From Candidatus Iainarchaeum sp. (GTDB taxonomy: Archaea > Iainarchaeota > Iainarchaeia > Iainarchaeales > GCA-2688035): DNA of 64,000 nt. Shown in pieces: positions 1-64,000 of the stretch; positions within the stretch are counted from its first letter, which is position 1; every line of letters starts with the position of its first letter. Location of the stretch: contig JAFCCL010000001.1 in the NCBI GenBank assembly GCA_017610205.1, positions 26,805 through 90,804 of the forward strand, written 5' to 3'. Position numbers and translations under genes: made by a program. A model generated the notes under the pieces. The model worked only from the letters and a program-made list of their open reading frames with translations. It had not been told where the DNA came from and searched no databases.

Positions 1-1321
1 AGTCGCATTTTAGTGTTGCAAGGTTTACATCGTTTATGATGTTTGTTCCTGTTCCTTGTGTTTGGCTTGATGAGTAGTTTATGTCTATTGTCATGTCAAA
101 TGTGTTTGTGTCTGTGTCTGATACTGAAACATTAATATCTATTGTTGAAACACTGTCCCTGTTGAATGTTTGCCCGTTTAGCGGGTGCAGGACGTTTGCG
201 TCTGGGCTTTGGGTTCCGGCTGCTGCTTTGAATGTTGCTATCACCGCATAGCATTCGTCACTGCCATCATGTGAACAGGTTGATTCTACAGTTCCTATTG
301 AAGTTAATGTTTTGGAGGATATGTTTATGAATGGGGCTCCACTATCTTCTGGAACAGGCTGTTCGTCTATGGTTGTACTATTTGTCCAAGACCTGCTTGA
401 ACCCACTGAATTTCCTGAATCTGCCATCATCATGGCTACTGCCAGCTCATCTGCTTGTGCTGTGGTTCCGGTTGTTCCTGTGCTTATGGAGTTGGTTGCA
501 GAACTCAGGTAGCTTTCATTTTCAGCAGAAACATCCAAGACATCACTTGCAGCCATTCCTGAGTATTCTCCAACCCAGGCAGTTGCGTCTCTGTCAGTGG
601 CCCAAGTCCATTGAATAGCTGTTTCTCCTCCTGCAGCAATCTTGTAAGCCATTGCACCGGAAGAAACACCGCCTTCTCCTTTTTGAATTAAAGTAAAGTC
701 TGTTGGTTGTGTAATTGTTCCTGATGATTTGTCTACTGAAATTCCTGTAACTATCAAATTCCCTTCTGTTGCTGCTGAGTCCAGAGTTGTTGTGAGTGAT
801 GTAGCTTCTGTACTATATGATCCTGTGCGTGCTATTTTATCCTGTTCTAATGTTATTGTTGCGTTGTAAGCATGTTTCACGTCCTCACCGAAAGTGAATT
901 CAAGAGCGTGCTTTCCACTTGTTAGAACACTGCTGACTTCACTGCTTTCTTCATTGCATTCAAAATCTCTTATAATAATTGTGTCATCAATCCATTCAAA
1001 TGGTCTGGAATTTGAGCCGCATTTCACTTCAAGGAATTGAAGGTCTTTGCTCCAGTTTGTGCCGTCAACTGCCTTGATTTCCAAGTCTGCCTTTCCCTTT
1101 GTTGTAAAAAAAACATTCCAGTTGCCACCAACGCTTGGATGGCTTTTAACATTAATTATTGTAATTTCCGGTTCAATTAAAGAAGGTTTATTAAAAGTTA
1201 TTTCTGCTTGCAACTCCTTTTCTGTTAAAGTTGCATTTTCTTCCAATGGCAGTGCAGTCAATGCAATTAGTGCAAGAATGGCTATTGCTGAAACTATTGT
1301 TATTTGTCCATTTTTTTTCAA
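1..1321 (-). CDS. Secreted/surface protein, 3'-truncated by the window edge
   Basis: Not in the ORF track because it has no stop in the window. Manual translation from TTG at 1321: MKKNGQITIVSAIAILALIALTALP... (basic-G|Q-hydrophobic leader), continuing open to the edge with Ser/Thr/Asp-rich DINVSVSDTDTNTFDMTIDINYS. Confidence 0.75.
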   Translation of the reverse strand, partial: MKKNGQITIVSAIAILALIALTALPLEENATLTEKELQAEITFNKPSLIEPEITIINVKSHPSVGGNWNVFFTTKGKADLEIKAVDGTNWSKDLQFLEVKCGSNSRPFEWIDDTIIIRDFECNEESSEVSSVLTSGKHALEFTFGEDVKHAYNATITLEQDKIARTGSYSTEATSLTTTLDSAATEGNLIVTGISVDKSSGTITQPTDFTLIQKGEGGVSSGAMAYKIAAGGETAIQWTWATDRDATAWVGEYSGMAASDVLDVSAENESYLSSATNSISTGTTGTTAQADELAVAMMMADSGNSVGSSRSWTNSTTIDEQPVPEDSGAPFINISSKTLTSIGTVESTCSHDGSDECYAVIATFKAAAGTQSPDANVLHPLNGQTFNRDSVSTIDINVSVSDTDTNTFDMTIDINYSSSQTQGTGTNIINDVNLATLKCD

Positions 1322-1522
1322 TTGAACCCCCTCAAAGTTTAGGAATTGTATTGTATAAACAAAGTGGCATTTACTAAAAAAGCTTTTGGTTGGTAACCAA
1401 TCTGGTTTTTGTGAGAGTTGTTTTATGCAAATTTTGGAATTTTTTTTTGCTTTAATTTAAACACTTTTTTTTTAAAGAAAAAGGTTTAAAAGTCTTGAAG
1501 TTGTATTGTTTTTGGTTTTTGC

Positions 1523-2611
1523 ATGTTTTCTAGGGCTCAGGCTGGTTTGGAGTATTTGGTGACCTATGGTTGGGCGCTTGTAATAATTGCAACTGTTGTT
1601 GGAGTGCTTGTTTTTATTTTGACGCCTTCTGTTTCCAATGTAACTTTTTCTTCTTCTGACCCTTCCAAGATTTTGCTGAAGGGCGGAAATATTGCTGAAG
1701 GGGAAGCCGAGGTTTTGCTTCAGAACATTACCGGCGGCGGCATTACTGTTGTATTGGTTGCTTTGAGCGGAAGTTTTGGGTTTAGCCCTGTTTTCCTGAA
1801 TGATGTTTTGGTTACTGAGATAAATCTTGGACATGAAACAGTTGCTGTTCCGGCTGGCGGGGAGTTGTATTTTACCGGAATAAGATATAGTGGCAGTGGA
1901 GCAGGGGCAATTGATATGGATTATGTTGATTTTGCTGGTTTGTCAAGGCAGGTTAGTGTAACAGGCGGTGAGCCTGCAAGTTCTTCTGAAGAAGAGGGTG
2001 TTGCTGCTCTTGGCTCCGAGTCCAATCCAGGCGTTTCATGCAAAGACATTTTGTCCAAGCGGCCTGGAGTTGAAAGTGGCTTTTACTGGATTGACCCAAC
2101 TGGAAGTGACGGGTTTCAGGTTTATTGTGACATGGTTTCTGGTGGCGGTGGCTGGACCAGAATAGATTTTGCAAGCGATTTGCCTCATCAATGGCAGTTT
2201 CCTGACGAGGGTGGTGTAGATGCCTGGAGGTGGCTTCCAAATGATTTTGAAACAGTACTGTCAAAGGAAAGGATTGAGGCAATTCAAGGCGTTTCAACCG
2301 ATGGAAAGCAAAGGTATGTGGGCAGCTGTGTTGGGGTGTTGCACTGGTATTATACATCCGGTTCAAGTTATGACTATGGCTTTGGCTTCAGGTTTTTGAA
2401 TGGTGACGAGACTTCTCACGGAACCGAGGCTCTTGGCATTAACTTTTCTCTTGTTGAAGATGGGTGCAAAAACAACGGTACAGGGCCTCAGACTGTTTGG
2501 GATTTTGAGGATGTAAGAGTTCCGATTGTGAATGTTTACTCTCGTGATAATGGTGCTTCAAGTGAATGGTTTGGCTCGCCTTTGACTTCAAATCCTGCCT
2601 GGCTTAGGTAA
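1523..2611 (+). CDS. Class III signal peptide (archaeal pilin-like) protein with C-terminal fibrinogen-like YCDxxxxGGGW domain
   Basis: N-terminus SRA|QAGLEYLVTYGWAL (Glu at +5); C-terminal SCKDI...GFYWIDP...VYCDMVSGGGGWTRI. Confidence 0.8.
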   Translation: MFSRAQAGLEYLVTYGWALVIIATVVGVLVFILTPSVSNVTFSSSDPSKILLKGGNIAEGEAEVLLQNITGGGITVVLVALSGSFGFSPVFLNDVLVTEINLGHETVAVPAGGELYFTGIRYSGSGAGAIDMDYVDFAGLSRQVSVTGGEPASSSEEEGVAALGSESNPGVSCKDILSKRPGVESGFYWIDPTGSDGFQVYCDMVSGGGGWTRIDFASDLPHQWQFPDEGGVDAWRWLPNDFETVLSKERIEAIQGVSTDGKQRYVGSCVGVLHWYYTSGSSYDYGFGFRFLNGDETSHGTEALGINFSLVEDGCKNNGTGPQTVWDFEDVRVPIVNVYSRDNGASSEWFGSPLTSNPAWLR

Positions 2612-2658
2612 CAGCAAAGGCTCTTTTTTTTTGTTTTGGCAGAAAAATGGTATTTTTT

Positions 2659-2758
2659 TCACATGGTTTTCAGAACTGCCGGGAGAAGCCCCCACATTTT
2701 TGGCTTGAAGAGTATTTTTTTCATAAAAAGGGAGGGTTTGTCCATGTCGCCGTATTCT
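2659..2758 (-). repeat. Displaced copy of the last 100 bp of the geranylgeranyl reductase gene (direct repeat of 4303-4402)
   Basis: Manual alignment gives 95/100 identity; both copies encode EYGDMDKPSLFMKKILFKPKMWGLLPAVLKTM*. Confidence 0.95.
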
Positions 2759-2814
2759 TCAATAAAAGTGTTTTATGGTTGTTTTGTTTGCTTTTGCAAA
2801 AATGCTTTCAAAAA

Positions 2815-4182
2815 TCAATCTTTTAGGGTTTCAGTAATGTCTTTTAAGTCAAAACAGTGGACTTTTTTGCCTTCCCATTTTTTTATTTTCTTTTTAAATG
2901 ATTTTGCAAAGATTGCATACTCCTCTTTTCTTTTTTCGTTTTTCCAGTTGACGCTGTTTGTTTTTTCCCCTAACTGTATTAGGATTTTTTTGCAGTCTGC
3001 TTTGTTTTTCCATTTGCACTCTGCAAAAATAATTTGTTTCGATTTTTCATTTATGGCAACAATGTCTATTTCTTTTTCTTTATGCCACCATCTGCCGGTT
3101 TTTGTAAAAGGCTGTTTGAAGAACCGGCGAAAGTTCTTTCTTACAAAGGTTTCAAATTTTTTTCCGAGAAATTCGTTTAGTTCCCCTGCATTGATTTTGT
3201 ATAAGCCGGTTTCTATGCTTTCCCTGTTTTTGTAGACAAAGTTAAACCAGAAATCAAAAAAGGTGTCTTCTATTGAATAGATTCCCTTTCTCTTGCTTCC
3301 TAAAAGCGAGGTTTCCCTTTTTACAAACCCGTAGCTTATAAGGAGGTCCAGATATGGGTATATTTCTCTTGCATTCAGGCCAACGAAGTTTGCTATTTTT
3401 GTAGGTCTTGTGTTGCCGTAAGCGATTGCATTAAGGATTGAAAGGTATGTCTTTATTTCTTTGAATTCCTGTGAAAGCAAAAAGTATGGTTCTCTGTAAA
3501 AGTAACCGTCTTTTTTCAAAAACTCGCTGTTGACAAACTCGCGGTGGCTTTTATATTTTGAGGCAGCAATCAAATATTCCGGAATTCCGCCGATGGTTAA
3601 AGCTGTTTTTGTTGCATCTTCAGCACTCATGTCCAAGAATTGGTGTATGTGCTGTGAACCAATGGCTTTTAACAAAATGTCCCTTGTTCTTCTTCCATAG
3701 AGGGGTGAGGCTGCAGACAAAACCTTTTCGCTCATTAATCCAAACAGAGACCCGCTTACAATGAAGAAAATGTTTGACTTTCGCAGAAATGAGTCTATAA
3801 ACTTTTGTAGGGCGCTTGCTGCACTTGAATCGTTTTTTATCACATAAGAAAATTCATCTATCCATATGTATATCCTTTTTTCTTTTCCAAGGACTTTAGC
3901 CAAGTAAGCAAACAGGTTTGTCCACTCCAAAATTTCCTGCTCTGCCAAAAATTCGTCTTTCAGGTAGCTTGCAATTATTGTTTTGAATTCATTAATCTGT
4001 ATTCTTTTGTTTGTGTCTTCTGCAGTATATTTTATTCCTTGTTTATTTTTTAGAAATTCTCCTATCAGCCTGGTTTTTCCAATTCTTCTCCTGCCGTAGA
4101 CGACAAGAAAAGCATTTTTTTTTGTATCCCAATCCTGTTTCAAAACTTCCTGTTCTTCCCGCCTGTCTATAAACCTAAGCAT
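2815..4182 (-). CDS. Archaeal AAA-type ATPase with winged helix and C-terminal DUF234 (restriction-endonuclease-like) domain
   Basis: FIDREEE start, Walker A YGRRRIGKT, Walker B WIDEF, SPLYGRRT, C-terminal EIDIVA...FAECKW. Confidence 0.9.
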   Translation of the reverse strand: MLRFIDRREEQEVLKQDWDTKKNAFLVVYGRRRIGKTRLIGEFLKNKQGIKYTAEDTNKRIQINEFKTIIASYLKDEFLAEQEILEWTNLFAYLAKVLGKEKRIYIWIDEFSYVIKNDSSAASALQKFIDSFLRKSNIFFIVSGSLFGLMSEKVLSAASPLYGRRTRDILLKAIGSQHIHQFLDMSAEDATKTALTIGGIPEYLIAASKYKSHREFVNSEFLKKDGYFYREPYFLLSQEFKEIKTYLSILNAIAYGNTRPTKIANFVGLNAREIYPYLDLLISYGFVKRETSLLGSKRKGIYSIEDTFFDFWFNFVYKNRESIETGLYKINAGELNEFLGKKFETFVRKNFRRFFKQPFTKTGRWWHKEKEIDIVAINEKSKQIIFAECKWKNKADCKKILIQLGEKTNSVNWKNEKRKEEYAIFAKSFKKKIKKWEGKKVHCFDLKDITETLKD

Positions 4183-4183
4183 A

Positions 4184-4206
4184 ATTAGTACTAATATATA
4201 TTAGTA
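4184..4206. promoter_or_regulatory. Overlapping palindromes (candidate operator) directly upstream of the ATPase start
   Basis: Perfect palindromes ATTAGTACTAAT (4184-4195) and TACTAATATATATTAGTA (4189-4206), next to a TTTAAA box. Confidence 0.5.
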
Positions 4207-4302
4207 TTTAAAAAGGTTTTGGTTTCTGTTTAAATTGTTTTCGTAACTATAACTTGTTTTTAGGTCTGTTGCAAGCAGTCTCTATTTTTTTGCCTGAAGG
4301 CT

Positions 4303-5439
4303 TTACATGGTTTTCAGAACTGCCGGCAGCAATCCCCACATTTTTGGCTTGAAGAGTATTTTTTTCATAAAAAGGGAGGGTTTGTCCATGTCGCCGTATT
4401 CTGTTAAAAATTCTTCAATTCCTGCATCCTTTGCTTTTGCTATAAGTGAATCAAATTGCTTTGGATTGAGGCCGTTGATGTAAGAGTAAAGCTTCCAGTG
4501 CATTGAAAGCTCTTTGTTTATTGCCTGTAAATTCCTGCTGTAATCTGCCAGTGGCTTTTTGTGCTTTAAATGGTTTGCAATTGTTTCAGCACAGGCATTT
4601 GCGGCCTTTAATCCAAAGACAAGTCCTCCGCCTGTACTTGCCTTTGTCTGCCCTGCAGCATCTCCAACAAGCAGTGTATTTCCTAAAACAAGCTGTTTTG
4701 AGGGTGGTGCAATTGGAATTAATGCACTGCTTTTGCTTAAAATTCGTGCATTTGGCTTCTTTTTTTCTAAAAATTCTTTCATTGAATTTCCTGCATTTTC
4801 TCCTGGGCTTACTCCCAGTCCAATTCTTGCAACAGTGCTTGATTCTGGGACAACCCATGCAAAAAAACCTGGTGCAAATTCTCCAAAATGCAGTTCAACA
4901 AATTCTTTGTCAAATCTTCCGGCAGCCCTTACCTGAAATGCCTGTACAAAGTTCTTTTCAAAAAGCTTTGGAAAAATTGCATGCCTTACAATGCTGTGCG
5001 CTCCGTCTGCCCCTACAGTAATCTGTGATTTAATAAATTCGCCTCTTCCCTTTGTCTGCATAAAAAGGCTGTTGTTTCTTACATCAATCAGCTTGCTTTC
5101 GGTTCTTATGTCACATCCAAGCCTTTTTGCTTTTTTGTAAAACATTTGGTCAAAGAGATAGCGGTCAATTACATATGCAACTGTTTTATTTTTCTTAATT
5201 TCAAGGCTTTTGCCACCAGGGGAAAAAATTCTGGCGCCCTTAACCTCATTTACAATACTGTTTCCTAATTCAACTCCAAGGCCTTCAATTCCTGTTTTTG
5301 AAACAAGCCCTGCACACTGCACTGGCCTGCCAATAGTGGAGTGCTCTTCAAAAACACTTGTTTCAAACCCTTCCTCTGCAAGCAATGCAGCGCAATGCAA
5401 TCCAATTGGTCCGCCTCCAATAATGTTAATTACTCCCAC
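4303..5439 (-). CDS. Geranylgeranyl reductase family FAD oxidoreductase (digeranylgeranylglycerophospholipid reductase-like)
   Basis: IIGGGPIG, GRPVQCAG, DRYLFDQ, GADG, FAWVVP, LVGDAAGQ...TGGG. Start placed at GTG 5439 rather than the track's 5511. Confidence 0.85.
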   Translation of the reverse strand: MGVINIIGGGPIGLHCAALLAEEGFETSVFEEHSTIGRPVQCAGLVSKTGIEGLGVELGNSIVNEVKGARIFSPGGKSLEIKKNKTVAYVIDRYLFDQMFYKKAKRLGCDIRTESKLIDVRNNSLFMQTKGRGEFIKSQITVGADGAHSIVRHAIFPKLFEKNFVQAFQVRAAGRFDKEFVELHFGEFAPGFFAWVVPESSTVARIGLGVSPGENAGNSMKEFLEKKKPNARILSKSSALIPIAPPSKQLVLGNTLLVGDAAGQTKASTGGGLVFGLKAANACAETIANHLKHKKPLADYSRNLQAINKELSMHWKLYSYINGLNPKQFDSLIAKAKDAGIEEFLTEYGDMDKPSLFMKKILFKPKMWGLLPAVLKTM

Positions 5440-5528
5440 AAAAAAACCCTTGTAGAATAATTGGTATTTTATCTTTAATAGGGTTTGCTTTTTGTTGCTT
5501 GAAATTGGCAAAAGAAAAAAAAGGCCTT

Positions 5529-5550
5529 GGGTTACGTTATAATGTAACCC
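5529..5550. promoter_or_regulatory. Near-perfect 22-bp palindrome next to a TATA-like box
   Basis: GGGTTACGTTATAATGTAACCC (one mismatched pair) followed by TATTTAAATA at 5551-5560, in the divergent GGR/aroA intergenic region. Confidence 0.45.
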
Positions 5551-5722
5551 TATTTAAATATCATTGTGGTTTGTGCTGTAAGTTATAATGTATTCAAATC
5601 TGGTTTATTTGGTTTGAAGAAAAGAGTTTTTTTTTTAAGTCAACCTTTTGGTTGAATTGAATTAAACCAAAGGAATATTAATTTTTTTAGGGTATTGTTT
5701 TACTTATGTTGTTGGTGGATAA

Positions 5723-7000
5723 ATGAATTTATTGTGCAAAAAATCTGTTTTGAAGGGCAAAATAAAGATTCCTGGCTCCAAAAGCCATTCAATCAGGGCT
5801 GTTGTAATTGCATCTCTTGCAAGCGGAACCTCAAAGCTTATTGACCCGCTTGAATCAGGAGATTCAAAGGCAAGCGTTATTGGCTGCACTGCATTTGGTG
5901 CCAAAATAGTGCAGGGAAATGACTGGCTTGTAACAGGCTTTGGTGGAATTCCAAAAAGCAATGCCAACGAAATTGACCTTCTTAACAGTGGCACAAGCAC
6001 AAACATGGTTGCAGGCATTGCCGCACTTGCAAATGGCACTGTAACACTAACAGGGGATGAAAGCCTTAGAAGCAGGCCTTTTGCCCCAATGGTTAAAGCA
6101 ATAAATGATTTGGGCGGAAAAGCAGAAAGCTTTCATGAAACCGGAAGCCTTCCCTTAAAAATTTCAGGCGTCATAAAAGGCGGTTTTACTGAAGTAAATG
6201 GAATTGACAGCCAGCCTGTTTCAAGCCTGCTTGTTAACTGTGCTCTTGCAGAAAATGATACTGAAATAAAGGTTGTTGATTTTCATGAAAAACCATATGT
6301 TGGCATGACAATGAAATGGCTTGATGAACAAGGAATCAAATACAAAACAAACAGTGATTGGAGCAAAATTGAAGTAAAAGGAGGCCAAGAATACAGGCCT
6401 TTTGAGAAAGCAATTCCTGCAGACTTTTCAAGTGCAACTTTTCCCCTTTGTGCTGCAGCAATCTGTGAAGGAAGTGAAATTCTTTTGCAGGGGCTTGACA
6501 TAAATGACACACAGGGTGACAAAAAGGTTGTTGACCTGCTTAAAAAAATGGGTGTGGAAATAAAGGTTTCCAGTGAAGGCATTTCTGTTTTTGGGTCAAA
6601 ATTGCATGGAATTGAACTTAATCTTGACAACACTCCTGACGCATTGCCTGCTTTGGCTGTTGTTGCCTGTTTTGCTGAGGGAGAGACAAGGATTGTAAAC
6701 GTTGCCAATGCAAGGATTAAGGAAACCGATAGGATTAGTGCAATGTGCTCTGAGCTGAAGAAAATGGGTGCAAACATTGAAGAACTGCCTGATGGGCTTG
6801 TGATAAAGCAAAGCAAGCTGAAGGGCGCAAAAGTTCACGGATACAATGACCACAGGCTTGTTATGGCTCTTGCCATTGCAGGGCTTGCAGCAGAAGGAAT
6901 TACAACCGTTGACACAGCTGAATCAACTTCCGTAACCTTTCCGGGTTTTGTTGAAAAAATGCAGGGAATTAACGGATTGTTAAAACAGGTGTTGGAATGA
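5723..7000 (+). CDS. aroA: 3-phosphoshikimate 1-carboxyvinyltransferase (EPSP synthase)
   Basis: PGSKSHSIRA, NSGTS, SLRSRP, DFSSA, RIKETDR, DHRLVMA. Confidence 0.97.
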   Translation: MNLLCKKSVLKGKIKIPGSKSHSIRAVVIASLASGTSKLIDPLESGDSKASVIGCTAFGAKIVQGNDWLVTGFGGIPKSNANEIDLLNSGTSTNMVAGIAALANGTVTLTGDESLRSRPFAPMVKAINDLGGKAESFHETGSLPLKISGVIKGGFTEVNGIDSQPVSSLLVNCALAENDTEIKVVDFHEKPYVGMTMKWLDEQGIKYKTNSDWSKIEVKGGQEYRPFEKAIPADFSSATFPLCAAAICEGSEILLQGLDINDTQGDKKVVDLLKKMGVEIKVSSEGISVFGSKLHGIELNLDNTPDALPALAVVACFAEGETRIVNVANARIKETDRISAMCSELKKMGANIEELPDGLVIKQSKLKGAKVHGYNDHRLVMALAIAGLAAEGITTVDTAESTSVTFPGFVEKMQGINGLLKQVLE

Positions 7001-7593
7001 ACATTGTCCTGTTTGGGTTCAAAAACTGCGGAAAAACAACTGTTGGAAAGGCACTTGCCAAAAAGCTTGGCTGGAGATTTGTTGACACCGACATTGTGAT
7101 TGAAAAAATTTACATGGAAAAAAACAATAAAAAAATTCAAAGTAATGAAAAAATTCAAAGCAATGAAAAAATTCAAACAGGTGAAAAAATTCAAAGTAAT
7201 GAAAAAACTTCATTCAGGGAAATTGCAAAAAGGCACGGAATGGATTTTTTCAGGGTTCTTGAAAAAGAAGCGGTTGAACGCGTTTCATCCCTTGACCAAA
7301 ACGTGATTTCTCTTGGAGGCGGCGTACCGCTTTTTTTTGAAAACACAAATGCCCTGAAAAAGAACGGCAAACTTGTTTTGCTAAGGCTTAACAAAGAAAC
7401 ACTGTTTAAACGAATTATTAACAAAGAAATTCCGGCTTTTTTTGACCAAAAAGACCCAAATGGCTCGTTTGAAAAACTGTTCAAGGAAAGAATGCAAAAA
7501 TTTGGCGAAATAGCAGACTTTGAAGTTGACTGCGAAGGCAAGCCTGTAAAAAAAGTTGCCGGCGAAATAATCCAACTGGTTGGAATGGCTTAG
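6997..7593 (+). CDS. aroK: Shikimate kinase with internal tandem-repeat insertion
   Basis: GFKNCGKTTVG P-loop, FVDTD, FR..E, SLGGG; 4-nt overlap with aroA. Confidence 0.93.
   Translation: MNIVLFGFKNCGKTTVGKALAKKLGWRFVDTDIVIEKIYMEKNNKKIQSNEKIQSNEKIQTGEKIQSNEKTSFREIAKRHGMDFFRVLEKEAVERVSSLDQNVISLGGGVPLFFENTNALKKNGKLVLLRLNKETLFKRIINKEIPAFFDQKDPNGSFEKLFKERMQKFGEIADFEVDCEGKPVKKVAGEIIQLVGMA
7132..7203 (+). repeat. In-frame 4 x 18-bp tandem repeat (KIQSNE)
   Basis: AAAATTCAAAGTAATGAA / AAAATTCAAAGCAATGAA / AAAATTCAAACAGGTGAA / AAAATTCAAAGTAATGAA. Confidence 0.95.
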
Positions 7594-7597
7594 TGAA

Positions 7598-8170
7598 CTA
7601 CCACCCAACAAGTTGAGTGGCTTCCTGTTTCATTGACAAGGCTTGCTTTGGGCTTATGCCGTCAGTAGTGGCTTTATCTCTTTCAGGCGTTAATTTGGGC
7701 TGTTCCAGCCCTATCTTACCGATTGTAAGTATATTTCGTGCAGCGTTTGTGTCCCTGTCTATTTTTAGACCGCAGTTTTGGCATTTGTGTGTTCTTATTG
7801 CCAGTGTTTTTTTGACAATCTTTTCAGGGTTTACTATTTGTGGGAGTGTGATACTGCTATATCCACCGTATTTTTTGAACCTTGGGAAGCCCTTCTTTTC
7901 TTCTCCTCGTTTTACTCTTGCGAAGAAGTTTCCGTAGGCTTTGTTTATTCTGTCGGCAACATTTTGGCTGACTTGGGAATAGGCTTCTTTATTTTTTCCT
8001 TTTGTTTTTTTGATTAGGTCAAAGCGTGACAGTTTTGTTTTGGTTTGTTTGTAAGCGTCTTTTTTTAGTGATAATAGTTTGTTATAGAGTTGTCTGCATT
8101 GTTCTATTTGTTGGTCTATGGCTGTCGCTTGCTCTTTTGTAGGATATGCCCTGTATTTGTAGGCTTTCAT
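7598..8170 (-). pseudogene. tnpB: TnpB with large internal deletion (no RuvC-I/II)
   Basis: MKAYKYRAYPTKEQ HTH and GFPRFKK join directly to RTHKCQNCG..DRDTNAARNI; about 190 aa, versus about 400 for typical TnpB. Confidence 0.85.
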
Positions 8171-8287
8171 TTTTTTCCTTACCCTCAACATATTTTTTTG
8201 GTTACTGTGGGATCCTACTTTTTTCCTTTTTTAAAGGTAAGGAAACAGAGTGGGTTTCCGGTGATTTTTCCACTAGAAGAATTTCCA

Positions 8288-8459
8288 ATGAAAAAAAGGT
8301 TTGTTCACATCCTTGTTCAAACAACACCCCTAACTCAAAAAAGATTACTGGGGCAGGCATATATGGTCATCCAGTTATTATGTTGGAACTGCTGGAAAAG
8401 TATCAGTAGAAACAATCAGAAAATACATTAACGGTGTTCGCAATTTATCCCCCCGTTAA
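8288..8459 (+). pseudogene. tnpA: Y1/HUH transposase TnpA remnant
   Basis: VHILVQTTP (HUH remnant), then in another frame YWGRHIWSSSYYVGTAGKVSVETIRKYI (catalytic Tyr region). Confidence 0.8.
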
Positions 8460-8514
8460 AACGGGTAGTTTTCTTGCGAAATAGTTATAAATTTAATTTA
8501 ACATATTTATTTAT

Positions 8515-9588
8515 ATGCCGGGTAACATTTTTGGAAAGGCTTTTCAGATTACTTCTTTTGGAGAAAGCCATGGTAAAGCTGTTGGTGTTGTTGTTAATGG
8601 GGTAAAGCCAGGCTTGGAGATAAACAAGGTTCTGATTCAAAAAGAGCTTGACAGAAGAAAGCCAGGGCAAAGCAGGATAAGCACTGCAAGAAAAGAGGCT
8701 GACAAGGTTGAGATTTTAAGCGGAGTTTTTGAAGGAAAGACAACAGGAACGCCTATTTGCCTGCTTGTCCAGAACAAGGGAATGAAAAGTACAGACTATG
8801 GCAAAATAAAGGATTTGTTCAGGCCAGGGCAGGCAGATTACACTTTTTTGAAAAAGTTTGGAATTCGTGATTACCGTGGCGGAGGCAGGGCTTCCGGAAG
8901 GGAAACAATTGCAAGGGTTGCTGCAGGGGCAATTGCAAAAAAAATGCTTGAAAAAAAAGGCATTAAGGTTGTTGGCTGCACTATTCAGGTTGGAAACGTT
9001 TTTGCCAAAGAGTTTGATGAAAACGAAATTGAAAAAAATTCAGTAAGGTGTCCTGACAAAATTGCTGCAAAGAAAATGGAAAAGGAAATTTTGAATGCAA
9101 AAGCAAAAGGAAACAGTGTTGGCGGGGTTGTTAAAATTGTTGCAAAGGGAATTCCTGTTGGATTGGGCGAGCCTGTTTTTGGAAAGCTTGATGCAGAGCT
9201 TGCAAAAGCCCTTGTAAGCATTGGCGCTATAAAAGGAGTTGAGTTTGGAGCAGGGTTTGCAGTTGCAGGCCTTACAGGAAAGGAAAACAATGACGAAATG
9301 TATTCTGAAAAAGGCAAAGTAAAATTCAAGTCAAACAATGCCGGAGGAATTCTTGGAGGAATCAGTACAGGCCAGGACCTTGTAATGCGAATTGCTGTAA
9401 AGCCAACACCCTCAATTTCTTTGCCTCAAAAAACTGTTGACATTAATGGCAGAAACAAAACAATAACTGTTGATGGAAGGCATGACCCGTGCATTTGCCC
9501 AAGAATTGTGCCTGTTGCTGAATCAATGGTTGCCCTTGTTTTGGCTGATGCATTAATGGCACAGGATGCAAGAACCTTGCCAATCTAG
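8515..9588 (+). CDS. aroC: Chorismate synthase
   Basis: [48 protein letters not shown]. Confidence 0.97.
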
Positions 9589-9627
9589 GTGATTGAGTGC
9601 TATTGGCGGCAAGAGAATTAAGCGTTT

Positions 9628-10938
9628 TTACCTGAAAGAAAATCCAAGTCCTGTTATTGTCTTTCTTATTAATTCATCAATCCTTTCAAGGCCGTCGTCT
9701 TCAAAAAATGTTGCCTTAATTGTAATGCTTTTTTTGCCTTTTGGAAGCTTGTTGCTTTTGTATTCGTCCAATATTTTAATTGAACAGAATTTGATGTGTG
9801 AAAGGCCTTTCTTTATTATTTCCTTGTCGCATTCTTTTGAAACAAGAAAAGAGTAATCAAGGTGCATTGGCTTAAGGTTTTGTTTTCTCCACTTTTTCAT
9901 TTCTTCCTTGGAGGTAAGCCTTACATGGCTTAAGGAAATTCTTGTCTTTTTGCCCTGTTCATCTATTATAAGCGTTTGGTTTTCAATCCCTGTTATTTTT
10001 CCATAATGCATTTTGCCTGTAATAATGTTTTCAACCATAAACCTTTTTCCAATGTGGTGCCTGACTGTTTCAACAATGTAATTTATTGCATTTACTGCTC
10101 TGTCGCTTCCATATAGTATTGACTCGTGTTCCTTAAATTGCTGTGCGCTTTCAATTATTTTTTTCTTCAGCTTTTCTGAATCGTTTTTGTTGCAGATTTT
10201 TTCAAATTCTTCTGATTTTTCCCTGAACAGCTTCCATATTTTTTTGTTTTCCTTGTTTCCCATTTGTATTTGTGAATAAAGTTCAGGATTTTGCAGTATT
10301 ACTCTTGACATCAGGCTGAGAAAAAGGTGATAGTTGGGTGAGCCAAATTTTACAGACTCTTTTAGGTCGGTACACAGGTTTTTTAACACTGCTGCCGAAA
10401 TGAATTGCGAGTAATGGGTTAAACCCTGTACAATTGACAAAAGCCTGTCGTGCTCTTTGGCTGTTGAAAGAATAATTTTTGAACCTTTTTTTGCGAAAAA
10501 TTTTTCAATTTCTTCAAGTTTTTTTCCCTGTTTTATTGGAATGCAGACAATTGGGCGGCCTACAATTGTTTTTACTCTTGGCCCATGCATTGGGTGGATT
10601 GAGGCAAGTTCCAAATCAAGTTTTGAAAGTTTTTTTAATTCCTTTACTGCCTCTGTTTTTACTGAACAAAAGTCAACCAAAAGAGCGCCTTTGCCAAGCT
10701 TTGGCCCGATTTTTTCAATAACTTTTGGCGCTGCCTTGTTTGGAATGCAGACAATTACTGTGTCAAATTCTTTTAAGTTTGTGCAATTTTTGTTCCATTT
10801 TATATTATTTTTTTTGCAGAATGTTTCTCCGGCTGCTTCATCTTTGTCACAGATGCTTACTTTAAAACCGTTTTTTGAAAAAAGCCTGGCATAAAATGAG
10901 CCAAATTCGCCTGCTCCTCCAACAATAAGAATGCGCAT
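9628..10938 (-). CDS. tyrA: Prephenate/arogenate dehydrogenase with long C-terminal extension (FDX-ACB/ACT-like)
   Basis: IVGGAGEFG, DFCSVK, SIHPMHGP, EHDRLLSIVQGLTH; about 150 extra C-terminal residues. Confidence 0.9.
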   Translation of the reverse strand: MRILIVGGAGEFGSFYARLFSKNGFKVSICDKDEAAGETFCKKNNIKWNKNCTNLKEFDTVIVCIPNKAAPKVIEKIGPKLGKGALLVDFCSVKTEAVKELKKLSKLDLELASIHPMHGPRVKTIVGRPIVCIPIKQGKKLEEIEKFFAKKGSKIILSTAKEHDRLLSIVQGLTHYSQFISAAVLKNLCTDLKESVKFGSPNYHLFLSLMSRVILQNPELYSQIQMGNKENKKIWKLFREKSEEFEKICNKNDSEKLKKKIIESAQQFKEHESILYGSDRAVNAINYIVETVRHHIGKRFMVENIITGKMHYGKITGIENQTLIIDEQGKKTRISLSHVRLTSKEEMKKWRKQNLKPMHLDYSFLVSKECDKEIIKKGLSHIKFCSIKILDEYKSNKLPKGKKSITIKATFFEDDGLERIDELIRKTITGLGFSFR

Positions 10939-10950
10939 GAGTTTTCACTG

Positions 10951-11214
10951 TTAAACTGTTTCTTCTAATTTTAGGGATTCGTTAATTATTGTCCTGCAAA
11001 TATTTTCAACAAAGTCTTCGCTTAGCCCAAGTTCTTTGGCTATTGCCCTGTTGCGTTCAATAAGCTGTTTTTCTCTTCGGTGTTGTTTTAATGCAACTTT
11101 GTTTTCTTTTTTGTATTCTGCAACCTTTGAAACAACTTCCATTCTTTTTGCCAAAATTTCCAAAATCTGCCTGTCAATGCCGTCAATTTTTTTTCTCAAT
11201 TCTTCCAGTTCCAT
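10951..11214 (-). CDS. Chorismate mutase (AroQ/type II)
   Basis: LEELRKKIDGIDRQILEILAKR...VAEYK...RE; in operon with pheA and tyrA. Confidence 0.92.
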   Translation of the reverse strand: MELEELRKKIDGIDRQILEILAKRMEVVSKVAEYKKENKVALKQHRREKQLIERNRAIAKELGLSEDFVENICRTIINESLKLEETV

Positions 11215-11216
11215 TT

Positions 11217-12023
11217 CTAATTCCCCATGATTGGATAGCTTTTAAATATTTTAATTATTTTTGCGTATTTTTTCAATTCTGCAATTGCTTTTTCAACCGA
11301 TTTATCTGAAATGTCTCCTTTAAATTCCACAAAGAACACGTAATTCCATGCACTTTTTCTTGAAGGCCTTGATTCAATTCTTGTAAGGTTTATTTCCTGT
11401 TTTTTGAATCCTTTAATACAGTCCAACAATGCACCAGGCCTGTCTTTTACCAAAAAAAACATGCTTGTTTTGTTTAAAGGTGAGGGCTTTGCCGCTGTTT
11501 TTTCAATTATAATAAATCTTGTTTTGTTAAAACTCAAATCCTGTATGTCCTCTTCAAGCACCTTTAAGCCAAACTTTTTAGCGGATTTTTTTGAGGCTAT
11601 TGCCGCGCTTCCTTTTTCTTCTACTGCATGCTGTGCAGCGCTTGCAGTGCTTGAAGCTCCGGCAAGTTTTGTATTTGGATAATTTTGATGCAGCCATTCC
11701 TGGCATTGTGCAAAAGCCTGAGGGTGTGAATAAATTTTTTTTATTTCGCGTTGTTTTGAATTTGACAGAAAGCAATGCCTTATGTCTATGAATACTTCTC
11801 CTGAAATTATCAGATTAAACCCAATAAGGAAATCAAGTGTTATGTTAACACTTCCTTCCGTGCTGTTTTCTATTGGAACAATTCCTGCATCTGCTTCATT
11901 TTTGTCCACTGCCCTGAAAACATTTTGAATTGAGCTTGCTTCAACAAGTTCTGCTTTTGGAAATGCCTTCAATGCGGCATCATGCGAAAAGCTTGTTTCA
12001 GGCCCGAGAAAAATTATTTTCAT
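11217..12023 (-). CDS. pheA: Prephenate dehydratase
   Basis: LGPETSFS, VPIENSTEG, SHPQAFAQC, NKTRF, ACT domain NLTRIESRP. Confidence 0.95.
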   Translation of the reverse strand: MKIIFLGPETSFSHDAALKAFPKAELVEASSIQNVFRAVDKNEADAGIVPIENSTEGSVNITLDFLIGFNLIISGEVFIDIRHCFLSNSKQREIKKIYSHPQAFAQCQEWLHQNYPNTKLAGASSTASAAQHAVEEKGSAAIASKKSAKKFGLKVLEEDIQDLSFNKTRFIIIEKTAAKPSPLNKTSMFFLVKDRPGALLDCIKGFKKQEINLTRIESRPSRKSAWNYVFFVEFKGDISDKSVEKAIAELKKYAKIIKIFKSYPIMGN

Positions 12024-12938
12024 TTAAACCAGCTCCAGCCATTTTTCGAATTTTTTGTCCCTTCCGTGAATGACATTATAGTACAGTTTCTGTATTTTTT
12101 TTGTTACCTGCCCTGGCTTTCCATTTCCAACAAGCCTGTTGTCAATTTCCCTTACAGGTGTTATTTCTGCAGCTGTTCCTGTAATAAAGCATTCGTCTGC
12201 AGAGTAAAGCATTTCCCTTTTGATTTTGCATTCTGAGACATGAATGCCTTGGTCTTCAGCAATCTTTATCACACTGTCTCTTGTAATTCCTGCAAGCACA
12301 TTGCTTCTTTCAGGTGTCAAAAGCTTTCCTTTTTCAACAATAAAAATATTTTCGCCAGTGCATTCTGCAACAAGTCCGTTTGTGTCAAGCATTATTGCCT
12401 CATCATAGCCTGCATCCAATGCCTCCATTTTGGCAAGCGTGCTGTTTGTATAAGCCCCACTTATTTTTGCCTGGCTGAACACAGAATTTGGGTGGTGCCT
12501 GCTAATGCTTGAAACTTTTGCCCTGATTCCGTTTTTTACGCCTTCTTCTCCAAGGTAGGCACCCCAAGGCCATGCTGCAATTCCTGCTTCAAGTTTTGCT
12601 CCAACTGTATCAAGGCCCATTTTTCCGTATCCGTAAAAGAACAACGGCCTTATGTAGCATTCTTTCAAGTTGTTTTTTTTAACAACCTCTTTTGCTGCAT
12701 CAATTATCTGCCCTTTGTCATAAGGCAAATTTTTCATTCCTGCAATTTTTGCGGAATTGAACAGCCGTTCCACATGGTCTTCAAGCCTGAAAATAGCAGG
12801 GCCTTTTTCTGTCTTATAGCATCTAATGCCTTCAAAAACAGCCGTGCCATAGTGCAGGCTGTGAGTTAGAAAATGAACGCTTGCCTCTTTCCATGGCACA
12901 ATTTTGCCGTTAAACCAGATAAATTCAACCTCTTTCAT
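12024..12938 (-). CDS. ilvE: Branched-chain amino acid aminotransferase (class IV), probably serving aromatic keto acids here
   Basis: LHYGTAVFEG, YIRP, AKISGAY, ECTGENIF, GITR, GTAAE. Confidence 0.93.
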   Translation of the reverse strand: MKEVEFIWFNGKIVPWKEASVHFLTHSLHYGTAVFEGIRCYKTEKGPAIFRLEDHVERLFNSAKIAGMKNLPYDKGQIIDAAKEVVKKNNLKECYIRPLFFYGYGKMGLDTVGAKLEAGIAAWPWGAYLGEEGVKNGIRAKVSSISRHHPNSVFSQAKISGAYTNSTLAKMEALDAGYDEAIMLDTNGLVAECTGENIFIVEKGKLLTPERSNVLAGITRDSVIKIAEDQGIHVSECKIKREMLYSADECFITGTAAEITPVREIDNRLVGNGKPGQVTKKIQKLYYNVIHGRDKKFEKWLELV

Positions 12939-12997
12939 TAAAAACCACTGTAAAGAAATGTTCTACAAAAAACCTTTAAAATAGGGCAGGTTTTTTT

Positions 12998-13036
12998 TTT
13001 TGATTCAGATAATAACCTTTTGATTCAGGCAATAAC
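12998..13036. promoter_or_regulatory. Tandem 19-bp direct repeat in the divergent ilvE/trpE promoter region
   Basis: TTTTGATTCAGATAATAAC and TTTTGATTCAGGCAATAAC, period 20. Confidence 0.45.
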
Positions 13037-13089
13037 ATTGCCTTTAAAATAACTTTTAGTTAAAATTAATTATATGGCAAAGATGGACA

Positions 13090-14790
13090 GTGAGCGACTT
13101 TGGCAAAGGAAGCACTAATTCTTTCAAAATGAACAGTTCAAGCCATGCCAAAGAACGGTTTTCAAAACTTGCCAAAGAAAGCTTCTTAAAACAATTTGAA
13201 TGCGCTCCAAAAGGCAGCATAATGCCTGTGTTCAAAACAATTGAATTCAAGGCATGCCCTATAGCCTTTTTTTCAGCCCTTTCAAACAATGGCCTTAATG
13301 AAAACTGCATTCTTTTGGAGTCGGCTGATATTATAAAAAAATACGGGGAAAAAAGCATTGCAAGCCATGACCCCTGCCTAAAGGTTACTGGCTTGGGCAA
13401 AAATTTTGAAATAATTGCCCTAAATTCTCTTGGCGAAAAACTTCTTGCACAAATTGCCAAAACACTAAGCTTTTGTGATTCGCTTAAAATTTTAAAAAAC
13501 AAGGCAACAGGAACACTTGAGCCAAAGCAAGGCATTGTCTCTGAACAGGAAAGGCTGCTTTCAAAAACCCATGCAGACATCCTTAGGGCAATCGCCTTTC
13601 AATTCAAGCCTTTTGGAAAAAAATTTCCTGTAAGCTCTGGGCTTTTTGGCACAATAAGCTATGATTTTATTGACCAGTTTGAAAACCTGCCAAAAAACAA
13701 TTGCGATGTTCTCAAAGACCCTGATTATGAAATGCTTTTTTTGGACAGCCTGTTCATTGTTGACCACCTGAAAAAAAGAATAACTCTTATTGCAAACGCT
13801 TTCAAAACAGGGATGGAAGACGGAAAGGAAATTTCAAGATGCCTTAAAAAAATTGCCGAGCTTGAAAAAAAGCTTGCCTCTTTGCCGGAAGAAAAACCTG
13901 TAAAAAATTTGCCTGTTAAAAAGCTTTCAAAACTTAAAACAACAACCGACTGTTCAAAAAAAGAATACATTTCAATTGTAAAAAAATGCAAGCGTCACAT
14001 AATTCTTGGTGACGTGTTTCAAATTGTTGCAAGCAGGACAACAATTGCAGAAACAAACGCAATTCCGCTAAAAATTTATTCCGCTTTACGCTGGCTTAAT
14101 CCAAGCCCTTACATGTTTTACCTGAATACCTGTTCCGGAACATTGGTTGGAAGCAGTCCTGAAACCTTTATCAAGGTCAGCTCTGGAAAGGAAAAAAGGC
14201 TTGAAATAATGCCTGTTGCAGGAACAAGACCGCGTGGAATTGTTGGAGGAAAAATTGACCAAGAGCTTGATTCAAGGTATGAAAATGATTTGAGAACTGA
14301 CAAAAAAGAACTGGCAGAGCACACAATGCTTGTTGACCTTGCAAGAAATGATGTTGCAAGAGTATGCATTCCTGGAACAAGAATTGTTGACAAAGTACAC
14401 TATATAGAAAAGTATTCCAATGTAATGCATCTTGTTTCAAACGTTTCAGGCATTTTAAAGCCAGGGCTTGATGCATTGCATGCCTATCTTGCAAGCATGA
14501 ATATGGGAACTTTAACAGGTGCCCCAAAGGTAAAGGCAATGGAGCTTTTGAGAAAATATGAAAAGGAAAAAAGGGGCTTTTACGGCGGAAGCATTGGATA
14601 CCTGACTCCTGACGGAAGCTTTGACAGCGCAATTGTGATAAGAAGCATGCGGCTAAAAAAAGGCAAGGCACACATTAGAACAGGCGGTGGCATTGTCTTT
14701 GATTCCATTCCTGAAAAAGAATTTGATGAAACCTGCAACAAGGCAAAAAGCTGCCTTAATGCCATCAGCCAAGCGGAGGGATTGGAATGA
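13090..14790 (+). CDS. trpE: Anthranilate synthase component I
   Basis: LLESAD, NPSPYMF, AGTRPRG, EHTMLVDLARND, MNMGTLTGAPK. The true start may be the ATG at about 13129. Confidence 0.9.
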   Translation: MSDFGKGSTNSFKMNSSSHAKERFSKLAKESFLKQFECAPKGSIMPVFKTIEFKACPIAFFSALSNNGLNENCILLESADIIKKYGEKSIASHDPCLKVTGLGKNFEIIALNSLGEKLLAQIAKTLSFCDSLKILKNKATGTLEPKQGIVSEQERLLSKTHADILRAIAFQFKPFGKKFPVSSGLFGTISYDFIDQFENLPKNNCDVLKDPDYEMLFLDSLFIVDHLKKRITLIANAFKTGMEDGKEISRCLKKIAELEKKLASLPEEKPVKNLPVKKLSKLKTTTDCSKKEYISIVKKCKRHIILGDVFQIVASRTTIAETNAIPLKIYSALRWLNPSPYMFYLNTCSGTLVGSSPETFIKVSSGKEKRLEIMPVAGTRPRGIVGGKIDQELDSRYENDLRTDKKELAEHTMLVDLARNDVARVCIPGTRIVDKVHYIEKYSNVMHLVSNVSGILKPGLDALHAYLASMNMGTLTGAPKVKAMELLRKYEKEKRGFYGGSIGYLTPDGSFDSAIVIRSMRLKKGKAHIRTGGGIVFDSIPEKEFDETCNKAKSCLNAISQAEGLE

Positions 14791-15386
14791 AAGTTCTTTT
14801 CATTGACAACTTTGACAGTTTCACCTACAATCTTGTGGACGAATTTGAAAAAAGAGGCTGCAAATGCCTTGTTTACAGAAACAACATAAGCATTGATACA
14901 GTACACAGCATTGTAAAAAAATTCAAGCCAAAAGCCATTGTAATAAGCCCTGGTCCAAGCAGCCCAAAAGAGGCCGGAATCTGCATTGAAGTAATAAAAG
15001 AATACAAGGGCGTGCTGCCAATTTTTGGAGTCTGCCTCGGGCACCAGTGCATTATTGAGGCATTTGGAGGAATTGTATCAACTGCAAACAACATTGTCCA
15101 CGGAAAGCCAAACAGCATCAGCCACGACGGAAAAACAATCTTTAAGGGATTGGAGAACCCTTTTCAGGCAGGAAGATACCATTCGCTTGCAGGAAAAAAA
15201 ATTCCAAAATGCCTTGAAGTCAGCGCAGGAAGCAAAGACGAAAAGGTAATGGCAATAAGGCACTGCAAATACTTTATTGAAGGGGTGCAATTTCATCCTG
15301 AAAGCATTTTAACATCAACCGGAGGAACAATTATTGAAAATTTTATAAAAATGTGTGCCAAAAACAGCTTTAATGCAATTATTTAA
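14787..15386 (+). CDS. trpG: Anthranilate synthase component II (glutamine amidotransferase)
   Basis: IDNFDSFTYNL, SPGP, GVCLGHQ, RYHSL, QFHPES; 4-nt overlap with trpE. Confidence 0.93.
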   Translation: MKVLFIDNFDSFTYNLVDEFEKRGCKCLVYRNNISIDTVHSIVKKFKPKAIVISPGPSSPKEAGICIEVIKEYKGVLPIFGVCLGHQCIIEAFGGIVSTANNIVHGKPNSISHDGKTIFKGLENPFQAGRYHSLAGKKIPKCLEVSAGSKDEKVMAIRHCKYFIEGVQFHPESILTSTGGTIIENFIKMCAKNSFNAII

Positions 15387-15409
15387 CAACCGTTCCTGAA
15401 GACAGTGGC

Positions 15410-15808
15410 TTATTCAAGAAACTCTTGAACAGACGCCCAGTCCCTTTTAACCCTTTCGTGTTTGTTTTCAATGCCTTTTATTACTTCAATTTCCGCTTTG
15501 CTGGCCCTTGCAAATTCCCAGAATCTTATCCAATACCTGATGATGTTTGAATACTTTTGTGTGTACAGCCTTTTCAATTCTGTCTTGTATTCTGTGCTTG
15601 AAGGGTTCTTAACCCTTTTATCTAATAGGTTCAAGCCTTTTTCAGCTTCCCTTATTTTCTTAATGATGGTTTTTGCATTAGTGCCGCCTGCAAATTTCTT
15701 AAAAACAACAGCATAGTTTGGTTTTCTTGAAAAAGACGGCCTAAACTTTTTCCTTTCAAACAGCCTTTTCCTGCCAAAAGAAATGAAAATCATAAAACTA
15801 ACCCACAA
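15410..15808 (-). CDS. Hypothetical basic protein
   Basis: 132-aa ORF with Lys/Arg-rich N-terminus; no recognised motif. Confidence 0.55.
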   Translation of the reverse strand: MWVSFMIFISFGRKRLFERKKFRPSFSRKPNYAVVFKKFAGGTNAKTIIKKIREAEKGLNLLDKRVKNPSSTEYKTELKRLYTQKYSNIIRYWIRFWEFARASKAEIEVIKGIENKHERVKRDWASVQEFLE

Positions 15809-15859
15809 AACAAAATTAGCAGGAAACAGTTTTTTAACTCTATCATTTTGCTTTATGCT

Positions 15860-15900
15860 CTATTCGCTGTACTTTCACTTTGGGCCAGAAGGCTCTTCCT
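15860..15900 (-). repeat. Displaced, diverged copy of the 3' end of the 936-aa surface protein gene (matches 17290-17330)
   Basis: 30/34 identity over 15867-15900 vs 17297-17330, with stop codons in register. Reads EEPSGPK*KYSE* vs KESSGPKWKYRS*. Confidence 0.85.
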
Positions 15901-15987
15901 AAAATTTCTGTTTAATCCCTGTATAACTCGACAAAAAGCGTTTGTTTAAGAAAAAGGTTTTTTTCGTATTTTTTTGTTTTGCTGTTG

Positions 15988-16416
15988 CTATTTTTGAACT
16001 ATTTTTTTGATTGCTTTGAGAAAGCCTTTTGCTAATTGGATTGATGATTCTGCTTCGGCTTCTTGAGCTTCACTGCTTTCTTCCAGTCCATACATTAGGT
16101 TATGCCTTTGAAGCCTTAACGAGTTCAATTCGTTCAAGTATTTTTTTTCAATTTTGTTTGAATATTTTTCGCTCATAAAAACAAAAACCGCAAAGTGGCT
16201 GCGTTCCTTGAACCCGTCCTTGAACAAAATCGCTCTTGCTGAATGAAACATGGATGTATAGGCACTAATTATGGCACTTTCAAAAATCTTGCTTTCAAAC
16301 TCCATTCCGGCAATTTCCAACTTGTGTTCAGCCATTTTAGTGGAGGACTTTGCCTTTTTAAAATCAGGCGTTGTTTTTACCAACAGACCCTTGTTCAGGC
16401 AATCCTCAATATTCAA
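15988..16416 (-). CDS. HEPN domain protein
   Basis: AYTSMFHSARAIL..GFKERSH, RLQRHNLMY; overlaps the MNT gene. Confidence 0.85.
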   Translation of the reverse strand: MNIEDCLNKGLLVKTTPDFKKAKSSTKMAEHKLEIAGMEFESKIFESAIISAYTSMFHSARAILFKDGFKERSHFAVFVFMSEKYSNKIEKKYLNELNSLRLQRHNLMYGLEESSEAQEAEAESSIQLAKGFLKAIKKIVQK

Positions 16417-16961
16417 AAAACCACCGGCCTTTCGCCAAACAAAACAATTGAATCATAAATAATGTTCTCATAAAAAACCTTGTTCCGCAAAGCTTTCTTC
16501 TTCCACTCGCCTGGTGACAACAACAAGAGATTAATTTCCCTTTTGGCTTTTTTGCCTGGCAAAAAACCGGTTTTGCCTGAATCATGGGCAATAGCCAACA
16601 GGTCAACATCGCTCTTTTCGTCATTAGTTCCCCTGGCAAAACTGCCATACAAAAGCACTGACTGCAGTGCTGGAAATTCTTCTGCCATTCGCTCAACAAT
16701 TCCAGAACCATGCAAAGAATCAAGGTTAAACAATATCTTCCATTGCCTGCACAACGCATTTTCCAGATTTGCTTTATACTGGTAAGTTCGGCCAACAACA
16801 TCTAAGGTAACAATCCCCTTTTTCTTCATAAATTCAAACGCTTGCCCTGATGCTGCAGGGCTAATGCCTATGCTTGAAGCCAGTCCCCTGACTGAAAAGC
16901 TCTTGTTTGGCTTAGAGGTTATCTCCTGGATTGCCTTCACAACCACATACTGCTCTAACAT
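16413..16961 (-). CDS. wHTH-fused minimal nucleotidyltransferase (MNT) antitoxin
   Basis: N-terminal HTH SVRGLASSIGIS; LYGSFARG...SDVDL. Start moved to ATG 16961. Confidence 0.87.
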   Translation of the reverse strand: MLEQYVVVKAIQEITSKPNKSFSVRGLASSIGISPAASGQAFEFMKKKGIVTLDVVGRTYQYKANLENALCRQWKILFNLDSLHGSGIVERMAEEFPALQSVLLYGSFARGTNDEKSDVDLLAIAHDSGKTGFLPGKKAKREINLLLLSPGEWKKKALRNKVFYENIIYDSIVLFGERPVVF

Positions 16962-17289
16962 AATTAATACACAAGACAAATGTACATTTAAATATAACGA
17001 TAAAAATTACGTTACTATACAAAATACAATTGTTTATTATAACAAACAAAAGGCTGTTGTGAGGATTGTATTACAACCCAACCCTGTTTAAATAGCCAAG
17101 CAACCTGGCAATGCGTGACAAAGCATTCTAATGCCGCTTGTGCGTTATGCCTTTTTTTTTTGGATAGCCTGCTTTAGCAGTAGCAAAAAAAGCGATTAAT
17201 AAAAGTGTTAAAAAAATGTTTTTTTTTGTTTTTTTTGGTGAAAAAGCAAAAAGGTCAACAAAAATTGCCAAAACAAAAAAAAGGCTAAT

Positions 17290-20100
17290 TCAGCTTCTGT
17301 ACTTCCACTTTGGGCCTGAAGACTCTTTCTTTTTTCCGCTTCCGCCAATTCTGTCAAAAAATCCTGAGCCAGAACCAGCTCTTTTGCTTGCCGCTTCAAT
17401 TCCAAAAGGACTTTCATTTCCCTTGCCTCTCTTTTCAATTACATACAATGCACCAAAAACAATAATTGCGCCTATGATAATTGCAATTCCTGCAATTTCA
17501 ATAGCTCCTCCTAACCCAAACAACCCTGTTGCTGTTCCTAAAAAGCTTGCTTTGCTCATTTCTGTTTCAGAGCTTACTAAAACTGGTGGAATTAAAAACT
17601 TGTTTAAAATTTCTGAATCAACCATTGCATCTGCTTCTTCTGCTGTTAATTCGCTTTTCAAAGCATAAACAATTGTTGCCTGGTCTCCGGCTTCCACTGA
17701 AACAATCCATTCAAGAACTGGGTCGTCAACAATTACTGTAAAGTTTTCTCCTGCAATCTCTGAAGCGGTTTCTGCAAACTCTTTTGGTATAACCTCTACA
17801 ACCTTTACCTCTTTTGTTTCACCTGAATCATTTCTTACAACAATTGTAATAACTGCCTTGTAATAAACTTCGTTTCCGCTTCCAATCTGTTTTAATGAAA
17901 GGCTTCTTTCAACCCAGCTGCCTTCAAGCATTTGCTTTGCCTCATCACATACAGCCTGGCTGAATCCAAGCCCTTTCATCATTATTTCCAAATGCTCTTC
18001 GTTGAAAACATACTGGCTTTTCGCTCCATAGGTTCCAACCGCAACCAGTCCTGCAAGCTCTTCAAGCTTTGCAACTCCTTTGTCAGCTTTTTCCACTGCA
18101 GTATCATAATCTTCGTTGTCAAACGCTTCTTGTGCTTTGTCAATCAAATCTCTTGCTTCTTCAAATAATCCAGCCTGCTCTGCATTCAAAGCAATTCCCA
18201 AAACATCAAACTCTGCAAGAAAAGAATCAACAGTTTCCTTCACAGCAAACGCTACATCAATTGCATCCTCTGCAGCAATTTTATTCTCATCATCGTCAGG
18301 TGTGTCATTTGTTGTTTTGTTGTCAACTGTTATATCAATACTGTCCTGATTGCTGCTTATGTTATACTCGTCTATAGAGGTTGCCTTTAGCTCGTAATCT
18401 CCGTTACTTACACTCAATGTATTCCAGTCAAAGACATAATAGCTGCCGCTTTTTGTTCCGTCTCCAATATAAGTTTCGTTAAGGTGAAATCTAATCCGTT
18501 TTATGCTGGTTGTACTGTCTGCTGTTGCACGTGCTTTGATTTCAACAATGCCTTCAACTACATCATCATTATCTGGGTCAATCAATTCAACTGTTGGTTT
18601 TGGTCTATCGGTTTGGTTGCCGTAAAACACTGGAGCATAACTGCTTTCACTGCTTTCGTTTCCTGCATTGTCAACTGCAACAACCCAATAATAGTAAGTT
18701 TGTCCGTCTGTTAAATCACTATAGCTGGAGTAATCAGTGTCACTATCTCTTGTTTTCCCAATTTTGCTTGCGTCATCAAAGTCTTTATTTGTTCCCCTGT
18801 AAATTTTGTAATAGTCTATTCCGCTGTGGCTGTCTCCGCCATTGTCATTCCAGTCCAAATCAACTTTGTCATCTCCTGAATCATAGCTTCCGCTCAAACT
18901 TGTTGGCGTATTTGGATTTGAGTCATCAATTTTTATTTTGTAATGGTCTGTTGCACTTTCATCTGAGCCAACTTTTGCCATTACGTGGAAATAATGAGTT
19001 CCATTGCTTAATCCTAAATAGCTTTTTGAAGTGCTTTCCCTTGTGCCTTCTTTGTTGCTTTCCGTTACAGTTGTGCCTGAACTATCATTTAAAAGATAGT
19101 AGTATGTTGCACCGCTTACAGAACTCCAGGTAAATTCGGGGTCATCGCTTATTTCCCAAGTGTCCTCTTCATGCTCGCTGCTTATATTTGGCTTGCTTAT
19201 ACTGCCGATTGTTACTGTGTTGCTGTTTTCATCTTCTCCAGGGCTTGTTCCTGTTGCCGCAACAGGAGTTACCTGACAAATCCAATCCTCGCCTTCGTTT
19301 GTTTCATCTGAATCAACGGTTGAACCTGTTTCGCTTGTCGGCCCGCCGTCCTTGAACCAGAGGAAAGTTGTTGCTTCCTCGTCCTCGTCATCACCTTCAT
19401 TGTCATCATAATCATAAGTGCAGTCCAAATCATCGTTGCTTTGAGGCGAACCCGGCGAAATTTCAACATTTTCCGCAACAGGAGCCTGGTTTGGCCCGTT
19501 AACTGTAATTGAAACGCTAGCCATGTCTTTTGCAGCTTGCTCGTCTGTTGCAGTAAGTATTGCATCATAGTCTCCTGCTGTCTCGTAATTGTGATCTAGA
19601 TTGGTAACAAAATCATAGTCGCTGTTTCCATCTCCAAAGTTTATCTTACAAGTTGCTAAGTCGTCATCAATGTCAGCACAACTGCCTGTAAATGTAACAA
19701 TTAGTGGTACATCCCCTGTACTTGGATTAACGTTCAGTGTTGCTGTTGGCGCATTGCTTGAACTTAAGACTGTAATTGTAGTCGTGTCATTGTCAGAACT
19801 TTCTCCCTCGTTGTTCAATGCTGACAATTCAACCTCATAATCGCCTATTGTGTGGTAAGTATGGGGCCATACAAAGCTGTTAAAATCAGCAATATTCCCG
19901 TCCCCTAAATCAATTGTACAACTTACAATTTGTCTCATTTCATTGTCATCAGAGCAGCTGCTTTCAGAAAAGTTTACTGCAAGCGGCTCTGTCCCACTTA
20001 TAGTATCGGGTGTTAGTATTACTATTGGTGTAGCAAATGTGCTCCCGCTTAAAATTAGAAATGCTAGTAATAGAAAGGCAAACTTTTTTATCACTCCCAA
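17290..20100 (-). CDS. Large acidic membrane-anchored surface protein with PKD, Fn3 and Ig-like domains
   Basis: Signal peptide; two PKD motifs (IDLGDG..HTY, INFGDG..HNY); Fn3-like YYYWVVAVDNAGNES; Ig-like WNTLSVSNGDYELKATSID; C-terminal TM helix. Confidence 0.85.
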   Translation of the reverse strand: MGVIKKFAFLLLAFLILSGSTFATPIVILTPDTISGTEPLAVNFSESSCSDDNEMRQIVSCTIDLGDGNIADFNSFVWPHTYHTIGDYEVELSALNNEGESSDNDTTTITVLSSSNAPTATLNVNPSTGDVPLIVTFTGSCADIDDDLATCKINFGDGNSDYDFVTNLDHNYETAGDYDAILTATDEQAAKDMASVSITVNGPNQAPVAENVEISPGSPQSNDDLDCTYDYDDNEGDDEDEEATTFLWFKDGGPTSETGSTVDSDETNEGEDWICQVTPVAATGTSPGEDENSNTVTIGSISKPNISSEHEEDTWEISDDPEFTWSSVSGATYYYLLNDSSGTTVTESNKEGTRESTSKSYLGLSNGTHYFHVMAKVGSDESATDHYKIKIDDSNPNTPTSLSGSYDSGDDKVDLDWNDNGGDSHSGIDYYKIYRGTNKDFDDASKIGKTRDSDTDYSSYSDLTDGQTYYYWVVAVDNAGNESSESSYAPVFYGNQTDRPKPTVELIDPDNDDVVEGIVEIKARATADSTTSIKRIRFHLNETYIGDGTKSGSYYVFDWNTLSVSNGDYELKATSIDEYNISSNQDSIDITVDNKTTNDTPDDDENKIAAEDAIDVAFAVKETVDSFLAEFDVLGIALNAEQAGLFEEARDLIDKAQEAFDNEDYDTAVEKADKGVAKLEELAGLVAVGTYGAKSQYVFNEEHLEIMMKGLGFSQAVCDEAKQMLEGSWVERSLSLKQIGSGNEVYYKAVITIVVRNDSGETKEVKVVEVIPKEFAETASEIAGENFTVIVDDPVLEWIVSVEAGDQATIVYALKSELTAEEADAMVDSEILNKFLIPPVLVSSETEMSKASFLGTATGLFGLGGAIEIAGIAIIIGAIIVFGALYVIEKRGKGNESPFGIEAASKRAGSGSGFFDRIGGSGKKKESSGPKWKYRS

Positions 20101-20252
20101 TCCCCCACAACTCCTTCGCTAGAAGGAAATTTGTTATGTATACTTGTTTTTGGTTTGTTAATGTTGGCATCTGAGCCTTTTGCTCATACTATTCTGGGGT
20201 CATTCTATTTAAAAACTTTTTTGCATTTTGAGGGTATATTGCGTAGTTTGAA

Positions 20253-20762
20253 GTGATTTTTGTGAGTCTACATAATATTTTTTACCTTGTGTTGTTTACT
20301 CTTGCTCCTGTTTTTGAATTAAGGTGGAGCATTCCGCTCGGCCTTTGGAGTAAGCCAGTTGAACTTCCTTTTGTTGGGGCTGTAAGCGGTTTTGGCATGC
20401 CTTTGTTTGAAGTTTTGCCAATTGTGGTAATAACAAACATTCTTTTGGGTATTTTTCTGTATTTTGCATTGGATTTTCTTGTAAGGCTTTTTACAAGAGT
20501 CCAATATATAAAAGTATTATATGAGAGGATTGTGGCAAGAACGCAGAGGAAGGCAAAGCCTTTTGTTGAAAAATATGGGGTAATTGGGCTTGCAATTTTT
20601 ATTGGCATTCCTTTGCCTGGCTCTGGTGTCTGGACAGGGGCATTAGCGGCCTTTTTGCTTGGAGTGCGCTTTCGTGATTTTGCAATTGCCTGCGTGATTG
20701 GTGTTCTGATAGCCACTGCAATAGTAACTGCGGTGACGCTTGGCCTTTTGAACGGGTTTTGA
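20253..20762 (+). CDS. Small multi-drug export (COG2426-like) membrane protein
   Basis: PVFELRWSIPLG, FIGIPLPGSGVWTGAL. Confidence 0.8.
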   Translation: MIFVSLHNIFYLVLFTLAPVFELRWSIPLGLWSKPVELPFVGAVSGFGMPLFEVLPIVVITNILLGIFLYFALDFLVRLFTRVQYIKVLYERIVARTQRKAKPFVEKYGVIGLAIFIGIPLPGSGVWTGALAAFLLGVRFRDFAIACVIGVLIATAIVTAVTLGLLNGF

Positions 20763-20792
20763 ATTTGAATGCGTTTTGAATGGTTTTGGCTT

Positions 20793-21125
20793 TTAGCAAA
20801 TTTTTATTTTGAGAATGTGCTTGTTTTCCGGAATAAGCGTTACTTTTTCTCCTTTTTTGAGTTTGTAGAATTTTGCAATATCTGTTGGAAGAGTAATTGC
20901 AAGGCTTCTTCCGGTTGAAACTATAGGTCTTGTTACACTAAATACATTAAGCTGGTTTTCAGTTTCTTTCATCTGTTTGCTTGTAACAAATTCTTTTCTG
21001 CATTTTTTGCATTTGTAGTAAGGCTGTTCTTTTAGAATGATCTTTCCGTCCAATAGCTCTATTTCTTCTTGGTGCAATTCAGATATTCCGCCACAAAAAA
21101 CACATTTTATTTTTTCTTTTTCCAT
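20793..21125 (-). CDS. Antitoxin-like protein: YgiT/MqsA-type zinc finger fused to AbrB/MazE DNA-binding domain
   Basis: CVFCGG...CKKCRKE, then GRSLAITLPTDIAK..KLKKGEKV. Confidence 0.75.
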   Translation of the reverse strand: MEKEKIKCVFCGGISELHQEEIELLDGKIILKEQPYYKCKKCRKEFVTSKQMKETENQLNVFSVTRPIVSTGRSLAITLPTDIAKFYKLKKGEKVTLIPENKHILKIKIC

Positions 21126-21370
21126 AAGCTTACCTCTCCTTCATTTGACTCCCAAATGCTGACGACATTAATGTATTTTTTTGTTTCTTTTTTGATTACT
21201 GTAAAATAATACTCCATTATTTTGAACACAGTCTTGATTGCCCTTTTTTTTTGTTTTTCTTTAACCTTTTGCTTAATCACGTTTTGTTCAACTTCGCCGT
21301 AATTAATGCCATATTTGAGAGAGCGTTCAAAAAAACGCTGTCTTGCATGTCTTGTCCAAACAACCTCCAT
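21107..21370 (-). CDS. DUF4258/BrnT-RelE-like toxin candidate
   Basis: WTRHARQRFFER start, INVVSIW end; overlaps the zinc-finger gene. Confidence 0.65.
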   Translation of the reverse strand: MEVVWTRHARQRFFERSLKYGINYGEVEQNVIKQKVKEKQKKRAIKTVFKIMEYYFTVIKKETKKYINVVSIWESNEGEVSLWKKKK

Positions 21371-21490
21371 TACAAAATAGTGCACAATATAGTATTTAAA
21401 TATATCATTACCAATGCATTACTTTTTCATTATTATTTTCTCACTTGTTTTTCCTTAGGGTCTTTTGGACAGTATTAGTCTTTGAATTAG

Positions 21491-22240
21491 TTACTTTATT
21501 TTTGAAATTGTTTTTGTAAGAAGTGTCTTAACATTATCTGCGTTTTTGTTAAATATTTTTATGACTTCTTCCCAGTCTACTGGTGCTTCGTCTTCAGCCC
21601 AGCTGTCGTAGTCTGTTGACATTGCAATTGCTGCATAAGAAATTCCTGCTTCGTTTGCCAGAATGCATTCTGGTGCAATAGACATGTTTATTACGTCTGC
21701 TCCCCAGATTCTGAACATTTTTGATTCTGCTCTTGTTGAAAACCTTGGTCCCTCAATTGTGATTACTGTTCCTTTTGAATGGTGTTTCAATTTTAGTTCT
21801 TTGCAGCTGGCGTCCAATAATTTTCTTAATTCTTTTGAGAACGGGTCTGGCATTGCCACATGCTTTGCTTTTCCTCCGTCTGCTGGAAAATCTTCGTAGA
21901 ATGTTATTTTTCTGTGCCTGGTAAAGTCAATAAACTGGTCAAGAATTATAATGTCGCCTCGTTCAATTTCTTTTCTAAGGGAACCGCAGGCAGTGGTTGC
22001 AATAATGCTGGTGACACCCTGGTTTTTCATTGCCTGAATGTTTGCTCTGAAATTAACCTGTGTTGGTGGAATGGTGTGTTTTCTTCCATGCCTTGCAATA
22101 AAGCAGACCTTTTTGCCGTTTAATTCTCCAATTCTAAGTGGTGAACTTGGAGTTCCATAGGCTGTGTCAACTCCAACATCTTTTGCTTTTTTCAAAAGTT
22201 TTGGGTCTTCCAATCCGGAGCCGCCTATTATGCCAATCAT
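21491..22240 (-). CDS. mtnP: S-methyl-5'-thioadenosine phosphorylase
   Basis: GIIGGSG, RHGRKH, ACGSL, EGPRFSTRAES, INMS, STDYD. Confidence 0.93.
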   Translation of the reverse strand: MIGIIGGSGLEDPKLLKKAKDVGVDTAYGTPSSPLRIGELNGKKVCFIARHGRKHTIPPTQVNFRANIQAMKNQGVTSIIATTACGSLRKEIERGDIIILDQFIDFTRHRKITFYEDFPADGGKAKHVAMPDPFSKELRKLLDASCKELKLKHHSKGTVITIEGPRFSTRAESKMFRIWGADVINMSIAPECILANEAGISYAAIAMSTDYDSWAEDEAPVDWEEVIKIFNKNADNVKTLLTKTISKIK

Positions 22241-22647
22241 TTTTTGTGTCTCCTTCTAACTTTTGGTGAAATTCTGAAAATTCTTTGACTTTTTTTGCTT
22301 AGTTGAGTATAGCCTGCTTTTTGGTAGAATTTTTTTGGTTTTTTATCTGGTACAACACTGCTTCTCTTTATGCCATTTTTCTCAAAGTAAGCATGAGCCT
22401 TTCCAAGTAATTTATGGCCAATTCCCTTTGTCTTAAAGCCTTTGGAGACTTCTATGGCTGAAATAATTCCTTCTCTTCTTTTTGGTTCTATGCGACAACG
22501 GCAAATTCCAACTATGTTTCTTTCATGCAGTGCAAAAAAAACTTGTGAATTTTTTGGCAATTCTAAACCAAAGGCCGTTAATTCTTTTTGTTTTGCTGTC
22601 CTTACTACAATTCTTCCCTTTAAAATTTTTTCTGTCAAAAAAATCAC
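22237..22647 (-). CDS. GNAT family acetyltransferase
   Basis: IEVSKGFKTKGIGHKLL acetyl-CoA loop; FYQKAGY. Confidence 0.8.
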   Translation of the reverse strand: MIFLTEKILKGRIVVRTAKQKELTAFGLELPKNSQVFFALHERNIVGICRCRIEPKRREGIISAIEVSKGFKTKGIGHKLLGKAHAYFEKNGIKRSSVVPDKKPKKFYQKAGYTQLSKKSQRIFRISPKVRRRHKK

Positions 22648-22674
22648 GCCCTTTCTTTAATTCTGGCCTGTTTT

Positions 22675-23064
22675 TTAATCTCCTATAAATATTACATTTT
22701 TCATTCCTTTAAAGTGTTTGTCTCCACTTAAAATTTTTGCACCCTCTTTTTCTCCTTGTGTCAAGATGAATGCATCTGCTAATCCAAAATTTTTTACTTT
22801 TTTTCTAATAGTGGCGTGTCTTTTCCCGGCATCTCTTGCAATATTTTCATCTATTTTTAAAATTTTTGACATTGCCATTAGTGCCTCAAAAAATTGGGCG
22901 CTGTTCCTTTCTGTTCTTTCAAGCTTGCTTACAATTTCTGAAACAGTCAAAGCAGAACAGAGAATTTCGTTGGCTTCATTTTCAAGTATTTCTTTCACCA
23001 AAAACCCTTTTTTGCTTCCTTCAAAGTATTCAATCCAAGCGTAGCTGTCAACTATTACTTTCAT
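22675..23064 (-). CDS. vapC: VapC PIN-domain toxin
   Basis: IVDSYAWIEY, SEI, LADAFI, SGDKHF. Confidence 0.9.
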   Translation of the reverse strand: MKVIVDSYAWIEYFEGSKKGFLVKEILENEANEILCSALTVSEIVSKLERTERNSAQFFEALMAMSKILKIDENIARDAGKRHATIRKKVKNFGLADAFILTQGEKEGAKILSGDKHFKGMKNVIFIGD

Positions 23065-23074
23065 AAGCGATTAC

Positions 23075-23269
23075 CTATTCAATGTCAAGCTCGTCTTTTT
23101 CGGTAAATGGTTCAACGCCCTTGAGTTTTCCAAAAAAAGTTTTTTTAACTTTTTTTATGTCAAGCTTTACAAATTCGTTTTCCTTTATGTCTTCTTTTTC
23201 CACAACTGGTTTTGGAATGGTTGTAACAATTGAACCGCCGATTTTTCTTGTTTTAACCAAAAATTCCAT
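23075..23269 (-). CDS. vapB: AbrB/MazE-type antitoxin (VapB)
   Basis: KTRKIGGSIVTTIPK; AGGTGA RBS before ATG 23269; immediately upstream of vapC. Confidence 0.85.
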   Translation of the reverse strand: MEFLVKTRKIGGSIVTTIPKPVVEKEDIKENEFVKLDIKKVKKTFFGKLKGVEPFTEKDELDIE

Positions 23270-23312
23270 CACATCACCTATAATAAAATTATACAACAAG
23301 TTATATTTAAAC

Positions 23313-23861
23313 TTATGTTTTTTCTTCCTTCACATTCTCGTTGTCAAACTTTAACAAGGAGAATGTATCATAACCCTTCAACTTTTCTATTCCTTTGAGG
23401 AAGGTCAGCTCCACAAGAAACGCCATCCCGTTAACTTTGCCTCCAAGCATTTCAACTAAATTAATAGCCGCACAAGCGGTTCCTGCTGTGGCGCATAAAT
23501 CGTCTACGATTAGAACACTTTCTCCCTTCTCAATTGCGTCCTCATGGATTTCAAATGCGTCAGTACTGTACTCTGTTTTGAATTCTTGTTTTATCTTTTT
23601 GTAAGGCAGTTTTCCTGGTTTCCTCAGTGGAACAAATCCTGCATGGAATTCGTAGGCAAGCACTGAACCCAAAATAAAGCCCCTTGCTTCAGTGCTTACA
23701 ACCTTGTCAAAGTGCATGTCTTTTTTCATAAAGTATTCGACTAAATCGTCTACTGCTTGTCTGAATGCAGGGGCGTCCTGAAAAAGGCTCATTACGTCAT
23801 AGAACAAAATGCCTTCTTTTGGAAAGTTTGGAATTGTCCTGATTTTTTTCCTTAAGTCCAT
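23313..23861 (-). CDS. apt: Adenine phosphoribosyltransferase
   Basis: PNFPKEGILFYD, EARGF, LRKPGKLP, IVDDLCATAGT. Confidence 0.95.
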   Translation of the reverse strand: MDLRKKIRTIPNFPKEGILFYDVMSLFQDAPAFRQAVDDLVEYFMKKDMHFDKVVSTEARGFILGSVLAYEFHAGFVPLRKPGKLPYKKIKQEFKTEYSTDAFEIHEDAIEKGESVLIVDDLCATAGTACAAINLVEMLGGKVNGMAFLVELTFLKGIEKLKGYDTFSLLKFDNENVKEEKT

Positions 23862-23961
23862 TTAAACCAATAAAATTTTGCTGAAAAAGGAATTTAAAGC
23901 CTTGCTTGGCTTGAGTAATGGGGCAAGAAAATTATTATAGTGGAATGAGTGCTTATTTATT

Positions 23962-25134
23962 ATGCCAAGAGCTAAAAAGGCAAAACCCGCGAAAAAGCCA
24001 ATCGCGAGAAGAACAACACATAATATAATGGAAAGCCGTGGTCTTGTAAAAAGAGGTGTTCCGCTTAGAACAAGGAAAGGAAAACCCTCAACTGTTTTCA
24101 GGAGGCAGCTTAAGTTTGTGCTTGTTGATAAGGCTCCAAGAAAGACTTTTTCGTATACCAAGGCTGGCGAGGCAGGCAGGGCTATTATGCTGCAAGAGAA
24201 CAGGGCGAGGAGAAAAGCAGGCCAGCCTCTTAGGCAATTGTTTGAGCCAGAATTTGTAAAAAAGCTCAGAGTTGTAACTGTTGCAGGAGAAAAAATGTAC
24301 ATTAGTCCAAGTGGTTACCTGCCATATGTTGCAAGAGTGCGGTTTGGGGAAACTTTGACTCAAAAGCAGAAGACTGCTCTTGCAAAAAGGGGAAGGCTTC
24401 TTTCAACAATGCCTCATCTTATTGGAGCAGGTGCAGGTGTTCTTAGTCTTGGCCAAAAATATATTCTTATTCCAAAGAGGCCATCAACTGTTGGGGTTCA
24501 CCCTGGCAAATTCCATTGGATTGCCGGACTTGGTGACTTTTATTCTGCTGCTTCTGGGCGAAAGTTTGAAAAGCCTGCTGAAACTACAAAAAGAGAGGCT
24601 ATTGAAGAGATTGGAGGCAATATTTCAAAAAACCCTTCTTGGTTCTCTGTGCAGAAAGTGGCAAAAGAGCTTGGTGCTGCTGGAAAAAATGTACAGTTTT
24701 TAGGTCAGGGCTTAAAGCCTGTTAATGCTAACAAAGCTCCGGCTTTAATTATGCTTCAGGACAGGAACATTAACATGTTTGAGATACAGCATGCTGTTAA
24801 TATCAAAATGAATGACCCTGACAAGTTTATTCGAAAAAATTTCACAAAAGGGCATCCTTTGAAAACCATTAGGGTTGGTGGCGGATTTTCTATGAAAAAC
24901 AGTAAGGCTTCTGGTAAAAGAGTTAGGGTTGAAGGCACTCTTTGCAAGTTTAGGGCAAAAGCAGCTGTTGAAGACAAGTGGGAAATGGCAGAGGCTGCAA
25001 TTATTCCAAGAACAAGTGTTGGCATTCATCGCTTTATAAAGGCTTACAGATCTCAGATAACTCAGGCTGCAAGGCTTGGTCTTCTTGCTTACGCTGCTGA
25101 ACTAAGGAAGATTGAGCGGAAGAAAAACCATTAA
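23962..25134 (+). CDS. Highly basic protein with a Nudix box
   Basis: EKPAETTKREAIEEIG fits E-x7-REUXEEXG; Lys/Arg-rich throughout. Confidence 0.7.
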   Translation: MPRAKKAKPAKKPIARRTTHNIMESRGLVKRGVPLRTRKGKPSTVFRRQLKFVLVDKAPRKTFSYTKAGEAGRAIMLQENRARRKAGQPLRQLFEPEFVKKLRVVTVAGEKMYISPSGYLPYVARVRFGETLTQKQKTALAKRGRLLSTMPHLIGAGAGVLSLGQKYILIPKRPSTVGVHPGKFHWIAGLGDFYSAASGRKFEKPAETTKREAIEEIGGNISKNPSWFSVQKVAKELGAAGKNVQFLGQGLKPVNANKAPALIMLQDRNINMFEIQHAVNIKMNDPDKFIRKNFTKGHPLKTIRVGGGFSMKNSKASGKRVRVEGTLCKFRAKAAVEDKWEMAEAAIIPRTSVGIHRFIKAYRSQITQAARLGLLAYAAELRKIERKKNH

Positions 25135-25877
25135 TTATTTTCTGCTTTTGTAAACCCTTTCCATTCCCTGATTGCCTTGTTGTATCTTTCAAAGGTGTCT
25201 GTTTGCAGGAATTGCCTTTCTCCCATGTCTGCTCCGCAGAGCTTTCCTTCTTCTGCAAGCTTTGGAAAGACTTCTTTTTCAATGCTGACTTTTTTTCCGG
25301 CAGGAATGTATTCAAAAATTTTTGGCGAAAGAATGTATGCGCCTGCACTGATTAGCTTGAATCCTTCTTCTTCGTCAGGTGGTTTTTCGCTGAATTCTGT
25401 AATTTTTTCTCCTTCAAATTTTACAAGCCCGCCTGCTTTGGTGTAGGCAACTGTTGTAAGTGCAAGTGTTGCAATTGCGTTGTTTTTTTCGTGCACTTTT
25501 GTCATTGCAGTAAAATCAATGTCTTTTAATTCGTCTCCGTTCATCATAATGAATTTTTGTTCTTTCTTCAAATGTCTTTCTGCAATTTTGAGTGCTCCAG
25601 CTGTTCCCATGTACTCTTTTTCAACATTGTAGTGGAGGGCAACGTTTAATTTTTTGCCGTTTCCAAACTTTTCTTCTATTTGTTCGTGTTTGAAGCCAAC
25701 TGCTAAAGTAATGTCTTTTACTCCAAATCTTTTTGCAACCTCTATGTTCCACTGCAAACATGGTTTGCCTTGTACTGGAAGGATTAGCTTGCTTAATTCA
25801 AGGGTTATTGGCCTTAGTCTTGTGCCAAGCCCTCCTGCGAGAATGAATGCTTTGTTAATGTTTAATTCTTTTGGCAT
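25131..25877 (-). CDS. Sugar-phosphate nucleotidyltransferase (mannose-1-phosphate guanylyltransferase-like)
   Basis: ILAGGLGTRLRPIT, GTAGAL, NGD, FSEKP, SIEKEVFP. Confidence 0.88.
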   Translation of the reverse strand: MPKELNINKAFILAGGLGTRLRPITLELSKLILPVQGKPCLQWNIEVAKRFGVKDITLAVGFKHEQIEEKFGNGKKLNVALHYNVEKEYMGTAGALKIAERHLKKEQKFIMMNGDELKDIDFTAMTKVHEKNNAIATLALTTVAYTKAGGLVKFEGEKITEFSEKPPDEEEGFKLISAGAYILSPKIFEYIPAGKKVSIEKEVFPKLAEEGKLCGADMGERQFLQTDTFERYNKAIREWKGFTKAENN

Positions 25878-25982
25878 GGTAAATTAATGGTTTTTTAAGT
25901 AATTAAAGTTTTTCTTTTTTCTGATTGTACTATAGCAAGCCATTGTAGTCTTTTGAATTTTTTTTTGTTTGTTTGTACACTA

Positions 25983-26129
25983 AGCAATTGTTACTTAACA
26001 ACAGGTGCTGTCGATATAGATCAAACAAGAGTCTATGTAAGAAAACAACAAGATATTCATCAAACAAGATTATCACCCTGATAGTGACTAAGAAGCCCTG
26101 CACTTTAGTGCGTGGGGGGGCGAGGTCAT
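25983..26129 (+). mobile_element. IS200-like remnant: tnpA 3' end plus right-end hairpin
   Basis: Translates SNCYLTTGAVDIDQTRVYVRKQQD, homologous to STCYLTTGSVDLDRTRAYVRNQSD at the end of the 32738 tnpA. Followed by GAAGCCCTGCACTTTAGTGCG...GGTCAT. Confidence 0.85.
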
Positions 26130-26178
26130 AAGAAGATTTTGCAAAAATAATTGAATTGTGTCAAAGAAAACAAAAAAT

Positions 26179-27615
26179 TCAGCCTTTATTTTTTTTCAGA
26201 AAAACCATTTCTGAAAAGGGTTTTGCTGTTCTAAAAAGCTTTTTAAATTCCTCCTTGCTTGTAAAAGCCCTTTTGAGCATTTTTAGGATAAAGCTTGGCC
26301 TTAGGTAAAACTCTTTCATGGCTCTTTTCCAGTATTGCCTTAATTCTTTTTGTGTGATGTCTGGCAGCTCTATGACTGGTTGTGAATGTTTTGGTTGGGT
26401 GTATAGTTCTGGGTTCACTTTCAAAAACCCTTTTTTTACTGCAAGTTCATAAGATTCTGTCCCAGGATATGGTGCAAGAATTGAAAGGCTTAAATAATCA
26501 GGGTCAAGTTCTTTCATAAAACTAATTGTTTTTTCAATATCTTCTTTTGTTTCTCCAATGTTTCCAATCATAAAGGCCGCGCTTGTTTCAATTTTGTATT
26601 TTTTTGTAAGTTTTATAGCATTTCTTGCTTGTTCAAGTGTAGTGCCTTTCTTTATAAGGTTAAGAATCTTTTGCGAACCTGTTTCTATTCCAAATTCCAT
26701 CCAAATACATCCACTTTCCTTCATTTTTTTGACTGATTCTTCGTCTATTGTGTTAACTCTACTGCTACACCCCCATATTAACTCGAGTTTTGCAATCCCG
26801 TCACATATTTTAAAAAGCCTTTTTTTGTTTATGGTGAATGTATCATCGATAAAAATGATTTGTTTTATTCCATAGCTTTTAACAATTTCACTTATTTCTT
26901 TCAAAACATTTTCTGAACTTCTTTGGAAAAGTTTTCTTCCCCATATTGATTTGGAAGCACAGAAAACACAATTGTTTGGACAGCCCCTGCTTGTAATAAC
27001 TGTTGCAAAAGGAAATTTTATCGGAGTTTTTGAAGGTGGTCTGTATTTTTTATTTGGCAGAAGATGCCTTGCAGGAAAAGGAAGTTGGTTCAAGTTTTCA
27101 ATTCTTGAATTTGCTTCTGTTAAAAAGATTTTTTTACCTTGTCTGAATGCAAGACCTTTAACTTTGTTTAATTTCTTTCCTTTATTTAAAGCCTTGACTG
27201 TTTCAAGGAAACTAAAATCGCTTTCCCCAATTGCAACAATATCGATTTCAGGGTGCTTTTCAAGGGTTTGCTTTGGCAAAACAGTTACATGCACCCCTCC
27301 TGCAACCACTTTAACTCTTGGAAAAATTCTTTTTGAAATCCTCGCTATTTTTAAGGCTTCGCTGAATGTAGATGTAGTGCTTGTAATTCCAACAATGTCT
27401 GGTTTTGATTCTTTTATCTTTTTTTCTATTTCTGGCCATTGCATGTTTTCAGCAAAAGAGTCAATTATTTCTACATTAAACTTGTTTTTTTCAAGAACGG
27501 CTGCAATATAAGCAATGCCAAGTGGCGGAAAAATTGGTGCACCTTCTCTCATTCCCTTGTAAAGTTTTATGCAAGGAGGCACTAAAAGAAGTATTTTAAG
27601 TTTATTTTTTTGCAT
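26179..27615 (-). CDS. Cobalamin-binding radical SAM enzyme
   Basis: PPLGIAYIAA, GGVHVT, GE, TSRGCPNNCVFC, GIETGS. Confidence 0.92.
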   Translation of the reverse strand: MQKNKLKILLLVPPCIKLYKGMREGAPIFPPLGIAYIAAVLEKNKFNVEIIDSFAENMQWPEIEKKIKESKPDIVGITSTTSTFSEALKIARISKRIFPRVKVVAGGVHVTVLPKQTLEKHPEIDIVAIGESDFSFLETVKALNKGKKLNKVKGLAFRQGKKIFLTEANSRIENLNQLPFPARHLLPNKKYRPPSKTPIKFPFATVITSRGCPNNCVFCASKSIWGRKLFQRSSENVLKEISEIVKSYGIKQIIFIDDTFTINKKRLFKICDGIAKLELIWGCSSRVNTIDEESVKKMKESGCIWMEFGIETGSQKILNLIKKGTTLEQARNAIKLTKKYKIETSAAFMIGNIGETKEDIEKTISFMKELDPDYLSLSILAPYPGTESYELAVKKGFLKVNPELYTQPKHSQPVIELPDITQKELRQYWKRAMKEFYLRPSFILKMLKRAFTSKEEFKKLFRTAKPFSEMVFLKKNKG

Positions 27616-27883
27616 AAAAAAAATCTTTTCCTATTTTTTATGAATTTAAAGAATAAATAAGCTGTATTGTTATTCATTTTGCCTGCAAGGTTTTTTTATT
27701 CTTTTTGTATTTAAAATTAAATGTAATAATTTCATTAAAATAATCTGTCATAATTTTAATTAGCCTGCAATTGTTTTGGCTAAATAAATACCTAAAATAG
27801 TTGTCAACTGTATAATTATTAATATGTTTTGCCTTGAAATAGTATTAAAGTGTTTTAGCGATTTTTTTTTGAGGTGCGTTTTT

Positions 27884-28828
27884 ATGGTTCCGTTGTTTTC
27901 TGTGGTTGTTCCTGTTTTTAATGAGGAAAAAAACATTTTTCAGCTGTTTAACAGGCTTGTTAAAACTTTTTCCGAAATGCCTATTAATGGGTTTGAAATA
28001 ATTTTTGTTGATGATGGAAGTACCGATTCCAGTTTTGAAAAAATGAGTTTGTTAAGAAAGAAAGATAAAAGGGTTAAAATAATTAGATTTACAAAAAATT
28101 TTGGTCAAACCTTCGCATGGGACGCAGGGATAAAGTTTTCAAAAGGCAAATACATAGTTACAATTGATGCAGACCTTCAAAATAATCCTGAAGACATTCC
28201 CTTGCTTTATAATAAGATTTTGGAAGGCTATGATATTGTTTCAGGTTGGAGGGCAAAAAGAAAGGATTCTTTTTCAAAACGCTTTTTTTCGGTTTTTGCA
28301 AATGTGTTTAGAAGATGTTTAATTTCCGAAAAAATTCATGACAGTGGTTGTGCTTTAAAGATTTACAAAAGTGAATGTTTTGAAGGATTGGATTTATATA
28401 AAGGAATGAGGCGATTTATAACTGCTATAATGGCTATGAGGGGCTATAAGGTTGGAGAATTAAAGATAAGTCACAGTCAACGGAAACACGGCGAAACAAA
28501 GTATGGTTCAAGTCGTTTAGCTTATGGTTTTTTGGAACTGTTGATGGTTGTTTTTATGGTAAAATATAATTCAAATCCATTAAAGCTTTTTGGCGGATTA
28601 GGAATATTTACCTTTTTTTCTGGCTTTATTATTGGATTGTACCTTGTTATTCTAAAGTTGTTTTTTGGAGTACCGCTTTCTGAAAAGCCTTTGTTAATTT
28701 TGGTAGTTTTGCTTATAATTCTCGGAATTCAGTTTATAATTTTTGGATTTATTGCAGAAATGCTTGTTAGAATACAATTCAATGCAAATAATGGTACACC
28801 GTATGTTATAAGGGAGATTCTGAAATGA
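27884..28828 (+). CDS. GT2 polyprenol-phosphate glycosyltransferase (ArnC/DPM-like) with two C-terminal TM helices
   Basis: SVVVPVFNEE, VDDGSTD, NFGQ, DADLQN; GAGGTG RBS before ATG 27884. Confidence 0.9.
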   Translation: MVPLFSVVVPVFNEEKNIFQLFNRLVKTFSEMPINGFEIIFVDDGSTDSSFEKMSLLRKKDKRVKIIRFTKNFGQTFAWDAGIKFSKGKYIVTIDADLQNNPEDIPLLYNKILEGYDIVSGWRAKRKDSFSKRFFSVFANVFRRCLISEKIHDSGCALKIYKSECFEGLDLYKGMRRFITAIMAMRGYKVGELKISHSQRKHGETKYGSSRLAYGFLELLMVVFMVKYNSNPLKLFGGLGIFTFFSGFIIGLYLVILKLFFGVPLSEKPLLILVVLLIILGIQFIIFGFIAEMLVRIQFNANNGTPYVIREILK

Positions 28829-29769
28829 AGATAGCTGTAACAGGCGGGGCTGGATTTATTGGAAGCAATCTTTGTGATTTCCTTGTTGAGAAAAACCATA
28901 GCATACTATGCATTGACAATTTCAATGATTATTACAGTCCAAACATCAAGCGCAAAAATATTGCCCATCTTCTAAAAATTCCTTCTTTCAAGCTGTTGGA
29001 GTTAGACATTAAGAACAAGCCTGTTTTGGAAAATCTTCTGCGAACTGAAAAGCCAGATGCCATTGTCCACCTTGCTGCTTTGCCTGGTGTAAGATCAAGC
29101 ATTGAAAATCCTTCTCCATACATTGAAAATAACATTCAAGGTACCTTAAACTTGCTCCAAGCAGCAAAAGATTTTTCGACAAAAATAATTTTTGCCTCAA
29201 GCAGTAGCGTGTATGGCGACAGCAAAAAAATTCCCTTCAAAGAGGACGATCCTGCCAACAGTCAATTGTCACCCTATGCTTTCTCCAAGAGGGCAGGCGA
29301 ACTATTGTGTCAAACCTACAACAACCTCTACAACATTCCTATTGTTTGCTTTCGTTTTTTCACAGTCTTTGGTATAAGGAACAGGCCTGATATGGCTGTT
29401 TCAAAATTTACAAGGCTTATGCTTGAAGAAAAACCTTTGCCTGTTTATGGTTCAACAGATCTGAAGAGAGACTACACTTTTGTGGATGATATTGTTCCGA
29501 CAATTTCTACAGCACTTGAAACAGATTTTGGTTTTGAAATAGTTAACCTTGGAAATAACAAGCCAGAGCCGTTATCAAAACTAATTTCTGCAATTGAAGA
29601 ATCCACTGGCAAAAAGGCCTTGATTGAAAACAAGGGCTTTCAAAAAGGGGACGCTAAGGAAACCTGTGCAGATATAGAAAAGGCAAAAAGGCTTTTTGGT
29701 TACAATCCAAAGGTTTCGTTGGAAGAAGGAATTCAAAGGTTTGTCAAATGGTACAAAAAAAACAACTGA
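28825..29769 (+). CDS. NAD-dependent epimerase (UDP-glucuronate 4-epimerase-like)
   Basis: [43 protein letters not shown]. Confidence 0.88.
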   Translation: MKIAVTGGAGFIGSNLCDFLVEKNHSILCIDNFNDYYSPNIKRKNIAHLLKIPSFKLLELDIKNKPVLENLLRTEKPDAIVHLAALPGVRSSIENPSPYIENNIQGTLNLLQAAKDFSTKIIFASSSSVYGDSKKIPFKEDDPANSQLSPYAFSKRAGELLCQTYNNLYNIPIVCFRFFTVFGIRNRPDMAVSKFTRLMLEEKPLPVYGSTDLKRDYTFVDDIVPTISTALETDFGFEIVNLGNNKPEPLSKLISAIEESTGKKALIENKGFQKGDAKETCADIEKAKRLFGYNPKVSLEEGIQRFVKWYKKNN

Positions 29770-29803
29770 ATCTTTAATATTTTTGTAAGTAAAGGTTTTT
29801 ACA

Positions 29804-31489
29804 ATGGTGCAAAAAAACAAACTAGTTTACATTAGCCTGGCCGTAATAGTCCTGTACCTTCTTCCGTTTCTTTTTCTTTGGCAAAATTCTCCAATTCTTG
29901 TCCACGACACTTTAGAAGCCTGGTTTCCAAACGTAAAGGTTCTCTCAGAGACTGAAACTACCTTCTCATCTTTAGATGCAACAATTCCAAGCGTTATGAA
30001 CGGTCTGCCAAGAAACGTGCTTGTCTCTGAATTCAATTTCTTTGTCTGGGGTCAAACAATTTTTGACTTGTTTACTCTTTACATTGTTAACCTTGCTTTA
30101 ATGCATGTGATTGCCTTTGTCGGAATGTACTTTTTGCTAAAAGTCCACTTCTTAAAAGATCCAAAACACCACGCAATCGCAGTTGGTGCTGCCCTGTGCT
30201 TTGCACTGCTTCCATTCAACCCATTTAGGGTTCTTGGAATTGCAGCCATGCCGCTTGTTTTGTACGCCTTTCTAAATCTGAAAAACAAGTCTGCAACAAA
30301 AAAAGACTGGGTAATTATTTTGCTCTACCCTTTTTTCTCCAGCTTTTTTCACGTTGGAATTTTCTTTCTGTCTATTCTTGGTCTGCTTTGGCTCTACGAC
30401 TTTTACAAGACAAAAAAACCAAACTGGTTTTTTCTTGCAGCGCTGTTCTTGCTTGGAGCAATCTCTTTTGTAACAGAGTACAGGGTTCTTTTCACAATGT
30501 TTTTAGACAGTTCATTTCAAAGCCATAGGCTGGAATTTGGAAGTTACCCAACAGACCTTGTAAGAGTTTTGGGTAGGAGTGCAAGAACGTTTATTTTTGG
30601 GCAATACCATGCTGCTTCACTGCATTACATCTTCGTTTTTTTCGCAACAGCTGCAGCGCTTGTCATTTCCTTGAGAAAAAAAATTCTGCCATCCAATCTC
30701 TTAAAAATTTTAGTGCTAATAATTGCAATATCTGTTTTTGCAGAAGCCATAACTGGCTGGGCTGCTCTAGAACCATTGAAGGCACAGTTCTCAATTCTTA
30801 AAACATTCAACTTTGCAAGGTTTACAGGTTTTTTTCCGATTCTGTGGGGTCTTGCTTTTGCACTCTCCTTGAAAATAATTTTTGAAAACCAAAAGCACGG
30901 AAAGCAAATAGCATTTTTCCTAATAATCCTGCAGGTTGCTTTTCTTTTTTCATATACTGATTCTCTTGTGCAGACAGGTGGCTTTGGAATGCTTCTAAGC
31001 CAGGAACCAGGCTATGCTGAATTTTATTCAGAGCCACTTTTCAATGAAATTGATTTATTCATTTCCCAACCAAAAGAATCTTACAGGGTTGTTAGTATTG
31101 GTTTAGTTCCTGCAATTGCTCAATTCAACGGCTTCTATGTACTTGATTCATACCAGCCAAACTATTCCCTGGAATATAAACATTCCTTTAGAAAAGTAAT
31201 TGAAGCAGAGCTTGAAAAAAGCCCTTCACTTAAAAGATATTTTGACGGATGGGGTTCCCGTGCCTACATTTTTCCTGCAGAGCTTGAAGGAAACCGTGCC
31301 TGCACAAAAGGAACCTGTCAAAGCATAAAAAATCTTGAGCTCAATACAATTGTGCTGAAAGAAATGGGTGTCAAGTATGTTTTTTCGGCGGTGGAAATTG
31401 AAAATGCTGAAGATAATGGCTTTGAACTGTTAAAAGTGTTTGAGAGGTCTGATTCCCCCTGGAAAATTTGGCTTTACCAAATTCAATAG
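29804..31489 (+). CDS. Multi-pass membrane protein (DUF6044/YkoS-like, possible GT-C)
   Basis: Many TM segments; HDTLE, MNGLPR, GQYHAASLH, YRVVSIG, FNGFYVLDSY, WGSRAY. Confidence 0.7.
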   Translation: MVQKNKLVYISLAVIVLYLLPFLFLWQNSPILVHDTLEAWFPNVKVLSETETTFSSLDATIPSVMNGLPRNVLVSEFNFFVWGQTIFDLFTLYIVNLALMHVIAFVGMYFLLKVHFLKDPKHHAIAVGAALCFALLPFNPFRVLGIAAMPLVLYAFLNLKNKSATKKDWVIILLYPFFSSFFHVGIFFLSILGLLWLYDFYKTKKPNWFFLAALFLLGAISFVTEYRVLFTMFLDSSFQSHRLEFGSYPTDLVRVLGRSARTFIFGQYHAASLHYIFVFFATAAALVISLRKKILPSNLLKILVLIIAISVFAEAITGWAALEPLKAQFSILKTFNFARFTGFFPILWGLAFALSLKIIFENQKHGKQIAFFLIILQVAFLFSYTDSLVQTGGFGMLLSQEPGYAEFYSEPLFNEIDLFISQPKESYRVVSIGLVPAIAQFNGFYVLDSYQPNYSLEYKHSFRKVIEAELEKSPSLKRYFDGWGSRAYIFPAELEGNRACTKGTCQSIKNLELNTIVLKEMGVKYVFSAVEIENAEDNGFELLKVFERSDSPWKIWLYQIQ

Positions 31490-31573
31490 AAAACAATAAG
31501 CTAAATTCTTTAACCAAAACTGTACCAATTTCTTTAAATTGCATTAAACCCATTAATAGTTCAGGTAATTGTT

Positions 31574-32425
31574 ATGATTGGTTTAAGCAGTAGCTATTAC
31601 GGTTTTCAAAAAATTCCAGTATACGAATCTGCCAAAAGGGTTTTTGACCTTGGTTTTGACACCGCCGAGCTTGGGGCAGGTCATGGACCGGAACCAGCTG
31701 TTTGGAAAACGGTTAAAAGAATAAAGCGTGATTTTCCGGACAAAAATTATACAGTGCATGGTTTGTTTCCTCCTTTGGAGAAAAGGTTTTGGTTTAATGC
31801 AAGCCTTGGCTTTACAAAGCAGAATGAAAAAATTGTTGAAAACTTTTTTAGGGCTGCGCAAATTGTTGAGGCAAAGGTTGTTTCAATCCACCCTGGTTTT
31901 AGGCGAGAAATTGATTGGATTGATGGGGCAACCCCACTGGAGGAATTTTCTCCGCAGGAAGAAATTCCTATTGAAAAGGCTTGGTCAAACTTTTTTGAAC
32001 TAACAAACTACTGTCTTGCCAAAGCCAAGGAAACAAACTGTGTTTTTGCAATTGAAAACATGCCTTCAATGGCTTTTCCCCTTGTCCGCACAATTGAAGA
32101 CTTTGAAAAAGCATTCACGCAATTTCCAAACCTTAAAATGCTTTTGGACGTTGGACATGCTCTTTACAGCGATTGTTTGAATCAGCTTCTTGAACACTTT
32201 GCAGACAACGTATGCCAGCTTCATTTGCACATTAGCAGACCTGAGGGAATTGCTCCAAAAGCAGACGAACACAATCCTGTAACAGACGCAAAACAACTTG
32301 AACCACTCAGTGCAATAAAGCAACTTAAACAAATTCCAATAATTTTTGAACACGGAATCAACATTTCAGAAGAACAAATCAAGTCAGAAAAAAGGATTCT
32401 TGAAGGGTTTTTGGAAAAGAAATGA
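31574..32425 (+). CDS. Sugar phosphate isomerase/epimerase (AP endonuclease 2 TIM barrel)
   Basis: AELG, VHG, SIHPG, IENMP, LLDVGH, LHLH, DEH, FE. Confidence 0.8.
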   Translation: MIGLSSSYYGFQKIPVYESAKRVFDLGFDTAELGAGHGPEPAVWKTVKRIKRDFPDKNYTVHGLFPPLEKRFWFNASLGFTKQNEKIVENFFRAAQIVEAKVVSIHPGFRREIDWIDGATPLEEFSPQEEIPIEKAWSNFFELTNYCLAKAKETNCVFAIENMPSMAFPLVRTIEDFEKAFTQFPNLKMLLDVGHALYSDCLNQLLEHFADNVCQLHLHISRPEGIAPKADEHNPVTDAKQLEPLSAIKQLKQIPIIFEHGINISEEQIKSEKRILEGFLEKK

Positions 32426-32609
32426 CTTGCTGGTTTGCTCACCAACCACAAGAATAAAATAGTAGTTTAAATATAATTGATTTGAATGGCAGCAAAGCAA
32501 CACTCATCACAAAACAGGGGTGGTAACAAACCACCTAACTATTCCATAAAGGGCGGCGCGCACCTTCTTTCTTTGCCAAAGGGCGGGTTTTATTCACAGC
32601 TTCTTTTAG

Positions 32610-33227
32610 CTCGTGAGCGTGAAACCCCACTACTTTAGTAGTGGGATGTGAGCGAACCACTGTTTATTTCTTTAAAGAATGAGTTTATATGCCTCGAGCG
32701 GCGTGGCGCTACCGCGCCACTCAGGAGGCGTTACGTCATGAAAACTGATTTCGATAGACATCTGTATAGTCATAATCATATTAAAGGTTGTTGGGAGCAT
32801 CACTTGGAGTGGTGTCCTAAATATAGGTTTAACGCTTTTGGAAAAGAATCAAGTAAGGCTGATATGGAGGCAATTTTGAAGCAGATTGCGACCGAGTATA
32901 AGATGGTTGTTGAGGAACTTGCTGTTATACCTGATCATGTGCATATTGTAGTTAGAACAAAACCGTCTATGAGTTTGAGTAAGACAACACAGTTGCTCAA
33001 AGGTAGGAGCTCGTATGAGTTTTTCAGAAAGCATCCAAACATGCGCTTAAGATATAGGAAAGGACACTTTTGGGCACCAAGTACTTGCTATCTGACAACA
33101 GGCTCAGTGGATTTGGATAGAACAAGAGCCTATGTCAGAAACCAATCAGATGCATATCAAGCAACACTATTAAAATGGGCTAACTGAACCCAGCAGAAGT
33201 CACGCACTTCAGTGCGGGGAGGTTCAC
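32610..33227 (+). mobile_element. IS200-group element (tnpA only), apparently intact
   Basis: Target TTAG|; left end AAAC plus hairpin CCCACTACT-TT-AGTAGTGGG (32626-32645); right end GAAG plus hairpin, ending TTCAC at 33227. Confidence 0.9.
32738..33187 (+). CDS. tnpA: IS200/IS605 Y1 transposase TnpA
   Basis: HLEWCPKYR, PDHVHI (HUH), LKGRSS, FWAPS, YVRNQ; AGGAGG RBS preceded by hairpin GTGGCGC-TACC-GCGCCAC. Confidence 0.93.
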   Translation: MKTDFDRHLYSHNHIKGCWEHHLEWCPKYRFNAFGKESSKADMEAILKQIATEYKMVVEELAVIPDHVHIVVRTKPSMSLSKTTQLLKGRSSYEFFRKHPNMRLRYRKGHFWAPSTCYLTTGSVDLDRTRAYVRNQSDAYQATLLKWAN

Positions 33228-33610
33228 GCGAAGAATTTCCTTTAAGTGGAAAACAAATTTGGATTAGATTAAACCGGCAGTATGGAAAAAGCATTTCTTA
33301 TCAAGCCACCCACAAAGCTTTGCAAAAAATGGTTTTTGGAGGAATTGTGGTTAAAGAAAATTACCGCTACAGTGTTTCTTTGAAGTATGTTGAGCAAATG
33401 GTTTCTTTTCTAAGGCAGTTAAGGCAGGGTTATGAAAGCGTGGAAACAGGAATTGAGCCAATTGAAAAGAAAATTTCAGAGCTGATAAAAGAAGTCAAGC
33501 ACACTAATTCTGTTTTGAATGAAGTGCACGAAACACTGCAAAAAGAAGCCCAAACTGTTTTGTGCGTGAAATGAATGCAGGATCCTGCTTTCCGCAATGT
33601 TTTTTTTTAC

Positions 33611-34009
33611 CTATTTTTTTTGAATTGCTGTTTCGAGTTTTTCTTTTAGGTCTTCGTTGTTTCTGTAGAAGATGATTTCTTTTATTGCAGGGCAGCCTTT
33701 TACAAGTTCTGAGACTTTGCTTTTGGCTTTGGCAATAACTATTATTGGCTTGTTTAAAACAATTGCTTCTCTTAGTTCCATTCCCTGTCCTGTTGAAGGA
33801 AGTGATTGTTCTCCAATGATTAAGTCTGCTTTTTTAATCATTTCAAAAGCCCGCTCATAGCGTTCTTCGTCTCCGCCAAAGAATTTTGCTGTGTCAATTG
33901 GAGAAAAAACCTCTATTGCAAAGGGTTTGCAGATTTCAGCAATTGTCCGATATAGTTCTTCCCCTGCACTGTCTTTGGGAAGTGCTCCAAGAATCAAAAT
34001 GTTTTTCAT
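33611..34009 (-). CDS. Nucleoside 2-deoxyribosyltransferase-like protein
   Basis: IKKADLIIGEQSLPSTGQGMEL.EA..LNKPI. Confidence 0.65.
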   Translation of the reverse strand: MKNILILGALPKDSAGEELYRTIAEICKPFAIEVFSPIDTAKFFGGDEERYERAFEMIKKADLIIGEQSLPSTGQGMELREAIVLNKPIIVIAKAKSKVSELVKGCPAIKEIIFYRNNEDLKEKLETAIQKK

Positions 34010-34077
34010 TGAAGAAAATAAGGCGTTTACTCTTTTTAAAGCGTTTACTTTGCCGGCAAAACAAAATTGCCGTTGTT

Positions 34078-34446
34078 TTATGCGCTTGCAAATTTTATTT
34101 CAAGCGATTTGAACATTGGTTTCAGGTATACCTCTCTTTTTTTCTTGATTTTTTTAATCATCTTGTGCATTGCAAGAAAAGAGGCGTCCCTGCTTATTGC
34201 TTCCTGTTTTCGCCCAAGTTCTCTGGCCAACTCACCAACTGTTTTTTTCTCAGACTGGTATTTGATTAAACGCCTGAGCAATTCAAGCCTTTGAGGGGAA
34301 AGCAGTCTGTAAAGGTCTTCACCTGTGTCCAAAAAGAGAGTGTGAGTGTTTGAATAAGAATACTTTTTTGGGTTATCAAAGACATCCTTAAGCTCTTTTC
34401 TCTTGTCAGCCCCAATTTTTATCACAAGTTTTTCCATCTTTGCCAC
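34078..34446 (-). CDS. HVO_A0114-like HTH protein (antitoxin candidate)
   Basis: LLSPQRLELLR...TVGELARELGRKQEAISRD...L. Confidence 0.7.
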   Translation of the reverse strand: MAKMEKLVIKIGADKRKELKDVFDNPKKYSYSNTHTLFLDTGEDLYRLLSPQRLELLRRLIKYQSEKKTVGELARELGRKQEAISRDASFLAMHKMIKKIKKKREVYLKPMFKSLEIKFASA

Positions 34447-34453
34447 CTGTTAA

Positions 34454-34476
34454 TATATAACGCCAAAGGTTATATA
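34454..34476. promoter_or_regulatory. Inverted repeat overlapping a TATA box (candidate operator)
   Basis: TATATAAC-N7-GTTATATA directly upstream of the HTH gene. Confidence 0.55.
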
Positions 34477-34482
34477 AACTTG

Positions 34483-34812
34483 TTATTTTTCCAAAAACTT
34501 TAGTCTGTAAAGCCTCCAGTTCTTTTCTATCTTTTTAGCCAATTCATCCATTGTTTCAAAACTTTTACTTTTATTTATTATTCTCTTTTCAACAGGTTTT
34601 CTGTAGAATTGGTGTATGTGTACTTCTTCTCGTTTGGAACAATCATAGCGTACTATTTCGGTTGGATTGTCGCTAAAAAAAGTACAATAACTAATAGAAA
34701 ACTCTTCAAGACTTTTTCCATCGGGTGTAAAAACAAACCGAATAAAAATAATATTTTCCTGTGAATTATCCAAAAACCAATTATAGTTCTTTTGCCTCTC
34801 CTTTTCCACCAT
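34483..34812 (-). CDS. TumE/DUF6516-like toxin candidate
   Basis: EIVRYDCS...HIH motif; upstream of the HVO_A0114-like HTH gene. Confidence 0.6.
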   Translation of the reverse strand: MVEKERQKNYNWFLDNSQENIIFIRFVFTPDGKSLEEFSISYCTFFSDNPTEIVRYDCSKREEVHIHQFYRKPVEKRIINKSKSFETMDELAKKIEKNWRLYRLKFLEK

Positions 34813-34975
34813 TAAAAACAGCCCTTTGAATACTTGTTTTTGGTCTTTAAATTCGCTTTGAGAGTGGATTTCCGATGAAATTCACAAACCAGATATTCTT
34901 TCTTCCTAATACATTCATCAAAAAAATACCCTTTTTAACTGTTTTTGCTTTTTGTCCTTTTAAGGGTGATAAAAA

Positions 34976-36277
34976 GTGAAGATTGCAGTAATTGGAACAG
35001 GTTACGTTGGTCTTGTTGCAGGTACTTGTTTTGCTGACATGGGACACGACGTGATATGCGTTGACATTGACGAGGAAAAGATAAAAGTGCTAAACGAGGG
35101 AAAGGTGCCTATTTACGAACCAGGTTTAGAAGAGCTAATTGCAAAAAACAAGGCAAAGATTGTTTTTACAACCGATTTTGATGATGCTGTAAGGAAAAGC
35201 GAGGTTGTATTTATTGCTGTTGGAACTCCTCCAAAGCCAAACGGCGGAGCTGACTTAAGCTATGTTGAAAATGTTGCACGCGGAATTGCTGTAGCGGCAA
35301 AAAAGCCAAAGATTGTGGTGGAAAAAAGCACTGTTCCTGTTCAAACCTGTGAAAGGATAATTCAGGTACTGGACTGCAATAATGGGGATGGAAATGGAAA
35401 CGGTGTAAAACACACTGTTGTAAGCAATCCGGAATTTTTAAGGGAAGGAAGTGCTGTTGTGGATTTTTTAAAGCCTGACAGAGTTGTAATCGGAACAGAC
35501 AACGAAAAGGCAAGGAATGCAATGGAAGAATTGTATGCTCCACTGAAAGCAGAAATGGTTTTTACAGATATTAAAAGCGCTGAATTAATAAAGCACGCAA
35601 GCAACAGTTTTCTTGCAGCAAAAATAAGCTTTATTAATTCTGTTGCAAACGTTTGTGAAAAGACGGGTGCAGACATTGAAATGGTTGCAAAAGGAATGGG
35701 GCTGGACAAAAGAATTGGCCCAAGCTTTTTGAACGCAGGAATTGGCTACGGCGGATTCTGCTTTCCAAAAGACGTTGAAGCATTTATTGCAATCTCTGAA
35801 AAAAACGGCTACGATTTTAAGATTTTAAAAGAAGTGCAGGATGTAAACAAGTTTCAAAAAGAAAACTTTGTAAAAACCGTTGAAGATGCCTTGTGGAATT
35901 TAAACGGCAAAACAATCGGAATTCTAGGGCTTGCATTTAAACCAAATACTGATGACATGAGGTTTGCTCCAAGCATTGACATTGTAAACGCTTTGCTGAA
36001 AGAAGGTGCAAAAGTAAAAGCGTTTGACCCAGAGGCAATGGAGCGGGCAAAAACAATTTTTGGAGACAAAATAGAGTACTGCAAGGACAAGTACGAGGTT
36101 GCAGAACAAGCAGACGCAGTGCTATTTTTAACCGAGTGGAAGCAGTTTGTGGAAATTGATTTGGACAAAATGAAAAAGTCAATGAAGCAATTTTTTGTTT
36201 TTGACGGAAGAAACATTTTTAAGCCAAAGGCAATGAGGGCAAAGGGATTCAAATACGAAAGCATTGGAAGGCTTTGA
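34976..36277 (+). CDS. ugd: UDP-glucose 6-dehydrogenase
   Basis: GTGYVGL, KSTVPV, SNPEFLREG, GYGGFCFPKD, AFKPNTDD. Confidence 0.93.
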   Translation: MKIAVIGTGYVGLVAGTCFADMGHDVICVDIDEEKIKVLNEGKVPIYEPGLEELIAKNKAKIVFTTDFDDAVRKSEVVFIAVGTPPKPNGGADLSYVENVARGIAVAAKKPKIVVEKSTVPVQTCERIIQVLDCNNGDGNGNGVKHTVVSNPEFLREGSAVVDFLKPDRVVIGTDNEKARNAMEELYAPLKAEMVFTDIKSAELIKHASNSFLAAKISFINSVANVCEKTGADIEMVAKGMGLDKRIGPSFLNAGIGYGGFCFPKDVEAFIAISEKNGYDFKILKEVQDVNKFQKENFVKTVEDALWNLNGKTIGILGLAFKPNTDDMRFAPSIDIVNALLKEGAKVKAFDPEAMERAKTIFGDKIEYCKDKYEVAEQADAVLFLTEWKQFVEIDLDKMKKSMKQFFVFDGRNIFKPKAMRAKGFKYESIGRL

Positions 36278-36325
36278 ATGTTGGAATGGTTTGAAAGTGT
36301 GGTAAATGTTTAAGGGGCTGTTTAA

Positions 36326-37063
36326 ATGAAGGTAATTATTCCTGTTGCAGGTTATGCAACAAGGCTTTATCCGCTTACTGAAAACAAGCCAAAGGCATTG
36401 CTTGAAGTAAAAGGCAGTCCAATAATTGAACACATTGTAAAAAGAATTGAGGAACTGCCTGAAGTAAGCGAAATTTTTGTTGTAAGCAATGACAAATACT
36501 TTCAAAATTTTGAACAATGGCAAAAGGGCTTTTCAGGCAGTGTTCCAGTAAAGGTTTTGAACGACGGAACAAAAAGCAACGACGACAGGCTTGGGCAAAT
36601 TGGAGACATTGAGTTTGCAATTAGAGAATTTGGTTCTGAAGAGGATTTGCTTGTAATTGCAGGAGACAATTTGTTCAATTTTGGTCTTGCTCCTGTTTAC
36701 AATTTTTTTAAGGAAAAAAATGAAATTGTAAACGCATTGTACGACATTAATGATTTGGAGGCAGCAAAGCACCTTGGAGTAATGTCAATTGACAAGGAAA
36801 CAGGTCTTGTTGTTTCATTTGAAGAAAAGCCAGAGGAACCAAAGAGTACAAATGTTTCGCTTGGAATTTATTTTTTTCCAAAGGAAAAACTTTGTGAATT
36901 TAAGGCCTTTTTGGACAACGGAGGAACTGCTGACAAGATTGGTTATCTTATGGCAGAGCTTACTCAAAAGAAAAAGCTTTTTGGTTTTGTTTACTCTGAA
37001 AAATGGTTTGACATCGGTGTTTTGCCTGCTTTGGAGAAAGCAAGAAAGGAATTTGAGCCATAA
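36326..37063 (+). CDS. Sugar-phosphate nucleotidyltransferase
   Basis: AGYATRLYPLT..PKALL, AGDN, FEEKP, WFDIG. Confidence 0.88.
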   Translation: MKVIIPVAGYATRLYPLTENKPKALLEVKGSPIIEHIVKRIEELPEVSEIFVVSNDKYFQNFEQWQKGFSGSVPVKVLNDGTKSNDDRLGQIGDIEFAIREFGSEEDLLVIAGDNLFNFGLAPVYNFFKEKNEIVNALYDINDLEAAKHLGVMSIDKETGLVVSFEEKPEEPKSTNVSLGIYFFPKEKLCEFKAFLDNGGTADKIGYLMAELTQKKKLFGFVYSEKWFDIGVLPALEKARKEFEP

Positions 37064-37143
37064 GGCAAGTGCTTTAGTTTGAGTCGTTTGGCAATCAGAT
37101 ACTTTAAATAGTTTTTATTACTTCATTTATCAGGTGTTCTGAT

Positions 37144-38079
37144 TTGAAAACAGCTGTTGTAACAGGCGGAGCAGGTTTTATTGGAAGCCATTTGTGTGAA
37201 GTTCTTATTGAAAAAGGCAACAGGGTAATATGCGTTGACAACCTTGTTACCGGAAGCAAACTAAACATTTCTCATCTGCTTAAAAGAAAGAGTTTCAGGT
37301 TTGTAAAGCACGATATTACAAAACCACTGAAAGTAAAAGGACAGGTTGACAGAATATTTAACCTTGCAAGTCCTGCTTCTCCAAAAGACTTTTCAAGAAT
37401 TCCTGTGGAAATAATGATGACAAATTCTTTGGGAACAAAAAACATGCTTGATTTGGCTGTTGAAAAAAAGGCGATGTTTTTGGAAACCTCTACAAGTGAA
37501 GTTTACGGGCAGCCATTAGAGCATCCGCAGAAGGAAACCTATTTGGGAAATGTGAACACAATTGGTGAAAGAAGCTGTTATGACGAAAGCAAGAGGTTTG
37601 CAGAAGCACTTGTTTACTCCTATGCAAGAAAAACAGGGATTGAAACAAGGACTGCGAGAATTTTCAACACTTACGGTCCAAGAATGGGGCTTGATGATGG
37701 AAGGGTTACTCCGAATTTCATAATGCAGGCGCTTGAAGGAAAACTTCTTACAATTTACGGAAACGGAAAGCAAACAAGGTCTTTTTGCTTTGTAACCGAC
37801 ATGGTTGCAGGATTAATTGCCTTAATGGAATCAGATTACAGCAAGCCTGTGAACCTTGGCAACCCGCACGAAATGACTGTAAAAGAATTTGCAGAAGCGG
37901 TTTTAAAAATTTCAAAAAGCAAAAGCAGTCTGTCTTTTACAAAGCTTCCGGAAGACGATCCTGCAAGAAGAAAGCCTGATATTTCACTTGCAAAAAAAAA
38001 GCTTGGGTGGGCTCCGAAAGTAGGGCTTGAAGAAGGGCTTGCAAAAACAATTGAATGGTTTAAGCAACAAAACAGTTGA
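37144..38079 (+). CDS. UDP-glucuronate decarboxylase (UDP-xylose synthase)
   Basis: [44 protein letters not shown]. Confidence 0.9.
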
Positions 38080-38089
38080 ATGGTTTTAA

Positions 38090-39073
38090 TTGGCAAAAGC
38101 ACTGGTTGTGTTAATTTTTATGAAATATGTAAAATATCTTGGTCTGATAGGGCTTGCGGTTTTTGTTTATATTATTTGGTCAATTGGAATTGATAACCTT
38201 GTTCAAAGTTTTTCTCAATTAGATCCGGTGCTTTTTGCGCTTGCTTTGCTGATTACGATTCCGTCAGTTTTGCTCAAAGCATACAAGCAATCGCTTTTAG
38301 TAAATGGTTTTGGAGCAAAGCTTGGCATTATAGATTCTGCAAGAATCTGGCTTATTGGATTTTTCTTTTCAATTATTACTCCTGGCAAATCAGGTGATGC
38401 AATCAAATGTGTTTACTTTTCTGACAAAACATCTGTAAGCACTGGCAAAGGTCTTTTGGCTGTTGTTGTTGAGCGCTTTTTTGATGTGGCAGTTCTTTTT
38501 GCATTGGCTCTCTTAGGACTTTTTGTGATTTCCTCTTATTTGATTCTTGACGTTGACCTTTTCATACCGCTACTTGCAATATTTTTAGTTTTCCTTGCAG
38601 TTGCATACCTTTTGACAAAAAAAAACCTTGTTTTTGTTGTCTTCAAACCATTTTACAGATTTTTTATTCCAAAAAGGTTTAATGAAAAAATAAAAGGCGG
38701 GCTTGATGAATTTTTTGACGGAATAAAAATTTACAAGTCAAAAAAAGGGCTGATGCTTAAAGCAGGCCTTCTTACTGTTTTGTTATGGGTTATTGCAGCG
38801 ATTCAGTATTATATTCTTGCACTGTCGTTGAACATTCCAATTTCTTTTGAATACCTTTTCATTATAATGCCAATAGTGAACCTTTTGGGAATTTTGCCGA
38901 TTGCGTTTAATGGAATTGGAACAAGGGAAATTTCGTTGGTGTTCTTCTTTGCTCTTGTTTCATTGCCTGCAAGCACAGCGGTTTCTTTTTCATTGCTTGT
39001 GTTCTTTTTAACCCTAATCCTTGGTGGTGCAGGATTTATTTTAACACTTGGAGAAAAAAAGAAAATGTTTTAA
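38090..39073 (+). CDS. Lysylphosphatidylglycerol synthase TM / UPF0104 flippase-like membrane protein
   Basis: TPGKSGDAIK, ERFFD, PIAFNGIGTRE. Confidence 0.8.
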   Translation: MAKALVVLIFMKYVKYLGLIGLAVFVYIIWSIGIDNLVQSFSQLDPVLFALALLITIPSVLLKAYKQSLLVNGFGAKLGIIDSARIWLIGFFFSIITPGKSGDAIKCVYFSDKTSVSTGKGLLAVVVERFFDVAVLFALALLGLFVISSYLILDVDLFIPLLAIFLVFLAVAYLLTKKNLVFVVFKPFYRFFIPKRFNEKIKGGLDEFFDGIKIYKSKKGLMLKAGLLTVLLWVIAAIQYYILALSLNIPISFEYLFIIMPIVNLLGILPIAFNGIGTREISLVFFFALVSLPASTAVSFSLLVFFLTLILGGAGFILTLGEKKKMF

Positions 39074-39630
39074 AAAACTGGTTTGATCTTTGTACCGGTC
39101 TTCTTTCTAAATTTTATAATATCTGTAAGACCCCAGATTGTTTTTTCTTTCTCGACTTCAAAAAGGTCTTCAAACAGTTTTTTCCATTCTTTTTTTGTGT
39201 GAATGTTTATGTGGTCTTCTTTGAATGAAGAACCTGCTATGTTTGTGAAAAAAAACCAGACTGTCTGTGCAAAAAACGAGCCACTAAAGGAAGAAAATAC
39301 AAAAACGCCGTCTTTCTTTAGTACTCTGTATATTTCTTTTTTTGCATTCTTAAGATTTGAAATGTGTTCAAATATTTCTGTGGCAACAATAGCATCAAAT
39401 GTTTCGTCTGGAAAAGGGATGTTTTCAACTGAACCCTTTTTAAAATCAAAACTTTTGTCTTCACAATCCTTAATATCCAACCCGGTTCCTCTTCCTAGAA
39501 TTTTAATGAAAGAGCCATCGCTCATTGTTTTGCAAGGTTTGCAACAACCTATATCCAAAACCCTTTCTTTTGAACCCACAAATTCAGCCGCTGTCATATA
39601 TCTTTTCCTGTGCCAAATTTCCCTTATCAT
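39070..39630 (-). CDS. Class I SAM-dependent methyltransferase
   Basis: VLDIGC, PFPDETFDAI, EIFEH, RVLKKDG. Confidence 0.85.
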   Translation of the reverse strand: MIREIWHRKRYMTAAEFVGSKERVLDIGCCKPCKTMSDGSFIKILGRGTGLDIKDCEDKSFDFKKGSVENIPFPDETFDAIVATEIFEHISNLKNAKKEIYRVLKKDGVFVFSSFSGSFFAQTVWFFFTNIAGSSFKEDHINIHTKKEWKKLFEDLFEVEKEKTIWGLTDIIKFRKKTGTKIKPVF

Positions 39631-39652
39631 AAAATCACAACTCTAACAGTTT

Positions 39653-40375
39653 TTATTTTTCCGAAACAAGTATTGCCTTAAGTTTTAACAAACCAACGAA
39701 CATTTTCACATTACTTATGCCCAATATCATCTTAGCTTCACCCACATGTTTCCATGTTATTGGAATGACGCCTATTTCAATACCTTCTTTTTTTGCACGG
39801 GCAAACAATTCCACATCAAAAATCCATCGTTCTGAAACAAGTTTTTTCGCAATTTTTCTTCCAGTTTCTTTACGAAATCCTTTAAATCCGCAAAGCGAAT
39901 CATTTATTCCTGTATTAAAAATTATTAAAACAAGGCGGTTGAAAACTTTTCCCGCTATAATTCTTTGAAACGGTTGTTTTCTTATTATCTTACTTTTTTT
40001 ACTTGCTCTGGTGCCTGTTACAAACTCGTATTTTTTAAGTGCTTCAATCATTTTTGGTAATTCGGACGGTGAAGTTGAACCGTCTGCATCCATAAACACT
40101 ACAAAATCGGATTTGGCTGCAAGTAATCCTTTTTTTACGGCATAACCCTTACCTTTGTTTGTCTTGTAAGAAATTATCCTTATACGCTTTCCAAATACCT
40201 CAAGTTTTTTAAGCGTCTTGTCAGTACTGCCATCGTTCACTACTAATATTTCTTTCAAAACATGGTTCTTTTTTTTGAATGCTTCAAGGTCGGAAAGAAA
40301 AGAAACAATTCTATTTTCTTCATTGTAGGCCGGAACTATTACTGTAAGTGTCTTCGAAGCCATATAAATTACCAA
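39653..40375 (-). CDS. GT2 dolichyl-phosphate glycosyltransferase-like
   Basis: VPAYNEE, VNDGSTD, NKGKG, DADGS, DSLCGFK, FDVEL. Confidence 0.9.
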   Translation of the reverse strand: MVIYMASKTLTVIVPAYNEENRIVSFLSDLEAFKKKNHVLKEILVVNDGSTDKTLKKLEVFGKRIRIISYKTNKGKGYAVKKGLLAAKSDFVVFMDADGSTSPSELPKMIEALKKYEFVTGTRASKKSKIIRKQPFQRIIAGKVFNRLVLIIFNTGINDSLCGFKGFRKETGRKIAKKLVSERWIFDVELFARAKKEGIEIGVIPITWKHVGEAKMILGISNVKMFVGLLKLKAILVSEK

Positions 40376-40531
40376 CTTTGTCTATCGCAAAAACAGAAGC
40401 GAACGCAACCGAATTTAATAATCTGCTATTGTTTTTTTAAATATATCCAACTGTCTTCGGAAAACATTCGGTCCGTTGAAAAGTTAATCTTACGTTAAAA
40501 ATTAAAACACTTACTAAAACAATTACCTTTA

Positions 40532-42232
40532 ATGTTTTGGAAAAAAATGATATGTTTGGGGGAAAAACATCTGCCCCTTCTATTAATACTCCTTTTCGCA
40601 GTTTTTCTCCAGTCAATATGGCTTTCGGCTGATCCGCCTTCGGAAATAAGCTGGAGCAATGGAATATTTACTGATCCTGGTATAAGAGCAACTGAAGCCA
40701 GAAACATTATTCTTTTTGGGTCCAACTATCCGCTTGGTAACCAGGAGATTCCTTACTTTATGAGCCCTTTGCTCACTTCAACTTTAATCCCTTGGTTTAG
40801 TGTTTTTGGAATAGGTTATGCTCAGCTAAGGGTGCTTTCAATTCTCTTCTATCTCTTTTCAGTAATTGCACTATACGTTTTGTCAAAAGAAGTGGCATCA
40901 AGACAAACAGCAACCATTGCCGTTTTTCTGTTTGCGTTCTCCTTTCCAGTAATAATGTATGGCAAATACGGTCTTCTTGAAGTGTTTGCAATGCCTTTTC
41001 TTATTCTTTCCATGTTATTTGCTGTAAAAAGTATAACTTTTGTAAAAGATAAATCTCTTCAGATTATTGCCTGTCAAAAGTCTGGAAAAGAATTTGCCTT
41101 AAAGATACTCTCCCTGTTGTTTTTTTTCATGGCATTTTTGTTCAAGCCAACTTCTCTTGTTTTACTACCTGTACTTGGATTACTTTTTTTGGTGGGCAAA
41201 GACTGTTTTTTATCCAAAAAAAAATTGCCAAGTGCAATAGTACTTATGGCATTATTAGTTACATTCCTTTCCTTAACTTTTTTCTTTGACCCGCGATTTT
41301 TTGACATTTCAGGTTCGCAGGTACCAGCGGCGTTTGGTGCAAGTGCAATAATGATTGTGCGCAATATACTGTTAATGTTTGCAAATAATTTGTTTGCACA
41401 AACAGCAGTAATTTTCTCACTAGCACTTGTGGCTTCCCTCTTTGCAGTATTCAGACTTGCCAAGCACGGTTTCATAAAAATTACTCCAAAAACCGCTATC
41501 TTTATGTGGTTCTTTTTCAGCACTCTTGGTTTATCATTACTTTCATACCAACCACCGAGATATTTTCTCATAATTCTTCCTCCAATGTGCTTTCTTGCCG
41601 CAGACGCAATCTCCCATTTTGCAACTAATATTCCAAACAAGACTTTCTTTTCAAAGAAAAACATGCTTTTTTTTATACCATGGCTTTTAGTAGCCAGTTT
41701 TTGGATTGCTGTTTCATCAAACAAATTCATTTTTGCAAAAGCCTTTGACCTATTGTTTTTCTTTCCTACAATTTTTATCATCTTTCTCATAACATCATAT
41801 CTAATTTGCCGTTTTCTCCTGTCCTTGTTGTCAAAAAGAAATGTAAGAAAAACGTTTGTGTTAGGTATATTCCTGCTATTTGTTTTGTCAAGTGTATTAC
41901 CGTTTGCGAATTGGGCAATGTCTCCAAATTATTCTCTTACGGAAACTGCAAACTATCTTGAAGCAGATGTAGGTCCTGAAGCGATTGTAATTGGGTTCTC
42001 TACAAACTGGCTTTGTATTGAAACAAGTCTAAAATGCATTCCGATGTTCAATACTTTTAACAACAAACAGCCTTTTGAAAGATTTAAACCAAGTCATTTA
42101 ATTATACAACCTGGTCTTGATGATGAACTTTTGGATGAAATTTATCCAAATGGCTGGAGGAGTCGGCTTGAATTCATAAAAAATTACTATGTTGGAAGAG
42201 ACGAACTTGGTTTATACAGATTAATTGGGTAA
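40532..42232 (+). CDS. ArnT/PMT-like (GT-C) membrane glycosyltransferase
   Basis: N-terminal TM, then FTDPG; FGIGYAQLR, FKP, YQPPRYF; many TM helices. Confidence 0.75.
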   Translation: MFWKKMICLGEKHLPLLLILLFAVFLQSIWLSADPPSEISWSNGIFTDPGIRATEARNIILFGSNYPLGNQEIPYFMSPLLTSTLIPWFSVFGIGYAQLRVLSILFYLFSVIALYVLSKEVASRQTATIAVFLFAFSFPVIMYGKYGLLEVFAMPFLILSMLFAVKSITFVKDKSLQIIACQKSGKEFALKILSLLFFFMAFLFKPTSLVLLPVLGLLFLVGKDCFLSKKKLPSAIVLMALLVTFLSLTFFFDPRFFDISGSQVPAAFGASAIMIVRNILLMFANNLFAQTAVIFSLALVASLFAVFRLAKHGFIKITPKTAIFMWFFFSTLGLSLLSYQPPRYFLIILPPMCFLAADAISHFATNIPNKTFFSKKNMLFFIPWLLVASFWIAVSSNKFIFAKAFDLLFFFPTIFIIFLITSYLICRFLLSLLSKRNVRKTFVLGIFLLFVLSSVLPFANWAMSPNYSLTETANYLEADVGPEAIVIGFSTNWLCIETSLKCIPMFNTFNNKQPFERFKPSHLIIQPGLDDELLDEIYPNGWRSRLEFIKNYYVGRDELGLYRLIG

Positions 42233-42360
42233 TGTAATTCTGGTAATCTGGCTTGGGAAAAATTGGTTTTGGAATAATCTGTTTTTAGGAAAATTGGTTC
42301 AGAAGTAATACAATCTTCACATAATACCTTCTTTAAATCACTTTTTGTGTCATTTTTTTA

Positions 42361-43641
42361 ATGAATCAAAATACTGTTTGTATTGTTGGCTTGGGTTATG
42401 TTGGTTTTCCACTTGCCTGCCTTTGTGCAAAAAAGGGTTTTAAGGTAAGCGGGTTTGATTTGGATGCTGAAAAGGTTGATTTGATAAATAAAGGCAAATC
42501 TCCAATAAAAGACAGCTATGTTGAAGAAAATCTGGCTGCGGGGAAAATAAAGGCAACAACCGATGCAAAAACATCCCTTAATTTGGCAGATATTGCAATT
42601 GTGTGCGTTCCAACCCCTGCAATTGACAGCAAGCCAGATCTTAGCTTTGTTAAGGCTGCATGCAAAGAGCTTGCGCCCTTTGTTTCAAAAGGTGAGCTCG
42701 TAATAATTGAGTCAACAATTTATCCTGGCACTGTTGAAGAAATTGTATTGCCAATTCTTGAAAAGGGTTCAGGTCTTAAAGCAGGAAAGGACTTTTTTTT
42801 AGGCCACTGTCCTGAAAGAATTGACCCTGGTAACAAAAAATTTACTATTGAAAAAATTCCAAGAGTTCTTGCTTGTTTGAGTGCAAAAGGCAATGCAAAG
42901 GCAAAAAAATTTTACAATTCTTTAATTGATGCAGAAATAACTGTTTTGGCATCTGTAAAAAGCGCTGAAGCGGTGAAGGTTGTTGAAAACACGTTTCGTG
43001 ACATAAACATTGCGTATGTAAATGAGCTTGCAAAAAGCTTTGACAAGATGGGAATTGACTTAAGCGAGGTAATTAAGGGGGCTTCAACAAAGCCATTTGG
43101 CTTCATGCCGTTCTACCCAGGCCCTGGAGTTGGAGGTCATTGTATTGCTCAGGATCCCTACTATCTTATTGAGAGAGCCAGGCAAAGCGGTTTCAAGCAC
43201 AGTTTTTTGGCTCTTGCCAGAGAAATAAATAACAGCATGCCGTCCTACGTTGTTTTGCTTGTTGAAGGTCTTCTTCAGAAGGCAAAAATTGATTTGAAAA
43301 ATGCAAAAATTTCAGTGCTTGGTCTTTCCTATAAGCCTGAAATTGATGATGTTAGGGAAAGTCCTGCTTTGAAGATAGCTTCTCTTCTAAAGCCAAAAGT
43401 TGCAAAATTAACTTTGTTTGACCCGTTTGTTTTGGAAAAAAGCAATGTTTCCTCGCTTGATTTAGCCTTAAAGGACTGCGATTGTATTGTTCTCGCAACT
43501 AACCATCGGGTATTTCTTGAAAAGCTTTTGCCTTCTTTCCTGAAAAGCAAGAGCGTTAAAGCTGTTCTTGATGCAAGGAATGCTTTGGACAAGCAGGGAA
43601 TCGAAAGAGAAGGAATTCTGTACAAGGGTATTGGCAGGTAA
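42361..43641 (+). CDS. Nucleotide-sugar (UDP-HexNAc) dehydrogenase
   Basis: GLGYVG, CVPTP, ESTIYPG, PERIDPG, GPGVGGHCI, YKPEIDDVRESP. Confidence 0.92.
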   Translation: MNQNTVCIVGLGYVGFPLACLCAKKGFKVSGFDLDAEKVDLINKGKSPIKDSYVEENLAAGKIKATTDAKTSLNLADIAIVCVPTPAIDSKPDLSFVKAACKELAPFVSKGELVIIESTIYPGTVEEIVLPILEKGSGLKAGKDFFLGHCPERIDPGNKKFTIEKIPRVLACLSAKGNAKAKKFYNSLIDAEITVLASVKSAEAVKVVENTFRDINIAYVNELAKSFDKMGIDLSEVIKGASTKPFGFMPFYPGPGVGGHCIAQDPYYLIERARQSGFKHSFLALAREINNSMPSYVVLLVEGLLQKAKIDLKNAKISVLGLSYKPEIDDVRESPALKIASLLKPKVAKLTLFDPFVLEKSNVSSLDLALKDCDCIVLATNHRVFLEKLLPSFLKSKSVKAVLDARNALDKQGIEREGILYKGIGR

Positions 43642-43653
43642 AGAGGTTTTTTT

Positions 43654-45081
43654 TTGAACTCTGTTGAAAAAGGAACAACTTATATTATTGCCTCAAGGTT
43701 TGTCTTTTTTTTAACAGGTTATATAATTTACTTTATTCTTGCCAGGTTTTTATTGACTCCTGAACAATTTGGAGTTTATGGTCTTATAATTGCGCTTTTC
43801 ACAACAGTAAACATGGTTTTGGTAACAACCTTGAACCAGGCTGTTTCAAAATTTGTTTCAGAAAAAGAACACCTTGCAGAAGTAATTAAAAGAAAGGCCT
43901 TAAAGTTGCAGATTGGTTTTAGCCTAATTATTTTTGCAGCTTATTTTGCACTGGCTCCGTTTATTGCATTTGCTTTAAATGACATGACTTTAGTGCCTTT
44001 AATTCAATTCAGCGGACTGCTTTTTATTTCCCATCCCCTTTTTTCAATTTTTGGCGGCTGTCTTACTGGGCTAAGGCAGTTCAAAGGCTTTGCATGGCTT
44101 GAAATAAGTTACAGCGTAATGAAAATGCTTTTGGTAATTGGATTTGTTTTGTTGGGCTTTGAAATTTTTGGCGCAATTGGTGGATTTGTAGCGGCTTCTT
44201 TCCTGGCTGTTGCAATTGGTTTTTTGCTTACTAAATCTAAAAAGTCTGCTGGAAGTTTTGATTCAAAAAAACTTATTTCTTTTGCTTGGCCTCTTCTTTT
44301 TCTTGCAATAATTCAAAGCCTTTTGCTTTACATTGACCTATTTGCAGTAAAATCCTGGAGTTATGTTAATGCAGACCTTTTGTCAGGTTATTATGTTGCA
44401 GCTCAAACAATTGCAAGGCTTCCCCAATTTCTTATTTTTGCAATTGTCTTTGTAATGTTTCCGTTAATTTCTTCAACAACCTTCAAAAAGCAGGACAAAA
44501 AAGCCAAATTTTACTTAAGCAATGCAATTAGATACACTGTCTTATTCATTGCGCCTGTAACTGTTATAATTGCTGCAAATTCTGGTCCAATTATTTCACT
44601 GCTTTATTCTGCAATTTATTTACCTGGAGCAAGCGCCCTTTCAATTCTTGCATTTAGTTCAGCATTCTATGCTTTGTTTTTAATTCTTACAACAGCAATT
44701 TCAAGCAGGGGGGAATCAAGGGTTTCAATGTACTGTGGCGGAATTGCTTTACTCTCGCTTTTTGTATCTTTGGCAATTTTGGTTCCATCTTATTCAATTG
44801 AGGGGGCTGCTATTGCTTCCTTAATTGCTTCCTTTATTGGAATGATTTTGGCAGCTGGTTATGTGCTATACAAGTTTGGTGTCTTAATTCCTGCAAAAAG
44901 TTTTGCAAAAATACTTGCTGCAAGTACAATAACTTTTTTCATTTCATTTGTAATGCCTGCAACCGGCTTTTTACTTATTGCAAAGCTTTTGTTCCTTTTG
45001 CTAATTTACTGCCTTGCATTGGTTGCATTAAGGGAACTTGACAAACGTGACTTTGCTGTTTTCTTAAAGATGCTTCGATAA
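43654..45081 (+). CDS. Wzx-type oligosaccharide flippase
   Basis: LARFLLTPEQFG.Y, GYYVAA, many TM helices. Confidence 0.85.
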   Translation: MNSVEKGTTYIIASRFVFFLTGYIIYFILARFLLTPEQFGVYGLIIALFTTVNMVLVTTLNQAVSKFVSEKEHLAEVIKRKALKLQIGFSLIIFAAYFALAPFIAFALNDMTLVPLIQFSGLLFISHPLFSIFGGCLTGLRQFKGFAWLEISYSVMKMLLVIGFVLLGFEIFGAIGGFVAASFLAVAIGFLLTKSKKSAGSFDSKKLISFAWPLLFLAIIQSLLLYIDLFAVKSWSYVNADLLSGYYVAAQTIARLPQFLIFAIVFVMFPLISSTTFKKQDKKAKFYLSNAIRYTVLFIAPVTVIIAANSGPIISLLYSAIYLPGASALSILAFSSAFYALFLILTTAISSRGESRVSMYCGGIALLSLFVSLAILVPSYSIEGAAIASLIASFIGMILAAGYVLYKFGVLIPAKSFAKILAASTITFFISFVMPATGFLLIAKLLFLLLIYCLALVALRELDKRDFAVFLKMLR

Positions 45082-45089
45082 AAAAAAGA

Positions 45090-46811
45090 TTATTTTTTAT
45101 CCACTATAAAGTTTCCTAAAACAAGTACGTCTACTGCACCATTTTTGAATGAGCGAATTGCATCATCTGGTGTGCAAACAATTGGTTCTTCATGTGCATT
45201 AAATGACGTGTTAATAAAAAGAGGCAAGCCAGTAATGTCCTTGTATGCTTTTAGGACTTTGTGATAACGTGGGTTTGCTCTTGTGTCAACTACCTGTGGC
45301 CTTGCGGTGTCGTCCACGTGAACTACGGCTGGTGCAAGTTTTGCTTTTGCTTCTGGAACATCAAATGTTATTGTCATAAATCTTGCAGCATAAGCGCTTT
45401 GTTCATAATTTTTGTAAAATGCTTTTGCATCAGTGTCAAGTATTGATGGGGCAAATGGCATGAATTCTGTTCTATGAAGTCTTTTGTTAAGCCAGTTGTT
45501 TATGTTTTTGTCTGTTGGGTCTGCAATAATGCTCCTGTTTCCAAGAGCTCGTGGCCCATACTCCATTCTTCCCTGGAAATGTCCTACAATCTTTTTTTCT
45601 GAAATGGCTTGTGCTGTTTCTGTCTCAATGTCGTTTACTTCCCTTGCCTTAAGTTTGTGCTTTTCAAGAGCTTTGCTGATTTCTTCTTTGCTAAAGCCTG
45701 GTCCAAAGTAAATATTGTCAAGCTCTTTTGGCTTTAGAAAGCTTCCTTGGTTAAGTTTGTGTTCTGCAAAAAGATAAAGTGCTGCTCCAACTGCAAGCCC
45801 TCCGTCTCCCATGTGAGGGTGGACAAAGAAAGAATTTACTTTTGGACTTTCTGCAATTCTTTGATTGAGTTTTACGTTTGCAAAAACTCCTCCTGCTGTT
45901 ACAACATCGCGAATCCCTGTTTTTTCAACCCAGTAATCTACATATTTTACAAGATTTTCTTCCAAGTGGTCTTGAATTGAAGCCGCAAGGTTTTTGTTGT
46001 CAAAATTTCCAATACCCTCTTTTAGTTTAAGCTTTGCAGAATCATGTCTTGACTTGCTATAGTTCACAATTCTTCCATTGTTGTATCTTACAAGGCTGTT
46101 AAAATAATCAAGATAAGCTGGTTTTCCATAAGCAGCCAATCCAGTTATTTTTCCTTCGTGTTTGTTTGGAGTAAAGCCACATAATTCAGTAACGTAAGCG
46201 TAATATTTTCCAATTGAATTATAGCTTCCTAATCTAAACGCTGTTTTCATTTCGCCTTTTTCTCCAATGCATACAAGTGATGATATGCTGTCACCCGATG
46301 CGTCGTTTGTTACAATTGTTGCGTTTTCTTTTCCTGAGGTATAATATGCACCTGCAGCATGTGCAGTGTGATGGTCTACAAACTTTACAGGACATTCGAA
46401 TCCTATTTTTTTAATTTCTTTTTTGGTTCTTGTTCTCCTGCCTTTTGTACCTGCTTTTTCAATCGCTCTTTGGAAAGGAATCCATTTTTCAGAACTTAGG
46501 ATTGCTCCTGAAAATCCGCTTAGTTTTGAAACAAGTTTTTTTGTGCTTTTTCCTTCGACTAATGCAGATGCGTCTTTGTGGCTTACAATTTCGGGTTTTA
46601 ATGTGCCAAAAATGGTTGCAACTGCAACTATGTCAATATCTTTTGCTTCAATTTTTGCAATTTTTAAAACAGCCTGAATTGATTGTTTTGGAAAGCCCCA
46701 GCACATTTTTTCTCTGTTAATCCTTTCTTCGTTTACTGCCGCAATTATTTTGCCATCTTCAATTACTGCGGCTCCACAGTCATGTGAATCATGTATTCCA
46801 AGAATCTTCAT
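45090..46811 (-). CDS. O-carbamoyltransferase (NodU/CmcH family)
   Basis: HDCGAA..EERI, HHTAHAA, EGKITGLAAYG, GGVFANVK, EYGPRALGNRS, NTSFN. Confidence 0.93.
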   Translation of the reverse strand: MKILGIHDSHDCGAAVIEDGKIIAAVNEERINREKMCWGFPKQSIQAVLKIAKIEAKDIDIVAVATIFGTLKPEIVSHKDASALVEGKSTKKLVSKLSGFSGAILSSEKWIPFQRAIEKAGTKGRRTRTKKEIKKIGFECPVKFVDHHTAHAAGAYYTSGKENATIVTNDASGDSISSLVCIGEKGEMKTAFRLGSYNSIGKYYAYVTELCGFTPNKHEGKITGLAAYGKPAYLDYFNSLVRYNNGRIVNYSKSRHDSAKLKLKEGIGNFDNKNLAASIQDHLEENLVKYVDYWVEKTGIRDVVTAGGVFANVKLNQRIAESPKVNSFFVHPHMGDGGLAVGAALYLFAEHKLNQGSFLKPKELDNIYFGPGFSKEEISKALEKHKLKAREVNDIETETAQAISEKKIVGHFQGRMEYGPRALGNRSIIADPTDKNINNWLNKRLHRTEFMPFAPSILDTDAKAFYKNYEQSAYAARFMTITFDVPEAKAKLAPAVVHVDDTARPQVVDTRANPRYHKVLKAYKDITGLPLFINTSFNAHEEPIVCTPDDAIRSFKNGAVDVLVLGNFIVDKK

Positions 46812-46952
46812 AGTTTTTCACGCTTTTTCTTTCAAATAGTATAATGAATTACTAAAAGCAATAAAAACGTTAATGCTTTTAGTTTGCACTATTGTACCAA
46901 TGGAAAAAGCTTCTCTTAGTTGCATTGTTTTATTTGTTTGATTTTTTTTATC

Positions 46953-48479
46953 TTATTTTGCCTTGTTTTTCTTTTTTTCAACAACATTTTTTTGCATTTT
47001 AAGAAATCCTGAGAGTTGCAAAAGCCATTTCATATATTCGTGTTTTCTTTTGCTTTTTAGAATTATTTTTATATAACGCGGTGAAAGCATTGCTGAAAAG
47101 TTTTCCGCAAGCTTTTTTACATACTTTGGATTTTTCAAGGAAAGTCTGTGTACTGTTGGAAATTCCTCTGAGATTTCTTTCAGGAGCTTTTTTAGGTCAA
47201 GATTGTGTTTGGACAACTTGTATTTTGATTCAAGGAGTGAAATCCATGCGTCGTATGATGCCGGACTAGGTCCCAAAGTTTCATAATCTTTAAGTGGCAC
47301 ACCGCCCATTTTTTCATAAATGTCGTTTCCTGGATAAAGTGTTGTGACATTGAATATGCTTACTGTTGCGTCAATTCGCCTTGCAAGATCCAATGTCATT
47401 TCTACATCTTTTTCAGTTTCATCAGGTGTATTTATCATAAAATTTGCAAATGTTCTGATGCCGAGTTTTTTGCATATTCTGAACGCGTTTTCAATCTGTG
47501 GCACAGTAATTTCTTTTCTAAGTCTTACAAGGTTTTCAGGGCTTCCTGATTCAACACCAAAATCTATTTGAACACAGCCCCTGTCCTTCATTGTTTTCAT
47601 AAGGTCTTCGTATACAAGGTTGACTCTTGTTTCACAGCCCCAAATCATGTCAAGCTTTCTTTCCTTCATTTCCTTGCAGATTGTTTCAACATGTTTTCTG
47701 TTTACAGTAAATGTGTCATCATAAAAATACAAGCCGTCAATTTTGTATTTGTTTTTTAAAATTTCTATTTCGTCAACAACTTTTACTGGATCACGGTATC
47801 TTACTGTTCTTCCAAAAATATTTTTGTTTACACAGAATCTGCAAGCATAAGGGCAGCCTCTGCTTGTGAAAACATAGAATCCGGAAATTGGAATTCCCCT
47901 GATACAGTAAATTCCCGGTTTTGTATAATAGTCCATTGGAATTTTGTCAAATGCGGGCATTGGCATTTTTGAAAGGTCTTTAATCAAAGGCCTTGGCTCT
48001 GTTTTTACTATCTTGCCGTCTTTTCTAAGAAATGCAATTCCTTTAATTTTTTTAAAATCCTTTCCTGTTCCAATAGTTTTTGCAAGTTCAAGAATTGTGT
48101 TTTCTCCTTCGCCAATTACTGCAAAATCTATAGGGCTTTTTTTGTAAATTAAATCTGAAGGAATAAGCGTTGGATGTACTCCTCCTGCAAGAATTTTTAC
48201 ATCTGGTAATTCTTTTTTTATTTCTGCTGCAAGATGTCTGGTGTCAAGTACCTCTGGTGTAAGGCAGCTTAGTCCAATTATTTTTGGTTCAAGTTTTACA
48301 GTTTCCTTAATTACTTTTTTAGCCGCTTTTTCCTTGTTTCCAACTCCTTTAACGTCAACAATTTCGGTTGAAATATTGTTTTCTTCAAGAAAAGAAGCCA
48401 TATACATATAGGCAAGTGGCGGTCGCTGGCTCATTGATCTTGCAGGAGAACCTGCAAAAGCAACTTCTGGATTTTTCAT
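46953..48479 (-). CDS. Cobalamin-binding radical SAM enzyme
   Basis: PPLAYMY, GGVHPT, GEGE, TSRGCPYACRFC, GVESGS. Confidence 0.92.
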   Translation of the reverse strand: MKNPEVAFAGSPARSMSQRPPLAYMYMASFLEENNISTEIVDVKGVGNKEKAAKKVIKETVKLEPKIIGLSCLTPEVLDTRHLAAEIKKELPDVKILAGGVHPTLIPSDLIYKKSPIDFAVIGEGENTILELAKTIGTGKDFKKIKGIAFLRKDGKIVKTEPRPLIKDLSKMPMPAFDKIPMDYYTKPGIYCIRGIPISGFYVFTSRGCPYACRFCVNKNIFGRTVRYRDPVKVVDEIEILKNKYKIDGLYFYDDTFTVNRKHVETICKEMKERKLDMIWGCETRVNLVYEDLMKTMKDRGCVQIDFGVESGSPENLVRLRKEITVPQIENAFRICKKLGIRTFANFMINTPDETEKDVEMTLDLARRIDATVSIFNVTTLYPGNDIYEKMGGVPLKDYETLGPSPASYDAWISLLESKYKLSKHNLDLKKLLKEISEEFPTVHRLSLKNPKYVKKLAENFSAMLSPRYIKIILKSKRKHEYMKWLLQLSGFLKMQKNVVEKKKNKAK

Positions 48480-48596
48480 AGCACAATTGGTGTAAAAAAC
48501 TTATTAAAATCTTTCCAGTGGCTTTTTTTAATAGTACAATGTTCCAATTGAGCGAGCCGCAATGATTTAAATCCACTGCCATACTTTAATTATCAA

Positions 48597-49799
48597 ATGC
48601 CAAAGATTAAGACATTGCAGCCAGCAACCTCTTTTGTAAGATTTGATGGAGAGGATGGTTTTACAATAGAGTATGCAAAAAGGCTTGTTGCCAAAGGCAT
48701 TGCAGTTGATGCAGTTGCTCCGCATGATGTTGACACAAAGGGTTTTGAGGTAATTGACGGGGTGGCAATCCACAGGTTTAGTTACTTTTTTCCAAAGAGC
48801 CTGCAAAGGCTTGCATACCACGGCGGAGTAGCATTTAATCTTTCAAAAAGCACGCTTGCAAAATTCCAATTTCCTTTATTCATGTTTTCTTTTTTTCTTA
48901 AAACAGCGTGGAATGCAAAAGGCAAGGATATCATTCACGCACAGTGGGTTCCAAGTGGTCTTATTTCTGTTCTAATAAAAAAATTAACTGGCAAGCCGGT
49001 TGTCTTATGGGTTCATAGAATGAATTACGGCGGGCCATTTGTAAAATCTATGACGCGTTTTGTTCTTAGAAATTGTGATTTTGTACTATTCAATTCTTCT
49101 TACACTCTTAATAGGGCAAAAAGGCTCAGTAAAATGAAGGCTTTTGCAATTGTTCCGCCTGGTGTTGATGAAAATCTTTTCAAGCCAATCAAAAAAACAG
49201 GCATTCGGAAAAAAATCGGTGTTGGAACAAAAACAAAAATGGTTTTTGCTGTTGGAAGGTTTGTTGAAAAAAAGGGTTTTGCTTGCCTTATTAATGCAAT
49301 GGAGAAAGTTAAGGCAAGGGATGTTGTTTGTGTTATTGCAGGTGTTGGTCCTTTGGAGGGGTCGCTTAAGCAATTGGCAAAAGAGAAAGGCCTTGAGAAA
49401 AAAGTTCTTTTTCCTGGTTGGGTTAAAAACAGCGAGCTTCCTTTGTGGATGAATGAAGCCGATGTTGTTGTTGTGCCGTCAATTGTTGATTCGCGAGGCG
49501 ACACTGAAACTCTTGGAATTGTTGCAATAGAGGCAATTGCCTGTGGCAGCCCAATAATTGTTTCAAATGTTGGCGGGCTTGTAGATGTTGTAAAACACGG
49601 ATTTAATGGTTTTATTGCAAGGCAAAAGGATTCAAACGATCTTGCAAAGAAAATTAATCTTATTTTGCAAAGCAATTCTCTCAATAATAAAATGGCAAAA
49701 AATGCAAGAGAGCATGCTGAACAAAACTTTTCTTGGGCAAAAACAGTTGAAAAAACAATTGAAATTTACCAAAAAGTTCTTGAAAAAAAGCGCAACTGA
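48597..49799 (+). CDS. GT4 glycosyltransferase
   Basis: GRFVEKKG, ETLGIVAIEAIACG, SNVGG. Confidence 0.9.
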   Translation: MPKIKTLQPATSFVRFDGEDGFTIEYAKRLVAKGIAVDAVAPHDVDTKGFEVIDGVAIHRFSYFFPKSLQRLAYHGGVAFNLSKSTLAKFQFPLFMFSFFLKTAWNAKGKDIIHAQWVPSGLISVLIKKLTGKPVVLWVHRMNYGGPFVKSMTRFVLRNCDFVLFNSSYTLNRAKRLSKMKAFAIVPPGVDENLFKPIKKTGIRKKIGVGTKTKMVFAVGRFVEKKGFACLINAMEKVKARDVVCVIAGVGPLEGSLKQLAKEKGLEKKVLFPGWVKNSELPLWMNEADVVVVPSIVDSRGDTETLGIVAIEAIACGSPIIVSNVGGLVDVVKHGFNGFIARQKDSNDLAKKINLILQSNSLNNKMAKNAREHAEQNFSWAKTVEKTIEIYQKVLEKKRN

Positions 49800-49820
49800 A
49801 ATAATTTTTTCCTGCAAACA

Positions 49821-49883
49821 TTATTCTTTTTCTGTCTTTACGGTCTCTGTCTTGTTGAAGGCAGGAATCATTACAACAATCAT
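49821..49883 (-). pseudogene. Possible 5' remnant of a GT2 gene
   Basis: MIVVMIPAFNKTETVKTEKE* resembles the GT2 start VVLIPALNEEKTI of 51187-52152. Confidence 0.45.
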
Positions 49884-49939
49884 TTTTTAATAAAGTTTTC
49901 GCAATAAGTTTTATAACTTTTTAGTTTGTTTGTGATACC

Positions 49940-51082
49940 ATGTTAAAATACGCGAAACGAATAAAAGTTTCAAGTGGTCTAAAGATTTTGAAGCATAATC
50001 CTGTCCATTTTTTAAGGATTCTTTTTTCTACAGTAAGGGTTCTAACACTGCCTGATTATAGGTTTTTAAATGGCTACAGCCTGCCACCGGAGAACTTGCT
50101 TTTTGAAATCACAAACAGATGCAACCTCCGTTGCAAAATGTGCTGGCTTTGGAGCAAACATGGTGTAGGCAAGGCCTTTTCATTGAAGAAAGAGCTATCG
50201 ACTTCTGAGATTAAAGGCATAATTGACGATGTCTCAAAGTTCAAGCCGATTATATACTTTATTGGCGGAGAACCTCTTGTTAGGAAGGATATGGTGGATA
50301 TCTTGGATTATACAAAGAAAAAGAAACTCATCTGCACTTTGACAACCAATGGGACTTTGATGGATAAGTCTCTGGCAAAGCGTGTAGTGGAGACAGGAGT
50401 GGATCTCATAACTTTTTCAATTGATGGAGACCAAGAAGCAAATGACAAAATAAGAGGAAAAGGAAATTTCAAGAAGGCTTTGAAAGGTTTGGAAAATGTT
50501 CTGGAGAGGAAAAGGGAATTGCCTATTGTGAGAATCAACATAACTGTCTCAGAAAACAACTATTACAAGCTCTCAGACATTGTCAAAAACTTGTTATCAA
50601 GAATAGACGCTAAGAAACTCGATGAACTGAAGATTCAGCAACTTTGGTTTACTGACAAGAAACACGCAGAGGCGCACAAAAAAGTGATAAAAAAGAACTT
50701 TGCTATAGAGACGGCGGGGATTGATGGATATATTTATGAAAACAAGATGGATTTGAAGGTATTGAAAAGAGAACTGGAAAAGTTGAAATGTTTGGGAAAC
50801 GCAAAAATAAAATTCCAACCAGACTATGACCCAGAAAAATACTACGACTTGTCTGTAGTCTTCAAGAAAAGATGCGTCAGACCCTGGATTTCGGCATCCA
50901 TTAAATCAAATGGTGACCTTATACTTTGTCCAGATTACTATCTGCCTGAGTACATACTAGGCAATCTAAAAGATATGTGTTTTGAAAAACTTTGGAACTC
51001 TGAAAAAGCCTTAAAGTTTAGAAGAATATTGAAGAAAAGAAAGATGTTTCCAGGGTGCAAAAGATGCTGCGGGGTATCTTAA
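49940..51082 (+). CDS. Radical SAM/SPASM domain protein
   Basis: TNRCNLRCKMC, GGEP, TTNG, SIDG; SPASM C..PW...NGD..C..GN..W..C..CC. Confidence 0.92.
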   Translation: MLKYAKRIKVSSGLKILKHNPVHFLRILFSTVRVLTLPDYRFLNGYSLPPENLLFEITNRCNLRCKMCWLWSKHGVGKAFSLKKELSTSEIKGIIDDVSKFKPIIYFIGGEPLVRKDMVDILDYTKKKKLICTLTTNGTLMDKSLAKRVVETGVDLITFSIDGDQEANDKIRGKGNFKKALKGLENVLERKRELPIVRINITVSENNYYKLSDIVKNLLSRIDAKKLDELKIQQLWFTDKKHAEAHKKVIKKNFAIETAGIDGYIYENKMDLKVLKRELEKLKCLGNAKIKFQPDYDPEKYYDLSVVFKKRCVRPWISASIKSNGDLILCPDYYLPEYILGNLKDMCFEKLWNSEKALKFRRILKKRKMFPGCKRCCGVS

Positions 51083-51186
51083 AGTTTTATAATTCTTGAC
51101 AGGTATTTTGCTTTTATGTGCATAAGGGTATCTGGATAAATAAAGGTTCTTGCAGTAGGGGGGTTGCAAGAAGAGTTTTCATATCT

Positions 51187-52152
51187 TCACTTTCTGGCTT
51201 TTTTTCTGTAAAGCAGTTCTTCAAGTAGCCTTCTCTGCCTGTCAAGCATGTCTGCAATTAGTGCAAGCATCATAAGCAGGAAACCAAGAAGTAGAAGTAT
51301 TCCAATTCCATAAACAATCCATCCTAGTGTTGGTGTTGGTGAAAAAAGCCAGTAATATATTACCCCGACAATGCCTGTGACAAAAAGAAGCAGTCCTATT
51401 ATTCCAAAGAACTGCAGTGGCTTGTAATCGCGAAGTGTTCTAATAAAGATTATTAAGGCTTTTATGCCGTAGCTATACCAGTGGGTTACAATACGGCTTT
51501 TTCCACTGCGTTCTCCTGCAACTTTGCATGCAACTTCTTCAATTCTCATTTCTTTTTCAAGCAAGTCAATTAAAACTTCCTGCGTGTAAGTGAATTTTGC
51601 AAACAGGTTCATTCTCAAAGCAGCTTCTCTGCTGTAAGCTCTAAATCCACATTGTGTGTCAGTAAATTTGCTTCCTGTAAAAAAGTTTATTATTTTGGTA
51701 AAGCATTTGTTTCCAAATTTTTTAATTCCTGGCATTTCTGGCTCAAGGGTTTTGTCCAAAAAACGGCTGCATGTTACAACATCTGCGTTTCCTAAAAGAA
51801 TTGGCGCAATAATTTTTTCAATGTCTTTTGGATTAAATTGCCCGTCTGCATCAATGTTTACTATGATGTTAGCATTCATTTTTAAGGCGGCTTCAATTCC
51901 TGTTCTAAAAGCAATTCCCAATCCCTTATTTGAATCGTGTGAGACAATTTTGTCTGCTTTTGCCAGCCCTGCCTTTTGCACTGTTCTGTCCGTGCTTCCA
52001 TCGTCAACTACTAGCACAAGAACTTTTGTAATCCCCTTAATTTTTCTAGGAATTGCCTTTATTACTGAAGCAATTGTCTTCTCTTCGTTAAGAGCAGGTA
52101 TTAGTACAACAAGTTTTGTGTTTTTTTCCATAGTATTCATTTCTTGCATCAA
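51187..52152 (-). CDS. GT2 glycosyltransferase with two C-terminal TM helices
   Basis: IPALNEE, VDDGSTD, DADGQ, DTQCGFRA. Confidence 0.9.
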   Translation of the reverse strand: MMQEMNTMEKNTKLVVLIPALNEEKTIASVIKAIPRKIKGITKVLVLVVDDGSTDRTVQKAGLAKADKIVSHDSNKGLGIAFRTGIEAALKMNANIIVNIDADGQFNPKDIEKIIAPILLGNADVVTCSRFLDKTLEPEMPGIKKFGNKCFTKIINFFTGSKFTDTQCGFRAYSREAALRMNLFAKFTYTQEVLIDLLEKEMRIEEVACKVAGERSGKSRIVTHWYSYGIKALIIFIRTLRDYKPLQFFGIIGLLLFVTGIVGVIYYWLFSPTPTLGWIVYGIGILLLLGFLLMMLALIADMLDRQRRLLEELLYRKKARK

Positions 52153-52236
52153 GTCCTTTAAAACCTTTTATTTTTTGATTAACGTACCATAATTTGCGGG
52201 GTTTCTTTAAATATTTTTTCCAAATTAACTCTATTA

Positions 52237-53805
52237 ATGTCATTTACTTTTTCGGGTTTTTTTTCAAACAGGCCCTCTGAAATAAAAATTGCAATTATAA
52301 TTATTATATTTGCGTTTGTTGCAAGGCTTTTTGCCCTGTTTTTTATGCCTGATGTGTCAATGACTGACAGCATTTACCATTTAAGTATTGTAAAATACAT
52401 TATTGCAAATCATGTCATACCGCTTGCAGGCATTCCTAATGTAAGTAACGCAAGCCTGCCTGTTCCACTTTTCCACATACTTGTTGCAATTCCTTTTACA
52501 ATTCTTCCAATTCAATTTAATCTTGCAACTGCCAGAATTTTTCCGTTTATTTTCTCTTTTCTCCAGCTTGTACTTGCTTTTATTCTTCTTAAAAAATTGT
52601 TTCCAAAAAGATGGCCTATTGGATTTGCATTTGTTGCAATGCAGCCATTCCTGATAATTTTTGGTGCATTAAATTACCTTGAAACACTTGCAACAGTTAC
52701 TGTTCTTGCCTGTTTTTTGATATATTTGCGTTTTGCAGAAACAGGCAAAACGTCTTACTTAATTGCGATGCCTTTTGCAATTGCAGCAATGGCTCTTTCA
52801 AAAGAAAGCGCAACAATTCTTGTTCCGCCTTTTTTTCTTGCATTCCTTTTTGAATTGTTGAAAAAGAGAGGCGGGGTTGAATTGTGGAAAAAAAAGGGCA
52901 GAGTTTTATGGCAATGGACTGCAAAAACAGCCTATTTTGTTGTTGCTTCAGTAACACTTTCAGCTGTATGGTTTTTTGTAAATGCAAAAAGTCAAAGCAC
53001 TTCAGCTTCAACAACTGTAAGAGGTTTTGCCGCATTTCTTACCGGTCTGCAATATCTTTCCCCTGTTCTTATTTTGCTATTGCCGTTGCAGTTTAATGCA
53101 TCGTTTTGGTTTTTCCTGGCACAGGGCTTTAGTTCAAATCCTTTTGGCATATCTGCAGAACTTGCATTTGTTGCATTTAGCATTGTAACTTTCCCTGTTC
53201 TTTGCCTGATTTTCTTTGGTTTGGCAAAAGGGGTTGCAAAAAAGGACAGGGCGTCGCTTTTGCTTCTCTTATGCCTTGCGTTTTCATTTTTTATCCTTGT
53301 TGTAAGGGCCAACAGGCAAATTAGCGTCAGAATGCTTGTTCCAATTATTCCATTGTTTGGCATTTCCGTTTGCTGGGCTTTTAAAAGCATTAATGGAATT
53401 AATTGGAGAAGAATTGCGTTGCTTTTATTTTCTCTCACAGCAATTTATTCAGTTGCCTTTTCCTCGCTTTATGTGCTTAATTTTTATGAAGATTACAACA
53501 ATCACATTCCGCTGTACGAGTTTGCAAAAGGCTTGCCTGAAGGAAGTGTGATTGCAATCCATCCAAATAAGACAAGGCAGTTGCCTTTTATTACTGGCGT
53601 TCAGTCTGTTTCGTTTGCATATTTTAATGACTTGAAGCAAGAAGAGCTTATTCAAAAATTGAATGAGTATAATGTTACTCATATTGCTGCAACCTGTTAT
53701 AAAAATCCATGGGATTTAGATGTTTTAAATTCGCTTGAACAGCAGTATTTGCTTGAAAAAGTTTTTGGAGACAACTGTAGTACATTGTATTGGCTGAAAA
53801 AGTGA
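52237..53805 (+). CDS. Multi-pass membrane protein, GT-C-like
   Basis: First TM, then TDSIYH; PLFH; LSKES; many TM helices. Confidence 0.65.
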   Translation: MSFTFSGFFSNRPSEIKIAIIIIIFAFVARLFALFFMPDVSMTDSIYHLSIVKYIIANHVIPLAGIPNVSNASLPVPLFHILVAIPFTILPIQFNLATARIFPFIFSFLQLVLAFILLKKLFPKRWPIGFAFVAMQPFLIIFGALNYLETLATVTVLACFLIYLRFAETGKTSYLIAMPFAIAAMALSKESATILVPPFFLAFLFELLKKRGGVELWKKKGRVLWQWTAKTAYFVVASVTLSAVWFFVNAKSQSTSASTTVRGFAAFLTGLQYLSPVLILLLPLQFNASFWFFLAQGFSSNPFGISAELAFVAFSIVTFPVLCLIFFGLAKGVAKKDRASLLLLLCLAFSFFILVVRANRQISVRMLVPIIPLFGISVCWAFKSINGINWRRIALLLFSLTAIYSVAFSSLYVLNFYEDYNNHIPLYEFAKGLPEGSVIAIHPNKTRQLPFITGVQSVSFAYFNDLKQEELIQKLNEYNVTHIAATCYKNPWDLDVLNSLEQQYLLEKVFGDNCSTLYWLKK

Positions 53806-53859
53806 TTTGAATGGAAACAATAACTTCTGTAAATTGTACTGATTAAAAAAGTGATTTGA

Positions 53860-55431
53860 ATGGGAAAAGAACTTTCTGTAATTGCAAAAGGTGCCGGTTT
53901 TATATTTGCTGGTTTTGCTTTAAGCAAGGTGTTTGCGCTTATTTACCGGATGCTTTTGGCAAGATGGCTTGGCCCTGCAGAATTTGGATTATTCTCTATC
54001 TGTCTAGGGATACTTGGTATTGTTTCAGTTTTTGCAGCTTTGGGGCTTTACCAGGGCATCCTTCACTATGTTGCGGTTTATGATAGTACCGGGCAAAAGG
54101 AGATGGTTAGGGGAACAATTTTGTTTGGATTAAAAGCCCAGTTTGTTTCTTCTGTATTTTTTGCTATAGTTTTGTTTATTTTATCTGACTGGCTTGCAGT
54201 CTCTTTTTTTCACGAGCCGGAACTTTCCATAGTGCTAAAAATTTTTGCAATTTCACTGCCGTTCTTTATTCTGACTTCTAGCCTGATGATTTTGACACAG
54301 GCTTTCAAAAAAATTAAATATAAAGTTTATCTAAGGAGTCTGATTGAAAATATTTCCAAAATTGTTTTAACTGTAATTTTTCTTTTTTTTGGATTTCAGC
54401 TTTTTGGAGTAGTTCTTGCACTTGCAATAAGTGCTGTTTTTACTTTTATAATTTCGCTTTACATTGTGCAAAAAAAAGTCTTTCCATTGTTTGATTCAAA
54501 AATTAAATCTAAATTTAATCCAAAAGAACTTTTTGCTTACAGCTGGCCTTTGTTTGCTGTTGGTTTTTTTTCAGTAATAATGAGTTCCACTGACACACTA
54601 ATGTTAGGTTATTTTTCTTTTGTTTATGATGTTGGAATTTATAATGTTGCTCATCCTGTAGCAAATTTTTTGACAGTTGCCGGAACTGCTTTTGGAACGC
54701 TTTTTCTTCCTATAATTACAGGAATTTATGCTCAAAAGAAAATGGATAAATTTGAAAAAACTTTTAAAACTATTACTAGGTGGGTTTTTTTAGTAACCTT
54801 CCCCTGTTTACTTTTTACAATTCTTTTTTCATCTGATATTCTTACGGTGTTGTTTGGTGACGTTTATGCAGCTGGTGCTGGAGTTTTGATAATTCTTTCG
54901 CTAGGTGTCTTTGTCAGTTCATTTACTGGTAACGTAAAATCAATTCTTGAAAGTATCAAAAAGACAAAACTTATTTTTGTTAATACTGTAATCTGTGGTG
55001 TTTTAAATATTTTTCTTAATTTCTGGCTTATAAAATTGTTTGAAACAAGTGGAAATGCTATTTTAGGCGCTGCTTTGGCCACTGCTTTTTCTTATTTTCT
55101 TTGGAGCTTTTTGGCATTTATTGAAGTTTATGTTTTGACAAGAATCCATCCTTATTCCAAGGCATATTTTGTTCCAACAATTTCAGCGTGCATTGCAATA
55201 CTTTTGTTTTTTGTTTTAAAGAATACCCTGCCTCCATTTATATTGCTGAACTTTCCGGTTGATTTTATTATATTGTGTCTTTTTGGTATTGGCTTTTTGG
55301 TATTTTATGGGGTGCTGTTTATCGTGTTTAAGGGGCTGCAGCCAGATGACCTTGAGATTTTGAAACAGGTTGAAGCTAAGTTTGGTTTTAAGTTTAACTT
55401 TATAAGAAATTTTGTGAAAAAATTTATTTAA
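53860..55431 (+). CDS. Wzx-type flippase
   Basis: LARWLGPAEFG, TDTLMLG, VGIYNVA. Confidence 0.88.
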   Translation: MGKELSVIAKGAGFIFAGFALSKVFALIYRMLLARWLGPAEFGLFSICLGILGIVSVFAALGLYQGILHYVAVYDSTGQKEMVRGTILFGLKAQFVSSVFFAIVLFILSDWLAVSFFHEPELSIVLKIFAISLPFFILTSSLMILTQAFKKIKYKVYLRSLIENISKIVLTVIFLFFGFQLFGVVLALAISAVFTFIISLYIVQKKVFPLFDSKIKSKFNPKELFAYSWPLFAVGFFSVIMSSTDTLMLGYFSFVYDVGIYNVAHPVANFLTVAGTAFGTLFLPIITGIYAQKKMDKFEKTFKTITRWVFLVTFPCLLFTILFSSDILTVLFGDVYAAGAGVLIILSLGVFVSSFTGNVKSILESIKKTKLIFVNTVICGVLNIFLNFWLIKLFETSGNAILGAALATAFSYFLWSFLAFIEVYVLTRIHPYSKAYFVPTISACIAILLFFVLKNTLPPFILLNFPVDFIILCLFGIGFLVFYGVLFIVFKGLQPDDLEILKQVEAKFGFKFNFIRNFVKKFI

Positions 55432-55465
55432 TTCTATTAAATATTTTTTTAAAGAAAAAAATAAA

Positions 55466-56620
55466 TCATTTTTTTTTAAAAACTATTTTTTCTTTGCTAC
55501 TTTTTTTTTCTTTAAATCCTAGTTTTTTAAAAAGTTTTTTTGAAGCAGTATTTTTTGGTTTTATTTCTGCAATACACTCCCTAATATTTATTCCTGATAA
55601 TGCTATAAACGCAATGCCTTTTTTTCTAAAATTTTCATTGATTGCAATTGAAACTATTTTTTTGTCAATTCTTGCAAGTCCAACTGGCGTTTTTCCTGAA
55701 AAAATTGCAAATGCCTTAAAATCATTATCTTTCAATTTTGTTTCCCAATATTTTGTGTTTTCTTTGACTTTTATTTTAGCAGGGTTAAATGAGTTTTTTC
55801 TGACAGTTTTTTGGTTCATAATGTTCAAAATCCATTTTCTGTCATTAAAATTTACTGGTCTTAGTGTAATTTGCTCAATATTTCCTCTTTTGTCCCTGTA
55901 TTTTTCTTCTTGAGTTATACTTATTTTTTTCAGTTTTGGATTGTTGTCAACAAACCCTATAACTTTTTCAACTTCTGCGTTTGTTTCAAGCTTTGAAAAA
56001 ATTGTTTCCATTAACTTAAGGTCTTTTTTTGTGTCAACACAAAACCTTAGCTCTGGTCTAAATAATTTTTTTCTTGCTTTTACATATCCCATTTTGAATT
56101 TTTTTGGGTTTGCATAAATATAATGAGTTACATGTTCTTTGTCAAACTTGCTTTTTGCTTCTTTAACTGTTTTTTCAAGTATTTTGAAAGAAAAGACTTC
56201 TACATCAAGGCCTCTTGGAAATGTTCTGAGTGCAATATTGCTTACATAATCAAATTTTTCTTTTAAAAATTTTTCAACTGTCTGATCAACTGTTTTAGAA
56301 TCAATTAGGGGACAATCTCCTGTTACTCTTATAACGACATCTAGCTCGTGTTTTTTTGCGCAATCATAATACCTTTTCAAAACATTATTTTCAGATCCTT
56401 TGTATACTTTAATTCCTTTTTTTTTGCAATAGTTTGAAATTTTATTGTCATTTCTTGCAGTGCTTGTAGCGACAATAATTGTATCAAGTTTCTTGCATGC
56501 TGTAAGTCGTTCAATAATAATCCCAAGCATTGGTTTTCCTGCAATCTTTGTCATACTTTTTCCAGGGAGCCTTGTTGATCCCATTCTTGCCTGTACTATA
56601 CAGCCTATTTTTTTTCTCAT
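55466..56620 (-). CDS. SpsF/PseF-like cytidylyltransferase fused to a PseH-like GNAT domain
   Basis: QARMGSTRLPGK, RVTGDCP, EHVT; then LRPV..DRKWILNIMNQKTVRKNSF...FRKKGIA...NTASKKLFKKLGF. Confidence 0.85.
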   Translation of the reverse strand: MRKKIGCIVQARMGSTRLPGKSMTKIAGKPMLGIIIERLTACKKLDTIIVATSTARNDNKISNYCKKKGIKVYKGSENNVLKRYYDCAKKHELDVVIRVTGDCPLIDSKTVDQTVEKFLKEKFDYVSNIALRTFPRGLDVEVFSFKILEKTVKEAKSKFDKEHVTHYIYANPKKFKMGYVKARKKLFRPELRFCVDTKKDLKLMETIFSKLETNAEVEKVIGFVDNNPKLKKISITQEEKYRDKRGNIEQITLRPVNFNDRKWILNIMNQKTVRKNSFNPAKIKVKENTKYWETKLKDNDFKAFAIFSGKTPVGLARIDKKIVSIAINENFRKKGIAFIALSGINIRECIAEIKPKNTASKKLFKKLGFKEKKSSKEKIVFKKK

Positions 56621-56780
56621 GATTTTTCAAGCCTTAAACGTATTTTTTCTTAATTGGCTGATTTTTCTTAATTGCTTTTTTTGCCTTGTTGCCAATTTTG
56701 AATGAATTCATTTTTGCTTTCACTTACTTTCAGCTTTTTTTTTTTACTTTATTTTCATTTTCTCTCTTTTAAATATTTTT

Positions 56781-57926
56781 TCATTTCACTTCTTTTAAAC
56801 CTTCTTTTACTTTTGCAATAACGTAATTTACATCATCTTCAACCATCTTTGGAAAAATTGGCAGGCTTAAAATTCTTTTAAAAACATATTCTGTGTTTGG
56901 AAAGTCCTTTGGATTCAAGTTATATTTTTTTTGGTAAAGACTGTGTCTGTAAATTGGAATATAGTGCACATTTACTCCAATGTTTTGCCCTCTTAGGAAT
57001 TTGAATAGCTTGTCCCTGTTTTTTACAAGCACGCAATAAAGATGCCACGCATGTTTTATTCCCTGCATTGTTTTTGGGGTTTTAATTCCGTCAAGTCCCT
57101 CAAATGCTTTGTTATATGTTTTGGCAATTTCTTCACGTCTTTTCAAAAATGTTTCAATTCTTGAAAACTGGCTTAATGCAAGTGCGCATCCAATATCGCT
57201 TATTCTAAAATTTCTGCTAAGTTCTTTAACATCATATGCATAGTCGCCATTTTTTCCAAAACGTTTTTTTGCATCTCTATCAATGCCGTGGTTTCTAAGC
57301 ATTAAAATTTTTTTATAAATTTCTTCGTTGTTAACTGTTATTGCTCCGCCTTCACCTGAAGTAATATGTTTTACCGGGTGGAATGAAAAGCACCCTGCTT
57401 TGCCAAAAGAACCTGCTTTTTTGCCTTGAAATTTTGCTCCAAGTGCGTGTGCTGCATCCTCTATGATTGCCACGTTATTGCTTTTTGCAATTTTTTCAAT
57501 TTCGTTCATTTGACAGCATTGTCCTGCAAAATGAACCGGAATTATTGCCTTTGTTTTTTCCGTTATTTTTTTTTCAATTTCACCAGGGTCTATGTTGAAG
57601 CTTTCTTTGTCGATATCTGCAAAGTCAACATCTGCCTGGTTTAGCAGGGCGGCGTTTGCAGATGCAACAAAACTAAGAGGGCTTGTTATTATCCTGGTTC
57701 CTTTTTCAACTCCACACGCTTTTGCAGAAAGTTCCAAAGCGGCGGTTCCGCTGTTTACTGCAACCGCATATTTTGTACCAATATAATCTGCAAGTTTTTT
57801 TTCAAATTTGGCAATGGCTGGTCCGTTTGAAATCCAATCGCTTTTGAGAACTTGGTTTACTGCCAAAATGTCTTTATTATTTATCCAATGCAAACCATAT
57901 GGTAAATAGTTTTCTCTTTTTTTCAT
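56781..57926 (-). CDS. DegT/DnrJ aminotransferase, PseC-like
   Basis: LPYGLHWI, NSGTAAL, EDAAHALG, SFHPVKHITSGEGG, VNVHYIP. Start moved to ATG 57926. Confidence 0.88.
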   Translation of the reverse strand: MKKRENYLPYGLHWINNKDILAVNQVLKSDWISNGPAIAKFEKKLADYIGTKYAVAVNSGTAALELSAKACGVEKGTRIITSPLSFVASANAALLNQADVDFADIDKESFNIDPGEIEKKITEKTKAIIPVHFAGQCCQMNEIEKIAKSNNVAIIEDAAHALGAKFQGKKAGSFGKAGCFSFHPVKHITSGEGGAITVNNEEIYKKILMLRNHGIDRDAKKRFGKNGDYAYDVKELSRNFRISDIGCALALSQFSRIETFLKRREEIAKTYNKAFEGLDGIKTPKTMQGIKHAWHLYCVLVKNRDKLFKFLRGQNIGVNVHYIPIYRHSLYQKKYNLNPKDFPNTEYVFKRILSLPIFPKMVEDDVNYVIAKVKEGLKEVK

Positions 57927-57969
57927 ACAAATCTTAATCCTGTATTTTTGCTTATTGCAAATATTGTTT

Positions 57970-58893
57970 TTATTGTTTTGCTTCAAACATTCTTTTTAAA
58001 CCTTCGTCTAAAGAAATTTTTGCTTCAAATCCCAATATCTTTTTTGCCAACTGGCCTGATGGAACCCTTTTAAAAATTTCTCTGGCGTTTGTTCTGTCAC
58101 TATTTTCCATATTAACAAACTTCGGATTTAGTTTCTTTCCACTTAACTTAATAACTTTTTCTGCCAACAGTTTCATCGAAATTGGTTCTGAATTGTTGCA
58201 TATGTTAAAAACTTTTTCATTAGCTTCCTTTTTTGTTAGTGCTAAAAGCACGCCATTGGAAGCGTCTTCTACATTACAAAAAGCCCTGATTTGTTCACCA
58301 TTTCCAAAAACAACCGGGTTTTTATCGTTTAATACATTATCAACAAATATTGGAATCACAAATTTTTTAGCTTGATTTATTCCGTATACATTAAAGAATC
58401 TAATAATTGAATAATTTAAATCATATCTTTGTTTATAAGCTTTTAGATATTCTTCACTTATTGCCTTAGTCAAACCATAAACTGATTTTGGTTTCAGTTC
58501 ATTTTTTTCTGTAATAGGAAAAACTGTTTGTTCGCCGTAAACTTCGCTTGATGAAGAAAAAACAATTTTTTTAACATTTTCTTTAACACATGCGTCTAAA
58601 ACATTAATAGTTCCCTGAGTGTTTATAGTCAAACAGTCCAATCTGTTTAATTCAGTGTTTTTAACGCCAATCATTGCTGCTAAATGTACTACATAGTCAC
58701 AGCCTTTAATTGCTTGTGATAGGCATGTTGAATCTAATATGCTTCCATAACAACATTTAATATTTTCTGAAAATTTCTTGTTTTTGAATTGATTAAAAAG
58801 GTCAAAAACGCATACTTCAAATCCTTCTTTAGCTAATCTTTCAGAAACATGGCTTCCAATAAAACCAGCTCCGCCTGTTACTAAAACTTTCAT
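57970..58893 (-). CDS. NAD-dependent epimerase/dehydratase
   Basis: [31 protein letters not shown]. Confidence 0.88.
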   Translation of the reverse strand: MKVLVTGGAGFIGSHVSERLAKEGFEVCVFDLFNQFKNKKFSENIKCCYGSILDSTCLSQAIKGCDYVVHLAAMIGVKNTELNRLDCLTINTQGTINVLDACVKENVKKIVFSSSSEVYGEQTVFPITEKNELKPKSVYGLTKAISEEYLKAYKQRYDLNYSIIRFFNVYGINQAKKFVIPIFVDNVLNDKNPVVFGNGEQIRAFCNVEDASNGVLLALTKKEANEKVFNICNNSEPISMKLLAEKVIKLSGKKLNPKFVNMENSDRTNAREIFKRVPSGQLAKKILGFEAKISLDEGLKRMFEAKQ

Positions 58894-58982
58894 ATTTTGT
58901 CACACACTCCTTTTTTTGCCTATTTTAATTTTTTTTATGCATTTTTAGGTAGTTATATTTCTAAATCGGATTTTTTTCTTAA

Positions 58983-59582
58983 TTATTTAAATTTTGCTTT
59001 GGTTTTTTCCGATATAATTTTTGTCAGCCCTTCTTTTATTATAATACCTGATAACACAATAGGTAACATTCCTGTTGTCAAAATTATTTTAGTGTAAAAT
59101 AAACCTTTTCCTATTTTCTTTTTTAATTTTATTTTTGCCCTGTTAATTTTAGGGTGTTTGGTTTTGTGATAATATGACCCTTCTTTCAAAATTGTTTGAA
59201 ATTCTTTTTTTGTTTTGACCGGGGTATAACAATAATCCGGGACTTTTGTATAAAATTTTTTTTCTCCAACTGGAAAATAAGCAATTGTGACAACTTTTAA
59301 AAGTAATCCTTCTAATACTACTGTTGAAATTCCTTTGTATGCAATTGTAACATTCAAATTTGCTTCAAGCATTTGCTTATACAGTTTTGTTGTATTATCC
59401 AAGTAAACTCTCATGCCTTTTTTTTTGATATATGTTTTAATCTGTTTTTCGTTGCTACTTTTATGCAGCCTTACTGTTATTTCTATATTTTTATCATTTA
59501 ATTCTGAAATATCTTCGAGAGTTTTTGCAATTGGTTCAAAACCAGCGCAAGTTATGATTAAAACTTTGTACATTTTTTTCAC
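58983..59582 (-). CDS. Hypothetical protein resembling a GT-B C-terminal half
   Basis: VRLHKS...ISTVVLEGLLLK; 4-nt overlap with the PHP gene. Confidence 0.5.
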   Translation of the reverse strand: MKKMYKVLIITCAGFEPIAKTLEDISELNDKNIEITVRLHKSSNEKQIKTYIKKKGMRVYLDNTTKLYKQMLEANLNVTIAYKGISTVVLEGLLLKVVTIAYFPVGEKKFYTKVPDYCYTPVKTKKEFQTILKEGSYYHKTKHPKINRAKIKLKKKIGKGLFYTKIILTTGMLPIVLSGIIIKEGLTKIISEKTKAKFK

Positions 59583-60478
59583 CTTTTATTTTCAAAACTT
59601 TTTAAGTTCAATGTTAACTGCGATGATTTTTTAATTTTTTTGAGAACCGAATCTGGAATTGTAACTGAATTAATTGTTTGCCTATCGCCCCCATGAAAAT
59701 CGCTTCCTCCTGATTCAAGCAGGTTTTTTTCTTTTGCAATTTTCTGGAAAAATTTTATTATTTTCGTGTTTTCTTTTTTATCAATTTTTAATCTTGGGCA
59801 AATTATATAGTAAGGGTAATATGTTTCAATTCCTTGTCCTCCTTGTTTTTTAAAAAACTCGATTAATTTGATAGCCTTTTCTTTTGGAAAAATTCCAGGA
59901 TGTGCAAGAAATGTTGTGCCACCAGCTTTTTTTATTATTGTTATTGCTTCTTTAATTCCTGACTTTGATTCCCTGTCAACATAGGCTGGTTTGCCTGCTC
60001 CTAAATATTTTTCAAAAGCTTCTCTGATTGAGTGGATTTTGTTAGGGTATTTTTTCATAAGTAGCATGGCTATATGCGGTCTTCCCAATGTTCCTTTTAC
60101 TCCTGATTTTAGTTCTTCAAAACTTATGTCGAAGCCAAGTTTTTGCAATTTTTTTACAATTTTTTTCTTTTGCTCAAGCCTGTCCTGTTTTGCCTTTTTG
60201 ACAAATTTGTTTAGTTCATTGTTTTTGTAATCAACAAATAATCCAACAACTTCCGCTTCTTTGAATCCGTGTTTTTCTTCGTCGCAATTTATTTCTATTC
60301 CTGGAATAATCTCGATTCCTTTGCCTTTTGCATATTTGACAGCTGGTACAATGCCACTTATTGTATCGTGGTCTGTTATAGCTATGGCATTAAGGCCTTT
60401 TTTTAATGACAGTTTAACCAATTCTTCTGGTGAAAGCCTTCCGTCTGAAGCTGTTGTGTGCATATGCAAATCTACCAT
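59579..60478 (-). CDS. PHP-domain phosphoesterase, TrpH/YciV subfamily (3',5'-nucleoside bisphosphate phosphatase-like)
   Basis: DLHMHTTASDG, ITDHD, PGIE, GRPHIA, LAHP, GGSDFHG. Confidence 0.88.
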   Translation of the reverse strand: MVDLHMHTTASDGRLSPEELVKLSLKKGLNAIAITDHDTISGIVPAVKYAKGKGIEIIPGIEINCDEEKHGFKEAEVVGLFVDYKNNELNKFVKKAKQDRLEQKKKIVKKLQKLGFDISFEELKSGVKGTLGRPHIAMLLMKKYPNKIHSIREAFEKYLGAGKPAYVDRESKSGIKEAITIIKKAGGTTFLAHPGIFPKEKAIKLIEFFKKQGGQGIETYYPYYIICPRLKIDKKENTKIIKFFQKIAKEKNLLESGGSDFHGGDRQTINSVTIPDSVLKKIKKSSQLTLNLKSFENKR

Positions 60479-61101
60479 GTTTTTTCATCCTCTAGAATTT
60501 TAATCAATCTAACTGAAAGAATTTCAAGCCTTTTTTTTGGAATGTAAATTTTTTCAACAGGTTTCATTTTTACAAAACTTTTTCCTGTTTTGTCATTGAA
60601 TTCCTTTTTTTTCCCAAAAGAACTGTCAACAGTATAAGGCTGTCCTATATTTCCACTGAACGGGAAAATTTTTATGTGCAAATGCTCTTTTTTCTCTTTC
60701 CAGTTTGTGCATTTTCCATAAGTTGCTATTGAAATTGCAGAATACTTTGATTTAGCTGTTAGCTTGAATTTCTTGCTTTCTTCCGCCATTACTTTTGCCA
60801 TTGCATGGTTTAGTTTTGCAAAGGCAATTCCATAGTTTTTTGCAAGTTTTGAATATTTTAAAAGTTGGGCAAAGTGTGTTAAATGTGAAAATGGCATGAG
60901 TTGTAGGCTGAAATCTTTTTCTAAACCCCCTGTTTTTGGAGACAATGTTGCAAACCACCCGTCTTCAGTTCCTGTTCCAATTCTGAATACAATTATAGAT
61001 CCGTAATCAGTTTTTTTTCCTGTTTCAAGAGATGCTTCTTTGCACAAATTGCAACTTTTTTTTTGTTCAATGCTTTCTCCAACAAGTTTTTCTATTGCCA
61101 T
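60472..61101 (-). CDS. HIT/GalT-like protein with variant motif
   Basis: N-terminal CNLC, LMP.SH, and EHLHIKIFP (HxHxK). Confidence 0.55.
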   Translation of the reverse strand: MAIEKLVGESIEQKKSCNLCKEASLETGKKTDYGSIIVFRIGTGTEDGWFATLSPKTGGLEKDFSLQLMPFSHLTHFAQLLKYSKLAKNYGIAFAKLNHAMAKVMAEESKKFKLTAKSKYSAISIATYGKCTNWKEKKEHLHIKIFPFSGNIGQPYTVDSSFGKKKEFNDKTGKSFVKMKPVEKIYIPKKRLEILSVRLIKILEDEKTW

Positions 61102-61102
61102 A

Positions 61103-62185
61103 TTAAATTACCTTTATGAATTCTTTTTCCCGCTGGTCTGTTAAATATGAATCAAAATAGCCTGTTACAATACGGTGATATGGATTTCCATTTTTTGGCT
61201 TAACTTTTTCAAGAATGCCGCATGCCCTTATTTTTTCTCCTGCATATGCCAGTTGGCTGTAGTCTCTTGAGTAAAACACAACTTTTTCAACATTGCAGTC
61301 TTTGTCTGAATCAATTAACTTTGAATCTGTTAAGGTATAACATCCTGGTCTTACAACTGAACTGTGGTGGTCTTTTACTGTCCCTTCAACTGTTGCCAGT
61401 CCGCATGAGGAATATTTTTCTTCTCCCCATTTAAACCAAACTTCTTCTTTTTTTTCTGCTGCAAAAATTACAAAAAGCAGGTTATCAAAATATCCTTCAG
61501 ATTTTTTTCTTTCAAGCATATGTTTTAGAAATTTTTTTTCATCAAAAATGTTGAACCTGTTCCTTTTTTTGTAAAATTCAAGCCATTCTTTTTCGTTTTT
61601 CCATCTTAAGGATTTATGCCTGGTTTTTTCAAGATATTTCATAAGTTTCCAGAAGTTTTTTTTCCCGTATACAACGACATTTATGTCTGACATATTGTAA
61701 ACATATTGTCCCATTAGTGTTGAGTAAGTTATTCCAAGGTCTTTAAGTCTGATTCCGCTTTCAAGCAGGAAATTTACAAATTTGTAGACTGTTGCAAGAT
61801 GGTTGTCAAGTGCATTTTCAGGCATTGACATAAGTTCAGCAATTCCGGTTCTTGGAAAATAAATTCTTTCAATATCTTTGTTCTTTGCTAAAAAGAATAA
61901 TCTTTCATTGTTGTGGAATTCGCTTTGGAAAATGTGGTTTGGATATGCCTTTTTGAATTTGTCAATATACTGAACAAGGCTGTTTTTTTCTGCCCACAGG
62001 TTTAGCCTGTTCATTTTTTGACCTGAGATAAAACGGTATTGCAGTGAATCACATTCTATTTTGTCTGTTGGAATGTATTTTGGCTTTACTAAAATGCCCT
62101 GTTCAGGGTGCTGGTTTCCATAAACCTGACAATGAAGTCCGTCTTTTGTTGTTATCATTGATGACTCGTAGAAATGCATTTTCAA
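61103..62185 (-). CDS. Pol-beta-like nucleotidyltransferase (COG1665-like), paralog B
   Basis: H-P..KPKYIP, LGITYSTLMG..SDINVVVYG, C-terminal OB-like AGEKIRACGILEKV. Confidence 0.7.
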   Translation of the reverse strand: MKMHFYESSMITTKDGLHCQVYGNQHPEQGILVKPKYIPTDKIECDSLQYRFISGQKMNRLNLWAEKNSLVQYIDKFKKAYPNHIFQSEFHNNERLFFLAKNKDIERIYFPRTGIAELMSMPENALDNHLATVYKFVNFLLESGIRLKDLGITYSTLMGQYVYNMSDINVVVYGKKNFWKLMKYLEKTRHKSLRWKNEKEWLEFYKKRNRFNIFDEKKFLKHMLERKKSEGYFDNLLFVIFAAEKKEEVWFKWGEEKYSSCGLATVEGTVKDHHSSVVRPGCYTLTDSKLIDSDKDCNVEKVVFYSRDYSQLAYAGEKIRACGILEKVKPKNGNPYHRIVTGYFDSYLTDQREKEFIKVI

Positions 62186-63282
62186 ATCTCCGCTTTTATG
62201 AATTCTTTTTCCCTTCTCTCACTTAGGTAAGCATCAAAATATCCTATGACTACTCTGTAATATTTTTCCTCATGCTTTGGTTTGACAAGTTCAAGTAAAC
62301 CGCAGGCTGTAATTGTTTCTCCTTTCAAAGCCTGTTGTACAAAAGGAATTGAATATGTTACAATTCTTTTTATTGGAATTGCATTGTCAATTTTGGGTGT
62401 TTTGTGGTTGCCTTCTATTAACTTTGTTTTTTCCACTTCATAAAAGCCAGGTCTTACATGGCTGTTATAATGGTCGCTTACAATTGCTTTTATTGTTGCA
62501 AGTCCTTTTGGCTCATATTCTGCTTCTTCCCATTTGAACCATGTTTCTTCCTGTTCTTCAACAGTGAAAAGAGTAAAAACTGTTTCTCCAAATAATCCTT
62601 CATATTTTTTTCTTTTCATATGTTTTACATATTCTTTCTCTGTAAAGTGTGAAGATTCAGATGTCTTATGTTCTTTGTAATATTCTGTCCATTCCTTGTC
62701 AGTTTTCCATTTGAGCTTTTCATGCTTTGCTTTTTTCAAAAAATCAAGTATTTTCCACCCATTTTCCTTTCCATAAATTATCATGTCAATGTCAGACTTT
62801 CCAAAGGTGTAATTTCCAAGCAATGTTGAATGCGTTATTCCCATACTTTCAGATTTTACTCCGCTTTTTTCAAGCAGTTTAACTAATTCAATTACTAGTT
62901 TTAAATATCGGTCCAAATTCTTTTCTGGAACCTGAAGCAATTCCTGCAATCCCTTTCTTCCGTCATGTACTGTTTTTATTTTGCTTTTTGGAACTACATA
63001 AAACCAGTTTTTGTGCAAAGGGCAATCATAGATATATTCCGGAAACTTTTTTTTGAATTCGTTTACGTATCCTTCAAGTTTGTTTTTTGGTGCAAACTGG
63101 TTAAATCTTACAAGGCATTTTTCAAACAAAAACCGGTATTTTAATCCTTTTCCAGAAATTGAATCTTTTGGAATATATTTTGGCTTTACTATTACAAACC
63201 CTTCAGGATGTTCGTTTGCATAGGATTTGCATTGAAAGCCGTCAACAGTGTCTATTAGGGTTGATTCATAAAAATGTGGCAT
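62182..63282 (-). CDS. Pol-beta-like nucleotidyltransferase (COG1665-like), paralog A
   Basis: H-P..KPKYIP, MGITHSTLLG..SDIDMIIYG, C-terminal KGETITACGLLELV. Confidence 0.72.
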   Translation of the reverse strand: MPHFYESTLIDTVDGFQCKSYANEHPEGFVIVKPKYIPKDSISGKGLKYRFLFEKCLVRFNQFAPKNKLEGYVNEFKKKFPEYIYDCPLHKNWFYVVPKSKIKTVHDGRKGLQELLQVPEKNLDRYLKLVIELVKLLEKSGVKSESMGITHSTLLGNYTFGKSDIDMIIYGKENGWKILDFLKKAKHEKLKWKTDKEWTEYYKEHKTSESSHFTEKEYVKHMKRKKYEGLFGETVFTLFTVEEQEETWFKWEEAEYEPKGLATIKAIVSDHYNSHVRPGFYEVEKTKLIEGNHKTPKIDNAIPIKRIVTYSIPFVQQALKGETITACGLLELVKPKHEEKYYRVVIGYFDAYLSERREKEFIKAEI

Positions 63283-63418
63283 TGATTCACCTTAATCCTG
63301 ATTAAAAAAATGTGGTTCGCAATTGTTTTAAAACACTGTTTTTTTATCTTTGTACTACTTGAAAAATGTTGTTCTATTAAAAGGATTATGACTATAAAAA
63401 TTGTAAAGTAGTGATCTA

Positions 63419-63955
63419 ATGAACGTAAAATCTGGTACAATCTGGTTTTCGGGTTTACATGGTTCTGGAAAAACAACTATTGCAAAAGCCATTTCTGAAA
63501 AACTTAGATTTAATGGCATAAAAGTTGTTGTATTGGATGGTGATGAATTGAGAAAAGGTCTTTCGGCAGACCTTAACTATTCTTTGGAAGAACGCAACAA
63601 GCACTTAAAAAGGGTTGCAAACATCTGCAAGATTATTTCAGAAAATGATGTTTTGAATATTGCCTGTGTTGCTTCCCCAACTGAAAAAAGTAGAACTTAT
63701 GCAAAAGGAATCATTTCTAATTTTTTTGAAGTTTATATTAAATGTCCTCTACAAGTGTGTGAACAAAGAGATGTCAAAGGACATTATAAACGTGCAAGGG
63801 CTGGAGAAGCTGGTTTTGAAAACTTTTTGGGAATAAATCTTACATTTGAAGAGCCAAAATCAGCAGATTTTGTTCTTGAAACCGACAAAGAGCCTGTTAA
63901 TAATTCAGTTGAAAAGCTCTTCAATAAGATTTTGGAAAAAAACTGGCTCAAGTAA
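63419..63955 (+). CDS. cysC: Adenylyl-sulfate (APS) kinase
   Basis: WFSGLHGSGKTT, LDGDELR..L..DLNYS..ER, RDVKGHYKRARAGE. Confidence 0.92.
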   Translation: MNVKSGTIWFSGLHGSGKTTIAKAISEKLRFNGIKVVVLDGDELRKGLSADLNYSLEERNKHLKRVANICKIISENDVLNIACVASPTEKSRTYAKGIISNFFEVYIKCPLQVCEQRDVKGHYKRARAGEAGFENFLGINLTFEEPKSADFVLETDKEPVNNSVEKLFNKILEKNWLK

Positions 63956-64000
63956 TAATATTTATCTTTTTCAATTTTTTTCCCATTTTTCTTCATATTG

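Follow-up and report, generated by a model that had tools for sequence, protein, structure and literature searches.

A conserved nucleotidyltransferase, HIT-fold and PHP gene cassette of DPANN archaea with a possible role in sulfate activation

Organization and conservation of the locus

The window, a 64,000-nucleotide stretch of a Candidatus Iainarchaeum genome, encodes near its right edge two paralogous nucleotidyltransferases (NTases), a HIT-fold protein, a PHP-domain phosphoesterase and a small ORF, all on one strand and divergent from cysC (Table 1). The ORF calls give a 4-nt overlap between NTase A and NTase B, a 1-nt gap before the HIT-fold gene, and overlaps of 7 and 4 nt at the next two junctions. 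These values and the 136-bp spacer to cysC are exactly those of the initial annotation. The divergent arrangement of NTase A and cysC recurs in G174, G155 and G186. Pfam and NCBIfam searches identify the co-oriented genes that follow as an epimerase/dehydratase, a PseC-type aminotransferase and a cytidylyltransferase-GNAT, so the operon indeed points into a glycan locus.

Table 1. Features of the locus, in window coordinates.
Feature	Position	Strand	Basis
199-aa ORF, GTG start	58983..59582	-	ORF
PHP-domain phosphoesterase, TrpH/YciV type, 299 aa	59579..60478	-	PF02811
HIT-fold protein, 209 aa	60472..61101	-	ORF, fold-level match
NTase B, 360-aa paralogue of NTase A	61103..62185	-	ORF
NTase A, 366-aa Pol-beta-type nucleotidyltransferase	62182..63282	-	ORF
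Divergent intergenic region NTase A/cysC, 136 bp	63283..63418	.	ORF coordinates
cysC, adenylyl-sulfate (APS) kinase	63419..63955	+	PF01583, TIGR00455
Sulfotransferase 3' end (321-aa gene, crosses window edge)	63971..64000	-	PF00685

The cassette of NTase A, NTase B, HIT-fold and PHP genes occurs in 71 related loci of DPANN genomes, although the genomes compared are related MAGs and the counts given here overstate independence. The module is strongly conserved, with 70-87% identity among its closest database homologues. The four genes are a real, previously undescribed conserved module of tiny DPANN archaea. Their surroundings often encode glycan functions: GT4 in 31 of the 71 loci, epimerase/dehydratase in 31, flippase in 29 and GT2 in 17. 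The 199-aa ORF, originally counted as a fifth member, has to be dropped, as it has no BLAST match in any of these loci, nor in any of six loci compared in another search. It is a glycan-locus gene outside the conserved cassette, with a weak TIGR04396 match (E = 3.7e-4) and Atlas links, at scores of only 0.90-0.92, to LIC12162 and capsule-synthesis families.

An asymmetric nucleotidyltransferase pair

NTase A and NTase B share 44% identity over 365 residues (E = 9e-116), and neither has a Pfam or NCBIfam match even at E = 10. With minimal Pol-beta NTases (NTP_transf_2) they share the signature G-x-[ST]-x(9-13)-D-x-D, including its invariant Ser and Asp, but they reach no Pfam model, have additional domains, beta at the N-terminus and OB-like at the C-terminus, and constitute an obligate pair of A (DxD) and B (DxN) proteins. 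The motif of NTase A is intact (G..S..SDID; S163, D164, D166), and DxD is retained in 54 of 54 orthologues. NTase B has SDIN instead of SDID, the second metal-binding Asp being replaced by Asn, and DxN is likewise fixed in 54 of 54 orthologues. What had been described as twin nucleotidyltransferases is therefore a genuine paralogue pair, but one of a canonical and an altered subunit, given that NTase B lacks the second catalytic Asp.

The AF2 model of NTase A (pLDDT 95.8) has no whole-chain structural neighbour in the PDB by Foldseek, which returned only partial matches to OB folds, of low probability and covering one domain, and to poly(A) polymerase. A profile-to-PDB search gave a weak match to the core of kanamycin NTase (E = 1.1). 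Profile and fold alike thus link the protein weakly to the cores of these two enzymes. Among Atlas neighbours, NTP_transf_2 is annotated on 20-49% of members. Modelling of the A:B complex, suggested at the outset, predicts that the two proteins form a dimer, with an ipSAE of 0.74 versus 0.00 for the best control, a mark attained by 58 of 80 solved complexes and by 2 of 110 mismatched pairs. Runs share at least 87% of contacts and the partner pLDDT is 88. The same model would be just as compatible with a homodimer of paralogues. Distant relatives of these NTases occur in pterin/methanopterin clusters rather than sulfur clusters, adjoining FolE2/MptA, DHPS-like, CitG-like and FTR genes, with an HPPK fusion in one case.

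The HIT-fold and PHP proteins

The HIT-fold protein has no sequence match in Pfam, NCBIfam or the PDB. Its AF2 model (pLDDT 87.8) retrieves mostly HIT proteins as top Foldseek matches, including 2eo4 (probability 1.00, E = 9e-3), the Ap4A phosphorylase Rv2613c, Fhit and Hint; the earlier label "HIT-like" is thus supported by the fold, with no match to a sequence family. An alignment of 36 sequences reveals an invariant CxxC (C17, C20), H73, H76 and KKEHLHIK (H140, H142, K144). The predicted similarity to the HIT superfamily (Rv2613c, Fhit) accordingly extends to a CxxC and His pattern resembling a Zn site and to an H-x-H at the expected place. Unlike HIT families, however, the protein has HxHxK, with an invariant Lys where the motif would end in His or Gln, exceeds them in length by ~60 residues, has a long C-terminal helix, and is often fused to NTase B (7 loci).

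The PHP protein matches PF02811 (2.5e-17) and aligns full-length (residues 2-270 of 299) to the NCBIfam models of two TrpH/YciV-type enzymes, the 3',5'-nucleoside bisphosphate phosphatase acting on pAp (NF041577) and RNase RNM (RNase AM). Its scores of 168 and 163 bits fall far below the respective equivalog cut-offs (400 and 375), which prevents assignment of a substrate from sequence. Judged by family and context, it is probably a 3'-phosphatase acting on pAp. PHP is fused to CysC in L078 and L084, an Inositol_P(CysQ)-CysC fusion occurs in L125, where PHP is absent, and elsewhere an HD_4 (SpoT-type HD) domain occupies the PHP position. Of the 41 twin loci with enough flank, 40 encode one or another such 3'-phosphatase-type domain (PHP, HD_4 or CysQ-like).

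Sulfate activation genes and other partners

In this genome CysC is a clear APS-kinase family member (PF01583, 4e-46; TIGR00455, 176 bits, cut-off 138.7). Its counterpart in the same-genus genome G066, where the gene overlaps sat, is 65% identical, and both share the LDGD and CVASP motifs. In G066, sat-cysC stands in place of the cassette, followed by PK-like and CDP-OH_P_transf genes, families that both recur beside the cassette. A search beyond the right edge of the window located a PAPS-type sulfotransferase immediately adjacent to and convergent with cysC (G000:C3:90775-91740; PF00685, 2.5e-10). It is the sole PF00685 match in the genome, and its translation contains TRAGK and RNPVDLTYS, which we take to be 5'-PSB-like and 3'-PB-like PAPS-binding motifs. 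Profile searches bear out the reported absence of sat and cysDN from the window and extend it to the whole 1.37-Mb assembly (92.3% complete), in which Sat (PF01747) and CysD (TIGR02039) have no matches and the best CysN match (TIGR02034) is under the cut-off. Sulfate transporters of the SulP, DASS and PiT types, the three searched for, were not found in this genome either.

Across the related loci, cysC is present in 24 of 71, in 17 of the 41 twin loci with enough flank, and in only 25 of 50 cassette genomes. Its linkage changes at least seven times on the NTase A tree, compared with 12-18 changes in the ten shuffles listed, which indicates repeated joining of cysC to the cassette and argues that the linkage is not one inherited accident. 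The predicted co-occurrence of the NTase pair with cysC is thus recurrent, as the PHP-CysC fusions also attest, yet confined to half of the genomes. The expected anti-correlation with canonical sulfurylases is similarly partial. Sat was found in none of 50 cassette genomes, whereas genuine CysD (181-227 bits) coexists with the cassette in seven of 53 genomes tested (G202, G203, G204, G209, G226, G232 and G186), four of them among the seven closest relatives, and CysN adjoins CysD in four of the six such loci examined (all except G232). A new sulfurylase would be redundant in those seven genomes. Nineteen of the 201 genomes in a phylum-level sample carry a strong or contig-end cysC. Of the 13 cassette-free cysC genomes in this sample, six have sat adjoining cysC and four have CysD; a canonical APS source therefore accompanies cysC in 10 of 13 genomes without the cassette, versus 5 of 28 with it (CysD in five, sat in none). 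Cassette genomes without cysC mostly lack Sat and CysD as well (23 of 25). PF00685 sulfotransferases occur in only 8 of 50 cassette genomes, and sulfotransferase-fold genes (PF00685 or PF03567) flank the cassette in L089, L093, L108, L109, L125 and L129.

A more common partner than cysC is an alkaline-phosphatase (AP)-superfamily phosphodiesterase (PF01663), encoded in 26 of 41 twin loci and 4 of 5 single-NTase loci, and forming a fusion with NTase A in seven loci. The NTase A tree suggests that this phosphodiesterase was the ancestral partner and that cysC was added on several occasions. In the single-NTase loci a ProRS paralogue occupies the position of NTase B and HIT, and cysC is present in 0 of 5. 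Sulfatase-family (PF00884) genes are found in 15 loci and a CDP-OH_P_transf-like family in 20 of 71, the latter an assignment for which the better of two tested members reaches E = 0.0019, under the Pfam cut-off.

Possible functions of the cassette

What might the cassette do? We tentatively propose that it makes and recycles an adenosine-5'-phospho-anhydride donor for the decoration of surface glycans, here most likely APS/PAPS; that it activates sulfate in a new way is a possibility we hold with similar reserve. The initial annotation had suggested that the NTase pair may be a new ATP sulfurylase. The link to the PAPS cycle on which this drew is real and recurrent, given cysC in a third of the loci, its fusions to PHP and the CysQ-type or HD_4 domains at the PHP position. 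The sulfurylase assignment itself gains from this linkage and from the missing sat, and loses from the patchy cysC and PF00685 genes, the coexisting CysD, the apparently ancestral phosphodiesterase, the cysC-free single-NTase loci with their ProRS paralogue, the pterin-cluster setting of distant NTase relatives and the failure to find SulP, DASS or PiT transporters here. The bona fide APS-kinase family CysC, the adjacent sulfotransferase and the failure to find Sat, CysD or CysN may support a sulfate substrate, and the Pol-beta motif of NTase A, together with a fold whose top matches include Ap4A phosphorylase and Fhit, may provide suitable chemistry for AMP transfer. HIT/GalT-branch enzymes, including APS:phosphate adenylyltransferase, move AMP between anhydride partners, among them APS.

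In such a pathway, a pseudo-symmetric A:B heterodimer would bind MgATP, with NTase A (DxD) catalytic and NTase B (DxN) assisting by binding or hand-over. Heterodimer and HxHxK HIT protein would jointly move AMP to sulfate to form APS, probably through a His142-AMP intermediate on the HIT protein. By family membership, CysC would then phosphorylate APS to PAPS and the adjacent sulfotransferase would sulfate the glycan, and PHP would remove the 3'-phosphate from pAp, as its family scores and replacement by CysQ-type or HD_4 domains suggest. As in the canonical PAPS pathway, CysC is accompanied by a sulfotransferase, here encoded next to it, and PHP is at the place expected of a pAp phosphatase, exchangeable with a CysC-fused CysQ-type domain. 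Unlike that pathway, the genome lacks Sat, CysD and CysN homologues in profile searches, the proteins proposed to activate sulfate belong to the Pol-beta NTase and HIT folds, to which neither sulfurylase class is related, and half of the cassette genomes lack CysC. If the proposal is correct, a four-gene DPANN cassette provides a new route of sulfate activation in a genome without a recognisable sulfate-activating enzyme.

Somewhat unlikely, but to be weighed seriously, is activation of a substrate other than sulfate to give an AMP- or ADP-linked phospho-compound, namely an adenylylated phosphate ester. Phosphodiesterase, CDP-alcohol-phosphatidyltransferase-like or sulfatase-family enzymes would then place this compound on glycans as a phosphodiester decoration, and CysC, where joined, would 3'-phosphorylate the donor to a PAPS-like cofactor. 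A CysC homologue 3'-phosphorylates cytidine diphosphoramidate in Campylobacter capsule synthesis, and the enzyme name "cytidine diphosphoramidate kinase" is attested in the literature. The PF01663 partner is no less compatible with phosphodiester than with sulfate chemistry, the PF00884 and CDP-OH_P_transf-like genes and the many cysC-less genomes point the same way, and the pterin neighbours and HPPK fusion of distant NTase relatives suggest phosphate- or pyrophosphate-ester chemistry on a cofactor side chain. Against this, the CysC here exceeds the APS-kinase equivalog cut-off and is orthologous to the G066 protein, which shares its motif variants and whose gene is translationally coupled to sat; the cassette has canonical sulfotransferase-fold genes at its side, both here and in the six loci named above; and a canonical APS source is rare where cassette and cysC occur together.

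We regard it as unlikely that APS comes from a canonical sulfurylase, present in some genomes and unassembled here, and that the cassette acts after it or in parallel, salvaging, editing or interconverting adenine nucleotides of the PAPS cycle (APS, pAp and by-products of the Ap4A type) instead of making APS. About 8% of the genome is unseen, and CysD(N) and cassette do occur together, in G041/G204 as CysDN without cysC. PHP, HD_4 and CysQ share a hydrolytic function, and synthesis or cleavage of dinucleoside polyphosphates and AMP anhydrides is known for HIT proteins, NPP-type phosphodiesterases and class II aaRS paralogues alike. However, nearly all cysC-less cassette genomes would have no canonical APS to salvage, assembly gaps are unlikely to strike sat in every one of 50 genomes, and a strongly conserved module of four to six genes with a heterodimeric NTase seems elaborate for the purpose. 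Action on nucleic acid, as RNA/tRNA 3'-end tailing, repair or defence by an OB-fold NTase, an aprataxin-like HIT de-adenylylase and an RNase AM-type PHP exonuclease, is very improbable. The C-terminal domain of NTase A does resemble SSB and LysRS-type OB folds and its core poly(A) polymerase (weakly, E >= 0.057), PHP scores nearly equally on the RNase RNM and pAp phosphatase models, and a ProRS paralogue can stand in for B and HIT. Yet these OB matches are of low probability and limited to a single domain, glycan genes abound in the 71 loci, and the partners seen in fusions and substitutions are CysC, CysQ and sulfotransferases rather than nucleases, helicases or restriction-type genes.

Genomic setting of the cassette

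The cassette of NTase A, NTase B, HIT-like protein and PHP protein is real and conserved, and in genome G000 (1.37 Mb, 92% complete, with the window at G000:C3:26805-90804) its tie to PAPS metabolism is firm. Judged by the source names of NTase homologues, the genome belongs with Woesearchaeota/Nanoarchaeota-type DPANN archaea. The operon geometry first read from the sequence is exact: NTase A overlaps NTase B by 4 nt, 1 nt separates NTase B from the HIT-like gene, which in turn overlaps PHP by 7 nt, and PHP overlaps the fifth open reading frame by 4 nt; the ORF coordinates leave a divergent spacer of precisely 136 bp between cysC and NTase A. The operon also points into the glycan locus, as had been claimed, and the same-strand genes downstream are nucleotide-sugar genes. 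The fifth frame, initially counted as part of the module, was ruled out by comparison with related cassette loci, which carry no homologue of it.

Positions of the cassette genes and their immediate neighbors in the window
Feature	Position	Strand	Description
cysC (APS kinase)	63419-63955	plus	PF01583 4e-46; TIGR00455 176.3 bits
NTase A	62182-63282	minus	366 aa ORF
NTase B	61103-62185	minus	360 aa ORF, 44% identical paralogue of NTase A
HIT-like protein	60472-61101	minus	209 aa ORF
PHP-domain protein	59579-60478	minus	299 aa ORF
Fifth ORF	58983-59582	minus	199 aa

The initial annotation had proposed looking for sulfotransferases past the right edge, and one is present directly after cysC. This 321-aa Sulfotransfer_1 protein is encoded convergently with cysC and is the sole PF00685 match in the genome (40.6 bits versus a Pfam cut-off of 22, E 2.5e-10). 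Its translation contains motifs, identified by eye against the known consensus, which we take to be PAPS-binding. Beyond it are glycosyltransferases, a deacetylase, epimerases, a PF01663 phosphodiesterase and a methyltransferase.

The glycan and cassette region (54001-64000 of the window) has a G+C content of 0.29-0.33, compared with 0.34-0.41 elsewhere in the window and 0.36-0.41 in the contigs, which is typical for exchangeable surface-glycan islands. No tRNA genes occur within the window. A promoter and terminator scan gave no signal above shuffled sequence, but its models are bacterial and the host is an archaeon, so it is not applicable.

The cysC product exceeds the APS-kinase equivalog cut-off (138.7 bits) and has the P-loop GLHGSGKT and an LDGD motif, both shared with sat-linked orthologues. 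The genome-wide check for sat and cysDN proposed at the outset recovered no recognizable sulfurylase: Sat (PF01747) has no match among the cassette proteins or anywhere in the genome, and CysD (TIGR02039) has none genome-wide. The best match to the CysN model (TIGR02034) is a 426-aa ORF on contig C13, at 315 bits versus a cut-off of 336. We read it as a putative aEF-1alpha, a translation factor. Three weaker matches, like it below the cut-off, are encoded within ~40 kb. Sulfate transporters of the SulP, DASS and PiT families were also not detected in this genome.

Predicted folds and active sites

Neither NTase matches any Pfam family, even at E 10, or any NCBIfam model, and PDB searches by sequence or profile returned nothing usable. 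With an E threshold of 0.001, the 90% clusters contain 282 homologues, and the family comprises 490 representatives at 50% clustering. The best 120 of the 282 include the closest homologues, 70-87% identical, and are unnamed or called 'predicted nucleotidyltransferase'. The NTase A motif, GITHSTLLGNYTFGKSDIDMIIYG, has the Pol-beta signature hG[GS]x9-13Dh[DE]h with two metal-binding carboxylates. In a 76-sequence alignment G148, S163 and D164 are invariant (76/76 for S163 and D164), and D166 is retained in 74/76. All 54 NTase A orthologues have DxD, as do 10/10 single-copy relatives, whereas all 54 NTase B orthologues have DxN and thus lack the second carboxylate.

Structural matches are weak. 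The AF2 model of NTase A (pLDDT 95.8) has no whole-chain Foldseek match in the PDB (best E 0.057); partial matches involve an OB-like C-terminal domain and the NTase core alone, and include poly(A) polymerase (prob 0.54-0.60). Profile-to-PDB comparison weakly matches the family to kanamycin NTase (E 1.1), and the NTP_transf_2 matches of distant homologues (E 0.001-0.003) stay below the cut-off. An A:B dimer had been suggested for modeling, and co-folding predicts an interface: two runs score ipSAE 0.74 and a third 0.63, versus 0.00 for the best control. Among solved complexes, 58 of 80 reach the relevant ipSAE mark, as do 2 of 110 mismatched pairs. The predicted interface is pseudo-symmetric, lies beside the NTase loops, and recurs with at least 87% of contacts in agreement between runs (partner pLDDT 88). 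The model supports a dimer, although paralogues could equally pass as homodimers.

The HIT-like protein also lacks a usable match in Pfam, NCBIfam (also at E 10) or the PDB by sequence or profile. It has 306 close homologues, and CxxC, H73, H76 and KKEHLHIK are invariant in a 36-sequence alignment. Nearly all Foldseek matches listed for the AF2 model (pLDDT 87.8) are HIT proteins, including the Ap4A phosphorylase Rv2613c and Fhit (prob up to 1.00, best E 9e-3, target-normalized TM 0.5-0.68). HIT proteins are marked by H-x-H-x-H-x-x, which takes the form H-x-H-x-Q in GalT-branch members. Here, 36/36 sequences read H140-L-H142-I-K144, keeping the first two histidines and placing lysine at the third position, so the canonical triad is absent. 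The modeled protein is a predicted HIT fold with HxHxK replacing the triad.

The PHP protein aligns over its full length to the models for 3',5'-nucleoside bisphosphate phosphatase (NF041577, 168.3 bits) and RNase RNM (162.8 bits), in both cases below the cut-offs of 400 and 375, respectively. We infer a pAp-phosphatase role from gene context, namely the fusions and substitutions in related loci.

Conservation and variation across genomes

The NTase occurs in 8 of 201 genomes in an even phylum sample, and none of the 5 further genomes from its own genus has it. This marks it as an accessory gene and excludes a housekeeping function. Scanning species-representative genomes recovered 71 related loci, with the recurrent order [PF01663 phosphodiesterase]-A-B-HIT-PHP-[cysC]. 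Fusions join phosphodiesterase to A in seven loci and B to HIT in seven loci, and PHP is fused to CysC in L078 and L084. In L125, which lacks PHP, an Inositol_P(CysQ)-CysC fusion directly follows B-HIT.

Sufficient flank is available for 46 loci: 41 twin loci with both NTases and five with one. Eight of the 46 have a SpoT-type HD (HD_4) protein in place of PHP. The twin loci encode HIT in 39/41 cases and some 3'-phosphatase-type domain in 40/41. CysC is present in 17, the phosphodiesterase in 26, both in five and neither in three; those three have an adjacent Sulfotransfer_2 gene instead. The five single-NTase loci all lack cysC, and a ProRS paralogue replaces B and HIT.

This paralogue lies between NTase and PHP in L134-L140 and L142 (e.g., L136:10084-11460), and also at G021:C9:82690-84057. 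It combines a tRNA-synt_2b core with ProRS-C_1 and a weak anticodon-binding domain, and its scores of 372-426 bits fall short of the TIGR00408 cut-off of 437. A separate, bona fide ProRS that outscores it is encoded elsewhere in 4/5 of the single-NTase genomes searched.

Glycan genes are frequent in the related loci: GT4 and epimerase/dehydratase families (31 loci each), flippase (29) and GT2 (17). Other recurring families are NTP_transferase (20), methyltransferase (17), sulfatase-family (15) and a weakly CDP-OH_P_transf-like family (20). Membrane proteins of this last type, resembling CDP-alcohol phosphatidyltransferases, follow PHP or lie near the cassette (L020:4187-4882 in G041; L136:6549-7433 for the 20-locus family). 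A pyruvate-kinase-like gene immediately precedes the single NTase in six loci (e.g., L136:7601-9004), and a small conserved ORF of ~79 aa without a Pfam match is just upstream of the phosphodiesterase or NTase A in 25/71 loci (L110:6129-6368).

Relation to cysC and canonical sulfurylases

The initial annotation predicted that the NTase pair would co-occur with cysC and anti-correlate with sat. Because the compared genomes are related MAGs, the counts that follow are not a statistical test. Co-occurrence is borne out in part: cysC is found in only 25/50 cassette genomes, but on a FastTree phylogeny of NTase A (46 rows) its state changes at least 7 times, versus 12-18 in ten shuffles shown, indicating recurrent gain or loss. 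When cysC and the phosphodiesterase were compared by independent pairs on this tree, three pairs had support, which is few. The phosphodiesterase occurs in the outgroup and basal lineages and so looks ancestral. Of the two sulfotransferase families searched (PF00685 and PF03567), PF00685 is present in 8/50 cassette genomes.

Sat was found in none of the 50 cassette genomes, nor in the eight NTase-bearing genomes of the phylum sample or G140. By comparison, 6/13 cysC-bearing, cassette-less sample genomes encode sat, always adjoining cysC, and four more of the 13 encode CysD. A canonical sulfurylase gene thus occurs in 10/13 of these genomes versus 5/28 with both cassette and cysC. Among the six is G066, of the same genus, in which sat overlaps a cysC sharing 65% identity and the same motif variants with that of the window. 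There, sat is followed by a pyruvate-kinase-like gene (L062:9097-10797, with an N-terminal winged-helix domain) and a CDP-OH_P_transf gene (L062:10954-11679), both of families that recur beside the cassette.

These counts include two unpublished genomes (G214, cysC-positive; G232, CysD-positive), and we judged four pairs of handles to be the same records (G076 = G201, G155 = G203, G041 = G204, G174 = G209). Relatives also encode CysC fusions: with a CysD-like part in one 445-460-aa frame in G126 (L067:1-1336), with a methyltransferase in G182 (L066:6578-7945) and with CysN in G031 (L068:6507-8864).

Distant NTase relatives

Searching metagenomes with a profile built from 25-32%-identical relatives returned 80 loci. 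These NTases are mostly tandem, yet both copies have DxD (34 loci D/D, 18 single D). Their commonest neighbors are FTR (37 loci), an Rce1-like protease (18), CitG-like and Asn_synthase-like proteins (15 each), a small protein weakly resembling CooT (14) and the FolE2/MptA GTP cyclohydrolase (13), with flavoproteins and a pterin-binding DHPS-like protein more rarely. One relative (P0178) is fused to HPPK. Together, these neighbors and the fusion tie the NTase family at large to pterin or methanopterin cofactor genes, and the distant members may supply a step that is missing from methanopterin or pterin synthesis. In L156-L235 (e.g., L162, L184, L225, L227), NTases of ~340 aa directly follow FolE2/MptA and DHPS-like genes, with FTR, CitG-like and flavoprotein genes near the tandem copies.

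What might the cassette do?

The reading we favor, tentatively and at a little short of an even chance, is that NTases A and B together with the HIT protein would supply APS, CysC would convert it to PAPS, the neighboring sulfotransferase would use the PAPS and the PHP protein would clear pAp. To our knowledge, only two classes of sulfate-activating enzyme exist, Sat and CysDN. A broader proposal, which we regard as rather doubtful, is that a Pol-beta heterodimer (a catalytic DxD and a fixed DxN subunit) and the HxHxK HIT protein would make up a sulfate adenylyltransferase of a third class that arose independently in evolution. Under this proposal, the wider family would transfer adenylyl groups to oxyanions, either sulfate or phosphate esters, and an unassigned methanopterin or pterin side-chain step would fall to its distant members. 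Where CysC is absent, APS would be the direct substrate of the fused AP-superfamily phosphodiesterase.

The pterin link suggests adenylyl or phosphoryl chemistry on oxyanions generally, with sulfate here neither proven nor excluded, and it is unlikely, though conceivable, that the cassette makes a phosphodiester or a PAPS-like donor other than sulfate. The frequency of the phosphodiesterase in twin loci speaks for this rival, and the sulfotransferase adjoining cysC in G000 speaks against it. Salvage or editing beside a canonical sulfurylase seems improbable. The predicted anti-correlation holds for sat, but, counting against the reading as a new sulfurylase, CysD-like genes (181-227 bits; the CysD beside the CysN-CysC fusion in G031 scores 193) occur in 6/50 cassette genomes and in G186. 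Of the six such loci examined, CysN adjoins CysD in four (G202, G203, G204, G186) and was not seen beside it in G209 and G226; G204/G041 has CysDN and the cassette without cysC. Nucleic-acid processing, which the RNase RNM and poly(A) polymerase matches might evoke, we consider very improbable given the surrounding PAPS and glycan genes.

We found no description of the cassette in the published literature searched, no literature on COG1665 or MJ1086, and, among the papers listed, nothing relevant on DPANN archaea with sulfotransferases or APS kinase; those listed for ADP sulfurylase and HIT proteins are unrelated. In PMC8091004, 'ATP sulfurylase' stands in the reference list only. PMC11625862 calls the PF03567 sulfotransferases of Woesearchaeota uncharacterized.

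If correct, a third sulfate-activating class with Pol-beta and HIT folds would merit a place in textbooks, and would explain surface sulfation in the many DPANN archaea that lack a sulfurylase yet have cysC and sulfotransferases. Should the substrate be something other than sulfate, the module would still stand out for its strong conservation and its three proteins of unknown function. The obligate pairing of active and degenerate NTases, fusions of the Rosetta-stone type (phosphodiesterase-A, B-HIT, PHP-CysC) and the distant pterin-cluster link provide testable hypotheses. Given its location in the cell-surface glycan loci of host-attached organisms, the cassette probably shapes surface chemistry. 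One A-B-HD cassette (L132, JAGXBC010000002.1) is on a contig labeled as a Patescibacteria (CPR) bacterium, which could reflect a binning or labeling error, or transfer between episymbiont lineages.
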